Assembly (NCBI GenBank): GCA_964016885.1
Contig: OZ024764.1
Location: forward strand, 5,952,001 to 6,016,000
Source of the DNA: Eledone cirrhosa
Taxonomy: Eukaryota
Length of the DNA: 64,000 nt
Direction: 5' to 3'
A program made the position numbers and the translations under genes. Below the pieces are notes generated by a model that was not told the origin of the DNA, searched no databases, and saw nothing but the letters and a program-made list of their open reading frames with translations. Below, in pieces: positions 1-64,000 of the stretch; position 1 is the first letter of the stretch; the number at the start of each line of letters is the position of its first letter.

Positions 1-189
1 AGAGACACACACACATACATAGAGAGAGACACACACACATACATAGAGAGACACACACACATACATAGAGAGACACACACATACATAGAGAGAGACACAC
101 ACACATACATAAAGAGAGACACACACACATACATAGAGAGACACAGTCACACACACATATATATAGAGACAGACACACATATATACATG

Positions 190-221
<32 letters not shown>

Positions 222-464
222 CACACAGTCACACATATATATATGTATATATATAGATAGATATATAGAGACACAGTCACACACACATATATAGAGAGAC
301 AGACACATATATATACATGTATATATAGATATATAGAGACACAGTCACACACACACACATATTTATAGAGAGACAGACACATATATATATATACATATAT
401 ATAGAGAGAGAGACAGTCACACACATATATAGAGAGACAGACACACACACAGAGAGTCAGTTAG

Positions 465-499
<35 letters not shown>

Positions 500-603
500 T
501 ATATGTAGAGAGAGAGTCACACACACAGATAGTCACATACAAACACACACACACACACACACAGATAGTCACATACAAACACACACATTATATATATATA
601 TAT
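1..603. repeat. compound AG/AC/AT microsatellite
   Basis: Interleaved (GA)n, (CA)n and (TA)n runs. Confidence 0.95.
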
Positions 604-1450
604 ACTAGCAGATTTACTCGGCGTTGCCCAGGGTTTGAAATTATGCTAAGAATATACAGCTAGGAAGTAAAAGAAGAAAAATATTTGTCCCCAGCCTGTC
701 AAAATAAGCAGAAGTCTTCAATAAATAATTGTTTCTACTTTTGGCACAAGACCTGCAATTACCCAGCACATTACTGGTACTTTAATTTATCGACCCTGTA
801 AGGATGAAAGGCAAAGTTAACCTTGGCGGGATTTGAACTCAGATCGTAAAGGGACGTAACTATGCTGGAAAGCATGGCGTCCGACCCTCTACCGATACTG
901 CCAATAATGCAAACGAATATTTAGTGCAATCTTTGTACACATAAAACTATGTTGACAATGAAGGAAAACACTGAACAGGATGTAGTTATACAAATGATTA
1001 AAGACAATACATGTTGCAAATTTGTAAAAAAAACAGGCAGTTTTGCTAAAGTACAAAAAGTTGTAATGAAAGCAGAGTTGTATACAAACAAAAAAACAAT
1101 GAGAGTAGAATAAGAGAAAATGTATTCTTTGAGAGCATCCTTTGCTGTGTATGGTTAAATTTTGAACTTATAATCCAAAATATCCTGCATGACATATTCA
1201 TTGAAAGTCCCATAAGGATTTTGTTTTGATTGATTTCTACCTTACACCATGCATTTTAGAAAAAATAATTTTGCTATTGATTTTTTATTGCTCAACGTGA
1301 GTCGATTTGAAAATTTTTTGTGATGTGACCATCTTAGCGACAGGTGCAACGTGCACAGAAAATTTGGTCAAATTCGGTTGGGGATTGTAAAAGCCTTAGC
1401 TGTCCAAAGTTGTCCACAGACACACACATATCCTCGCTTTTATATATATA
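604..1450 (+). mobile_element. non-autonomous Helentron/HINE-like element with a nested SINE
   Basis: Starts ACTAGCAGATTTACTCGGCGTTGCCCAGGG and ends ACAGACACACACATATCCTCGCTTTTATATA. These termini resemble DINE-1/HINE-like elements. Inserted in a TA tract. Confidence 0.5.
726..904 (-). mobile_element. tRNA-derived SINE, family A
   Basis: Minus strand: A-box-like TGGCAGTATCGGTAGAG, B box GAGTTCAAATCC, conserved GCCTTTCATCCTTACAGGGTCGATAAA..GTACCAG. Multiple copies in the window. Confidence 0.85.
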
Positions 1451-1540
1451 TATGTAAACAATAAACAAAAATAACAAAGCAAACAAGACAGTACATTGAA
1501 GAAATATATTAGTTTAACACTTGAAATAATTAGAAAAGAG

Positions 1541-1576
1541 TCTTAACGTTTCGGACACTAGTCCTTCGTCAGATGA
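1541..1576 (-). ncRNA. minimal type I hammerhead ribozyme motif in a Penelope-like LTR fragment (about 1455-1680)
   Basis: Minus: TCAT-CTGACGA-AGGAC TAGT GTCC-GAAAC-GTT-AAGA. Palindromic AACGTT in stem III, one mismatch in stem I. Same family as 26171. Confidence 0.7.
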
Positions 1577-1705
1577 TAGAGTGAGAAATAAAGGATGAAA
1601 TAGGAAGATAGAGAATGGAATGAGAAAGGAATGGAAAAAAAATGAGAAAGAAATACACTTGTGTATTTAGTCAGCCATTTTGTATATATATATATATATA
1701 TATAT

Positions 1706-2556
1706 ATAACGAAGGAAATGTGGTAAGGAACCAGATGGACCATAATGCACCAAAGTACTCAATACTTAGGGTAGTAGAGTGGGTAATAGGAACAAGTATG
1801 ACCCCGACGGCAGAGCTCTAGCCGTTTCGACGGCTAATTCTGGACTAAATAAGAATTTTTAGCCTGGTAAATAAATAGCCAAACTTCTCAGGGGGTAATT
1901 CCATATATGGTAAAAAAGTGATTGTCACAAGGATTGGTCAAAAGTTTGTTGTTAAGATATATGATTCTATCATGGCATTTTGTGGAAGGTAGGGGTAGCT
2001 GAACTTGCTGGTAGAAGAAAGAGGGAGAGGGAGTGGAGGAAACCCAGTCAAGCGTTGAAAGTGAAATCTATACAGCAGATTCTAAGGATAGTGTATAGAA
2101 GGTCGAAAAAAGTGTACTAGGGAAGAAGAGGGGGTGTGTGTGTGTGTGAAAAAATAAGTAAATCGAAAGGGAGGAAACAAAAAAGCCATTATAAAAATGA
2201 CGAAATATATAAAAAATATAAAAAACAATTTCTGGTTACTACTCCCCTTCCACAATCATCAAATCTCTCATTGGTATTGCTAAGCTATAGAAAAAAGTGT
2301 AATAGGTGGAGAGGAATACTGGATACGAGATTGTAGTGAAAGAATTTTATGAAGCCATCATTACAGGGGTCTAACACCACTACTATAGTTAGTAGTAATC
2401 AGCCAATGCTATCATACAATGACAGGTTAATAAGTTGAGGTCCAACATACTAAAAAACTAATACAAAATATTAATTCAGAATCCCAAAACATAAATACTA
2501 ATACAATATATATAAATACGGCTTGAGCTCTGCCGTCGGGGTCATACTTGTTCCTA
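1706..2556 (-). mobile_element. Penelope-like element fragment with an inverted terminal duplication, flanked by (TA)n
   Basis: About 1786-1825 is repeated in inverted form at about 2518-2558. Same family at 21732-21860, 24960-25037 and 57715-57910. Carries an HHR-like motif. Confidence 0.65.
1801..1896 (-). ncRNA. type I hammerhead-like motif with long stem II
   Basis: Minus: ACCCC-CTGAGAA-(long stem II, GGCTA..TAGCC)-GAAAC GGC TAGAGCTCT GCC GTC-GGGGT. Stems I and III pair, with a GUC site. The core deviates from CUGANGA. Confidence 0.6.
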
Positions 2557-2769
2557 TATATATATATATATATATAAATTATATAGATATATATATATAC
2601 ACACACATACACACATATATATATATACGCCCCCCCCCCCACAAACTGTAAGAAACAGCTACACAAGCACAGCCATGACCACATCCATATACACCATTCA
2701 ATTAGCCATGTCTCTATCATTTCATATATCTTATCTGGTATGTTATGGTCCAGTAACTCCTGATAGAGT

Positions 2770-3925
2770 CGTAGGGGTGTTGTAGTGACATAAGGAGTTT
2801 CTAGGGCTGTTAGGGGTGTCGTAGTGACATAACGAGTTTTTTAGGGCTCTTAGGGGTGTTGTAGTGACATAAGGAGTTTTTTAGGGCTGTTAGGGATGTC
2901 ATAGTGACATAAAGAGTTTTTAGGGCTCTTAGGGGTGTTGTAGTGACATAAGGAGTTTTTTAGGGCTGTTAGGGAAGTCATAGTGACATAAGGAGTTTTT
3001 AGGGCTCTTAGGGGTGTCATAGTGACGAGTTTTTAGGGCTGTTAGGGGTGTCATAGTGACATAAGGAGTTTTTTAGGGCTCTTAGGGGTGTCGTAGTGAC
3101 ATAAGGGTTTTTTTAGGGCTGTTAGGGGTGTCGTAGTGACATAAGGAGTTTTTTAGGGCTGTTAGGGGTGTCACAGTGACATAAGGAGTTTCTAGGGCTC
3201 TTAAAGGTGTAGTGTGACATAAGGAGTTTCTAGGGATCTTAAAGGTGTAGTATGACATAAGGAGTTTCTAGGGCTCTTAAAGGTGTAGTGTGACATAAGG
3301 AGTTTCTAGGGCTCTTAAAGGTGTAGTGTGACATAAGGAGTTTCTAGGGATCTTAAAGGTGTAGTGTGACATAAGGAGTTTCTAGGGATCTTAAAGGTGT
3401 AGTGTGACATAAGGAGTTTCTAGGGATCTTAAAGGTGTAGTGTGACATAAGGAGTTTCTAGGGCTCTTAAAGGTGTAGTGTGACATAAGGAGTTTCTAGG
3501 GATCTTAAAGGTGTAGTGTGACATAAGGAGTTTCTAGGGCTCTTAAAGGTGTAGTGTGACATAAGGAGTTTCTAGGGCTCTTAAAGGTGTAGTGTGACAT
3601 AAGGAGTTTCTAGGGATCTTAAAGGTGTAGTGTGACATAAGGAGTTTCTAGGGCTCTTAAAGGTGTAGTGTGACATAAGGAGTTTCTAGGGATCTTAAAG
3701 GTGTAGTGTGACATAAGGAGTTTCTAGGGCTCTTAAAGGTGTAGTGTGACATAAGGAGTTTCTAGGGCTCTTAAAGGTGTAGTGTGACATAAGGAGTTTC
3801 TAGGGATCTTAAAGGTGTAGTGTGACATAAGGAGTTTCTAGGGCTCTTAAAGGTGTAGTGTGACATAAGGAGTTTCTAGGGCTCTTAAAGGTGTAGTGTG
3901 ACATAAGGAGTTTCTAGGGATCTTT
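2770..3925. repeat. minisatellite, 38-41 bp unit, about 30 copies
   Basis: Unit AAGGTGTAGTGTGACATAAGGAGTTTCTAGGGCTCTTA. The 5' units are longer variants. Confidence 0.95.
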
Positions 3926-4030
3926 AAACCTGGTGGAGGCCATCTCTCCAGGTCAGCATACAGCAGAGTTCTTCCAAAGGAGGATAGAGAAAGAAAGGAA
4001 GAAAGAAAGAGATGTAGAGGAAGAATTAAC

Positions 4031-4178
4031 CCCCATACATTACTGGTACTTTTTTTATCGACCTCGAAAGGATGAAAGGCAAAGTAGACCCTGACAGGAT
4101 TTGAACTCAGAGTGTGCAATGAGGTGGGACAAATACCGTAACTCATTCTATCTGACATCTTAACTCTGCCAATTTTCC
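4031..4178 (-). mobile_element. tRNA-derived SINE family A, diverged
   Basis: TACTGGTACTTTTTTTATCGACCTCGAAAGGATGAAAGGCAAAG..GATTTGAACTCAG. Confidence 0.75.
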
Positions 4179-4319
4179 ACATATGTAATAGTAAATATAC
4201 AGAAATGTAAAGGGTGAAGGGTGAAAAATATACAGCTTAGTATTATAGAATAAGAGGCAGTTTCAGGCAATTTGGTATCTGTACCCCATATTACTACCAG
4301 ACAACTTCCCATCGTCACA

Positions 4320-4710
4320 GTTTAATGTCAATCTTTCTGCACTAGCATGGGTTAGACGTGACCATGTCTTGCTCACTCACAACTGATTCTGGCTTGGTTT
4401 CTGTGGCTGGATGCCCTTTCCTAACGCCAACCACATTTGCAGTGTGGACTGGGTCCTTTTTGTCGCGACACCTACATAACCACTTTACAGTGTGGGCTGA
4501 GTACTTTTTGTTGTGACACCTACATGACCACTTTACAGTGTGGGCTGAGTACTTTTTGTTGTGACACCATCATGACCACTTTACAGTGTGGGCTGGGTCC
4601 TTTTTGTCGTGACACCTACATGACCACTTTACAGTGTGGGGGGGTCCTTTTTGTCGTGACACCTACATGACCACTTTACAGTGTGGGCTGGGTCCTTTTT
4701 GTTGTGACAC
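4320..4710 (-). mobile_element. SINE 3' fragment running into a short 48-bp tandem array
   Basis: CTGGATGCCCTTTCCTAACGCCAACCAC followed by about 6 copies of GACACCTACATGACCACTTTACAGTGTGGGCTGGGT..TTTTTGTTGT. Confidence 0.75.
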
Positions 4711-7700
4711 CCTAACCACCAGACCACACACCAACCAGTCCAACACCCTTACCACTAGACCACACACCATCCAGTCTAACACACTAACCACTAGACCACA
4801 CACCATCCAGTCCAACACCCTTACCACTAGACCACACGCCATCCAGTCCAACACCCTTACCACTAGACCACACACCAACCAGTCCAACACCCAAACCACT
4901 AGACCACACACCATCCAGTCCAACACCCTTACCACTAGACCACACACCAACCAGTCCAACACCCTAACCACTAGACCACACACCATCCAGTCCAACTCCC
5001 TAACCACTAGACCACACACCATCCAGTCCAACACCCTAACCACTAGACCACACACCATCCAGTCCAACACCCTAACCACTAGACCACACACCATCCAGTC
5101 CAACACCCTTACCACTAGACCTCACACCAACCAGTCCAACACCCTAACCACTAGACCACACACCATCCAGTCCAACACCCTAACCACTAGACCACACACC
5201 AACCAGTCCAACACCCTAACCACTAGACCACACACCATCCAGTCCAACACCCTAACCACTAGACCACACACCATCCAGTCCAACACCCTAACCACTAGAC
5301 CACACACCATCCAGTCCAACACCCTTACCACTAGACCACACACCATCCAGTCAAACACCCTTACCACTAGACCACACACCATCCAGTCAAACACCCTTAC
5401 CACTAGACCACACACCAACCAGTCCAACACCCTAACCACTAGACTACACACCAACCAGTCCAACACCCTAACCACTAGACCACACACCAACCAGTCCAAC
5501 ACCCTAACCACACACCATCCAGTCCAACACCCTAACCACTAGACCACACACCAACCAGTCCAACACCCTTACCACTAGACCACACACCATCCACTCCAAC
5601 ACCCTTACCACTAGACCACACGCCATCCAGTCAAACACCCTTACCACTAGACCACATACCATCCAGTCCAACACCCTTACCACTAGACCACACACCATCC
5701 AGTCAAACACCCTTACCACTAGACCACACACCATCCAGTCCAACACCCTTACCACTAGACCACACACCATCCAGTCCAACACCCTAACCACTAGACCACA
5801 CACCATCCAGTCCAACACCCTTACCACTAGACCACACACCATCCAGTCCAACACCCTTACCACTAGACCACACACCATCCAGTCCAACACCCTAACCACT
5901 AGACCACACACCAACCAGTCCAACACCCTTACCACTAGACCACACACCATCCAGTCCAACACCCTAACCACTAGACCACACACCATCCAGTCCAACACCC
6001 TTACCACTAGACCACACACCATCCAGTCCAACACCCTAACCACTAGACCACACACCAACCAGTCCAACACCCTAACCACTAGACCACACACCATCCAGTC
6101 CAACACCCTAACCACTAGACCACACACCAACCAGTCCAACACCCTAACCACTAGACCACACACCATCCAGTCAAACACCCTTACCACTAGACCACACACC
6201 ATCCAGTCCAACACCCTAACCACTAGACCACACACCATCCAGTCAAACAACCTTACCACTAGACCACACACCATCCAGTCCAACACCCTAACCACTAGAC
6301 CACACACCATCCAGTCCAACACCCTTACCAATAGACCACACGCCATCCAGTCGAACACCCTTACCACTAGACCACACACCATCCACTCCAACACCCTTAC
6401 CACTAGACCACACACCAACTAGTCCAACACCCTTACCACTAGACCACATACCATCCAGTCCAACACCCTTACCACTAGACCACACACCATCCAGTCCAAC
6501 ACCTTAACCACTAGACCACACACCATCCAGTCCAACACCCTTACCACTAGACCACACACCATCCAGTCCAACACCCTAACCACTAGACCACACACCATCC
6601 AGTCCAACACCCTAACCACTAGACCACACACCATCCAGTCCAACACCCTTACCACTAGACCACACACCATCCAGTCCAACACCCTTACCACTAGACCACA
6701 CACCATCCAGTCCAACACCCTAACCACTAGACCACACACCATCCAGTCCAACACCCTAACCACTAGACCACACACCATCCAGTCCAACACCCTAACCACT
6801 AGACCACACACCATCCAGTCCAACACCCTAACCACTAGACCACACGCCATCCAGTCCAACACCCTAACCACTAGACCACACACCATCCAGTCCAACACCC
6901 TAACCACTAGACCACATACCATCCAGTCCAACACCCTTACCACTAGACCACACACCATCCAGTCCAACACCCTAACCACTAGACCACACACCATCCAGTC
7001 CAACACCCTAACCACTAGACCACACACCAACCAGTCCAACACCCTTACCACTAGACCACACACCATCCAGTCCAACACCCTTACCACTAGACCACACACC
7101 ATCCAGTCCAACACCGTAACCACTAGACCACACACCAACCAGTCCAACACCCTAACCACTAGACCACACACCATCCAGTCCAACACCCTAACCACTAGAC
7201 CACATACCATCCAGTCCAACACCCTAACCACTAGACCACACACCATCCAGTCCAACACCCTTACCACTAGACCACACACCATCCAGTCCAACACCCTAAC
7301 CACTAGACCACACACCATCCAGTCCAACACCCTAACCACTAGACCACACGCCATCCAGTCCAACACCCTTACCACTAGACCACACACCATCCAGTCCAAC
7401 ACCCTTACCACTAGACCACACACCATCCAGTCCAACACCCTTACCACTAGACCACACACCATCCAGTCCAACACCCTAACCACTAGACCACACACCATCC
7501 AGTCCAACACCCTTACCACTAGACCACACACCATCCAGTCCAACACCCTTACCACTAGACCACACACCATCCAGTCAAACACCCTTACCACTAGACCACA
7601 CACCATCCAGTCCAACACCCTTACCACTAGACCACACACCATCCAGTCCAACACCCTTACCACTAGACCACACACCATCCAGTCAAACACCCTTACCACT

Positions 7701-10700
7701 AGACCACACACCATCCAGTCCAACACCCTTACCACTAGACCACACACCATCCAGTCCAACACCCTAACCACTAGACCACACACCATCCACTCCAACACCC
7801 TAACCACTAGACCACACACCATCCAGTCCAACACCCTTACCACTAGACCACACACCATCCAGTCCAACACCCTTACCACTAGACCACACACCATCCAGTC
7901 AAACACCCTTACCACTAGACCACACACCATCCAGTCCAACACCCTTACCACTAGACCACACACCATCCAGTCCAACACCCTTACCACTAGACCACACACC
8001 ATCCAGTCCAACACCCTTACCACTAGACCACACGCCATCCAGTCCAACACCCTTACCACTAGACCACACACCATCCAGTCCAACACCCTTACCACTAGAC
8101 CACACACCATCCAGTCCAACACCCTAACCACTAGACCACACACCAACCAGTCCAACACCCTAACCACTAGACCACACACCATCCAGTCCAACACCCTAAC
8201 CACTAGACCACACACCAACCAGTCCAACACCCTAACCACTAGACCACACACCATCCAGTCCAACACCCTTACCACTAGACCACACACCATCCAGTCCAAC
8301 ACCCTAACCACTAGACCACACACCAACCAGTCCAACACCCTAACCACTAGACCACACACCATCCAGTCCAACACCCTAACCACTAGACCACACACCAACC
8401 AGTCCAACACCCTAACCACTAGACCACACACCATCCAGTCAAACACCCTTACCACTAGACCACACACCATCCAGTCCAACACCCTAACCACTAGACCACA
8501 CACCATCCAGTCAAACAACCTTACCACTAGACCACACACCATCCAGTCCAACACCCTAACCACTAGACCACACACCATCCAGTCCAACACCCTTACCACT
8601 AGACCACACGCCATCCAGTCCAACACCCTTACCACTAGACCACACACCATCCACTCCAACACCCTTACCACTAGACCACACACCAACTAGTCCAACACCC
8701 TTACCACTAGACCACATACCATCCAGTCCAACACCCTTACCACTAGACCACACACCATCCAGTCCAACACCCTAACCACTAGACCACACACCATCCAGTC
8801 CAACACCCTTACCACTAGACCACACACCATCCAGTCCAACACCCTTACCACTAGACCACACACCATCCAGTCCAACACCCTAACCACTAGACCACACACC
8901 ATCCAGTCCAACACCCTTACCACAAGACCACACACCATCCAGTCCAACACCCTTACCACTAGACCACACACCATCCAGTCCAACACCCTAACCACTAGAC
9001 CACACACCATCCAGTCCAACACCCTAACCACTAGACCACACACCATCCAGTCCAACACCCTAACCACTAGACCACACACCATCCAGTCCAACACCCTAAC
9101 CACTAGACCACACGCCATCCAGTCCAACACCCTAACCACTAGACCACACACCATCCAGTCCAACACCCTAACCACTAGACCACATACCATCCAGTCCAAC
9201 ACCCTAACCACTAGACCACACAACATCCAGTCCAACACCCTAACCACTAGACCACACACCATCCAGTCCAACACCCTAACCACTAGACCACACACCATCC
9301 AGTCCAACACCCTTACCACTAGACCACACACCATCCAGTCCAACACCCTAACCACTAGACCACACACCATCCAGTCCAACACCCTAACCACTAGACCACA
9401 CACCAACCAGTCCAACACCCTTACCACTAGACCACACACCATCCAGTCCAACACCCTTACCACTAGACCACACACCATCCAGTCCAACACCGTAACCACT
9501 AGACCACACACCAACCAGTCCAACACCCTAACCACTAGACCACACACCATCCAGTCCAACACCCTAACCACTAGACCACATACCATCCAGTCCAACACCC
9601 TAACCACTAGACCACACAACATCCAGTCCAACACCCTAACCACTAGACCACATACCATCCAGTCCAACACCCTAACCACTAGACCACACACCATCCAGTC
9701 CAACACCCTAACCACAAGACCACACACCATCCAGTCCAACACCCTTACCACTAGACCACACACCATCCAGTCCAACACCCTAACCACTAGACCACACACC
9801 ATCCAGTCCAACACCCTAATCACTAGACCACACGCCATCCAGTCCAACACCCTTACCACTAGACCACACACCATCCAGTCCAACACCCTTACCACTAGAC
9901 CACACACCATCCAGTCCAACACCCATACCACTAGACCACACACCATCCAGTCCAACACCCTTACCACTAGACCACACACCATCCAGTCCAACACCCTTAC
10001 CACTAGACCACACACCATCCAGTCCAACACCCTTACCACTAGACCACACACCATCCAGTCCAACACCCTTACCACTAGACCACACACCATCCAGTCAAAC
10101 ACCCTTACCACTAGACCACACACCATCCAGTCAAACACGCTTACCACTAGACCACACACCATCCAGTCCAACACCCTTACCACTAGACCACACACCATCC
10201 AGTCCAACACCCTTACCACTAGACCACACACCATCAAGTCCAACACCCTAACCACTAGACCATACACCATCCAGTCCAACACCCTTACCACTAGACCACA
10301 CACCATCCAGTCCAACACCCTTACCACTAGACCACACACCATCCAGTCCAACACCCTTACCACTAGACCACACACCATCCAGTCCAACACCCTAACCACT
10401 AGACCACACACCATCCAGTCCAACACCCTTACCACTAGACCACACACCATCCAGTCCAACACCCTAACCACTAGACCACACACCATCCAGTCCAACACCC
10501 TTACCACTAGACCACACACCATCCACTCCAACACACTAACCACTAGACCACACACCATCCAGTCCAACACCCTAACCACTAGACCACACACCATCCAGTC
10601 CAACACCCTTACCACTAGACCACACACCATCCAGTCCAACACCCTTACCACTAGACCACACACCATCCAGTCCAACACCCTTACCACTAGACCACACACC

Positions 10701-12298
10701 ATCCAGTCCAACACCCTAACTACTAGATCACACACCATCCAGTCCAACACCCTTACCACTAGACCACACACCATCCAGTCCAACACCCTAACCACTAGAC
10801 CACACACCATCCAGTCCAACACCCTTACCACTAGACCACACACCATCCAGTCCAACACCCTAACCACTAGACCACACACCATCCAGTCCAACACCCTAAC
10901 CACTAGACCACACACCATCCAGTCCAACACCCTTACCACTAGACCACACACCATCCAGTCCAACACCCTAACCACTAGACCACACACCATCCAGTCCAAC
11001 ACCCTTACCACTAGACCACACACCATCCAGTCCAACACCCTAACCAGTAGACCACACACCATCCAGTCCAACACCCTTACCACTAGACCACACACCATCC
11101 AGTCCAACACCCTTACCACTAGACCACACACCATCCAGTCCAACACCCTTACCACTAGACCACACACCATCCAGTCCAACACCCTAACCACTAGACCACA
11201 CACCATCCAGTCCAACACCCTAACCACTAGACCACACACCATCCAGTCCAACACCCTTACCACTAGACCACACACCATCCAGTCCAACACCCTAACCACT
11301 AGACCACACACCATCCAGTCCAACACCCTTACCACTAGACCACACACCATCCAGTCCAACACCCTAACCAGTAGACCACACACCATCCAGTCCAACACCC
11401 TTACCACTAGACCACACACCATCCAGTCCAACACCCTTACCACTAGACCACACACCATCCAGTCCAACACCCTTACCACTAGACCACACACCAACCAGTC
11501 CAACACCCTAACCACTAGACCACACACCATCCAGTCCAACACCCTAACCACTAGACCACACACCATCCAGTCCAACACCCTTACCACTAGACCACACACC
11601 ATCCAGTCCAACACCCTAACCACTAGACCACACACCATCCAGTCCAACACCCTTACCACTAGACCACACACCATCCAGTCCAACACCCTTACCACTAGAC
11701 CACACACCAACCAGTCCAACACCCTAACCACTAGACCACACACCATCCAGTCCAACACCCTTACCACTAGACCACACACCATCCAGTCCAACACCCTAAC
11801 CACTAGACCACATACCATCCAGTCCAACACCCTTACCACTAGACCACACACCATCCAGTCCAACACCCTAACCACTAGACCACACACCATCCAGTCCAAC
11901 ACACTAACCACTAGACCACACACCATCCAGTCCAACACCCTAACCACTAGACCACACACCATCCAGTCCAACACCCTAACCACTAGACCACACACCATCC
12001 AGTCCAACACCCTAACCACTAGACCACACACCAACCAGTCCAACACCCTTACCACTAGACCACACACCATCCAGTCCAACACCCTTACCACTAGACCACA
12101 CACCAACCAGTCCAACACCCTAACCACTAGACCACACACCATCCAGTCCAACACCCTAACCACTAGACCACACACCATCCAGTCCAACACCCTAACCACT
12201 AGACCACACACCATCCAGTCCAACACCCTTACCACTAGACCACACACCATCCAGTCCAACACCCTAACCACTAGACCACACACCATCCAGTCCAACAA
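4711..12298. repeat. 36-bp minisatellite, about 210 copies
   Basis: Unit ACCACTAGACCACACACCATCCAGTCCAACACCCT(A/T). Ends about 30 bp from the donor site of the 255-bp exon. Confidence 0.98.
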
Positions 12299-12330
12299 TT
12301 AAACAGGTGAAAAGAAACAGCACCACTTAC

Positions 12331-12585
12331 CTGGATGTGATGTCAGTGTACAAGATGAGGACATCTCCACTACCCCGGAGTATGTAGATGGGCCACACCA
12401 AGCGGGTCTTCTTGCTGGAGATGGCCCGGGGTTTACACGGCAGCTCTGTGGCTGAGCCGAAGTCGAAGCTGACAGCAGCATCACCAACGGCAACGGAGTA
12501 GAGGGTGTAGTGGCTAGGTGTCACACCTGAGGAGCCAAGGTAGATCTCCTGGAATATCTTCTCTGGATCATTTATGTCACAAATC
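12331..12585 (-). CDS. NUP88: Nup88-like nucleoporin, internal exon (255 bp)
   Basis: TCTCCTCTGTAG acceptor, AG|GTAAGT donor. Translates (R)ICDINDPEKIFQEIYLGSSGVTPSHYTLYSVAVGDAAVSFDFGSATELPCKPRAISSKKTRLVWPIYILRGSGDVLILYTDITS, matching Nup88 motifs LGETAVAFDFG and YPLYILYENGETFL. Confidence 0.9.
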
Positions 12586-12689
12586 CTACAGAGGAGACAA
12601 CAATAGCAGTTAAGGTACCTGTAATACACTGGGGGTAGGACAATTTAGTCAACATTTCCCTCCCTTACTCTTAAAAAATTATTGTTATC

Positions 12690-12900
12690 ATAATGATGAT
12701 GATGATGATTGAGTGATGACTGATGGATGTGATGATGGTGGTGGTGATGGTTGATGGTGGTGGTAATGATGGTGATGGTGGTGATGATGATGGTGGTGGT
12801 GATGGTTGATGTTGATGGTGGTGGTAATGATGATGTTGATGATGGTGGTTGATGATGATGTTGATGGTGGTGGAGGTGATTGTTGATGATGATGGTGGTG
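12690..12900. repeat. (GAT/GGT)n low-complexity repeat
   Basis: Degenerate trinucleotide run. Confidence 0.9.
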
Positions 12901-15900
12901 ATGGATGGTATGGACATGTGATGTGTATGGATGATGATTGTTGGGTGAAGATGTACCAGGAGTCCTCAGTGGGGGGAAGCTGCAGCAGAGGAAGACCAAG
13001 GAAGACCAGGGTAGAGGTGGTGTGAGCTGACCCCCAGATCACTGAAGCTCACAGTTGAGCTGACAAAGGAACAGAACAGGTGGAGGGAAGCTGCAGCAGA
13101 GGAAGACCAAGGAAGACCTGGGTAGAGGTGGCGAGAGCTGACCTCAGATCACTGAAGCTCACAGTTGAGCTGACAAAGGAACAGAACAGGTGGAGGGAAG
13201 CTACAGCAGAGGAAGACCAAGGAAGACCTGGGTAGAGGAGGTTTGAGCTGACCTCAGATCACTGAAGCTCACAGTTGAGCTGACAAAGGAACAGAACCGG
13301 TGGAGGGAAGCTGCAGTAGAGGAAGACCAAGGAAGACCAGGGTAGAGGTGGTGTGAGCTGACCCCCAGATCACTGAAGCTCACAGTTGAGCTGACAAAGG
13401 AACAGAACAGGTGGAGGGAAGCTACAGCAGAGGAAGACCAAGGAAGACCAGGGTAGAGGTGGTGTGAGCTGACCCCCAGATCACTGAAGCTCACAGTTGA
13501 GCTGACAAAGGAACAGAACAGGTGGAGGGAAGCTACAGCAGAGGAAGACCAAGGAAGACCAGGGTAGAGGTGGTGTGAGCTGACCCCCAGATCACTGAAG
13601 CTCACAGTTGAGCTGACAAAGGAACAGAACAGGTGGAGGGAAGCTGCAGCAGAGGAAGACCAAGGAAGACCTGGGTAGAGGTGGCGAGAGCTGACCTCAG
13701 ATCACTGAAGCTCACAGTTGAGCTGACAAAGGAACAGAACAGGTGGAGGGAAGCTACAGCAGAGGAAGACCAAGGAAGACCTGGGTAGAGGAGGTTTGAG
13801 CTGACCTCAGATCACTGAAGCTCACAGTTGAGCTGACAAAGGAACAGAACCGGTGGAGGGAAGCTGCAGTAGAGGAAGACCAAGGAAGACCAGGGTAGAG
13901 GTGGTGTGAGCTGACCCCCAGATCACTGAAGCTCACAGTTGAGCTGACAAAGGAACAGAACAGGTGGAGGGAAGCTGCAGCAGAGGAAGACCAAGGAAGA
14001 CCAGGGTAGAGGTGGTGTGAGCTGACCTCAGATCACCGAAGCTCACAGTTGAGCTGACAAAGGAACAGAACAGGTGGAGGGAAGCTGCAGCAGAGGAAGA
14101 CCAAGGAAGACCTGGGTAGAGGTGGTGTGAGCTGACCTCAGATCACTGAAGCTCACAGTTGAGCTGACAAAGGAACAGAACAGGTGGAGGGAAGCTGCAG
14201 CAGAGGAAGACCAAGGAAGACCTGAGTAGGGGTGGCGTGAGCTGACCTCAGATCACTGAAGCTCACAGTTGAGCTGACAAAGGAACAGAACAGGTGGAGG
14301 GAAGCTGCAGCAGAGGAAGACCAAGGAAGACCTGCGTAGAGGTGGTGTGAGCTAACCCCAGATCACTGAAGCTCACAGTTGAGCTGACAAAGGAACAGAA
14401 CAAGTGGAGGGAAGCTGCAGCAGAGGAAGACCAAGGAAGACCTGCGTAGAGGTGGTGTGAGCTGACCTCAGATCACTGAAGCTCACAGTTGAGCTGACAA
14501 AGGAACAGAACCGGTGGAGGGAAGCTGCAGTAGAGGAAGACCAAGGAAGACCTGGGTAGAGGTGGTGTGAGCTGACCTCAGATCACTGAAGCTCACAGTT
14601 GAGCTGACAAAGGAACAGAACAGGTGGAGGGAAGCTGCAGCAGAGGAAGACCAAGGAAGACCTGGGTAGAGGAGGTTTGAGCTGACCTCAGATCACTGAA
14701 GCTCACAGTTGAGCTGACAAAGGAACAGAACCGGTGGAGGGAAGCTGCAGTAGAGGAAGACCAAGGAAGACCTGGGTAGAGGTGGTGTGAGCTGACCTCA
14801 GATCACTGAAGCTCACAGTTGAGCTGACAAAGGAACAGAACAGGTGGAGGGAAGCTGCAGCAGAGGAAGACCAAGGAAGACCTGGGTAGTGGAGGTTTGA
14901 GCTGACCTCAGATCACTGAAGCTCACAGTTGAGCTGACAAAGGAACAGAACCGGTGGAGGGAAGCTGCAGTAGAGGAAGACCAAGGAAGACCTGGGTAGA
15001 GGTGGTGTGAGCTGACCTCAGATCACTGAAGCTCACAGTTGAGCTGACAAAGGAACAGAACAGGTGGAGGGAAGCTGCAGCAGAGGAAGACCAAGGAAGA
15101 CCTGGGTAGAGGAGGTTTGAGCTGACCTCAGATCACTGAAGCTCACAGTTGAGCTGACAAAGGAACAGAACCGGTGGAGGGAAGCTGCAGTAGAGGAAGA
15201 CCAAGGAAGACCTGGGTAGAGGTGGTGTGAGCTGACCTCAGATCACTAAAGCTCACAGTTGAGCTGACAAAGGAACAGAACAGGTGGAGGGAAGCTGCAG
15301 CAGAGGAAGACCAAGGAAGACCTGGGTAGAGGTGGTGTGAGCTGACCTCAGATCACTGAAGCTCACAGTTGAGCTGACAAAGGAACAGAACAGGTGAAGG
15401 GAAGCTGCAGTAGAGGAAGACCAAGGAAGACCTGGGTAGAGGTGGTGTGAGCTGACCTCAGATCACTGAAGCTCATAGTTGAGCTGACAAAGGAACAGAA
15501 CAGGTGGAGGGAAGCTGCAGCAGAGGAAGACCAAGGAAGACCTGGGTAGAGGTGGTGTGAGCTGACCTCAGATCACTGAAGCTCACAGTTGAGCTGACAA
15601 AGGAACAGAACAGGTGGAGGGAAGCTGCAGCAGAGAAAGACCAAGGAAGACCTGCGTAGAGGTGGCGAGAGCTGACCCCAGATCACTGAAGCTCACAATG
15701 GAACAGAACAGGTGGAGGGAAGCTGCAGCAGAGGAAGACCAAGGAAGACCTGGGTAGAGGTGGTGTGAGCTGACCTCAGATCACTGAAGCTCACAGTTGA
15801 GCTGACAAAGGAACAGAACAGGTGGAGGGAAGCTGCAGCAGAGGAAGACCAAGGAAGACCTGCGTAGAGGTGGTGTGAGCTGACCCCAGATCACTGAAGC

Positions 15901-17850
15901 TCACAGTTGAGCTGACAATGGAACAGGTGGAGGGAAGCTGCAGTAGAGGAAGACCAAGGAAGACCAGGGTAGCAGTGGTGTGAGCTGACCTCAGATCACT
16001 GAAGCTCACAGTTGAGCTGACAAAGGAACAGAACAGGTGGAGGGAAGCTGCAGCAGAGGAAGACCAAGGAAGACCTGCGTAGAGGTGGTGTGAGCTGACC
16101 CCATATCACTGAAGCTCACAGTTGAGCTGACAAAGGAACAGAACAGGTGGAGGGAAGCTGCAGTAGAGGAAGACCAAGGAAGACCTGGGTAGAGGTGGTG
16201 TGAGCTGACCCCAGGTCACTGAAGCCCACAGTTGAGCTGACAAAGGAACAGAACAGGTGGAGGGAAGCTGCAGTAGAGGAAGACCAAGGAAGACCTGGGT
16301 AGAGGTGGTGTGAGCTGACCCCAGATCACTGAAGCTCACAGTTGAGCTGACAAAGGAACAGAACAGGTGGAGGGAAGCTGCAGCAGAGGAAGACCAAGGA
16401 AGACCCGAGTAGAGGTGGTGTGAGCTGACCTCAGATCACTGAAGCTCACAGTTGAGCTGACAAAGGAACAGAACAGGTGGAGGGAAGCTGCAGCAGAGGA
16501 AGACCAAGGAAGACCTGCGTAGAGGTGGTGTGAGCTGACCCCAGATCACTGAAGCTCACAGTTGAGCTGACAATGGAACAGAACAGGTGGAGGGAAGCTG
16601 CAGCAGAGGAAGACCAAGGAAGACCTGGGTAGAGGTGGTGTGAGCTGACCTCAGATCACTGAAGCTCACAGTTGAGCTGACAAAGGAACAGAACAGGTGG
16701 AGGGAAGCTGCAGCAGAGGAAGACCAAGGAAGACCTGCGTAGAGGTGGTGTGAGCTGACCCCAGATCACTGAAGCTCACAGTTGAGCTGACAATGGAACA
16801 GGTGGAGGGAAGCTGCAGTAGAGGAAGACCAAGGAAGACCAGGGTAGCAGTGGTGTGAGCTGACCTCAGATCACTGAAGCTCACAGTTGAGCTGACAAAG
16901 GAACAGAACAGGTGGAGGGAAGCTGCAGCAGAGGAAGACCAAGGAAGACCTGCGTAGAGGTGGTGTGAGCTGACCCCAGATCACTGAAGCTCACAGTTGA
17001 GCTGACAATGGAACAGAACAGGTGGAGAGAAGCTGCAGTAGAGGAAGACCAAAGAAGACCTGGGTAGAGGTGGTGTGAGCTGACCTCAGATCACTGAAGC
17101 TCACAGTTGAGCTGACAAAGGAACAGAACAGGTGGAGGGAAGCTGCAGCAGAGGAAGACCAAGGAAGACCAGGGTAGAGGTGGTGTGAGCTGACCCCAGA
17201 TCACTGAAGCCCACAGTTGAGCTGACAAAGGAACAGAACAGGTGGAGGGAAGCTGCAGCAGAGGAAGACCAAGGAAGACCAGGGTAGAGGTGGTGTGAGC
17301 TGACCTCAGATCACTGAAGCTCACAGTTGAGCTGACAAAGGAACAGAACAGGAGGAGGGAAGCTGCAGTAGAGGAAGACCAGGGTAGAGATGGTGTGAGC
17401 TGACCCCAGATCACTGAAGCCCACAGTTGAGCTGACAAAGGAACAGAACAGGTGGAGGGAAGCTGCAGTAGAGGAAGACCAAGGAAGACCTGGGTAGCAG
17501 TGGCGTGAGCTGACCTCAGATCACTGAAGCTCACAGTTGAGCTGACAATGGAACAGAACAGGTGGAGGGAAGCTGCAGCAGAGAAAGACCAAGGAAGACC
17601 AGCGTAGAGGTGGTGTGAGCTGACCCCAGATCACTGAAGCTCACAGTTGAGCTGACAAAGGAACAGAACAGGTGGAGGGAAGCTGCAGTAGAGGAAGACC
17701 AAGGAAGACCAGGGTAGCAGTGGTGTGAGCTGACCTCAGATCACAGCTGAGATGACAAAGAGCTGTGACTAGTGGAGAGATTCTGTGCTGGAAAGGACCA
17801 ATCAAACCCGTGCAAACATGGAAAAATGGATGCAAAATGGCAATGAGGAT
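12900..17850 (+). repeat. 110/111-bp minisatellite (about 43 copies, 12972-17745) amplified inside the 3' end of an old RTE LINE
   Basis: Unit translates [36 protein letters not shown], matching [40 protein letters not shown]. Flanks give WYGHVMCMDDDCWVK upstream and VLERTNQTRANMEK + (GAT)n downstream. Confidence 0.92.
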
Positions 17851-18220
17851 GATGATACTGGTGGTGGCTGTGATGGTGACAATGATGATGGTGGTGGTGG
17901 AGGTGGTGATGCTAGTGGTGGTGATAATGATGATGATGGTGGAGGTGGTGATAATGATGAAGATGGTGGAGGTGGTGATAATGATGATAGTGACTGTGAT
18001 GGTGGAGGTGGGGATGATGATGGTGCTGGTGGTGGCGACGGTGACTGTGATGGTGATAATGATGGTGATGGTGATAATGATGATGATGGTGGTGGAGGTG
18101 GTGATGGCGGTGACTGTGATGGTGGCGATGGTGACAATTGTTGTAATGGTGATGATGGTGGTGTTGTTGGTGATGATGATGGTAATGGTAATGATGATGA
18201 TGGTGGTTGTGATGATGACA
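17850..18220. repeat. (GAT/GGT)n low-complexity repeat
   Basis: Degenerate trinucleotide run abutting the donor of the 126-bp exon. Confidence 0.9.
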
Positions 18221-18232
18221 ATGCTAGCTCAC

Positions 18233-18358
18233 CTGAGAATATTGTCCAAGGTAAGGAAGACCACATGTCCATCATAATTACTACCTGGATGCCAGGCAAC
18301 CTGTAGGAGTCGGATATCGGCATGGCTGACAAAAAATCTCTCGGCCAGGGGAAATGTT
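18233..18358 (-). CDS. NUP88: Nup88-like nucleoporin, internal exon (126 bp, equivalent to vertebrate exon 3)
   Basis: TTTATTTCAG acceptor, AG|GTGAGC donor, phase 2/2 matching its neighbours. Translates (R)TFPLAERFFVSHADIRLLQVAWHPGSNYDGHVVFLTLDNIL(R), versus human [38 protein letters not shown]. This frame is absent from the ORF track. Confidence 0.92.
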
Positions 18359-18417
18359 CTGAAATAAAGAGAAGTGTAAGTAAACAAGTTAAAATTAACT
18401 TTGTTTATTCATATTCA

Positions 18418-18474
18418 CTGTTATATACATTTCGGTGGTAACCATTATTCAACAGCTATGACCTCATCAGACAG
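18418..18474 (-). ncRNA. type I hammerhead ribozyme motif, sense to Nup88
   Basis: Minus: CTGT-CTGATGA-GGT(..)ACC-GAAA-TGTATA-TA-ACAG, with AATAAA about 10 nt downstream. Confidence 0.75.
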
Positions 18475-18610
18475 CTAGAACTTGAACAGAAAAAACATAA
18501 TGGAATAAAGCTTACAATTCTTTTATATATGCTCAGTGCTGAAGTATGGTGTTTTCTCAAAGCACTGGTCGCATATATAGATGTATGTGTGTGTATATAT
18601 ATATATATAT

Positions 18611-18952
18611 AAGAATTAAAATACTAGAGTGCGTTGGAGTAAGATTTTTGATGTATTGAAGGCTTCTTTGTCTATTTTTATAATTTTTCGGTTCAACGTG
18701 GGTTTGACACTTCCTTGCCATATAATCTATTTTTGTAACTGCAAACTTTTAGCTTTAGCATGCTTTTCCTTCATATCTCTCATAAGCTTTCCTAGATATG
18801 AATTCCCTATTCTTCTGAGTTTTGGGTTGTTCTGGCCGTTAATGCTTCTTATCTGTTTAATTGCCCTGATGAGTCCTTATTAATGGGACGAAACATTGTA
18901 GGCTAATAAAGATTTTTGATGTATTGAAGGCTTCTTTGTCTATTTTTATAAT
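18611..18952 (+). mobile_element. retrozyme/pLTR-like module: 44-bp direct repeats 268 bp apart enclosing an HHR, in (TA)n
   Basis: AAGATTTTTGATGTATTGAAGGCTTCTTTGTCTATTTTTATAAT at 18641-18684 and 18909-18952. Confidence 0.7.
18863..18903 (+). ncRNA. minimal type I hammerhead ribozyme
   Basis: GCC-CTGATGA-GTCCT TATTAAT GGGAC-GAAAC-ATT-GTA-GGC, then TAATAAA. The core is fully canonical, with a GUA cleavage triplet. Confidence 0.85.
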
Positions 18953-19220
18953 ATATATATATAAATGTTTGAAGTTAGAAGACCAGAACACTGCAGGTAT
19001 GGATATAGAATATAAATAAAAATGCAAAAGATATCGCTGACAATTAGTCTTTTAACTTAAATTTATTTGAATATTCAAATAAATTTATTTGGATACATAT
19101 ACACACACGAACCAATCAACCAACCAGCCGGAAAATTATAATTGAAGTGAAAACCAGGTGGTGTGTGTGTTTTTATTGGCAACATGACCCTCCCAAAGTA
19201 TAACAATATATATATATATA

Positions 19221-19615
19221 ATCATCATCATCATCATCATTTTACGTCTGCCTTTCCCTGCTTGCAAGAGTGGGGCGGGAACTGATTCTGGCTTGATTTC
19301 TACAGCTGGATGCCCTTCCTAACACCAACCTCATTTACAGTGAGTGCTGGGTGCTTTTTTGCCATGGCGCCTACACGTCCACTTTACAGTGTGGGCTGGG
19401 TGCTTTTTTGCTGTGGCACCTCCACGACCACTTTGCAGTGGAATGATAGGGACCCCAGTCCCTATCATCTCATTTCTACATTTCTACAGATGAGTAAACT
19501 GGAGCAATGTGAAATAAAATGTCTTGCTCAAGGAAACATCACCCGGTCTGAGAATTGAACTCACAACCTTTCGATTGCAAGGCCAATGCTCTAACCACTA
19601 AGCCATGTGCCTCCA
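19221..19615 (-). mobile_element. tRNA-derived SINE family B with RTE-derived 3' tail
   Basis: Reverse complement of the 30629 element, with a (CAT)n tail. Confidence 0.88.
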
Positions 19616-19993
19616 CATTATATATATATATTATACATATATGCGAGAAAAACCACAAACCCTCCATCTCAAAGGAACCAAATAAATATTCTTAAAAAGA
19701 CTCCAGTTGCATTTTCGATTTCATCTTTTTTCTTTATACTTTCACTCATGTAGGACATCTCGTTTTTTTTTTACATTTTGGAAAAATTATTCGTTTTTTC
19801 CCGTTCTTTGCCAGCGAACGTTACCACGAACCAAAGTATCGTCTTCCTGTCTTCCTTCGGTTGCAACGTTTTTTGAAATATCCAGTTCTGCGTTTACAGA
19901 TTGACTTTGTTAGTTTCAGAAGATCCCGTTAAGGGTGAAAGCAGCGATTCTTTGCTTAAACTTTAATCTGTTATTTTAATAAATATATATATA

Positions 19994-21710
19994 TCATCAT
20001 CATCATCATTTTACGTCCGCCTTTCCCTGCTTGCAAGGGTGGGACGGGTCTTATTCAGCACAGCATCTCTCCACTCGTAACGGTCCCTCGTCATCTCCAC
20101 CGTGAGCTTCAATGATCTGAGGTCTGTTCTCACCACCTCCGCCCATGTTTTTCGTGGTCTACCTCTACCACGTCTTCCTTCAACTGGCATTTCCCGGCAC
20201 TTCTTCACCCATCGGTCATCCTCCATGCGCATCACATGTCCATACCACCTCAGTCTCCTCTCCCGTACTCTACATTCTATCCCTCTCAGACACAGTTTCT
20301 CTCTCAACACATTTATGCTGGGTCGTTCACGCACATTTACACTGCACATCCAACGGAGCATGCTTGCCTCATTTCTCTCCAGCCGTCGCATATCTTCTGC
20401 GGTAGCTGCCCATGTCTCACTACCATGCAGCATCGCGCTCCTCACACAGGCATCATACAACCGGCCTTTCGTACGCAGGGAGAAACCCTTCTTCGTCAAC
20501 AGAGGAAGCAGCTCCCTAAACTTCTTCCAACCCGTCCTTATTCTAGATACTATGGCCTCGGAACACCCTCCTCCCATGCTAATCTGATCTCCTAGGTACC
20601 GGAAGCTATCCACCACTTCTATAGCGCCCTCTCGCATTTGAAAAATGTGTCTATCACTGCGACTTCTACTGTCTAATTTCCCTGTACATCTACTGCATAC
20701 ATATTTCTCCCTACCTGTTAGTTTGCCTGCTATCCCGCTACATCTCTTGTGTACCCAGGACCTACATTGTGTGCATTTTATAGAATTTATGCCAGTTCCT
20801 TTTCTGCATATCGAACATGGCCATTTCCCTGACGGAATCAGGGTTTTGTCCTCTTTTCTACTCATCAACACTTTTGTCTTAGCTAGATTTACTCTCAGTC
20901 CTCTTGCTTCCAACTGCTGTTTCCATAGCCGGAATTTATTCTCTAGCTCCTCTACTGATTCTGCCATAAGAGCCAGATCGTCAGCATAGAGAAGTTCCCA
21001 TGAACAGCCAGTCTTAAACTCCTCTGTTATGGCTTGGAGGACTATAATGAACAAGAGCGGGCTGAGGACCGAACCCTGATGTACTCCTACTTGTATCTGG
21101 AATTCCTCACTAAACTCCATTCCTACCCTGACTTTACTGAGAGTACCTCTGTACAAAGTTTGCACTGTCCTTACAAGCCATTCCTCAACACCCAGCTTCC
21201 TTAGGGACCACCAGATGACAGATCGGGGTACCCTATCAAAGGCCTTCTCTAGGTCAACAAAGGCTAAGTATAGTGGCTTATTCTTCTCTAAGAACCTCTC
21301 TTGCATTTGTCTCACCAAGAAGAGGGCATCTGTTGTACTCTTCCCAGGCACAAAACCAAACTGCATCTCATCTAGTTTGACCCTTTCTCTAATTAGTTGT
21401 GCTAAAATCCTTTCTGCCACTTTCATAACCTGATCTATCAGTTTTATACCCCTATAATTGCTCCTCTCCAAAGCATCCCCTTTACCTTTGTAGCAATTTA
21501 TGAGAATACTGCTGCACCAGTCTTTGGGTATGACACCACCATATATAGCCTGATTGATTATGCGTGCAACCAGTTTAGTGCCTACATCCCCTGATGCCTT
21601 CAGCATCTCAGCAACTATTCCCGATGGTCCGGCCGCCTTACCATTTTTCATTTCCCTAATCGCCTCTTGGACCCTATATTCGTCAATCTCAATAGCTGGT
21701 CCCTCTGTCC
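19994..21710 (-). mobile_element. 5'-truncated RTE-clade LINE; RT and C-terminal ORF uninterrupted
   Basis: RT motifs QFGF, FVDLEKAFDRV, GVHQGSVLSPLLF and LLYADD, a PHD-like Cys/His cluster, RLRWYGHVMR, and an (ATG)n tail. No endonuclease domain. Confidence 0.95.
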
Positions 21711-21731
21711 CGCTATATATATATATATGTG

Positions 21732-21860
21732 TGTCCAGAAATAGCCGTCGAAACTGCTTGAGCTCTGCCGTCGGGGTCATACTTTCTCCTATTACCCACT
21801 CTACTACCCTAAGTATTGAGTACTCTGGTGCTTTATGGTCCATCTGGTTCCTTACCACAA
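21732..21860 (+). mobile_element. Penelope-like terminal fragment (3' half of the 1801-type HHR)
   Basis: GTCCAGAAATAGCCGTCGAAAC..GAGCTCTGCCGTCGGGGTC..GGTTCCTTACCACA, flanked by TA. Confidence 0.7.
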
Positions 21861-21994
21861 CTGCTCCGCTATATATATCTATATCTATATATATATAGGC
21901 ATGAGTGATGACTCTAGTTGTTATTTATAACAATTGACTATTACAGTTATTTTCTGCTTTTGGAGTTCTCACATTTTCCCACAGACATACATTG

Positions 21995-22110
21995 TGAAGG
22001 CGTGTGGCTGAATGGAAAGAGAATTGGATTCGCAATCGTGAGGTTGTGAGTTTGATTCCCAGACCAGGCATGTGTTATGTCCCAGGGCAAGACATTTATT
22101 TCACGTTGCT
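21995..22110 (+). mobile_element. tRNA-SINE head fragment
   Basis: TGAAGGCGTGTGGCTGAATGG..GAGTTTGATTCC..GGGCAAGACATTTATTTCACGTTGCTC. Confidence 0.7.
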
Positions 22111-22389
22111 CTTTCTACCTGTTTGTTCGTCTGATTTGACGGTGGTGGTGGTAGTGTGGTAATGGTGGTGCGATGGTGAGGTAGTGTTGTATGTAGTGTT
22201 GTGGTGGTGTGGTAGTGTGGTAGGTGTGGTAGTGGTAGTAGGTGTGGTTGTGGTGGTGTGGTAGTAGAGGTGGGTGTGTGGGGTTGGTGGGGGTTGGTGG
22301 TGGTGGTGTGGTAGTGGTGGTAGGTGTGGTAGTGGTAGCAGGTGTGGTTGTGGTGGTGGTGTGGTAGTGGTGATAATGGTTGTGGTGAT

Positions 22390-22810
22390 GAGACAGTACC
22401 CCATGTGAGTGAGTGTAAGTAAAATGAGAGTTTTCTGTGTGAATGAAGGTAAAACAAGACATGCCCTTTGAGTGTGGGTAAACTGAGACAGTACTCAGTG
22501 TGAGTGTAGGTAAAATGAGACAGTCCTGTGTGAGTGTAGTTATAGGTAAAATGAGACAGTACCCTGTGTGAGTGTAGGTAAAATGAGACAGTACCCTGTG
22601 AGTGAAGGTAAAATGAGACAGTACCCTGTGTGAGTGAAGGTAAAATGAGACAGTACTGTGAGTGAAGGTAAAATGAGACAGTACCCTGTGAGTGAAGGTA
22701 AAATGAGACAGTACCTTGTGAGTGAAGGTAGAATGAGACAGTACGCTGTGAGTGAAGGTAAAATGAGACAGTACCCTGTGAGTGAAGGTAAAATGAGAGT
22801 CCCCTGTGAG
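22390..22810. repeat. about 30-bp minisatellite next to the exon donor
   Basis: Unit GAGACAGTACCCTGTGAGTGAAGGTAAAAT. Confidence 0.9.
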
Positions 22811-22824
22811 AGGGTGCTACCTAC

Positions 22825-22994
22825 CTAGCCTCTATGTTGTGTTTACCACCTCCATGCATGTCATTCTTGCCATACTGTTGTGGCATCTGCATGACAGATA
22901 TTCCCACTTGACCCCATACTGCCAAATATTGACCTGTCTTGTTAAACAGGATCTGTTCCACAGTGAACCCCACATCTGAACTAGGGATCAGCAC
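22825..22994 (-). CDS. NUP88: Nup88-like nucleoporin, internal exon (170 bp, equivalent to vertebrate exon 2)
   Basis: Polypyrimidine tract + CAG acceptor, AG|GTAGGT donor. Translates VLIPSSDVGFTVEQILFNKTGQYLAVWGQVGISVMQMPQQYGKNDMHGGGKHNIEA(R), resembling human NUP88 [42 protein letters not shown] (recalled, not searched). Ends in phase 2. Confidence 0.9.
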
Positions 22995-23104
22995 CTGGTA
23001 GAGGAAAAAAGAACAGAAAAAGAAAACAACAATATAAGAGAATAAAGAAAAATAAAAGTCATGAAGGCCACAACACAAATCATCATCATCAATATTATTA
23101 CCAT

Positions 23105-23320
23105 ACACACTGTGGCCGTGTAGGCAACACGGTAAAAACCTCCCAGCCCCACACTGTAAATGTGGTTGGTGTTAGGAAGGGCATCCAACTGTAGAAAACC
23201 CGCCAGACAGTCCTATGCGAGCAAGACAACCACTCTTGCCTCAAGTGGGAAAACCCCCGTCCAAACCCATGCAAGCGTGGAACACGGACGCTAAACCTGA
23301 TGATGATGATGATGATGATG
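23105..23320 (+). mobile_element. SINE 3' portion with (GAT)n tail
   Basis: GTGGTTGGTGTTAGGAAGGGCATCCAACTGTAGAAAACC. Related copies on the minus strand at 26303-26517, 26595-26740 and 31217-31420. Confidence 0.75.
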
Positions 23321-23326
23321 ACACAC

Positions 23327-23363
<37 letters not shown>

Positions 23364-23364
<1 letters not shown>

Positions 23365-23951
23365 ATCATCATCATCATCATTTTACGTCCGCTTTTCCCT
23401 GCTTGCAAGGGTGGGACGGGTCTTATTCAGCACAGCATCTCTCCACCGTGAGCTTCAATGATCTGAGGTCTGTTCTCACCACCTCCGCCCATGTTTTTCG
23501 TGGTCTACCTCTACCACGTCTTCCTTCAACTGGCATTTCCTGGCACTTCTTCACCCATCGGTCATCCTCCATGCGCATCACATGTCCATACCACCTCAGT
23601 CTCCTCTCCCGTACACTACATTCTATCCCTCTCAGACACAGTTTCTCTCTCAACACATTTATGCTGGGTCGTTCACGCACATTTACACTGCACATCCAAC
23701 GGAGCATGCTTGCCTCATTTCTCTCCAGCTGTCGCATATCTTCTGCGGTAGCTGCCCATGTCTCACTACCATGCAGCATCGCGCTCCTCACACAGGCATC
23801 ATACAACCGGCCTTTCGTACGCAGGGGGAAACCCTTCTTCGTCAACAGAGGAAGCAGCTCCCTAAACTTCTTCCAACCCGTCCTTATTCTAGATACTATG
23901 GCCTCGGAACACCCTCCTCCCATGCTAATCTGATCTCCTAGGTACCGGAAG

Positions 23952-23952
<1 letters not shown>
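23364..23952 (-). mobile_element. 5'-truncated RTE LINE 3' end between (TA)n tracts
   Basis: Near-identical to 20000-20610, with a small internal deletion. Confidence 0.95.
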
Positions 23953-24024
<72 letters not shown>

Positions 24025-24107
24025 GGAGGTGAGTTTTATTGTAGTACAATAAAGCAATGCAGATATCGGATAAGAAGCACTCTACAGTTTGTAGGACTGG
24101 AGTATAC

Positions 24108-24421
24108 ATAATATAAGATCAAAAGATGGTTAAAGGAGTTCCATGTATTTTATTATGCGCATTTCAAAAACAAACATCATCATGCAATAATATTTGTGTT
24201 TTCATCAGATAAAACAGGAGAACATGATATGAAGGCTAAAAAACACTTGTGGATAGTGCATATGGTGATTTAAAACTGCACTATCCACAAGTGTTTTTTA
24301 GCCTTCATATCATGTTCTCCTGTTTTATCTGATGAAAACACAAATATTATTGCATGATGATGTTTGTTTTTGAAATGTGCATAATAAAATACATGGAACT
24401 CCTTTAACCATCTTTTGATCT

Positions 24422-24429
<8 letters not shown>
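24108..24429. mobile_element. fold-back Penelope-like module: about 153-bp arms, 16-bp spacer, HHR on each strand (minus 24148-24214, plus 24323-24389)
   Basis: Plus: TTTTAT-CTGATGA-AAACA..TGTTTTT-GAAA-TGTGCA-TA-ATAAAA. The minus copy has palindromic ATGCGCAT. Confidence 0.82.
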
Positions 24430-24479
<50 letters not shown>

Positions 24480-24484
<5 letters not shown>

Positions 24485-24684
24485 TTAGTTAAGCAAAACA
24501 AGACCACAAATTTCACAGAAATATTATATGGAGTAGCGAAACAATTGTAAACGGACATTATTATTATTGATATTATTATTATTATTCTCTACATTCCTTA
24601 CATCAAACTAAAATATGTTGACAATCTTTTAATAATGTCTTCTTTCTGAAGTTTGTGGTCTTGTTTTGCTTAACTAATGAATAT
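24480..24684. repeat. inverted repeat with about 40-bp arms beside (TA)n
   Basis: ATTCATTAGTTAAGCAAAACAAGACCACAAA / TTTGTGGTCTTGTTTTGCTTAACTAATGAAT. Confidence 0.85.
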
Positions 24685-24847
24685 TTCCAGCTCTGTGCAC
24701 CTAACTTTTGCATAAACCCAGCCACCTAGCTGCTTTCTACTGCATATTGCACATTGAGCACATGCCTTTACGCTTTGGCTTCTAACTAACTCACCAATCT
24801 CTCCTCTCCTATCTCCATCTCTCTCTTTAAGATTGGTTACTCTTGAA

Positions 24848-24904
<57 letters not shown>

Positions 24905-25153
24905 TATATACACAAACACTCCCACATATATATTTATATATATATATATATATATATATACCCACTCTACTACCCTAAGTATTGAGTACTTTGGTGCGTT
25001 ATGGTCCACTTGGTTCCTTACCACATTTCATTCGTTATATACATATACATACATATACATATACACATATATATATATATACATATATGAGCAGTGAAGT
25101 TTTAAATCAACATATTTGCATTGCTTTATTGTACTACAATAAAACTCACCTCC

Positions 25154-25216
<63 letters not shown>

Positions 25217-25284
25217 GAAAATGAACAAAACACGGGAAGCAATTGTAGTTATATTAGGTTCACACTGAGTGGAAGTGGAGAAGG

Positions 25285-25320
25285 TTTCAACATTTCGGAC
25301 ATAAGTCCTTCATCAGGAAA
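25285..25320 (-). ncRNA. minimal hammerhead ribozyme motif
   Basis: Minus: TTTC-CTGATGA-AGGAC TTAT GTCC-GAAA-TGTT-GAAA. Confidence 0.7.
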
Positions 25321-25465
25321 GTTTGAATAGAGGGAGAACAGGAATTCCGAGAAAGAGCAAGGAAGGTTTTAAGGAGGGAAGTTACAAAGTAGAAAATAAA
25401 AATAAAATATATACATATATGTAAATAAAATTAAGCATGGTTTTCCAAAGGGCGTCAGAGTTAAA

Positions 25466-25661
25466 TAAGGTACTCAATACATTAGTAAAGATGGAACATA
25501 TTTATTTTATATAGAAATGATTTTAATGGGATTAGAACTGTTTCATTAGCATGAAATCATCAGGGTATTCTTGATGATTTTATACTAATGAAACAGTTCT
25601 AGTCCTGTAGAAGCCATTTCTATATTAAATATTTATACTCTGCTATGTATTGAGTACCTTA
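25466..25661. mobile_element. degenerate fold-back module with two HHR-like cores
   Basis: TAAGGTACTCAATACAT / ATGTATTGAGTACCTTA arms. (C/T)TGATGA..GAAACAGTTC occurs on both strands. Confidence 0.5.
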
Positions 25662-25697
25662 CTTACTGTGATTACTCCCGATTGAACCCGGGATAAA

Positions 25698-26124
<427 letters not shown>

Positions 26125-26170
26125 AATTCCATCCCACCCGTCCCTTCAATCTACTTTATTTCTCATTCTT

Positions 26171-26206
26171 TCTTCTGATGAAGGACTAGCGTCCGAAACG
26201 TTAAGA
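26171..26206 (+). ncRNA. minimal hammerhead ribozyme (loopless palindromic stem III) in a pLTR-like fragment, about 26125-26290
   Basis: TCTT-CTGATGA-AGGAC TAGC GTCC-GAAAC-GTT-AAGA, flanked by (TA)n on both sides. Confidence 0.8.
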
Positions 26207-26516
26207 CCCTCTTCCTGCTATTTCAAGCGTTAACCTAATATATCCCTTCCAAATACTGTACCTATTGTGTTGTTATTTCTGTTTACCTTTTATATATATA
26301 TATCATCATCATCATCACCATTGTTTAACGTCTATCTTCCATGCTAGCATGGGTTAGATGGGAATTGTCCCAAGTTTGATGGGGTGACTGCGCCTCGCTT
26401 GTATAGGACTGTATCTGGCAGGTTTTCTACAGCTGGGTGCCCTTCCTAACACCAACCACATTTACAGTGTGGACTGGGAGCCTTTTTACCATGTCTCCTA
26501 CATGATCACTTTACAG

Positions 26517-26565
<49 letters not shown>

Positions 26566-26739
26566 ATGATGATATATATATAAATATAAAAATATCATCA
26601 TCATCATCGTTTAACGTCTATCTTCCACACTAGCATGGGTTAGACGGGTGACTGTGACTCGCTCATATAGGACTGTTTCTGATTGGTTTTCTATGGCTGG
26701 ATGCCCTTCCTAGCACCAACCACATTTAGTGCTGGGGGC

Positions 26740-28315
26740 TTTTGCAATGACACCTACATGACCACTTTACAGAGTTGGCTGGGTGCTTTTTGTTGTGACA
26801 CCTACATGACCACTTTACAGTGTGGACTGGGTACTTTTTGTTGTGACACCTACATGACCACTTTAAAGTGTGTACTGGGTGCTTTTTGTCATGACACCTA
26901 CATGACCACTTTACAGTGTGGACTGGGTACTTTTTGTTGTGACACCTACATGACCACTTTAAAGTGTAGACTGGGTGCTTTTTGTTGTGACACCTACATG
27001 ACCACTTTACAGTGTGGACTGGGTACTTTTTGTTGTGACACCTACACAACCACTTTACAGTGTGGACTGGGTACTTTTTGTTGTGACACCTACATGACCA
27101 CTTTACAGTGTGGACTGGGTACTTTTTGTTGTGACACCTACACAACCACTTTACAGTGTGGACTGAGTACTTTTTATTGTGACACCTACATGACCACTTT
27201 ACAGTGTGGACTGGGTACTTTTTGTTGTGACACCTACATGACCACTTTACAGTGTGGACTGGGTGCTTTTTGTTGTGACACCTACATGACCACTTTACAG
27301 TGTGGACTGGGTACTTTTTGTTGTGACACCTACACAACCACTTTACAGTGTGGACTGGGTGCTTTTTGTTGACACCTACATGGCCACTTTACAGTGTGGA
27401 CTGGGTGCTTTTTGTTGTGACACCTACATGACTACTTTACAGTGTGGACTGGGTGCTTTTTGTTGTGACACCTACATGACCACTTTACAGTGTGGACTGG
27501 GTGCTTTTTGTTGTGACACCTACATGACCACTTTACAGTGTGGACTGGGTGCTTTTTGTTGTGACACCTACACAACCACTTTACAGTGTGGACTGGGTAC
27601 TTTTTGTTGTGACACCTACATGACCACTTTACAGTGTGGACTGGGTGCTTTTTGTTGTGACACCTACATGACCACTTTACAGTGTGGACTGGGTATTTTT
27701 TGTTGTGACACCTACATGACCACTTTACAGTGTGGACTGGGTATTTTTTGTTGTGACACCTACATGACCACTTTACAGTGTGGACTGGGTGCTTTTTGTT
27801 GTGACACCTACATGACCACTTTACAGTGTGGAATGGGTGCTTTTTGTTGTGACACCTACATGACCACTTTACAGTGTGGACTGGGTGTTGTTTGTTGTGA
27901 CACCTACATGACCACTTTACAGTGTGGACTGGGTGTTGTTTGTTGTGACACCTACATGACCACTTTACAGTGTGGACTGGGTGCTTTTTGTTGTGACACC
28001 TACATGACCACTTTACAGTGTGGACTGGGTGCTTTTTGTTGTGACACCTACATGACCACTTTACAGTGTGGACTGGGTGCTTTTTGTTGTGACACCTACA
28101 TGACCACTTTACAGTGTGGACTGGGTGTTGTTTGTTGTGACACCTACATGACCACTTTACAGTGTGGACTGGGTGCTTTTTGTTGTGTCACCTACATGAC
28201 CACTTTACAGTGTAGACTGAGTGTTGTTTGTTGTGTCACCTACATGACCACTTTACAGTGAGGACTGGGTGCTTTTTGTTGTGTCACCTACATGACCACT
28301 TTACAGTGTAGACTG
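26740..28315. repeat. 48-bp SINE-derived minisatellite, about 33 copies
   Basis: Unit GACACCTACATGACCACTTTACAGTGTGGACTGGGTGCTTTTTGTTGT, continuous with the SINE fragment at 26595-26740. Confidence 0.95.
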
Positions 28316-28639
28316 ATATATATATATATATATAAAATAACAGGCGGCTCGACTGGTGTAATTCCTTAAAGGTTTATTATACATTATACTATGAACATTT
28401 GAATGACTGGGTTCAGTATGAATCCGGTGACATTATCAGGTACTCCGAAATTTAACAAAGGAATATAATAGACACAATCCAAGGGGCTGAAAAGCAGAGA
28501 GATGCCCAAGTCGAGAAGGTGGCCAAGAACGTGTGGCCGACTATACGGAATGACCAGTTCTATCCAGTGGTGAACCAAGAAACCTAAATGAATATATATA
28601 TATCTGCCTCTGTTTTGTTCCCGTCTAAATTTGCACTAT

Positions 28640-29105
28640 ATATATATATTCTAATTACGTACACACATACACATATATACACACACACACACATATATAT
28701 ACACACATACACATATATACACACACACATACATATATATATACACACACATATATATACACACATACACATATATACACACACATACATATATATACAC
28801 ACATATATATATATATATACACACATACACATATATATATACACACATACACATATATACACACACATACATATATATACACACACACATATATATACAC
28901 ACACATATATACATACACATGCATATATATACATATACACACACACACATATATATATACACACACATATATATACATACACATGCATATATATACACAC
29001 ATATATATATACATATACACACACATATATATACACACACATATATATACATACACATATATATATACATACACATATATATATACATACACATATATAT
29101 ATATA
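28640..29105. repeat. (CA/TA)n compound microsatellite
   Basis: Direct inspection. Confidence 0.95.
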
Positions 29106-29282
29106 TGTACATCTCACAACAAGATATTATGGAATGTCATATCACACAGCTCTCCTCAGCTGTGTGATATCATGGCTGCCATAGACTATTAATATCACAC
29201 TGTTGCCATAGAAACTCCTTCTATACAGTTACCATGATACAACATATACGACACAGCGGACATGTGAGTGTAATATACATAT

Positions 29283-29347
<65 letters not shown>

Positions 29348-29363
29348 TACATATATATATATA

Positions 29364-29453
29364 TAGGGTGTCCCTCCCCCAAAAATGTATACACACTTAA
29401 ACAGTATTCTAATAAATGTGTATATATTTTTGGGGGACACCCTGTACACACAT

Positions 29454-29487
<34 letters not shown>

Positions 29488-29662
29488 ATATGTATTTGGG
29501 GAGGGTCATATTGGTATACATATATACACGCACACACATACATGTATACACACACACACATATATATACATATATATATAGGGTGTCCCTCCCCCAAAAA
29601 TGTATACACACTTCAACAGTATTCTAATAAATATGTGTATATATTTTGGGGACACACCTTGT
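29364..29662. mobile_element. two copies of an about 80-bp Tc1/mariner-type MITE within an about 215-bp tandem duplication
   Basis: TAGGGTGTCCCTCCCCCAAAAATGTATACAC..GTGTATATATTTTTGGGGGACACCCTGTA terminal inverted repeats in a TA context, at about 29364-29445 and 29579-29662. Confidence 0.65.
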
Positions 29663-29923
29663 ACACACACACACATATATATATACACATATACATATAT
29701 ATATATTTGGGGAGGGTCATATTGGTATACATATATACACGCACACACATACATGTATACACACACACACATGTATACACACACACACACATATATATAC
29801 ATATATATACACACATACATATATATATACACACACAGACATTATATATATAATACAAGGACAATTTGTTAAGCCTTCATTCATTACATTTATTGATTAG
29901 TGATATATATATATATATGTATG

Positions 29924-29976
<53 letters not shown>

Positions 29977-30094
29977 TACATATTAACCAACAGATCCCTG
30001 GCTTGTCTGGGAGACCAGTAAGCCCACTTCAGTCCTGACTTCGTCTATGTAGACTCTTCCAACCCTTGATCGCAGGGAAAAAGGACATTAAAAC

Positions 30095-30151
<57 letters not shown>

Positions 30152-30162
30152 CCATTACAAGG

Positions 30163-30232
30163 GGTCTGACGAGCTGGGTCAGATCAAGACAGATTGAACC
30201 TTGAGCTGATCAGTGGTGAAACACGTGTCACC
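30163..30232 (+). ncRNA. type I hammerhead ribozyme with palindromic loop 3, in a pLTR-like fragment (about 30150-30385)
   Basis: GGT-CTGACGA-(extended stem II)-GAAAC-ACGT-GTC-ACC, then AACCAATAAA. Flanked by (TA)n. Confidence 0.8.
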
Positions 30233-30414
30233 AACCAATAAATGTAACGAAGGAGTAACCAATCGTCCTTGTTATCTTTTCACTATAATACACTCTGTAT
30301 AGCTCTACACCTCATCACAGAAGTGAACCTAAACATCGAGTGCTCACCTGGGTGAACCTACAGTGACTCCAAGTTACACTCCCTGGATATATATATGTAT
30401 ATATATATATATAG

Positions 30415-30600
30415 TAATTGTTTCTACTTTTGGCACAAGGCCATCAATTACCCAGTACATTACTGGTACTTTATTTTATCGACCCCGTAAGGATGAAAGG
30501 CAAAGTTAGCCTCGGCGGGATTTGAACTCAGACTGTAAAGGGAGGACGTAACTATGCTGGAAAGCATGGCGTCCGACTCTCTACCGATACTGCCAATCCA
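30415..30600 (-). mobile_element. tRNA-derived SINE family A
   Basis: Close match to 726-904. Confidence 0.88.
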
Positions 30601-30628
30601 CACCCGTTATATATATATATATATATAT

Positions 30629-30972
30629 GGAGGCACATGGCTTAGTGGTTAGAGCATTGGCCTTGCAATCGAAAGGTTGTGAGTTCAATTCTCAGATCGG
30701 GTGATGTGTTGTTTCCTTGAGCAAGACACTTTATTTCACATTGCTCCAGTTTACTCAGCTGTAGAAATGAGATGATAGGGACTGGGGTCCCTATCATACC
30801 ACTACAAAGTGGTCGTGGAGGTGCCACGGCAAAAAAGCACCCAGCACTCACTGTAAATGAGGTTGGTGTTAGGAAGGGCATCCAGCTGTAGAAATCAAGC
30901 CAGAATCAGTTCCCGTCCCACCCTTGCAAGCAGGGAAAAAGCGGACGTAAAATGAAATGATGATGATGAAAT
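30629..30972 (+). mobile_element. full-length tRNA-derived SINE family B
   Basis: A box TGGCTTAGTGG, B box GAGTTCAATTCT, CORE-like CCTTGAGCAAGACACTTT, and a 3' tail CCCGTCCCACCCTTGCAAGCAGGGAAAAAGCGGACGTAAAATG shared with the RTE LINE. Confidence 0.9.
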
Positions 30973-31068
30973 GATATATATAGTAATAATAATAAATTTG
31001 GAGCCTAAAATCCAAAGAGAGCTTGTTAAGGATAAATCTATATCAAATATATAAGAACAGCTGAGCAA

Positions 31069-31179
31069 ATATTTATTAAAATAACAGATTAAAGTTTAAG
31101 CAATGAATCGCTGCTTTCATCCTTAACGGGATCTTCTGAAAGCAGCGATTCTTTGTTTAAACTTTAATCTGTTATTTTA

Positions 31180-31187
<8 letters not shown>
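31069..31187. repeat. fold-back inverted repeat (about 50-bp arms), same family as 19915-19987
   Basis: TGAAAGCAGCGATTCTTTG..CTTTAATCTGTTATTTTAATAAATAT and its reverse complement, abutting (TA)n. Confidence 0.85.
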
Positions 31188-31215
<28 letters not shown>

Positions 31216-31556
31216 TCATCATCATCATCATCATTTTACATCTGAGTGGTTGTCTTGCTCATATAGGACTGTCTGGCGGGTTTTCTACAGCTGGATGCCC
31301 TTCCTAACACCAACCACGTTTACAGTGTGGACTGGGAGGTTTTTACCGTGTTACCTACACGGCCACATTACAGCGTGGACTGTGTGTTTTTTGTCGTGAC
31401 ACCTACACGACCTCATTTATTTAGGACTGGATGTTGTGGTACCAACATAGCTTTACATCGAAAGGGGTGGTGTAGATGGCGGTGGGGGTAGGGTTAGTGG
31501 GATGGGGGTGTATTTTGGTTAAGAGGTGCCTACAGACTGTAGGTTTCGCTTTGCAC

Positions 31557-31835
31557 TTAGGCAAGGCAGGTCTTCTGTATTACTACGTAGCGCCAAAGAT
31601 CTCGGTCCAGTGACATTGTCTTGGAGAGGTGTAAGTGCGTGAGGTCGGATTTTATCAAGTCATCCCAGGTTTTTCTGGGTCTACCTACTCCGTAGCTACC
31701 ATTTATTTTGATCGCTCTGCACTTTTTTATGCAGCTGCTGTCTTTCATGCGCATCACGTGACCATACCAACGTAGTCTTCTCTCGAGTAAACAGCATCTG
31801 ATCCCTCTTATTCCTAATTTCTCCCTTAGTTCATT
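31557..31835 (-). mobile_element. diverged RTE LINE 3' fragment
   Basis: ELREKLGIRGI..RRLRWYGHVMRM..GRPRKTW. Confidence 0.85.
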
Positions 31836-32321
31836 TATATATATCATATGACAAGAGTTATGCAATATAACATGTATAAAAGATGGCTAGAAGGCAGTTG
31901 TGATATGTTATAACTGCCACAGTTACCTGTGTGATATCCTTTATTGTGAGATATCACACTATCTGTGTATAGTGTATAATAGTGTTGTCTGTCTGTCTGC
32001 AGTGCTGCTATGACAACAGTGTGATATTATGAAATCACCATAGCAGGCAGATGTGCTATTTAGTAGCAGTGTGATATCCAATATTTCATTCTAAGTTAAT
32101 AGCTGTGTGATATAGTGGGGTGGTGTGGTGTGGGGTGCTTGGGTTAGAGGTCAACATTGGGGGGGGGGGGGTCGCACTAGGTCAGAGGTCATAAGTGTCA
32201 TGTTACACACACAGAAAGAGAGACATGCACACACACACACATAGAAAGAGAGACATGCACACACACACACATAGAAAGAGAGACATGCACACACACACAC
32301 ATAGAAAGAGAGACATGTATG

Positions 32322-32369
<48 letters not shown>

Positions 32370-32466
32370 TTTTGAGTTTATGTTGGTTGTATACCAACAC
32401 CTCAGTATGCAGGCTGGAGCACTCGACGAAGTGCGCAGGTTGGTTTGGTTACTCCGGAGTAGTGTA

Positions 32467-32833
32467 AAATAAAGTTAAATAAAAGTCAAATGATTAAAAT
32501 TTAGCTTCGTTTATTACTGCTATATATATTTCAGTGACAGCCATCTTTGGCTGTGACCTCTTCAGGCAGTTTGAATTAGTGTGGTACAGACAAGTACATA
32601 TGTTGTTTAGGTGTATAATATTGTCAATACTCTGATATGCCCAGTTCCTGGTTGGGTTGTTATTTCACTGGGGAACTGGAGTCATACACCTAAACAACAT
32701 ATGTACTTGTCTATACCATACTAATTCAAACTGCCTGAAGAGGTCACAGCCAAAGATGGCTGTCACTGAAATATATATAGCAGTAATAAACGAAGCTAAA
32801 TTTTAATCATTTGACTTTTATTTAACTTTATTT
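32467..32833. mobile_element. fold-back Penelope-like module: about 150-bp arms, HHR on each strand (minus 32516-32570, plus 32730-32784)
   Basis: ACTGC-CTGAAGA-GGTCACAGCCA AAGA TGGCTGTCACT-GAAA-TATATA-TA-GCAGT, then AATAAA. Confidence 0.85.
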
Positions 32834-32836
32834 AAC

Positions 32837-34700
32837 ATGTGTCAATGCAAATCAGGATGTTGTTGGAGATAAATGTGTCCGGGATGATGCCGGTGTACTT
32901 AGTGTCACGAATGACCAGAAAAAGGAGGCCTGGAAATGTCATTATGAGAGACTGATGAATGTGGAGAACGAATGGGAGAGAGAGAAATTACCCTTGGTAG
33001 ATCTGACAGAGGGACCAGCTATTGAGATTGACGAATATAGGGTCCAAGAGGCGATTAGGGAAATGTGAAAAATGGTAAGGCGGCCGGACCATCGGGAATA
33101 GTTGCTGAGATGCTGAAGGCATCAGGGGACGTAGGCACTAAACTGGTTGCACGCATCATCAATCAGGCTATATATGGTGGTGTCATACCCAAAGACTGGT
33201 GCAGCAGTATTCTCATAAATTGCTACAAAGGTAAAGGGGATGCTTTGGAGAGGAGCAATTATAGGGGTATAAAACTGATAGATCAGGTTATGAAAGTGGC
33301 AGAAAGGATTTTAGCACAACTAATTAGAGAAAGGGTCAAACTAGATGAGATGCAGTTTGGTTTTGTGCCTGGGAAGAGTACAACAGATGCCCTCTTCTTG
33401 GTGAGACAAATGCAAGAGAGGTTCTTAGAGAAGAATAAGCCACTATACTTAGCCTTTGTTGACCTAGAGAAGGCCTTTGATAGGGTACCCCGATCTGTCA
33501 TCTGGTGGTCCCTAAGGAAGCTAGGTGTTGAGGAATGGCTTGTGAGGACAGTGCAAACTTTGTACAGAGGTACTCTCAGTAAAGTCAGGGTAGGAATGGA
33601 GTTTAGTGAGGAATTCCAGATACAAGTAGGAGTACATCAGGGTTCGGTCCTCAGCCCGCTCTTGTTCATTATAGTCCTCCAAGCCATAACAGAGGAGTTT
33701 AAGACTGGCTGTCCATGGGAACTTCTCTATGCTGACGATCTGGCTCTTATAGCAGAATCAGTAGAGGAGCTAGAGAATAAATTCCGGCTATGGAAACAGC
33801 AGTTGGAAGCAAGAGGACTGAGAGTAAATCTAGCTAAGACAAAAGTGTTGATGAGTAGAAAAGACGACATGTTCGATATGCAGAAAAGGAACTGGCATAA
33901 ATTCTATAAAATGCACACAATGCAGGTCCTGGGTACACAAGAGATGTAGCGGGATAGCAGGCAAACTAACAGGTAGGGAGAAATATGTATGCAGTAGATG
34001 TACAGGGAAATTAGACAGTAGAAGTCGCAGTGATAGACACATTTTTCAAATGCGAGAGGGCGCTATAGAAGTGGTGGATAGCTTCCGGTACCTAGGAGAT
34101 CAGATTAGCATGGGAGGAGGGTGTTCCGAGGCCATAGTATCTAGAATAAGGACGGGTTGGAAGAAGTTTAGGGAGCTGCTTCCTCTGCTGACGAAGAAGG
34201 GTTTCTCCCTGCGTACGAAAGGCCGGTTGTATGATGCCTGTGTGAGGAGCGCGATGCTGCATGGTAGTGAGACATGGGCAGCAACCGCAGAGGATATGCG
34301 ACAGCTGGAGAGAAATGAGGCAAGCATGCTCCGTTGGATGTGCAGTGTAAATGTGCGTGAACGACCCAGCATAAATGTGTTGAGAGAGAAACTGTGTCTG
34401 AGAGGGATAGAATGTAGTGTACGGGAGAGGAGACTGAGGTGGTATGGACATGTGATGCGCATGGAGGATGACCGATGGCTGAAGAAGTGCCAGGAAATGC
34501 CAGTTGAAGGAAGACGTGGTAGAGGTAGACCACGAAAAACATTGGCGGAGGTGGTGAGAACAGACCTCAGATCATTGAAGCTCACGGTGGAGATGACGAG
34601 GGACCATGACGAGTGGAGAGATGCTGTGCTGAATAAGACCCGTCCCACCCTTGCAAGCAGGGAAAAGCGGACGTAAAATGATGATGATGATGATGATGAT
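32837..34700 (+). mobile_element. 5'-truncated RTE LINE, frameshifted
   Basis: Near-identical to the 19994-21710 copy, with a 2-bp insertion near 33065, an about 29-bp deletion near 33868, and an (ATG)n tail. Confidence 0.95.
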
Positions 34701-34702
34701 GT

Positions 34703-35278
34703 ATCCCAGTACAACCTGTCTCATGGTCGGGTCGTTGGCGACTAAACTGGCAACCCCACCAAGGTTTCTTGGTGGGGAGGGTGACTTTGGACATCCTGCA
34801 GGACTAAAAACAAAACCTGTCCAAGGGCAAAGGAGCTCTTAAGAGTCAATGGCCATCCAAAATCACTAGGAGAGATGACCCCTTAGCCTTTGTCAAGGCA
34901 GAATTCTAGGAGAAGGAAAACTCTGATATAACACCTGCAACCCTGATGGTATCCAATGATGTTGACTTGTTCTTCTTTTTGGTAAATATCATCTTGGTTA
35001 AGAGAGTGGGACTGGCTTTGTGCAGTGCCTTTGCTCACTATAAAAGCTTCACGGCACAGGCATTGCTTTATATCTGGAGATCTCTCTGCACTTGTCGTCA
35101 CATGGTACCATGGGCCCAGCACTATGTGTCAATAATTGTCGCATTGTGTAGTGTTTGTACCAGAGTTTTCAAGTCACTGGCTGGACTAGAAAGTCACACC
35201 CGTTCAGCGCATCGGTAGGGGTTCTCCTACATGGATATAAAGTAGTGGCCGTACTCGAAAACAAGTTGGCAGTCACCA
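34703..35278 (+). mobile_element. probable non-autonomous RTE/BovB-like element
   Basis: Ends in a remnant C2H2 finger CSVCTRVFKSLAGLESHTRSAH, typical of RTE-BovB ORF C-termini. The 5' part resembles RTE leaders. Confidence 0.45.
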
Positions 35279-35745
35279 TATATATATATATATATATATA
35301 TACATACACATGTACACACACATGCATTTACATATATATACACACACACTTGCATGTACATATGCATATACACATACACACATGTACATATATAAATACA
35401 CATTTATATATACACACACACATATATATATACACACACAAACACACACATATACGCATATACACACACACACATATATATACACACACACAATTATATA
35501 CATACACAAACATATATATATTCATACACACACATATATATATATACACACACACATTTACATACATACACAAACACATACATATATTCATACACACATA
35601 TATATATATATACATATATACACACACATATATATATATATACATATATACACACATAAATATATACATATATACACACATATATATATATATACATATA
35701 CATACACATATATATATATATACATATACATACACACACACACAG
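35279..35745. repeat. (CA/TA)n compound microsatellite
   Basis: Direct inspection. Confidence 0.95.
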
Positions 35746-36515
35746 TCTACCATCAATGTTCTGAAGTGAGTAAATCCATGCAATATACTGTAAAGACCCC
35801 CCCCCCCCGCCTCTATCTGTCTAGCTCTCTCTTATACTACACTCTCTTTCTCTCACAGGTTTCTCAGTCTCTCTCTCTTTCCTACCACCATCACCATACA
35901 TACCACACCACCGCTACCTCCGACATCAAGTTCCTCCACTACCGTCATCATCATCATATATACCACCCCACCAGCCCCTTCATCAAGTTCCTCCACTCTC
36001 ACCCCTCAAAGTTCACACATACCATTCATATAAGCCCCTACACGATTGGGAATTATAACTTAGGGATTATTTAGATGTCACCACCAGTCTTTCACTGGTA
36101 GGAGGGGTGTGGTAGTGGTGGGGTGTGTGGTGGTGGCATTGGTGACTGTGGGGTAGGGGATGAGGGGGTGTTGGTAAAGAGAAAGGGCAAACATACATAA
36201 TAGGACTCCTTCCACCTCAACCACTGGATGCACGTGCACGCAAATATATACACAAACACATATGCACACATTATATACATACACATACATCTTTGTCTTG
36301 TCATTTTTCAAACCACACACACACATATATATATAGATATATATTATATATAAAGGCAAGTGGATACTTGGAACAAAAGACCTGTTGATGAAGAGAAATC
36401 CCTGTTCCATCTTAGGATACATTACTGATATACATTACATAACTTGGAGTTTAACTTCTGCATACCAAGAAACCTATCGAAGATTACAATACAACAGGAG
36501 GAAACAATAGTACCA

Positions 36516-36550
36516 CTGATGATGTCACAGGTGTGTGATGAAAGAACTTT
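36516..36550 (+). ncRNA. degenerate hammerhead core
   Basis: CTGATGA-TGTCACA GGTG TGTGAT-GAAA-GAAC-TT. Stem I is poor. Lies in a TA-flanked block. Confidence 0.4.
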
Positions 36551-36921
36551 AATAGACTATATATATATATATATATCATCATCATATGTCCGCTTTTCCC
36601 TGCTTGCAAGGGTGGGACGGGTCCTATTCAGCACAGCATCTATATATATACATATATATATAGGAACGATCGACTTTCGTCAAATCGGACCGAGGGAACA
36701 ATGTTTCCGTTGGTCTTTCCAATTGCTAATACTATCTATCGGTCGCAACTCCAGGTAGAAGGAGCAACGTGAAATAAAGTGTCTTGCTCAAGGACATAAC
36801 GCATCGCCTGGTCCAGGAATCGAACTCACAACCTTACGATTGCGAATCCAATTCTCTAACCACACATACATAATAGGACTCCTTCACATATATATAATTA
36901 TATATATATATATATATATAT

Positions 36922-37018
36922 AATTATTATAAAGAACGAGGCTTCAGTGTTGCATCATATCACATTTATTACAAATAATGTGATATGATGCAACACTGAA
37001 GACTCGTTCTTTATAATA
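36922..37018. repeat. hairpin with about 45-bp arms abutting (TA)n
   Basis: ATTATAAAGAACGAGGCTTCAGTGTTGCATCATATCACATT / AATGTGATATGATGCAACACTGAAGACTCGTTCTTTATAAT. Confidence 0.85.
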
Positions 37019-37229
37019 TTATACTCTGCTCTAGTTGAGCATTGAGTGCTCAACCGGCATACCGCCTTCGGACACATTTACCTTGCAACACTACAACTAT
37101 ATATATTTATATCTCTATTTTTAACCGTTGGTCAATCAATGATAAACATTGATTGACAGATAAATTAACTATAAAAGATACAGAAGCAAAAACCAATCCA
37201 AACCAAACAGTGAGTGTTTTATTATTTCA

Positions 37230-37735
37230 TGGTGGTGGATTGGCAGTATTGGTAGAGGGTCGGACGCCATGCTAGGGTGGTGGATTGGCAGTATTGGTAG
37301 AGGGTCGGACTACATGCTAGGGTGGTGGATTGGCAGTATTGGTAGAGGGTCGGACACCATGCTAGGGTGGTGGATTGGCAGTATTGGTAGAGGGTCGGAC
37401 ACCATGCTAGGGTGGTGGATTGGCAGTATTGGTAGAGGGTCGGACACCATGCTAGGGTGGTGGATTGGCAGTATTGGTAGAGGGTCGGACACCATGCTAG
37501 GGTGGTGGATTGGCAGTATTGGTAGAGGGTCGGACACCATGCTAGGGTGGTGGATTGGCAGTATTGGTAGAGGGTCGGACGCCATGCTTTCCAGCATAGT
37601 TACGTCCCTTTATGATCTGAGTTCAAATCCCGCCGAGGTTGACTTTGCCTTTCATCCTTACAGGGTCAATAAAATAAAGTACCAGTAATGCACTGGGTAA
37701 TTGCTGGTCTTGTGCCAAAAGTAGAAACAATTATT
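37230..37735 (+). mobile_element. SINE family A with its 5' 45 bp (A box) repeated about 8 times in tandem
   Basis: Unit GGTGGTGGATTGGCAGTATTGGTAGAGGGTCGGACACCATGCTAG, followed by a single B box GAGTTCAAATCC and the SINE body. Confidence 0.9.
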
Positions 37736-37949
37736 ACATATACACATTTCTATCTTCTTGCTATAACCTTTTTACATGGCCCAAACCACTTTATACTGTT
37801 CTGTGCTGTCTGTAATGTTTTCCTTCATGTTAGCCCTTGTGGCCAATAAAGAAACCATTATATATATATAATAACATTAATAAAGATGATGATGTTACAT
37901 AATGGTTATTTATGTAACATCAGCATCTTTATAAATGTCATTATTATAT

Positions 37950-38305
37950 GAATTGACAGTAGCGGTAGAGGGTTGGACGTCATGCTTTCTAGCATAGTTA
38001 CGTCCGTCCCTTTATGGCCTGAGTTCAAATCCCGTCGAGGTTAACTTTGCCTTTCATCCTTACGGGGGTCGATAAAATAAAGTACCAGTAATGTACTGGA
38101 GTAATTGCTGGCCTTGTGCCAAAAGTAGAAACAATTATTATATTCAGAAACCATGCTTTGCAGGATAGTTATGGCCCTTTACGTTCTGAGTTCAAATCCC
38201 GCCGAGGTTAACTTTGCCTTTCATCCTTACGGGGGCCGATAAAATAAAGTACCAGTAATGTACTGGGGTAATTGCTGGCCTTGTGCCAAAAGTAGAAACT
38301 TTATT
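37950..38305 (+). mobile_element. two tandem SINE family A copies
   Basis: GAGTTCAAATCCCG..GTTAACTTTGCCTTTCATCCTTACGGGG occurs twice. Confidence 0.85.
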
Positions 38306-38394
38306 ATTATATTGAATCTCCATCGTAACTACAAACTACGAATGTTGAGGGCTTTCCCCTGCTTGCTCCTCTTTTTACCAAAACAATCTCTTCA

Positions 38395-38457
<63 letters not shown>

Positions 38458-38904
38458 ACCCAGAGATTATCTACAAGAATTTACTGGAAAGACAGGGAAG
38501 AAAGGAGAGGAGTTAAAGATAAAATCTCACACACCTCCTCACACATACATACCTTCACACATAGATACACCTACACCTACCCACCACACACATACACCAA
38601 CTATGTGAAGTTATGTGACTTCACACTAGACCACCGCCACCACCAGTCATCAGCACCCCCCCCCCATCATTATAACACCCCCACCGCCACCGTTAATCAA
38701 GTTTAAGGGAGATCGGCAATGTTAAACACTGTAAACAACGGTACCCCCCCACCCACCCCATGGCTGTGTAGGGATTAGAGAATTACCCCGAACCACATGA
38801 GACAGCCACCAATGTCGCCATCACAAGCCCGCCCCACCACCATCTTCACAACCACTCCAGGCCACAACCACCTCATGCCAGCCAGCAAAAATAAATAAAA
38901 GCTG

Positions 38905-39190
38905 TTAACCCTTTAGCATTTAAACTGGCCATATCTGACCAAAATACTCTCATCTCTTTCTGTTCAAACTGGCCATTCATACTGATGATAGGGTATTGTT
39001 CTTAAAATAAATATCAAAATCTCATAGATTCAATATTATGTGACGTAAAGCCTTTACTGTGAAAATACAATAGTATATATAGAGTAATGTAAATGTTATG
39101 TGAGATATTATGTGTGGTAAAGCCTTTACTGTGAAAATATAATAGTATGTATAGAGTAATGTAAATGTTATGTGAGATATTATGTGAGGT
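38905..39190 (+). mobile_element. putative DNA-transposon end starting TTAACCC; second copy at about 43038-43245
   Basis: TTAACCCTTTAGCATTTAAACTGGCC..AAAATCTCATAG..AAAGCCTTTAC..GAAAATACAATAGTATATATAGAG is shared by both sites. Confidence 0.5.
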
Positions 39191-39196
39191 AAATAT

Positions 39197-39885
39197 GAGT
39201 TAGAATGTCTCAGGAAAGAATCCCTGAATTGAGAGACCACAGCTCTGATACTACAGACATGTGGTTAGAATGTCTCAGGAAAGAATCTCTGAATTGAGAG
39301 ATCACAGCTTTGATACTACAGACATGTGGTTAGAATGTCTCAGGAAAGAATCTCTGAATTGAGAGATCACAGCTCTGATACTACAGACATGTGGTTAGAA
39401 TGTCTCAGGAAAGAATCTCTGGATTGAGAGATCACAGCTCTGATACTACAGACATGTGGTTAGAATGTCTCAGGAAAGAATCTCTGGATTGAGAGATCAC
39501 AGCTCTGATACTACAGATATGTGGTTAGAACGTCTCAGGAAAGAATCTCTGGATTGAGAGATCACAGCTCTGATACTACAGACATGTGGTTAGAATGTCT
39601 CAGGAAAGAATCTCTGAATTGAGAGATCACAGCTCTGATACTACAGATATGTGGTTAGAATGTCTCAGGAAAGAAATGCTGGTCAGATTTTACTGGCAAA
39701 ACCAACAGGTAGGAGACCCAGGGGTAGACTCTGTGCAAGATGGTTGGATAACATCCAAGATCTTGGCTGGTCTTGCTTGGGGATCCAGCCGGATCAGTTG
39801 GAGACGGTTGCTTCTGACAGGATCCGCTGGAAGTAGTGTTTGAGGACTCTGCCCCACGACCCTCTCAGGAATAAGTGGGCGAAGA
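39197..39885 (+). repeat. 65-bp minisatellite (about 7 copies) amplified from a LINE C-terminal segment, followed by the LINE remainder
   Basis: Unit reads IERSQL*YYRHVVRMSQER, continuing into QILLAKPTGRRPRGR..RWLDNIQDL. Confidence 0.85.
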
Positions 39886-39989
39886 AGATAAATTAGCAAA
39901 ATTTAATACATGGGGGGAGTTGGAAAAAAATCTAAAAAATTAATAAACGGGAGAATGTTGCCAGTGAATATTTGATGTTTACCCCAATG

Positions 39990-41955
39990 GCATTACATAA
40001 CCAGCTACCCAGCTCTATGATGTTTAGCACAACAGCATTACATGGACACAACCAGCTACCCAGCTCTATGGTGTTTAGCACAACAGCATTACATGGACAC
40101 AACCAGCTACCCAGCTCTATGGTGTTTAGCACAACAGCATTACATGAAGGACACAACCAGCTACCCAGATCTATGATGTTTAGCACAACAGCGTTACATG
40201 AAGGACACAACCAGCTACCCAGCTCTATGGTGTTTAGCACAACAGCATTACATGAAGGACACAACCAGCTACCCAGCTCTATGGTGTTTAGCACAACAGC
40301 ATTACATGAAGGACACAACCAGCTACCCAACTCTATGGTGTTTAGCACAACAGCATTACATGAAGGACACAACCAGCTACCCAGCTCTATGGTGTTTAGC
40401 ACAACAGCATTACATGAAGGACACAACCAGCTACCCAACTCTATGGTGTTTAGCACAACAGCATTACATGAAGGACACAACCAGCTACCCAGCTCTATGG
40501 TGTTTAGCACAACAGCATTACATGGACACAACCAGCTACCCAGCTCTATGGTGTTTAGCACAACAGCATTACATGAAGGACACAACCAGCTACCCAACTC
40601 TATGGTGTTTAGCACAACAGCATTACATGAAGGACACAACCAGCTACCCAGCTCTATGGTGTTTAGCACAACAGCATTACATGAAGGACACAACCAGCTA
40701 CCCAGATCTATGATGTTTAGCACAACAGCGTTACATGAAGGACACAACCAGCTACCCAGCTCTATGGTGTTTAGCACAACAGCGTTACATGAATGACATA
40801 ACCAGCTACCCAGCTCTATGGTGTTTAGCACAACAGCATTACATGAAGGACACAACCAGCTACCCAACTCTATGGTGTTTAGCACAACAGCATTACATGA
40901 AGGACACAACCAGCTACCCAGATCTATGATGTTTAGCACAACAGCGTTACATGAAGGACACAACCAGCTACCCAGATCTATGATGTTTAGCACAACAGCA
41001 TTACATGAAGGACACAACCAGCTACCCAACTCTATGGTGTTTAGCACAACAGCATTACATGAAGGACACAACCAGCTACCCAGATCTATGATGTTTAGCA
41101 CAACAGCGTTACATGAAGGACACAACCAGCTACCCAGATCTATGATGTTTAGCACAACAGCATTACATGAAGGACACAACCAGCTACCCAACTCTATGGT
41201 GTTTAGCACAACAGCATTACATGAAGGACACAACCAGCTACCCAGATCTATGATGTTTAGCACAACAGCATTACATGAAGGACACAACCAGCTACCCAGC
41301 TCTATGGTGTTTAGCACAACAGCATTACATGAAGGACACAACCAGCTACCCAGCTCTATGGTGTTTAGCACAACAGCATTACATGAAGGACACAACCAGC
41401 TACCCAGATCTATGATGTTTAGCACAACAGCGTTACATGAAGGACACAACCAGCTACCCAACTCTATGATGTTTAGCACAACAGCATTACATGAAGGACA
41501 CAACCAGCTACCCAACTCTATGGTGTTTAGCACAACAGCATTACATGAAGGACACAACCAGCTACCCAGATCTATGATGTTTAGCACAACAGCATTACAT
41601 GAAGGACACAACCAGCTACCCAGCTCTATGGTGTTTAGCACAACAGCATTACATGAAGGACACAACCAGCTACCCAGCTCTATGGTGTTTAGCACAACAG
41701 CATTACATGAAGGACACAACCAGCTACCCAGCTCTATGGTGTTTAGCACAACAGTATTACATGTAGGACACAACCAGCTACCCAGCTCTATGGTGTTTAG
41801 CACAACAGTATTACATGTAGGACACAACCAGCTACCCAGCTCTATGGTGTTTAGCACAACAGCATTACATGAAGGACACAACCAGCTACCCAGCTCTATG
41901 TTGTTTAGCACAACAGCATTACATGAAGGACACAACCAGCTACCCAGCTCTATGT
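39990..41955. repeat. 54-bp minisatellite, about 36 copies
   Basis: Unit ACCAGCTACCCAGCTCTATGGTGTTTAGCACAACAGCATTACATGAAGGACACA. Confidence 0.97.
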
Positions 41956-42189
41956 TAAATCCTTTCACTATCTGGGTGGTAACAACAATAAGACTCTCTG
42001 TTCTGGTTAGTTAGCTGGTTTCCTTTTATGTGAGCAGCCAGATGGAATTGAACTCAAGTGTAATCAAGTGTGTCGAAGATGTCTGATTCAGTCTGTATAA
42101 TATCACAGCCAGTCAACTGTGACATAAAATATATATACACACACATTAATAGTGCAAGAGAGAAGAGGTGGGGGGGGGGGGGTTAATAA

Positions 42190-42740
42190 CTCTTAACAGG
42201 CTGCAATGATTTAGGTAGATTATATGAAAGTAACAGAAAGAGTTTATAGCACAGCTGATTAGGGACCGAGTAAAACTAGATGAGATGCAATTTGGGTTTG
42301 TGCCAGGAAAAGGCACCACTGATGTTCTCTTCCTTGTGAGGCAGTCACAGGAAAAGTATTTAGCTAAAAGTAAGCTGCTCTACCTGGCATTTGTCAATCT
42401 GGAAAAAAGCCCACGACAGAGTTCCCCGTGCTATAATCTGCTGGGCTTATTAGAAAACTAGGAGTAGATGAATGGCTTGCGAAAGCTGTACAAGCCATGC
42501 ATAGGGGAACAGTCAGCAAAGTTAGAGTTAGCAATGACTATAGCGAGGAATTTAGCATACAGGTCGGTGTCCACCAGGGCTCTGTTCTTAGCCCTCTCCT
42601 GTTTATTATCGTATTGCAGGCTATAATAGAGGAGTTTAAGACCGGATGCCCATGGGAACTTCTCTATGCGGATGATCTTACACTTATAGCTGAATCTATG
42701 GTGGAACTAGAGAAGAAATTCCAGACATGGAAGCAAGGCC
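42190..42740 (+). mobile_element. diverged RTE LINE RT fragment
   Basis: LDEMQFGFVPGK..GVHQGSVLSPLLF..WELLYADD, with frameshifts. Confidence 0.9.
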
Positions 42741-42759
42741 TATCCTGCCTAATTGAGTG

Positions 42760-42900
42760 AACTGGAGCAACATGAAAACAAAATGTTTTCATGTTTACTG
42801 AAAGACATAACACATCCACACCTATCTAATCCAGGAATTGAACTCACAGACTTTCCAGCTTCAACCCAGCACACTAACCACTAAGCCAAGCTCCTTCACA
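42760..42900 (-). mobile_element. tRNA-SINE head fragment; similar fragment at about 36760-36865
   Basis: CTGGAGCAACATGAAA..GGAATTGAACTCAC..CTAACCACTAAGCC..CCTTCACA. Confidence 0.7.
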
Positions 42901-43245
42901 ACAAATCTCTATATACAAGAATGAAAATGTCTGTCTGTCTATATTGAAGGTGATGCTTTCCAGTTTCCATCTGATTTTGTTCAAATTTGATACATAGGTT
43001 ATTTAGTTCCCCTAAAATAGCAGAGTTCTGGGGTTAGTTAACCCTTCAGCATTTAAACCGGTCACATCCAGCCAGAATTCTCTCACCTCTTTCTGTTTAA
43101 ACTAGCTATAACTGGTCACTCATACTTATTTTAAGGTATTGTTCTCAAAATAAATAATATCAAAATCTCATAGTTTCAATATTATGTGAGATAATTATGT
43201 AAGATAAAGCCTTTACCATGAAAATACAATAGTATATATAGAGCA

Positions 43246-43422
43246 ATTGTTTCTACTTTTGGCACAAGGCCAGCAACTACCCCAGTGTATTACTGCTACT
43301 TCATTTTATCGACCCTGTAAGGATAAAAGGCAAAGTTAACCTCGGTGGGATTTGAACTCAGAATGTAAAGAATTGTAACTATATACCGCAAGGCATGTTG
43401 TCCAACGTTCTACTGATACTGC
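43246..43422 (-). mobile_element. tRNA-derived SINE family A
   Basis: TTGTTTCTACTTTTGGCACAAGGCC..GGGATTTGAACTCAG. Confidence 0.85.
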
Positions 43423-43799
43423 TAAAGACGGCCATGTTGCTCAGAGAGAGGAGAGGGTCTTTATTTACAGTGGTGAAAGGTGTGCTCAGCAAAGAGGGGC
43501 TCTTTTGTTAGTTTAAAATAATAAAATTCAAGAAAAAAAAAAAAAATGAAATCAACCGGCAGCACGGGGGGGGGGGGGTTAGAGAATAATGATCTGTGAA
43601 TGGGAGGAGTATAAGGGGAGTGGTGTGGAGGAGGAGGAGGGGGGGGGGGGGGGGGGGGGGGCAGTGATTCATTATATCATCAGTGTCTTGCTCCTGTACC
43701 AATGCCGCCACCGCCTTCTCTGGCTGACTTTGCAATTATCTTTCTGTGGTTAATGAGTTCAAATTAACCCATTTCAGTTGAAACAAGGAATTAGTGAGA

Positions 43800-45890
43800 T
43801 GTGATGATGGAGTAGATGGTGGTGGTGACTGTGTTGGTGGTGGTGACTGTGTTGGTGGTGGTGGTGGTAGTGTTGGTTGTGGTGGTGGTGGTAGTGTTGG
43901 TTGTGGTGGTGGTGGTGACTGTGTTGGTGGTGGTGGTGGTGGTGTTGGTTGTGGTGGTGGTGGTAGTGTTGGTTGTGGTGGTGGTGGTGGTGGTGACTGT
44001 GTTGGTGGTGGTGGTGGTGGTGTTGGTTGTGGTGGTGGTGGTAGTGTTGGTTGTGGTGGTGGTGGTGGTGGTGACTGTGTTGGTGGTGGTGGTGGTGGTG
44101 ATGGTGGTGGTGGTGGTGGTGACTGTGTTGGTGGTGGTGATGGTGTTGGTGGTGGTGGTGGTAGTGTTGGTTGTGGTGGTGGTGGCGGTGGTAGTGTTGG
44201 TTGTGGTGGTGGTGACTGTGTTGGTGGTAGTGGTGACTGTGTTGGTGGTGGTGGTGGTAACTGTGTTGGTGGTGGTGGTGGTGGTGACTGTGTTGGTGGT
44301 GGTGATGGTGTTGGTGGTGGTGGTGGTAGTGTTGGTTGTGGTGGTGGTGGTGGTAGTGTTGGTTGTGGTGGTGGTGGTGGTAGTGTTGGTTGTGGTGGTG
44401 GTGGTGGTGACTGTGTTGGTGGTGACTGTGTTGGTGGTGGTGACTGTGTTGGTGGTGGTAGTGTTGGTTGTGGTGGTGGTGGTGGTGGTGGTGGTGGTGG
44501 TGGTGGTAGTGTTGGTTGTGGTGGTGGTAGTGGTATATGGTGCTGTAGTTGATGGGATATGGTGGTGTTGGTTGTGATGGTGACAGTAGTGGGGGGAGGG
44601 GGAGTGTTTAGTGGTGGTGGTCGTGGTGGGAGGTAGAGTTTAGTGGTGGTGGCAGTGGGAGGTGGTGTTTAGTGGTGAGAGGTAGAGTTTAGTGGTGGGA
44701 GGTAGTGTTTAGAGGTAGAGTTTAGTGGTAGTGGTGGGAGGTAGTGTTTAGAGGTGGTGGTAGGAGGTAGTGTTTAGTGGTGGTGGTAGTGGGAGGTAGA
44801 GTTTAGTGGGGGTGGTAATGGGAGGTAGAGTTTAGTGGTGGGAGGTAGTGTTTAGAGGTGGTGGTAGTGGAAGGGAGGAGGTAGAATTTGGTGGTGGTGG
44901 GAGGTAGTGTTTAGTGGTGATAGTGGGAGGTAGAATTTAGTGGTGGTGGTAGTGGGAGGCAGAGTTTAGTGGTGGTGGGACAGAGTGTTTAGTGGTGGGA
45001 GGTAGTGTTTAGAGGTGGTGGTAGTGGAAGGGAGGAGGTAGAGTTTGGTGGTGGTAGTGGGAGGCAGAGTTTAGTGGTGGTAGGGGGAGTGAGTGTTTAG
45101 TGGTGGGAGGAGGTAGAGTTTAGTGGTGGTGGTGGTAGTGGTGAGAAGAGAGAGACCAAGAGAGAGAGAAGGGACTGGTGTTGGTAGTTTTAGGGATTAG
45201 AGAAACTGGGAGTGACTCATCTATAGTGAGAGGGAGGGGGATCTAATGGGGGTGGAGGAATACTGTCTGACAATACTGACCTACATATAGTGTGTTGACA
45301 TGATGGTGGAGACTGGTATTGATGGTAGTGGTGGTGGTGGTGGTGGTAGTGGTGGTGGTGGTGTAGTTGTGGTGGTAGTGATGGTGTAGTTGTGGTGGTG
45401 GTAGTGGTGGTGGTGGTAGTGGTGGTGTTGTTGGTGGTAGTGATGGTGTAGTTGTTGTGGTGGTAGTGGTGTTGTTGGTGGTGGTGGTGTAGTTGTGGTG
45501 GTGGTAGTGGTGTTGTTGTTGGTGGTGGTAGTGGTGTTGTTGTTGGTGGTGGTAGTGGTGGTGTAGTTGTGGTGTTGTTGGTGGTGGTAGTGGTGTTGTT
45601 GTTGGTGGTGGTGTAGTTGTGGTGGTGGTAGTGGTGTAGTTGTGGTGGTGGTAGTGGTGTTGTTGTTGGTGGTGGTAGTGGTGGTGTAGTTGTGGTGTTG
45701 TTAGTGGTGGTAGTGGTGTTGTTGTTGGTGGTGGTGTAGTTGTGGTGGTGGTAGTGGTGTAGTTGTGGTGGTGGTAGTGGTGTTGTTGTTGGTGGTGGTA
45801 GTGGCGGTGATGTAGTTGTGGTGGTGGTAGTGGTGTTGTTGGTGGTGGTGGTGTTGTTGATGGTGGAGACTGGTATTGATGGTGGTGGTG
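43800..45890. repeat. (GGT)n-rich low-complexity region
   Basis: GGT/GTT/AGT degenerate repeats. Confidence 0.93.
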
Positions 45891-46952
45891 TCATTGCTTT
45901 TGTTGAGTGTGGGGAGAATGGTGCAGTTGGTGGTGTTGGTTGAAGGTGCAGTGAGGGGGAGGGAGGAAAGAAAGAGAGAGAGACACTACACATGAGATGA
46001 AAGCACCATCACTACCACCACCACACCACCATCACTACCACCACCACACCACCATCACTATCACCACCACACCACCATCACTACCACCACCACACCACCA
46101 CCATTAATGAACCAATAAGGAGGTATGGATGTGATAGTTCAACCTGCTAGAAATAGCAGCCAAATTACCTTCAAGTCACACCCTACCATCTTAAATATAC
46201 ATGGTTATATATATCATCTCTTCCCTATTATGTCAATGTCACCATAAATACACCCAGTACACTCTGTAAAGGGGTTGGTGATAGGAAGGGCAACCAACCT
46301 TAGGTAACCTGACAAATAGTTGTGAAGATCCCCCAGTTGTATCAAGTACACAGACACAAACATGTAGCACACACGCACACCCAGTCACAAACATGTAGCA
46401 CCCACACACATGTAGCACACCCACACACACATGTAGCACGCACACACAAATACAACCATTAGCACACACCCACACAAACATGTAGCGCACACCCACACAC
46501 AGAGACAACTATTAGCACACACCCACACAGACATAAACATGTAGCAGAACCCACACACAACCACCCATAGACATGTAGCACACACCCACACATAACCATG
46601 CTGCACACACCCAGAGACACAACCATGTAGCATCCACAAACAAACATGTAACACATACCCAGAGACACAAACATATAGCACACACATACAAAACCATGTA
46701 GTATACACCCATGGGTATATAGCACACTGACACCCATGCAGCATACACACACATGTAGCAGACTCACATACACGGACACAAACATGTTGCATACACACAG
46801 ACAGTGGTAACATATATACACATAGATAGATAGGTAGACACAATCATGTAGCATACCCACCACAAGCACACAACCGTAGGTAACCTGACAAATAGTTGTA
46901 CAGACCCTTCAGTTGTATCAAGGACATGACAACCTCTCTATTGTTGGAGATC

Positions 46953-47920
46953 TACACCCAGTACACTCTGTATAAGTGGCTGGTGATAGGAAGGGCATGC
47001 AGCCTTTGAAAACCTGACAAACGGTCGGGAGTCACGATAAATACACCCAGTACACTCTGTATAAGTGGCTGGTGATAGGAAGGGCATGCAGCCTTTGAAA
47101 ACCTGACAAACGGTCGGCAGTCACGATAAATACACCCAGTACACTCTGTATAAGTGGCTGGTGATAGGAAGGGCATGCAGCCTTTGAAAACTTGACAAAC
47201 GGTCGGGTGTCACGATAAAGGCACCCAGTACACTCTGTATAAGTGGCTGGTGATAGGAAGGGCATGCAGCCTTTGAAAAACTGACAAACCCTCGGGAGTC
47301 ACGATAAATACACCCAGTACACTCTGTATAAGTGGCTACTGATAGGAAGGGCATGCGGCCTTTGAAAAACTGACAAACCCTCGGGAGTCACGATAAATAC
47401 ACCCAGTACACTCTGTATAAGTGGCTGGTGATAGGAAGGGCATGCAGCCTTTGAAAAACTGACAAACCCTCGGGAGTCACGATAAATACACCCAGTACAC
47501 TCTGTATAAGTGGCTACTGATAGGAAGGGCATGCAGCCTTAGAAAAACTGACAAACCCTCGGGAGTCACGATAAATACACCCAGTACACTCTGTATAAGT
47601 GGCTGGTGATAGGAAGGGCATGCAGCCTTTGAAAAACTGACAAACCCTCGGGAGTCACGATAAATACACCCAGTACACTCTGTATAAGTGGCTGGTGATA
47701 GGAAGGGCATGCAGCCTTTGAAAAACTGACAAACAGTCGGGGGTCACGATAAATACATCCAGTACACTCTGTAAAGTGGTTGATTATAGGAATGGCATCC
47801 AGCCTTAAAAACCCAGCCAAACTCCCTAGTGTTGGCGATCAACACAATAAAGGCACCCAGTACACTCTGTAAAGTGGTTGGTGTTAGGAAGGACATCTAG
47901 CCGTAGAAAACTTGCCAAAC
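46953..47920 (+). repeat. 89-bp SINE-derived minisatellite, about 9-10 copies
   Basis: Unit contains ACACCCAGTACACTCTGTATAAGTGGCTGGTGATAGGAAGGGCATGCAGCC, related to the SINE segment GTGGTTGGTGTTAGGAAGGGCATCC. Confidence 0.9.
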
Positions 47921-48199
47921 AAGGGATGTAGAAGATCCTTCTTTTGTGTCAAATGACATAGGTACGGTTCCAAGACCTTGACTAGTAATAACGTTGACTC
48001 CAACCAAGGGTTCCTGGATTATCCCCCCCCCCCCTAACCCTTTCACAATCCAAAGAAGGGTCCAAAGGAATGGTGGCCACTAACTCTCCTCCCAGAAAAT
48101 ACCTCTCCCTTCAGAGGTGATGGTCACTAGGCACAATGACAACAAATTTAAGTAAAAAAATGGTTGAGATTCACGGAGATGGGGGGGGGGGGGGGGACA

Positions 48200-48397
48200 T
48201 ACAGGGAGAGAGATAGACAGTGAGGGAGGGAGTGACATACAGTGATGAGGGAGAGAGAGAGTGACATACAGTGAGGGAGTGAGTGAGAAAGATAGAGAGG
48301 TTTGGAGAGAAAGAGACAAACAGTGAAGGAGAGAGTGAGAGAGAGTGAAAGAGAAAGATAGAGAGGTTTAGAGAGAGAGAGAGAGAGAGAAACAGTG

Positions 48398-48433
<36 letters not shown>

Positions 48434-48480
48434 GTGAAGGAGGGAGGGAGAGATAGTGAAAGAGAAAGATAGAGAGGTTT

Positions 48481-48538
<58 letters not shown>

Positions 48539-48550
48539 TTAGAGAGAGAA
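48200..48550. repeat. (GA)n-rich repeat
   Basis: Direct inspection. Confidence 0.9.
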
Positions 48551-48637
48551 TTTGTTGTAAGCCAGAAAGCAGCTAAGATTGGTGGTGATGGTATATATGG
48601 CTTTTAGTCATGGTAACCATTCTTCAGACAGACAGAT

Positions 48638-50280
48638 GTGGTGATGATGGTGTTGTTGGTGGTGGTAGTGATGATGGTGTTGTTGTTGGTGGTAGTGTTA
48701 TTGGTGGTGATGATGGTGTTGTTGGTGGTGGTGGTAGTGTTGTTGGTGGTGGTGGTGTTGTTGTTGGTGGTGGTAGTGTTGTTGGTGGTGGTGGTGGTAG
48801 TGTTGTTGTTGGTGGTGGTAGTGTTGTTGTTGGTGGTGGTAGTGTTATTGGTGGTGATGATGGTGTTGTTGTTGGTGGTGGTAGTGTTATTGGTGGTGAT
48901 GATGGTGTTGTTGGTGGTGGTGGTGTTGTTGGTGGTGGTGGTGGTGGTAGTGTTGTTGTTGGTGGTGGTAGTGTTATTGGTGGTGATGATGGTGTTGTTG
49001 GTGGTGGTAGTGTTGTTGGTAGTGGTGATGGTGGTAGTATTGTTGGTGGTGGTGGTAGTGTTGTTGGTGGTGGTGATGATGGTTTTGTTGTTGGTGGTGG
49101 TAGTGTTATTGGTGGTGATGATGGTGTTGTTGGTGGTGGTGGTAGTGTTGTTGGTGGTGATGATGGTGGTGGTGGTAGTATTGTTGGTGGTGGTGGTAGT
49201 GTTGTTGTTGGTGGTGATGATGGTTTTGTTGTTGGTGGTGGTAGTGTTGTTGGTAGTGGTGATGGTGGTGGTGGTAGTGTTGTTGGTGGTGGTGGTGGTA
49301 GTGTTGTTGTTGGTGGTGATGATGGTTTTGTTGTTGGTGGTGGTAGTGTTATTGGTGGTGATGATGGTGTTGTTGTTGGTGGTGGTAGTGTTGTTGGTGG
49401 TGGTGGTGTTGTTGTTGGTGGTGATGATGGTTTTGTTGTTGGTGGTGGTAGTGTTGTTGGTGGTGGTGATGGTTTTGTTGTTGGTGGTGGTAGTGTTGTT
49501 GATGGTGGTGATGGTGGTGGTGGTAGTGTTGGTGGTGGTGGTAGTGTTGTTGGTGATGATGGTGTTGTTGGTGGTGGTGGTAGTTTTGTTGTTGGTGGTA
49601 GTGGTAGTATTGGTGGTGGTGATAGTGTTATTTGTGGTAATGATGGTGTGTTGTGTGTGGTTAGTTGATGTGACAGGCAGGTGGTGATAGATTGTAGTGT
49701 TGTATGTAGTGTTGTTGTGGTGGTGTTGTTGATGGTAGTGTTGTTGGTGGTGGTGGTGGTAGTGTTGTTGGTGGTGGTGTGTAGTGTTGTTGTTGGTGGT
49801 GGTGGTAGTGTTGTTGTGTTGGTGGTGGTAGTGTTGTTGTTGGTGTGATGATGTAGTTGATGGTAGTGATGTTGGTTGTTGTTGGTGTTGGATGGTGGTG
49901 TGATGGTAGTGTGATGAGGTAGGTGTGGTAGTGGTGATGGTAGGTGGTGATGGTAGTGGTGATGGTAGTGTTTGTTGTTGTTGGTGGTGATGGACGGTGG
50001 TGGTAGTGTTGTTGTTGTTGGTGGTGTTGTTAGTATTGTGTTATTGGTAGGTGATGTTGTTGTTGTTGTTGGTGGTGTTGTAGTTGTTGATAGGTGATGG
50101 TGATGGTATGTTGTTTCTGGTGATGAGTAGTGATGTAGTGTTAGTGTCTATGATAGTGGTGATGGTAGTTGTGGTGTGGTTGTTAGTGTATGGTGAGTAG
50201 TTGTCGTGTAGTGTATGATGGCCGTGCTAGTGTAGTGTCTAGGCAGTGTAGTGATAGTTGCGTTGTAGTGTTAGTTGACG
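48638..50280. repeat. (GGT/GTT)n low-complexity region
   Basis: Direct inspection. Confidence 0.93.
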
Positions 50281-50461
50281 AAGATGCTGATATTTTTATT
50301 AGAGAGAAAAGAAATCTGGTCGTCTTAAGACCTTAATGGCTGCAGTTGAGCTGAGCAGACACACAGAGAGATACCTCACCCACACACATGTAACATATAC
50401 ACATACACACAGATAGGTAGACATACATACAGTGACACAGACAGTCCAGGTAGGTATGTAT

Positions 50462-50512
<51 letters not shown>

Positions 50513-50514
<2 letters not shown>

Positions 50515-53500
50515 CAGGTAGATATATACAGACAGACAGACCAGGTAGATATATACCGACAGACAGACCAGGTAGATATATACAGACAGACCAGGTAGAT
50601 ATATATACAGACAGACAGACCAGGTAGATATATACAGACAGACAGACCAGGTAGATATATACAGACAGACCAGGTAGATATATATACAGACAGACAGACC
50701 AGGTAGATATATACAGACAGACAGACCAGGTAGATATATACAGACAGACCAGGTAGATATATACAGACAGACAGACCAGGTAGATATATACAGACAGACA
50801 GACCAGGTAGATATATACAGACAGACAGACCAGGTAGATATATACAGACAGACCAGGTAGATATATAAAGACAGACAGACCAGGTAGATATATACAGACA
50901 AACAGACCCGGTAGATATATACAGACAGACAGACCAGGTAGATATATACAGACAGACACACCAGGTAGATATATAAAGACAGACAGACCAGGTAGATATA
51001 TACAGACAGACAGACCAGGTAGATAGATATATACAGACAGACAGACCAGGTAGATATATACAGACAGACAGACCAGGTAGATATATACAGACAGACAGAC
51101 CAGGTAGATATATACAGACAGACAGACCAGGTAGATATATACAGACAAACAGACCAGGTAGATATATACAGACAGACCAGGTAGATATATACGGACAGAC
51201 AGACCAGGTAGATATATACAGACAGACAGACAAGGTAGATATATACAGACAGACAGACCAGGTAGATATATACAGACAGACAGACCAGGTAGATATATAC
51301 AGACAGACAGACCAGGTAGATATATACAGACAAACAGACCAGGTAGATATATAAAGACAGACAGACCAGGTAGATATATACAGACAGACAGACCAGGTAG
51401 ATATATACAGACAAACAGACCAGGTAGATATATACAGACAGACAGACCAGGTAGATATATACAGACAGACAGACCAGGTAGATATATATAGACAGACAGA
51501 CCAGGTAGATATATACAGACAGACAGACCAGGTAGATATATAAAGACTGACAGACCAGGTAGATATATACAGACAGACAGACCAGGTAGATATATACAGA
51601 CAGACCAGGTAGATATATAAAGACAGACCAGGTAGATATATAAAGACAGACCAGGTAGATATATACAGACAGACAGACCAGGTAGATATATACAGACAGA
51701 CAGACCAGGTAGGTATATACAGACAGACAGACCAGGTAGATATATATAGACAGACAGACCAGGTAGATATATACAGACAAACAGACCAGGTAGATATATA
51801 TAGACAGATAGACCAGGTAGATATATACAGACAGACAGACCAGGTAGATATATACAGACAGACCAGGTAGATGTATACAGACAAACAGACGAGGTAGATA
51901 TATACAGACAGACAGACCAGGTAGTTATATAAAGACAGACAGACCAGGTAGATATATACAGACAGACAGACCAGGTAGATATATAAACACTGACAGACCA
52001 GGTAGATATATACAGACAGACAGACCAGGTAGATATATATACAGACAGACAGACCAGGTAGATATATACAGACAGACAGACCAGGTAGATATATACAGAC
52101 AGACAGACCAGGTAGATATATACAGACAGACAGACCAGGTAGATATATACAGACAGACAGACCAGGTAGATATATACAGACAGACAGACCAGGTAGATAT
52201 ATACAGACAGACCAGGTAGATATATACAGACAGACATACCAGGTAGATATATACAGGCAGACAGACCAGGTAGATATATATAGAGAGACAGACCAGGTAG
52301 ATATATACAGACAGACAGACCAGGTAGATATATACAGACAGACAGACCAGGTAGATATATACAGACAGACCAGGTAGATATATAAAGACAGACAGACCAG
52401 GTAGATATATACAGACAGACAGACCAGGTAGATATATACAGACAGACAGACCAGGTAGATATATACAGACAGACAGACCAGGTAGATATATACAGACAGA
52501 CCAGGTAGATATATAAAGACAGACCAGGTAGATATATAAAGACAGACCAGGTAGATATATACAGACAGACAGACCAGGTAGATATATACAGACAGACCAG
52601 GTAGATATATATAGACAGACAGACCAGGTAGATATAGACAGACAGACAGACCAGGTAGATATATACAGACAGACAGACCAGGTAGATATATACAGACAGA
52701 CAGACCAGGTAGATATATACAGACAGACACACCAGGTAGATATATACAGACAGACCAGGTAGATATATACAGACAGACAGACCAGGTAGATATATACAGA
52801 CAGACAGACCAGGTATATATATACAGACAGACAGACCAGGTAGATATATACAGACAAACAGACCAGGTAGATATATACAGACAGACCAGGTAGATATATA
52901 CAGACAGACAGACCAGGTAGATATATACAGACAGACAGACCAGGTAGATATATACAGACAGACAGACAAGGTAGATATATACAGACAGACAGACCAGGTA
53001 GATATATACAGACAGACACACCAGGTAGATATATACAGACAGACCAGGTAGATATATACAGACAGACAGACCAGGTAGATATATACAGACAGACAGACCA
53101 GGTAGATATATACAGACAGACAGACCAGGTATATATATACAGACAGACAGACCAGGTAGATATATACAGACAAACAGACCAGGTAGATATATACAGACAG
53201 ACCAGGTAGATATATACAGACAGACAGACAAGGTAGATATATACAGACAGACAGACCAGGTAGATATATACAGACAGACAGACCAGGTAGATATATATAG
53301 ACAGACAGACCAGGTAGATATATACAGACAGACAGACCAGGTAGATATAAAGACAGACAGACCAGGTAGATATATACAGACAGACAGACCAGGTAGATAT
53401 AAAGACAGACAGACCAGGTAGATATATACAGACAGACAGACCAGGTAGATATATACAGACAGACAGACAGACCAGGTAGATATAAAGACAGACAGACCAG

Positions 53501-55243
53501 GTAGATATATACAGACAGACAGACCAGGTAGATATAAAGACAGACAGACCAGGTAGATATATACAGACAGACAGACCAGGTAGATATATACAGACAGACA
53601 GACCAGGTAGATATATAAAGACAGACAGACCAGGTAGATATATACAAACAGACAGACCAGGTAGATATATAAAGACAGACAGACCAGGTAGGTATATACA
53701 GACAGACAGACCAGGTAGATATATACAGACAGACAGACCAGGTAGATATATACAGACAGACAGACCAGGTAAATATATACAGACAGACAGACCAGGTAGA
53801 TATATACAGACAGACAGACCAGGTAGATATATACAGACAGACCAGGTAGATATATACAGACAAACAGACCAGGTAGATATATATAGACAGACAGACCAGG
53901 TAGATATATACAGACAGACAGACCAGGTAGATATATACAGACAGACAGACCAGGTAGATATATACAGAGAAACAGACCAGGTAGATATATAAAGACAGAC
54001 AGACCAGGTAGATATATAAAGACAGACAGACCAGGTAGATATATACAGACAGACAGACCAGGTAGATATATACAGACAGACAGACAAGGTAGATATATAC
54101 AGACAGACAGACTAGGTAGATATAGACAGACAGACCAGGTAGATATATACAGACAAACAGACCAGGTAGATATATATAGACAGACAGACCAGGTAGATAT
54201 ATAAAGACAGACAGACCAGGTAGATATATACAGACAGACAGACCAGGTAGATATATACAGACAGACAGACAAGGTAGATATATAATGACAGACAGACCAG
54301 GTAGATATATACAGACAGACAGACCAGGTAGATATATACAGACAGACAGACCAGGTAGATATATACAGACAGACAGACCAGGTAGATATATAAAGACAGA
54401 CAGACCAGGTAGATATATACAGACAGACAGACCAGGTAGATATATACAGACAGACAGACCAGGTAGATATATAAAGACAGACAGACCAGGTAGATATATA
54501 TACAGACAGACAGACCAGGTAGATATATACAGACAGACAGACAAGGTAGATATATAAAGACAGACAGACCAGGTAGGTATATACAGACAGACAGACCAGG
54601 TAGATATATACAGACAGACAGACCAGGTAGATATATACAGACAGACAGACCAGGTAGATATATACAGACAGACAGACCAGGTAGATATATATAGACAGAC
54701 AGACCAGGTAGATATATACAGACAGACAGACCAGGTAGATATATAAAGACAGACAGACCAGGTAGATATATACAGACAGACAGACCAGGTAGATATATAA
54801 AGACAGACAGACCAGGTAGATATATATACAGACAGACAGACCAGGTAGATATATACAGACAGACAGACAAGGTAGATATATAAAGACAGACAGACCAGGT
54901 AGGTATATACAGACAGACAGACCAGGTAGATATATACAGACAGACAGACCAGGTAGATATATACAGACAGACAGACCAGGTAGATATATACAGACAGACC
55001 AGGTAGATATATACAGACAGACAGACCAGGTAGATATATACAGACAGACAGACCAGGTAGATATATATAGACAGACAGACCAGGTAGATATATACAGACA
55101 GACCAGGTAGATATATAAAGACAGACAGACCAGGTAGATATATAAAGACAGACAGACCAGGTAGATATATAAAGACAGACCAGGTAGATATATAAAGACA
55201 GACAGACCAGGTAGATATATACAGACAGACCAGGTAGATATAT
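50513..55243. repeat. 27-bp minisatellite (23-31 bp variants), about 180 copies
   Basis: Unit CAGGTAGATATATACAGACAGACAGAC. Confidence 0.97.
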
Positions 55244-55530
55244 ATTATTATATATATACACACACACACATACATTATTATATACACACACACATACATT
55301 ATATACACACACATACATTATTATATATATACACACACACATACATTATTATACATACATACATACATTATTATATATATACACACACATACATTATTAT
55401 ATACACACATATACATTATTATATATACACATACATTATTATATATATACACACACACATACATTATTATATATACACACACATACATATTATTATATAT
55501 ATACACACACACACACACATACATTATTAT

Positions 55531-55633
55531 GCCGAGGTTGACTTTGCCTTTCATCCTTACGGGGTCGATAAAATAAAGTACCAGTAATACACTGGGTAAT
55601 TTCTGGCCTTGTGCCTAAAGTAGAAACAATTAT
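55531..55633 (+). mobile_element. SINE family A, 3' half
   Basis: GCCGAGGTTGACTTTGCCTTTCATCCTTACGGGGTCGATAAAATAAAGTACCAG. Confidence 0.85.
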
Positions 55634-55859
55634 TATATATATATACACAGACAGACCAGTTATATTACTTTCTCACACACACATATATATACACACACAC
55701 AAAAACAGACTAGTTACATTACTCACACACACACACAGACCAGTTATATAACTACTCTCAACCACACTAGTGACATTACACACACACACAGACAGTCATT
55801 TCCACAGAATATTGGTTTTAATGGCTGCAACTGAGCAAATGTAGAGATACAGACAGATA

Positions 55860-56165
55860 TACAATATATTAACAAATGGAAACTATATTTATAAAACCAT
55901 ATTTATTTCATTATACATATTTCAAGGACACCAAAGCAAATTATGGTGCGCTTTCATCAGATAAAAAATAATATATCCAGGATTTTCCAACCGACATGTT
56001 GTCATGACATACTTTAAGGGTATGTCAATATTTGTTTATAAAACTGATCTATATTATATTTTATCTGATGAAAGCGCACCATAATTTGCTTTGGTGTCCT
56101 TGAAATATGTATAATGAAATAAATATGGTTTTATAAATATAGTTTCCATTTTTTAATATATTGTA
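55860..56165. mobile_element. fold-back Penelope-like module, HHR on each strand (minus 55906-55966, plus 56059-56119)
   Basis: TTTTAT-CTGATGA-AAGCGCACCA..TGGTGTCCTT-GAAA-TATGTA-TA-ATGAAATAAA, about 110-bp arms. Confidence 0.82.
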
Positions 56166-56269
56166 TTTTTACTCCAAAAATTTGTTGAGTGCTTTATATC
56201 AGTTATAAAAATATTTGCTTGGTGTATCCCAACAAATTAAATATAACTTCTATATATATATATATATTA

Positions 56270-56435
56270 TTTCATTTTCATCATCATTTCATTTTATGTC
56301 CACTTTTCCCTGCTTGCAAGGGTGGGACGGGAACTGATTCTGGCTTGATTTCTACAGCTGTATGCCCTTCCTAACACCAACCTCATTTACAGTGAGTGCT
56401 GGGTGCTTTTTTGCTGTGGCACCTCCACGACCACT
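56270..56435 (-). mobile_element. SINE family B, 3' half
   Basis: Matches 19240-19435 and the reverse complement of 30810-30960. Confidence 0.85.
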
Positions 56436-56557
56436 TATTGGTTGTGTAAAATGGTCCAATAACTTTATGTTAGCAATATTAAGTTCTCCAGGCTTTCGTA
56501 TATCTCCAATTCCATTCAAGGGAACAGCTAGATGATGTAAAACGGAGTATAAGTATC

Positions 56558-56909
56558 AAAATGAAAATCTGAAGGCAAGGTAAAATTCCAATCATTTTAA
56601 TCACGACACATGTTTCAATAAGAGATAGATCTATTGTGAAGCCATGATCGATTATCACTGATCTCATCAGGTGAAAATGAATTGTCTTCAAATTCTTGAT
56701 ATGAGGGAGACAAAATAACGATGTTCTCTCACAGAATTCATTCCCTCATATTTTATCTCCCTGTTCTCAAGAATTTGAAGACAATGCATTTTCACCTGAT
56801 GAGATCAGTGATAATTGATCATGGCTTCACAATTGATCTATCTCTTATTGAAACATGTGTCGTGATTAAAATGATTGGAATTTTACCTTGCCTTCGGATT
56901 TTCATTTTT
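56558..56909. mobile_element. fold-back Penelope-like module, HHR on each strand (minus 56601-56674, plus 56792-56865)
   Basis: TCAC-CTGATGA-GAT(long stem II)ATT-GAAAC-ATGT-GTC-GTGA, with palindromic ACATGT and a GUC site. Arms about 140-160 bp. Confidence 0.82.
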
Positions 56910-57104
56910 ATATGTAATATATATGGATATATATGTATATATATAGATGTAGAGGTACTGACGGATATACATATACATATATATATAGATGTAACGATAT
57001 ATACATATACATAGATGTAGAGATACAGACAGATATATATATAGAGAGAGATACAGACGCATATACATATATATATATATATATAGATGTAGAGATACAG
57101 ACAG

Positions 57105-57141
<37 letters not shown>

Positions 57142-57162
57142 GATGTAGAGATACAGATGGAT

Positions 57163-57199
<37 letters not shown>

Positions 57200-57212
57200 T
57201 AGATACAGACAG

Positions 57213-57255
<43 letters not shown>

Positions 57256-57272
57256 TGTAGAGATACAGACAG

Positions 57273-57303
<31 letters not shown>

Positions 57304-57318
57304 TGTAGAGATATAGAT

Positions 57319-57355
<37 letters not shown>

Positions 57356-57366
57356 AAGATATAGAT

Positions 57367-57415
<49 letters not shown>

Positions 57416-57428
57416 TAGATACAGACAG

Positions 57429-57469
<41 letters not shown>

Positions 57470-57498
57470 TGTAGAGATATAGATGTAGAGATATAGAT

Positions 57499-57541
<43 letters not shown>

Positions 57542-57678
57542 TACAGACAGATATACATATATATATATATATAGATGTAGAGATATAGATGGATATATAT
57601 ATATATATATATATATAGATAGATACAGACAGATATACATATATATATATATATATATATAGATGTAGAGATATAGAT

Positions 57679-57719
<41 letters not shown>

Positions 57720-57936
57720 AACCAGTAAGACCCCGACAGCTGAGCTCAAGCCGTTTCGACGGCTAATTCTGTCCAGAATTAGCCGTCGAAACGGCTTGAG
57801 CTCAGCTGTCGGGGTCTTACTGGTTCCTATTACCCACTCTACTACCTCAAGTATTGAGTACTTTGGTGCGTTATGGTCCACCTGGTTCCTTACCACATTT
57901 CCTTCGTTATATATATATAGATGTAGAGATACAGAT

Positions 57937-57989
<53 letters not shown>

Positions 57990-58230
57990 TAGATAGATAG
58001 ACAGACAGATATACATATATATATATATATATAGATGTAGAGATATAGATGGATATACATATATATATATATATAGATAGATACAGACAGATATACATAT
58101 ATATATATATATATATATAGATGTAGAGATACAGATGGATATATATATATATATATATATAGATGTAGAGATATAGATGGATATATATATATAGATACAG
58201 ACAGATATACATAGATGTAGAGATACAGAT

Positions 58231-58265
<35 letters not shown>

Positions 58266-58540
58266 TAGATACAGACAGATATACATATATATATATAGAT
58301 GTAGAGATATAGATGGATATACATATATATATAGAGAGATGTAGAGATACAGACGCATATAAACATATACACATACATACACATAGATTTAGAGACAGAT
58401 GGATATATATGTACACGCATATATATACACATACAGATGTATAAATAGAAGGATATACATTTACACACATATATACACACACATACATACACATAGATGT
58501 ATGCATACAGTCGGATATACATATATATATATATATATAT
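56910..58540. repeat. (TA)n-based compound satellite
   Basis: TA runs separated by GATGTAGAGATACAGAC(A/T)G spacers. Confidence 0.93.
57715..57910 (+). mobile_element. Penelope-like terminal fragment with a perfect 57-bp-arm hairpin (57715-57830)
   Basis: ATAGGAACCAGTAAGACCCCGACAGCTGAGCTCAAGCCGTTTCGACGGCTAATTCTG-tc-exact reverse complement. Same family as 1706-1850. Confidence 0.85.
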
Positions 58541-58743
58541 GGAAATGCCAGTTGAAGGAAGACGTGGTAGAGGTAGACCACGAAAAACATGGGCGGAGGT
58601 GGTGAGAACAGACCTCAGATCATTGAAGCTCACGGTGGAGATGACGAGGGACCGTGACGAGTGGCGAGATGCTGTGCTGAATAAGACCCGTCCCACCCTT
58701 GCAAGCAGGGAAAAGCGGACGTAAAATGATGATGATGATGATG

Positions 58744-58745
<2 letters not shown>
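58539..58745 (+). mobile_element. RTE LINE extreme 3' end in (TA)n
   Basis: [34 protein letters not shown] + (ATG)n. Confidence 0.93.
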
Positions 58746-58790
<45 letters not shown>

Positions 58791-58988
58791 CATTTAAACA
58801 CACATACACATATAGATGTATACTTACATACACTCACAAGTATATAGTATAGATGATTATATATATATATATACGTTTGTATATGTATAATAAAGCCAAA
58901 ACAATGCAGGTATGGACGTAGAATTAAGAATGCAAATACAAAAGATATTGTTGACAATTAGTCTTTTACCTTAGATTTATTTAAATGT

Positions 58989-59023
58989 CCTTAATTTTCG
59001 AGATAATATCTCTTCTTCGGAGG
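58989..59023 (-). ncRNA. hammerhead-like motif (U4C core variant) in a TA-flanked element, about 58890-59535
   Basis: Minus: CCT-CCGAAGA-AGAGAT ATT ATCTC-GAAA-ATT-A-AGG, then AATAAA. The downstream flank is related to 18990-19075. Confidence 0.5.
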
Positions 59024-59533
59024 GAAGTAAAGCGGTTAAACCAGTGTTCTAAATAGCTATGTTGGGTGCGGATGCATTCATGTATATATGTGTGTGTCCG
59101 CATGTATCTGTGTGTTTCTAAATATATTGTTAATAACTCCCTCTGGTCGAGCAATCTTTGAAGTGTGGGGACAACTGGAAAGCTTCCATTACTCATACTT
59201 CTCGCCTTCTTCACTACCTCTTCTACGGCCTCGATATGAATACCCCCTCCGCCTCCGTGGTATTTTCTTCGTGGTTATAGGAGGCTTAGTTCTGTTTCTC
59301 GACCGTTATATCGCGTGACTATATCCCCCTCCGCCTTTTGGGATTCTTTCTCACGTCGTGTAGACGCGTTCTTGAGACTAGTAAAATGAGGTATCCTCTT
59401 GATAAGTCGGCAGACCTCGCAGGGACTCTATATCTTTGATATATTGTTTTTGTTTATGCCTCGAGGAATTTAGGAGCAGTTTAGGTATGATACATTTTAT
59501 TACTAATTATATCTAAATGTTTCTTCTCTCTTC

Positions 59534-59569
<36 letters not shown>

Positions 59570-59610
59570 CACACACACATATATATAGAGACAGAATCTT
59601 TAACAATAAA

Positions 59611-62600
59611 ACTGAGGTAAGCTCCTGTGGTAGACTGGTGTCCTGTCCAGGGGAGGGGAGTCTTGTACTGTCAGTCACTTAACACCAATGACACTGAGGT
59701 AAGCTCCTGTGGTAGACTGGTGTCCTGTCCAGGGGAGGGGAGTCTTGTACTGTCAGTCACTTAACACCAATGACACTGAGGTAAGCTCCTGTGGTAGACT
59801 GGTGTCCTGTCCAGGGGAGTCTTGTACTGTCAGTCACTTAACACCAATGACACTGAGGTAAGGTCCTGTGGTAGACTGGTGTCCTGTCCAGGGGAGTCTT
59901 GTACTGTCAGTCACTTAACACCAATGACACTGAGGTAAGCTCCTGTGGTAGACTGGTGTCCTGTCCAGAGGAAGGGAGTCTTGTACTGTCAGTCACTTAA
60001 CACCAATGACACTGAGGTAAGCTCCTGTGGTAGACTGGTGTCTTGTCCAGGGGAGTCTTGTACTGTCAGTCACTTAACACCAATGACACTGAGGTAAGCT
60101 CCTGTGGTAGACTGGTGTCCTGTCCAGAGGAAGGGAGTCTTGTACTGTCAGTCACTTAACACCAATGACACTGAGGTAAGCTCCTGTGGTAGACTGGTGT
60201 CTTGTCCAGGGGAGTCTTGTACTGTCAGTCACTTAACACCAATAACACTGAGGTAAGCTCCTGTGGTAGACTGGAGTCCTGTCCAGGGGAGGGGAGTCTT
60301 GTACTGTCAGTCACTTAACACCAATAACACTGAGGTAAACTCCTGTGGTAGACTGGTGTCCTGTCCAGAGGAAGGGAGTCTTGTACTGTCAGTCACTTAA
60401 CACCAATAACACTGAGGTAAGCTCCTGTGGTAGACTGGTGTCCTGTCCAGGGGAGACTTGTACTGTCAGTCACTTAACACCAATGACACTGAGGTAAGCT
60501 CCTGTGGTAGACTGGTGTCCTGTCCAGGGGAGTCTTGTACTGTCAGTCACTTAACACCAATGACACTGAGGTAAGCTCCTGTGGTAGACTGGTGTCCTGT
60601 CCAGGGGAGGGGAGACTTGTACTGTCAGTCACTTAACACCAATGACACTGAGGTAAGCTCCTGTGGTAGACTGGTGTCCTGTCCAGGGGAGGGGAGACTT
60701 GTACTGTCAGTCACTTAACACCAATGACACTGAGGTAAGCTCCTGTGGTAGACTGGTGTTCTGTCCAGGGGAGTCTTGTACTGTCAGTCACTTAACACCA
60801 ATGACACTGAGGTAAACTCCTGTGGTAGACTGGTGTCCTGTCCAGGGGAGTCTTGTACTGTCAGTCACTTAACACCAATGACACTGAGGTAAACTCCTGT
60901 GGTAGACTGGTGTCCTGTCCAGGGGAGGGGAGTCTTGTACTGTCAGTCACTTAACACCAATGACACTGAGGTAAGCTCCTGTGGTAGACTGGTGTCCTGT
61001 CCAGGGGAGTCTTGTACTGTCAGTCACTTAACACCAATGACACTGAGGTAAGCTCCTGTGGTAGACTGGTGTCCTGTCCAGGGGAGGGGAGTCTTGTACT
61101 GTCAGTCACTTAACACCAATGACACTGAGGTAAGCTCCTGTGGTAGACTGGTGTCCTGTCCAGGGGAGTCTTGTACTGTCAGTCACTTAACACCAATGAC
61201 ACTGAGGTAAGCTCCTGTGGCAGACTGGTGTCCTGTCCAGGGGAGTCTTGTACTGTCAGTCACTTAACACCAATGACACTGAGGTAAGCTCCTGTGGTAG
61301 ACTGGTGTCCTGTCCAGGGGAGGGGAGTCTTGTACTGTCAGTCACTTAACACCAATGACACTGAGGTAAGCTCCTGTGGTAGACTGGTGTCCTGTCCAGG
61401 GGAAGGGAGTCTTGTACTGTCAGTCACTTAACACCAATGACACTGAGGTAAGCTCCTGTGGTAGACTGGTGTCCTGTCCAGGGGAGGGGAGTCTTGTACT
61501 GTCAGTCACTTAACACCAATAACACTGAGGTAAGCTCCTGTGGTAGACTGGTGTCTTGTCCAGGGGAGTCTTGTACTGTCAGTCACTTAACACCAATGGC
61601 ACTGAGGTAAACTCCTGTGGTAGACTGGTGTCCTGTCCAGGGGAGTCTTGTACTGTCAGTCACTTAACACCAATGACACTGAGGTAAACTCCTGTGGTAG
61701 ACTGGTGTCCTGTCCAGGGGAGGGGAGTCTTGTACTGTCAGTCACTTAACACCAATGACACTGAGGTAAGCTCCTGTGGTAGACTGGTGTCCTGTCCAGG
61801 GGAGTCTTGTACTGTCAGTCACTTAACACCAATGACACTGAGGTAAACTCCTGTGGTAGACTGGTGTCCTGTCCAGGGGAGGGGAGTCTTGTACTGTCAG
61901 TCACTTAACACCAATGACACTGAGGTAAGCTCCTGTGGTAGACTGGTGTCCTGTCCAGGGGAGTCTTGTACTGTCAGTCACTTAACACCAATGGCACTGA
62001 GGTAAGCTCCTGTGGTAGACTGGTGTCCTGTCCAGGGGAGGGGAGTCTTGTACTGTCAGTCACTTAACACCAATGACACTGAGGTAAGCTCCTGTGGTAG
62101 ACTGGTGTCCTGTCCAGGGGAGTCTTGTACTGTCAGTCACTTAACACCAATGGCACTGAGGTAAGCTCCTGTGGTAGACTGGTGTCCTGTCCAGAGGAAG
62201 GGAGTCTTGTACTGTCAGTCACTTAACACCAATGACACTGAGGTAAGCTCCTGTGGTAGACTGGTGTCCTGTCCAGGGGAGGGGAGTCTTGTACTGTCAG
62301 TCACTTAACACCAATGGCACTGAGGTAAGCTCCTGTGGTAGACTGGTGTCCTGTCCAGGGGAGGGGAGTCTTGTACTGTCAGTCACTTAACACCAATGAC
62401 ACTGAGGTAAGCTCCTGTGGTAGACTGGTGTCCTGTCCAGGGGAGGGGAGTCTTGTACTGTCAGTCACTTAACACCAATGACACTGAGGTAAGCTCCTGT
62501 GGTAGACTGGTGTCCTGTCCAGGGGAGGGGAGTCTTGTACTGTCAGTCACTTAACACCAATGACACTGAGGTAAGCTCCTGTGGTAGACTGGTGTCCTGT

Positions 62601-64000
62601 CCAGGGGAGGGGAGTCTTGTACTGTCAGTCACTTAACACCAATGACACTGAGGTAAGCTCCTGTGGTAGACTGGTGTCCTGTCCAGGGGAGTCTTGTACT
62701 GTCAGTCACTTAACACCAATGACACTGAGGTAAGCTCCTGTGGTAGACTGGTGTCCTGTCCAGGGGAGTCTTGTACTGTCAGTCACTTAACACCAATGAC
62801 ACTGAGGTAAGCTCCTGTGGTAGACTGGTGTCCTGTCCAGGGGAGGGGAGTCTTGTACTGTCAGTCACTTAACACCAATGACACTGAGGTAAGCTCCTGT
62901 GGTAGACTGGTGTCCTGTCCAGGGGAGGGGAGTCTTGTACTGTCAGTCACTTAACACCAATAACACTGAGGTAAGCTCCTGTGGTAGACTGGTGTCCTGT
63001 CCAGGGGAAGGGAGACTTGTACTGTCAGTCACTTAACACCAATGACACTGAGGTAAGCTCCTGTGGTAGACTGGTGTCTTGTCCAGGGGAGTCTTGTACT
63101 GTCAGTCACTTAACACCAATGACACTGAGGTAAGCTCCTGTGGTAGACTGGTGTCCTGTCCAGGGGAAGGGAGTCTTGTACTGTCAGTCACTTAACACAA
63201 ATGACACTGAGGTAAGCTCCTGTGGTAGACTGGTGTCCTGTCCAGGGGAGTCTTGTACTGTCAGTCACTTAACACCAATGACACTGAGGTAAGCTCCTGT
63301 GGTAGACTGGTGTCCTGTCCAGGGGAAGGGAGTCTTGTACTGTCAGTCACTTAACACCAATGACACTGAGGTAAGCTCCTGTGGTAGACTGGTGTCCTGT
63401 CCAGGGGAAGGGAGACTTGTACTGTCAGTCACTTAACACCAATGACACTGAGGTAAGCTCCTGTGGTAGACTGGTGTCCTGTCCAGGGGAGGGGAGTCTT
63501 GTACTGTCAGTCACTTAACACCAATGACACTGAGGTAAGCTCCTGTGGTAGACTGGTGTCCTGTGCAGGGGAGGGGAGTCTTGTACTGTCAGTGACTTAA
63601 CACCAATAACACTGAGGTAAGCTCCTGTGGTAGACTGGTGTCTTGTCCAGGGGAGGGGAGTCTTGTACTGTCAGTCACTTAACACCAATGACACTGAGGT
63701 AAGCTCCTGTGGTAGACTGGTGTCCTGTCCAGGGGAGTCTTGTACTGTCAGTCACTTAACACCAATGACACTGAGGTAAGCTCCTGTGGTAGACTGGTGT
63801 CCTGTCCAGGGGAAGGGAGTCTTGTACTGTCAGTCACTTAACACCAATGACACTGAGGTAAGCTCCTGTGGTAGACTGGTGTCCTGTCCAGGGGAAGGGA
63901 GACTTGTACTGTCAGTCACTTAACACCAATGACACTGAGGTAAGCTCCTGTGGTAGACTGGTGTCCTGTCCAGGGGAAGGGAGTCTTGTACTGTCAGTCA
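59611..64000. repeat. 82/77-bp minisatellite, more than 50 copies, runs off the window
   Basis: Unit ACTGAGGTAAGCTCCTGTGGTAGACTGGTGTCCTGTCCAGGGGA(GGGGA)GTCTTGTACTGTCAGTCACTTAACACCAATGAC. Confidence 0.97.

What the first reader, a model, noticed from the sequence alone, without database searches (positions are those of the whole stretch)
18418..18474. Sense-strand hammerhead about 63 nt upstream of a Nup88 exon acceptor
On the Nup88 transcript strand, an intact-core HHR (CUGAUGA/GAAA/AUA, stem I CUGU:ACAG) would cut between 18422 and 18421. That is about 63 nt before the exon starting at 18358, probably just upstream of the branch region, and an AATAAA follows. Inference: if active, it severs the intron of an essential gene co-transcriptionally, so splicing must tolerate the cut or the ribozyme is normally inactive as a monomer. 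It is a candidate for domestication.
Basis: partly seen in the sequence, partly recalled or inferred. Interest (0 to 1): 0.75.

Follow-up and report, generated by a model that had tools for sequence, protein, structure and literature searches.

The report
Jumping-gene hammerhead beside Nup88 exon
The self-cutting RNA motif just upstream of a Nup88 exon is one of hundreds of similar copies left in this genome by a Penelope-like jumping gene; it is likely inactive on its own, and the leftover's tail likely now supplies the exon's splice signals.

Summary
The motif is real: a type I hammerhead (18474-18418, minus strand) whose predicted cut lies 63 nt before a Nup88 exon. It is not special to Nup88. 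It sits in a ~215-bp, 5'-truncated end repeat (pLTR) of a Penelope-like retrotransposon with Hydra-clade motifs. One 21-mer of it has 477 exact genomic copies, and the window holds 14 hammerhead motifs. The AATAAA belongs to the repeat. Helix III is the short palindromic type that needs a dimer. No same-subfamily partner was found in 114 kb, and the predicted monomer active fold is about 0.03%. This copy has decayed like its siblings (ribozyme versus flank p=0.73; low power). A transcript-like contig identical over 189 nt joins this exon to both neighbours. One real twist: the repeat ends 5-8 nt before the AG, so the likely branch point and pyrimidine tract are repeat-derived. A related species (exon 90% identical) has the same tail there, so the insertion is probably old; its ribozyme could not be seen. 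Cleavage was not tested. The scan holds no note on this sequence, but has a similar Penelope-beside-acceptor case in another genome. Verdict: ordinary remnant; domestication unsupported.

The parts
18418..18474 (-). Type I hammerhead motif of dimer type (4-bp helix I, long helix II with internal loop, 2-bp helix III with palindromic loop); predicted cut 18422/18421
   Evidence: Sequence and fold
18364..18580 (-). 5'-truncated pLTR fragment of a Penelope-like element with Hydra-clade motifs; contains the hammerhead, the AATAAA and the tail
   Evidence: Boundaries from 29 copies; 86% over 125 nt to the pLTR behind an RT-EN element in L067
18423..18430 (-). Self-complementary helix III strand for dimer formation; 18428 is a private A-to-G change
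   Evidence: 0 of 29 and 0 of 30 copies share the G; homodimer duplex -3.2 kcal/mol with or without it
18434..18463 (-). Helix II; the near-private change at 18438 breaks an A-U pair
   Evidence: -6.2 versus -7.9 kcal/mol for L007 and L059; shared by 1 of 29 and 0 of 30 copies
18404..18409 (-). AATAAA, carried by the repeat
   Evidence: Present in 20 of 29 and 20 of 30 other copies
18361..18393 (-). Repeat tail that likely serves as branch point (candidate A at 18389, -31; alternative A at 18377, -19) and pyrimidine tract of the Nup88 acceptor
   Evidence: Aligned to the family down to ~18364; branch-like motifs; tail also at the matching intron of organism B. Branch use is inferred, not shown
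18581..18611 (.). (CA)n/(TA)n microsatellite at the element's 5' junction, the usual target of this group
   Evidence: most copies border (TA)n
18233..18358 (-). Nup88 exon (126 nt)
   Evidence: Pfam PF10168; X1 contig with 0 differences over 18232-18360
18359..22824 (-). Nup88 intron, 4466 nt, GT...AG, that holds the element
   Evidence: X1 loose end continues into the exon ending at 22825
22825..22994 (-). Upstream Nup88 exon (its 5' boundary read from the sequence)
18862..18904 (+). Second, unrelated hammerhead motif on the antisense strand, from another repeat fragment
   Evidence: weak Rfam Hammerhead_3 match at 18841-18897, E=0.61

Best explanation
This is a lone, truncated end repeat of a Penelope-like retrotransposon that sits 5-8 nt before a Nup88 splice acceptor; its hammerhead is predicted to be nearly silent because it needs a second copy to fold, so the intron is likely spliced uncut, with the repeat's tail likely acting as branch point and pyrimidine tract. 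Shown: family membership, the link to an RT-endonuclease ORF, the boundaries, typical decay, and a contig with the intron removed. Inferred: (1) in a full element two tandem hammerheads pair through the palindromic helix III and cut the element RNA out of its precursor; (2) this solo copy lacks a partner and rarely cuts; (3) the insertion went into a TA just upstream of the AG and displaced the older splice signals, which would explain why the tail is kept while the ribozyme drifts.
For: Repeat: 2126 first-look candidates, 40 scored, the 39 other main matches 80-93% identical; 477 exact 21-mer matches, control 0. Link to the element: in L067 the same hammerhead subfamily lies 1.15 kb behind a decayed RT plus endonuclease ORF, with an inverted partial pLTR in front and (TA)n flanks. 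23 of 30 loci carrying that endonuclease (query locus included) have this hammerhead family about 1.0-1.4 kb downstream on the same strand. The 847-aa ORF of L098 has DKT, YRDD, CxCx5C, CxxC and CxH motifs, as described for the Hydra clade (PMC8557442, section 11). Monomer: active-fold share 2.6e-4, like four sibling copies (1.1-3.3e-4); helix III pair probability 0.002-0.004 in context. Single PLE min-hammerheads showed no cleavage in vitro, dimers little (PMC4209133). No partner: only the self-hit in G000:C25:5902001-6016000. Neutral decay: 3 of 32 differences in the 3' half against a median of 3.5 in 30 copies; rare alleles 2 of 57 in the ribozyme and 8 of 147 in the flanks, p=0.73; chance of an untouched 13-nt core 0.52. 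Splicing: X1 contig joins the exon to both neighbours, identical over 129+30+30 nt. Two more sense-strand hammerhead motifs of another family lie in other Nup88 introns, and two antisense ones.
Against: No cleavage data and no raw RNA reads were available, so inactivity is only predicted; ViennaRNA ignores tertiary contacts and proteins. The selection test is weak (57 nt, 10 changes). The core is intact, helix I forms with probability 0.10-0.29 in context, and the private helix III change costs nothing in the predicted dimer. The 24 nt 5' of the core are closer to the family majority than in most copies (1 difference; 3 of 30 as low). The insertion seems old, which leaves room for selection. 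No DNA contig of organism A covered the exon-element junction, so the insertion in X1's organism is inferred, and X1's library type is not on record. A spliced contig cannot exclude partial cleavage. Pfam and PDB gave no hit for the linked ORFs; the RT and GIY-YIG labels rest on motifs and on homologues. The first Nup88 exon was not found, so the full pre-mRNA was not scanned with certainty.
Confidence: 0.85

Rival explanations
1. Domesticated intronic ribozyme: the hammerhead cuts a share of Nup88 pre-mRNA just upstream of the branch point, helped by proteins or by pairing in trans with other family RNAs, and so tunes Nup88 output in the way described for the CPEB3 ribozyme.
For: Sense orientation, intact core, cut site 32 nt upstream of the candidate branch A. 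The tail is shared with organism B. Family sequence occurs in many X1 contigs, so trans partners may exist. Precedents: conserved amniote intronic hammerheads (PMC6155905, passages) and CPEB3 (PMC10919898, abstract and passages).
Against: No excess conservation of the ribozyme. One near-private change weakens helix II. Minimal PLE architecture, for which even dimers cut poorly (PMC4209133; PMC6765202). Organism B's contig was not listed as aligning beyond 18366 at 80% likeness, a weak hint that the ribozyme part has diverged there.
Confidence: 0.07
2. Wholly neutral passenger: the tail is not used for splicing either, and the branch point lies elsewhere or the acceptor needs little more than the last few native bases.
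For: Branch use is only inferred from motifs. The tail's U-richness and TTTAAC are family traits (24 of 29 and 11 of 30 copies). The pyrimidine excess over siblings is one base.
Against: Everything from -6/-8 to about -220 is repeat sequence, so any branch point in the usual -18 to -40 zone (general knowledge) must be repeat-derived. The next Nup88 acceptor has TTAAC at a similar distance. TTTAAC is kept in organism B.
Confidence: 0.06
3. Chance look-alike with no ribozyme ancestry.
For: No Rfam match.
Against: 14 motifs against 0.1 in shuffles, hundreds of homologues, a compensatory stem I change and a fixed position behind the PLE endonuclease.
Confidence: 0.01

Closest known systems
PLE-associated minimal type I hammerheads with small palindromic helix III (Cervera and de la Pena 2014, PMC4209133; read parts 1-2 of 4: abstract, results, discussion, start of methods; supplements not opened)
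   Same: Type I; short helix I (4 bp), long helix II, G10.1-C11.1, palindromic helix III; lies in the pLTR; most copies are dispersed single motifs, some are inverted pairs 100-700 bp apart (seen).
   Different: No bulged base between positions 9 and 10.1 in the fold obtained here. Helix II is longer (up to 12 bp with an internal mismatch). This copy abuts a host splice acceptor.
Hydra clade of C-terminal EN+ Penelope-like elements (Craig et al. 2021, PMC8557442; read section 11 and passages; supplements not opened)
   Same: Linked ORF has DKT, a CxCx5C linker, no CCHH between the GIY- and YIG-like motifs, CxxC and CxH around the E and N, a C-terminal endonuclease, (TA)n insertion and canonical hammerheads.
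   Different: RWR instead of RWK in L098 (RWK in 71 of 120 homologues). The elements are longer than the <3 kb described (about 2.5 kb ORF plus about 1.1 kb 3' region). No tree with named Hydra sequences was built.
Domesticated intronic ribozymes: amniote RECK/CTCL/DTNB hammerheads (PMC6155905, passages) and the CPEB3 HDV-like ribozyme (PMC10919898, abstract and passages)
   Same: Sense-strand ribozyme motif in an intron of a host gene, of retroelement origin.
   Different: Those are conserved across deep lineages (RECK in all birds and mammals), and CPEB3 has a measured 2-3 min half-life. This one is among hundreds of equally intact copies, shows no excess conservation and has a dimer-type helix III.
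Non-LTR retrozymes (bioRxiv 10.64898/2026.07.22.740005; read part 1 of 5 and passages)
   Same: Type I hammerhead related to PLE pLTRs; solo monomers are common, and 42-44% of Xenopus copies overlap introns.
   Different: No tandem array here; the copy is a solo pLTR fragment.

Membership tests
Type I hammerhead ribozyme | CUGANGA, GAAA and NUH core in type I order, closed by helix I | tested here: met
Type I hammerhead ribozyme | Helix II closed by G10.1-C11.1 | tested here: met
   -6.2 kcal/mol hairpin
Type I hammerhead ribozyme | Stable helix III as a monomer (canonical, monomer-active type) | tested here: not met
   2 bp; pair probability 0.002-0.004
Type I hammerhead ribozyme | Self-cleavage at NUH | not testable with these tools
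   Needs an assay; one search offered no raw RNA reads
PLE dimer-type minimal hammerhead | Palindromic helix III/loop 3 | tested here: met
   8-nt self-complementary strand, -3.2 kcal/mol duplex
PLE dimer-type minimal hammerhead | Located in the pLTR of an RT plus GIY-YIG element | tested here: met
   L067; 23 of 30 endonuclease loci
PLE dimer-type minimal hammerhead | Second same-strand copy nearby for the active dimer | tested here: not met
   Only the self-hit in 114 kb. A sister-subfamily motif at 32569-32517 would leave a C-A mismatch beside the Nup88-proximal cut and has its own inverted partner
Penelope-like element (EN+) | [quoted passage not shown] | tested here: inconclusive
   Motifs YRDD and Y..YIG present; 429 homologues, one with a GIY-YIG hit above the cut-off and one with a sub-cut-off RVT_1 hit among 5 rescanned. 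No direct Pfam or PDB hit
Penelope-like element (EN+) | 5' truncation, inverted partial pLTR, microsatellite target | tested here: met
   L067, L100, (TA)n borders, inverted pairs
Hydra clade PLE | DKT, CxCx5C linker, no CCHH, CxxC and CxH in the endonuclease | tested here: met
   against PMC8557442 section 11
Hydra clade PLE | N-terminal RWK motif | tested here: inconclusive
   RWR just before the L098 ORF in another frame; RWK in 71 of 120 homologues
Hydra clade PLE | Placement in the Hydra clade in an RT tree | not tested
   No named Hydra sequences were at hand
Domesticated intronic ribozyme (RECK/CPEB3 type) | Conservation above neutral rate at the orthologous intron | tested here: inconclusive
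   Within the genome no excess (p=0.73; low power). Tail shared with organism B, ribozyme part not visible
Domesticated intronic ribozyme (RECK/CPEB3 type) | Single or rare locus rather than one of many equivalent repeat copies | tested here: not met
   477 exact 21-mer copies; 23 of 30 sampled copies keep the core
Domesticated intronic ribozyme (RECK/CPEB3 type) | Effect of cleavage on host mRNA | not testable with these tools
   Needs a minigene or antisense block

The most novel reading that the evidence does not exclude
An old Penelope-like insertion became a required part of the Nup88 acceptor, with its tail as branch point and pyrimidine tract. The hammerhead 32 nt upstream of that branch point is kept as a conditional cutter that is switched on in trans by pairing with RNAs from the hundreds of sibling copies, so retrotransposon expression would tune an essential nucleoporin.
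Probability: 0.05. Interest if true: 0.75.

Novelty: new member of a known kind. Interest (0 to 1): 0.2.

Why it matters
As it stands it matters little: dispersed dimer-type hammerheads from Penelope-like elements are well described, and this window alone holds 14 hammerhead motifs. Two modest points remain. It is a likely case of a Penelope-like end repeat supplying the 3' splice signals of a conserved host exon; I found no paper on that for this group in searches, though transposon-derived splice signals in general are known (search listing). It also indicates that elements with Hydra-clade motifs are abundant in this genome. If cleavage in trans were shown, it would be a new way for retrotransposon RNA to regulate a host gene, and would bear on the open question of what minimal PLE hammerheads do in vivo.

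Tried and rejected
Rfam gave no gathering-level match in the window and no match to this motif at E<=10; this says nothing against the motif. My first reading, that organism B lacks the insertion because its contig stops aligning at 18366, was rejected when one search showed that the next 30 letters resemble the family tail. The RT plus GIY-YIG element in L031 (Pfam RVT_1 and GIY-YIG) was first considered the parent; its endonuclease shows no significant match to L067 and no link to this hammerhead subfamily was found, so it was dropped. The idea that the private change at 18428 weakens the dimer was rejected: -3.2 kcal/mol either way (the two values at the end were off by one base and are void). 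A Neptune assignment was dropped because the linker is CxCx5C and CCHH is absent. Pfam and PDB found nothing for the L067, L098 and L099 ORFs; the Atlas gave no answer. The first Nup88 exon(s) were not found by an ORF listing. A metagenome scan for the exon-intron junction found 0 matches. Runs X2, X3, X4 and X8 held no contig across the junction; these holes prove nothing. Two primary papers (PMC5785218, PMC2933863) are not held; they are cited only through reviews. Searches for hammerhead plus octopus and Penelope, Neptune, octopus gave no paper on this locus.

Full report
Observation. The minus strand carries a complete type I hammerhead at 18474-18418: CUGU, CUGAUGA, a 30-nt helix II, GAAA, a short helix III region, the AUA triplet and ACAG. 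The exon at 18358-18233 is Nup88 (Pfam E=3.3e-9), with five more Nup88 matches on the same strand. The motif is not chance: 14 such motifs in the window against a mean of 0.1 in 100 shuffles. Rfam does not report it.

It is a repeat copy. A search of the genome with 18380-18560 gave 2126 first-look candidates, of which 40 were scored; the 39 other main matches are 80-93% identical. An exact 21-mer from the ribozyme occurs 477 times, the control pattern 0 times. Alignment with the 29 fetched copies puts the shared unit at about 18580 to 18364, bordered by (TA)n or (CA)n. Many copies stop at the same 3' point as this one; others run about 110 nt further. The AATAAA is in 20 of 29 and 20 of 30 other copies. 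Of 30 loci chosen only by the 21-mer (the first 30 of 477; 28 sites, two being inverted pairs), 23 keep GAAA and the cleavage triplet and 16 also keep a full stem I, so an intact core is the normal state.

Parent element. Two of those 30 loci share about 1.4 kb upstream of the hammerhead. The longer one (L067) is a decayed element with RT motifs, a cysteine linker and an endonuclease-like end 1.15 kb before the hammerhead, an inverted partial end repeat in front, and (TA)n flanks; it matches the Nup88 copy at 86% over 125 nt. Searching the genome with that endonuclease gave 55,922 first-look candidates, 150 scored (not a copy number). In 23 of the 30 fetched loci, the query locus included, this hammerhead family lies about 1.0-1.4 kb downstream on the same strand, mostly as sister subfamilies (20 by motif, 3 more by BLAST). 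An 847-aa copy (L098) has DKT, YRDD, CxCx5C, CxxC and CxH, and lacks CCHH, the set described for the Hydra clade of Penelope-like elements (PMC8557442, section 11). Pfam and PDB do not hit these ORFs directly. Among 429 homologues, of 5 rescanned one has a GIY-YIG hit above the cut-off and one a weak RVT_1 hit, and a profile of the best 60 matches all four L067 pieces. No tree was built, so 'Hydra' rests on motifs.

Likely activity. Helix III is 2 bp with a self-complementary loop. PLE hammerheads of this build are reported to need dimers and to cut poorly even then; a single S. mansoni motif showed no cleavage (PMC4209133; PMC6765202 passages). ViennaRNA gives the monomer active fold a share of 2.6e-4, like four siblings, and helix III pair probabilities of 0.002-0.004 in context, although helix I forms at 0.10-0.29. 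In 114 kb around the site BLAST finds no second copy of this subfamily. The sister motif at 32569-32517 is on the same strand, but by my reading of the dimer model it would leave a C-A mismatch beside the Nup88-proximal cut, it has its own inverted partner 160 nt away, and it may lie outside the gene (first exon not found). These are predictions; cleavage was not measured.

Selection. The copy has 3 differences in the 32-nt 3' half of the ribozyme (median 3.5 in 30 copies) and 4 in 46 nt of tail (median 4); the 24 nt 5' of the core have only 1 (3 of 30 as low). Rare alleles are 2 of 57 inside the ribozyme and 8 of 147 outside (p=0.73), and at that rate an untouched core has probability 0.52 (comparison set chosen by likeness to this copy). 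The change at 18438 weakens helix II by 1.7 kcal/mol; the change at 18428 is neutral for the predicted dimer. Other Nup88 introns hold two more sense-strand and two antisense hammerhead motifs. There is no sign of selection on the ribozyme, but power is low.

Splicing and a related species. Of 24 runs listed, 6 were laid. A 2678-nt contig of X1 (organism A; library not on record) covers the exon with 0 differences, and its 30-letter loose ends match the neighbouring exons exactly, so the 4466-nt intron (22824-18359) is removed in that transcript-like contig. No organism A DNA contig crossed the junction, so the insertion there is inferred. A 340-nt contig of X5 (organism B) has 12 listed differences in the exon (14 over the 141 aligned letters; 2 of 41 residues) and shares the last 8 intron bases. 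Its next 30 letters begin with a stretch that matches the family tail at 15 of 16 positions, and the window's own copy at 13 of 16 (by eye). The insertion therefore probably predates the split of the two species. Only 30 of B's 154 loose letters were shown, so its ribozyme could not be judged; one search lists no second aligned piece or joint for that contig at 80% likeness, which is a weak hint of divergence because the tables are cut.

The twist. The repeat ends 5-8 nt before the AG. The branch-like TTAAC (A at -31), the alternative CTTAC (A at -19) and most of the pyrimidine tract are therefore repeat-derived; the next Nup88 acceptor has TTAAC at a similar distance. B keeps TTTAAC, lacks the CTTAC and has a long U run. 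The window's tail has 19 pyrimidines in 24 nt, more than any of 59 other copies, whose maximum is 18; the margin is one base and the comparison is sensitive to a 1-nt deletion. I infer that the tail, not the ribozyme, is what the host now needs. Branch use was not shown.

Comparison and verdict. It works like, and by position and build is, a PLE dimer-type hammerhead. It fails the tests for a monomer-active hammerhead and for a rare domesticated locus such as RECK or CPEB3 (PMC6155905 passages; PMC10919898 abstract and passages; PMC7761336 passages). Intronic copies of related elements are common in frogs, though under-represented (bioRxiv 10.64898/2026.07.22.740005; its supplements were not seen, nor were those of the other papers, and Hydra sequence files in PMC8557442 could bear on the clade label). 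The scan's notes hold nothing near this place or like this sequence; 317 notes in this genome mention hammerheads, the 8 shown being a different, scrambled type; one note describes a similar Penelope copy beside an acceptor in another genome. Novelty: new member of a known kind. Interest 0.2.

Noticed in passing
window 24150-24387, 32517-32783, 55908-56117, 56601-56865: Four inverted pairs of type I hammerhead motifs from four sequence groups, the typical inverted-pLTR layout; the 32.5 kb pair is a sister subfamily of the Nup88 copy.
   Followed up: partly
window 1576-1541 (-), 25320-25285 (-), 26171-26206 (+); G000:C25:5939880-5939845 (-): 36-nt minimal hammerheads of another family; two lie in sense orientation inside Nup88 introns.
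   Followed up: partly
window 18641-19072: A second hammerhead on the + strand (18862-18904) between two exact 44-bp direct repeats 268 bp apart, followed by (TA)n and a segment (18960-19072) similar to the terminal region of the RT plus GIY-YIG element in L027/L031.
   Followed up: partly
window 18476-18475 (-): An AG after a pyrimidine run directly precedes helix I (27 of 29 and 17 of 30 copies). This recalls the intron end at helix I of D. virilis Penelope (PMC4209133) and could be a cryptic acceptor that would add 116 nt to the exon; no such joint was seen in X1.
   Followed up: partly
L031:2962-4443 (G000:C2): Penelope-like ORF with Pfam RVT_1 and GIY-YIG hits, interrupted by one stop, with an inverted terminal repeat.
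   Followed up: partly
L098:1536-4076, L099:1976-4087: Long ORFs (847 and 704 aa) with Hydra-clade motifs that get no Pfam hit in the library copy used; the family gave 55,922 first-look candidates, so it may be a major component of this genome.
   Followed up: partly
window ~20030-21700 and ~23400-23950 (-): A long LINE-like RT coding stretch inside the same intron and a near-duplicate of its 3' part in the next intron upstream (read; family label is by eye, not tested).
   Followed up: no
window 4707-12297 and 12969-17744: Very homogeneous tandem arrays inside Nup88 introns: 36-bp unit x211 and 110-bp unit x44.
   Followed up: no
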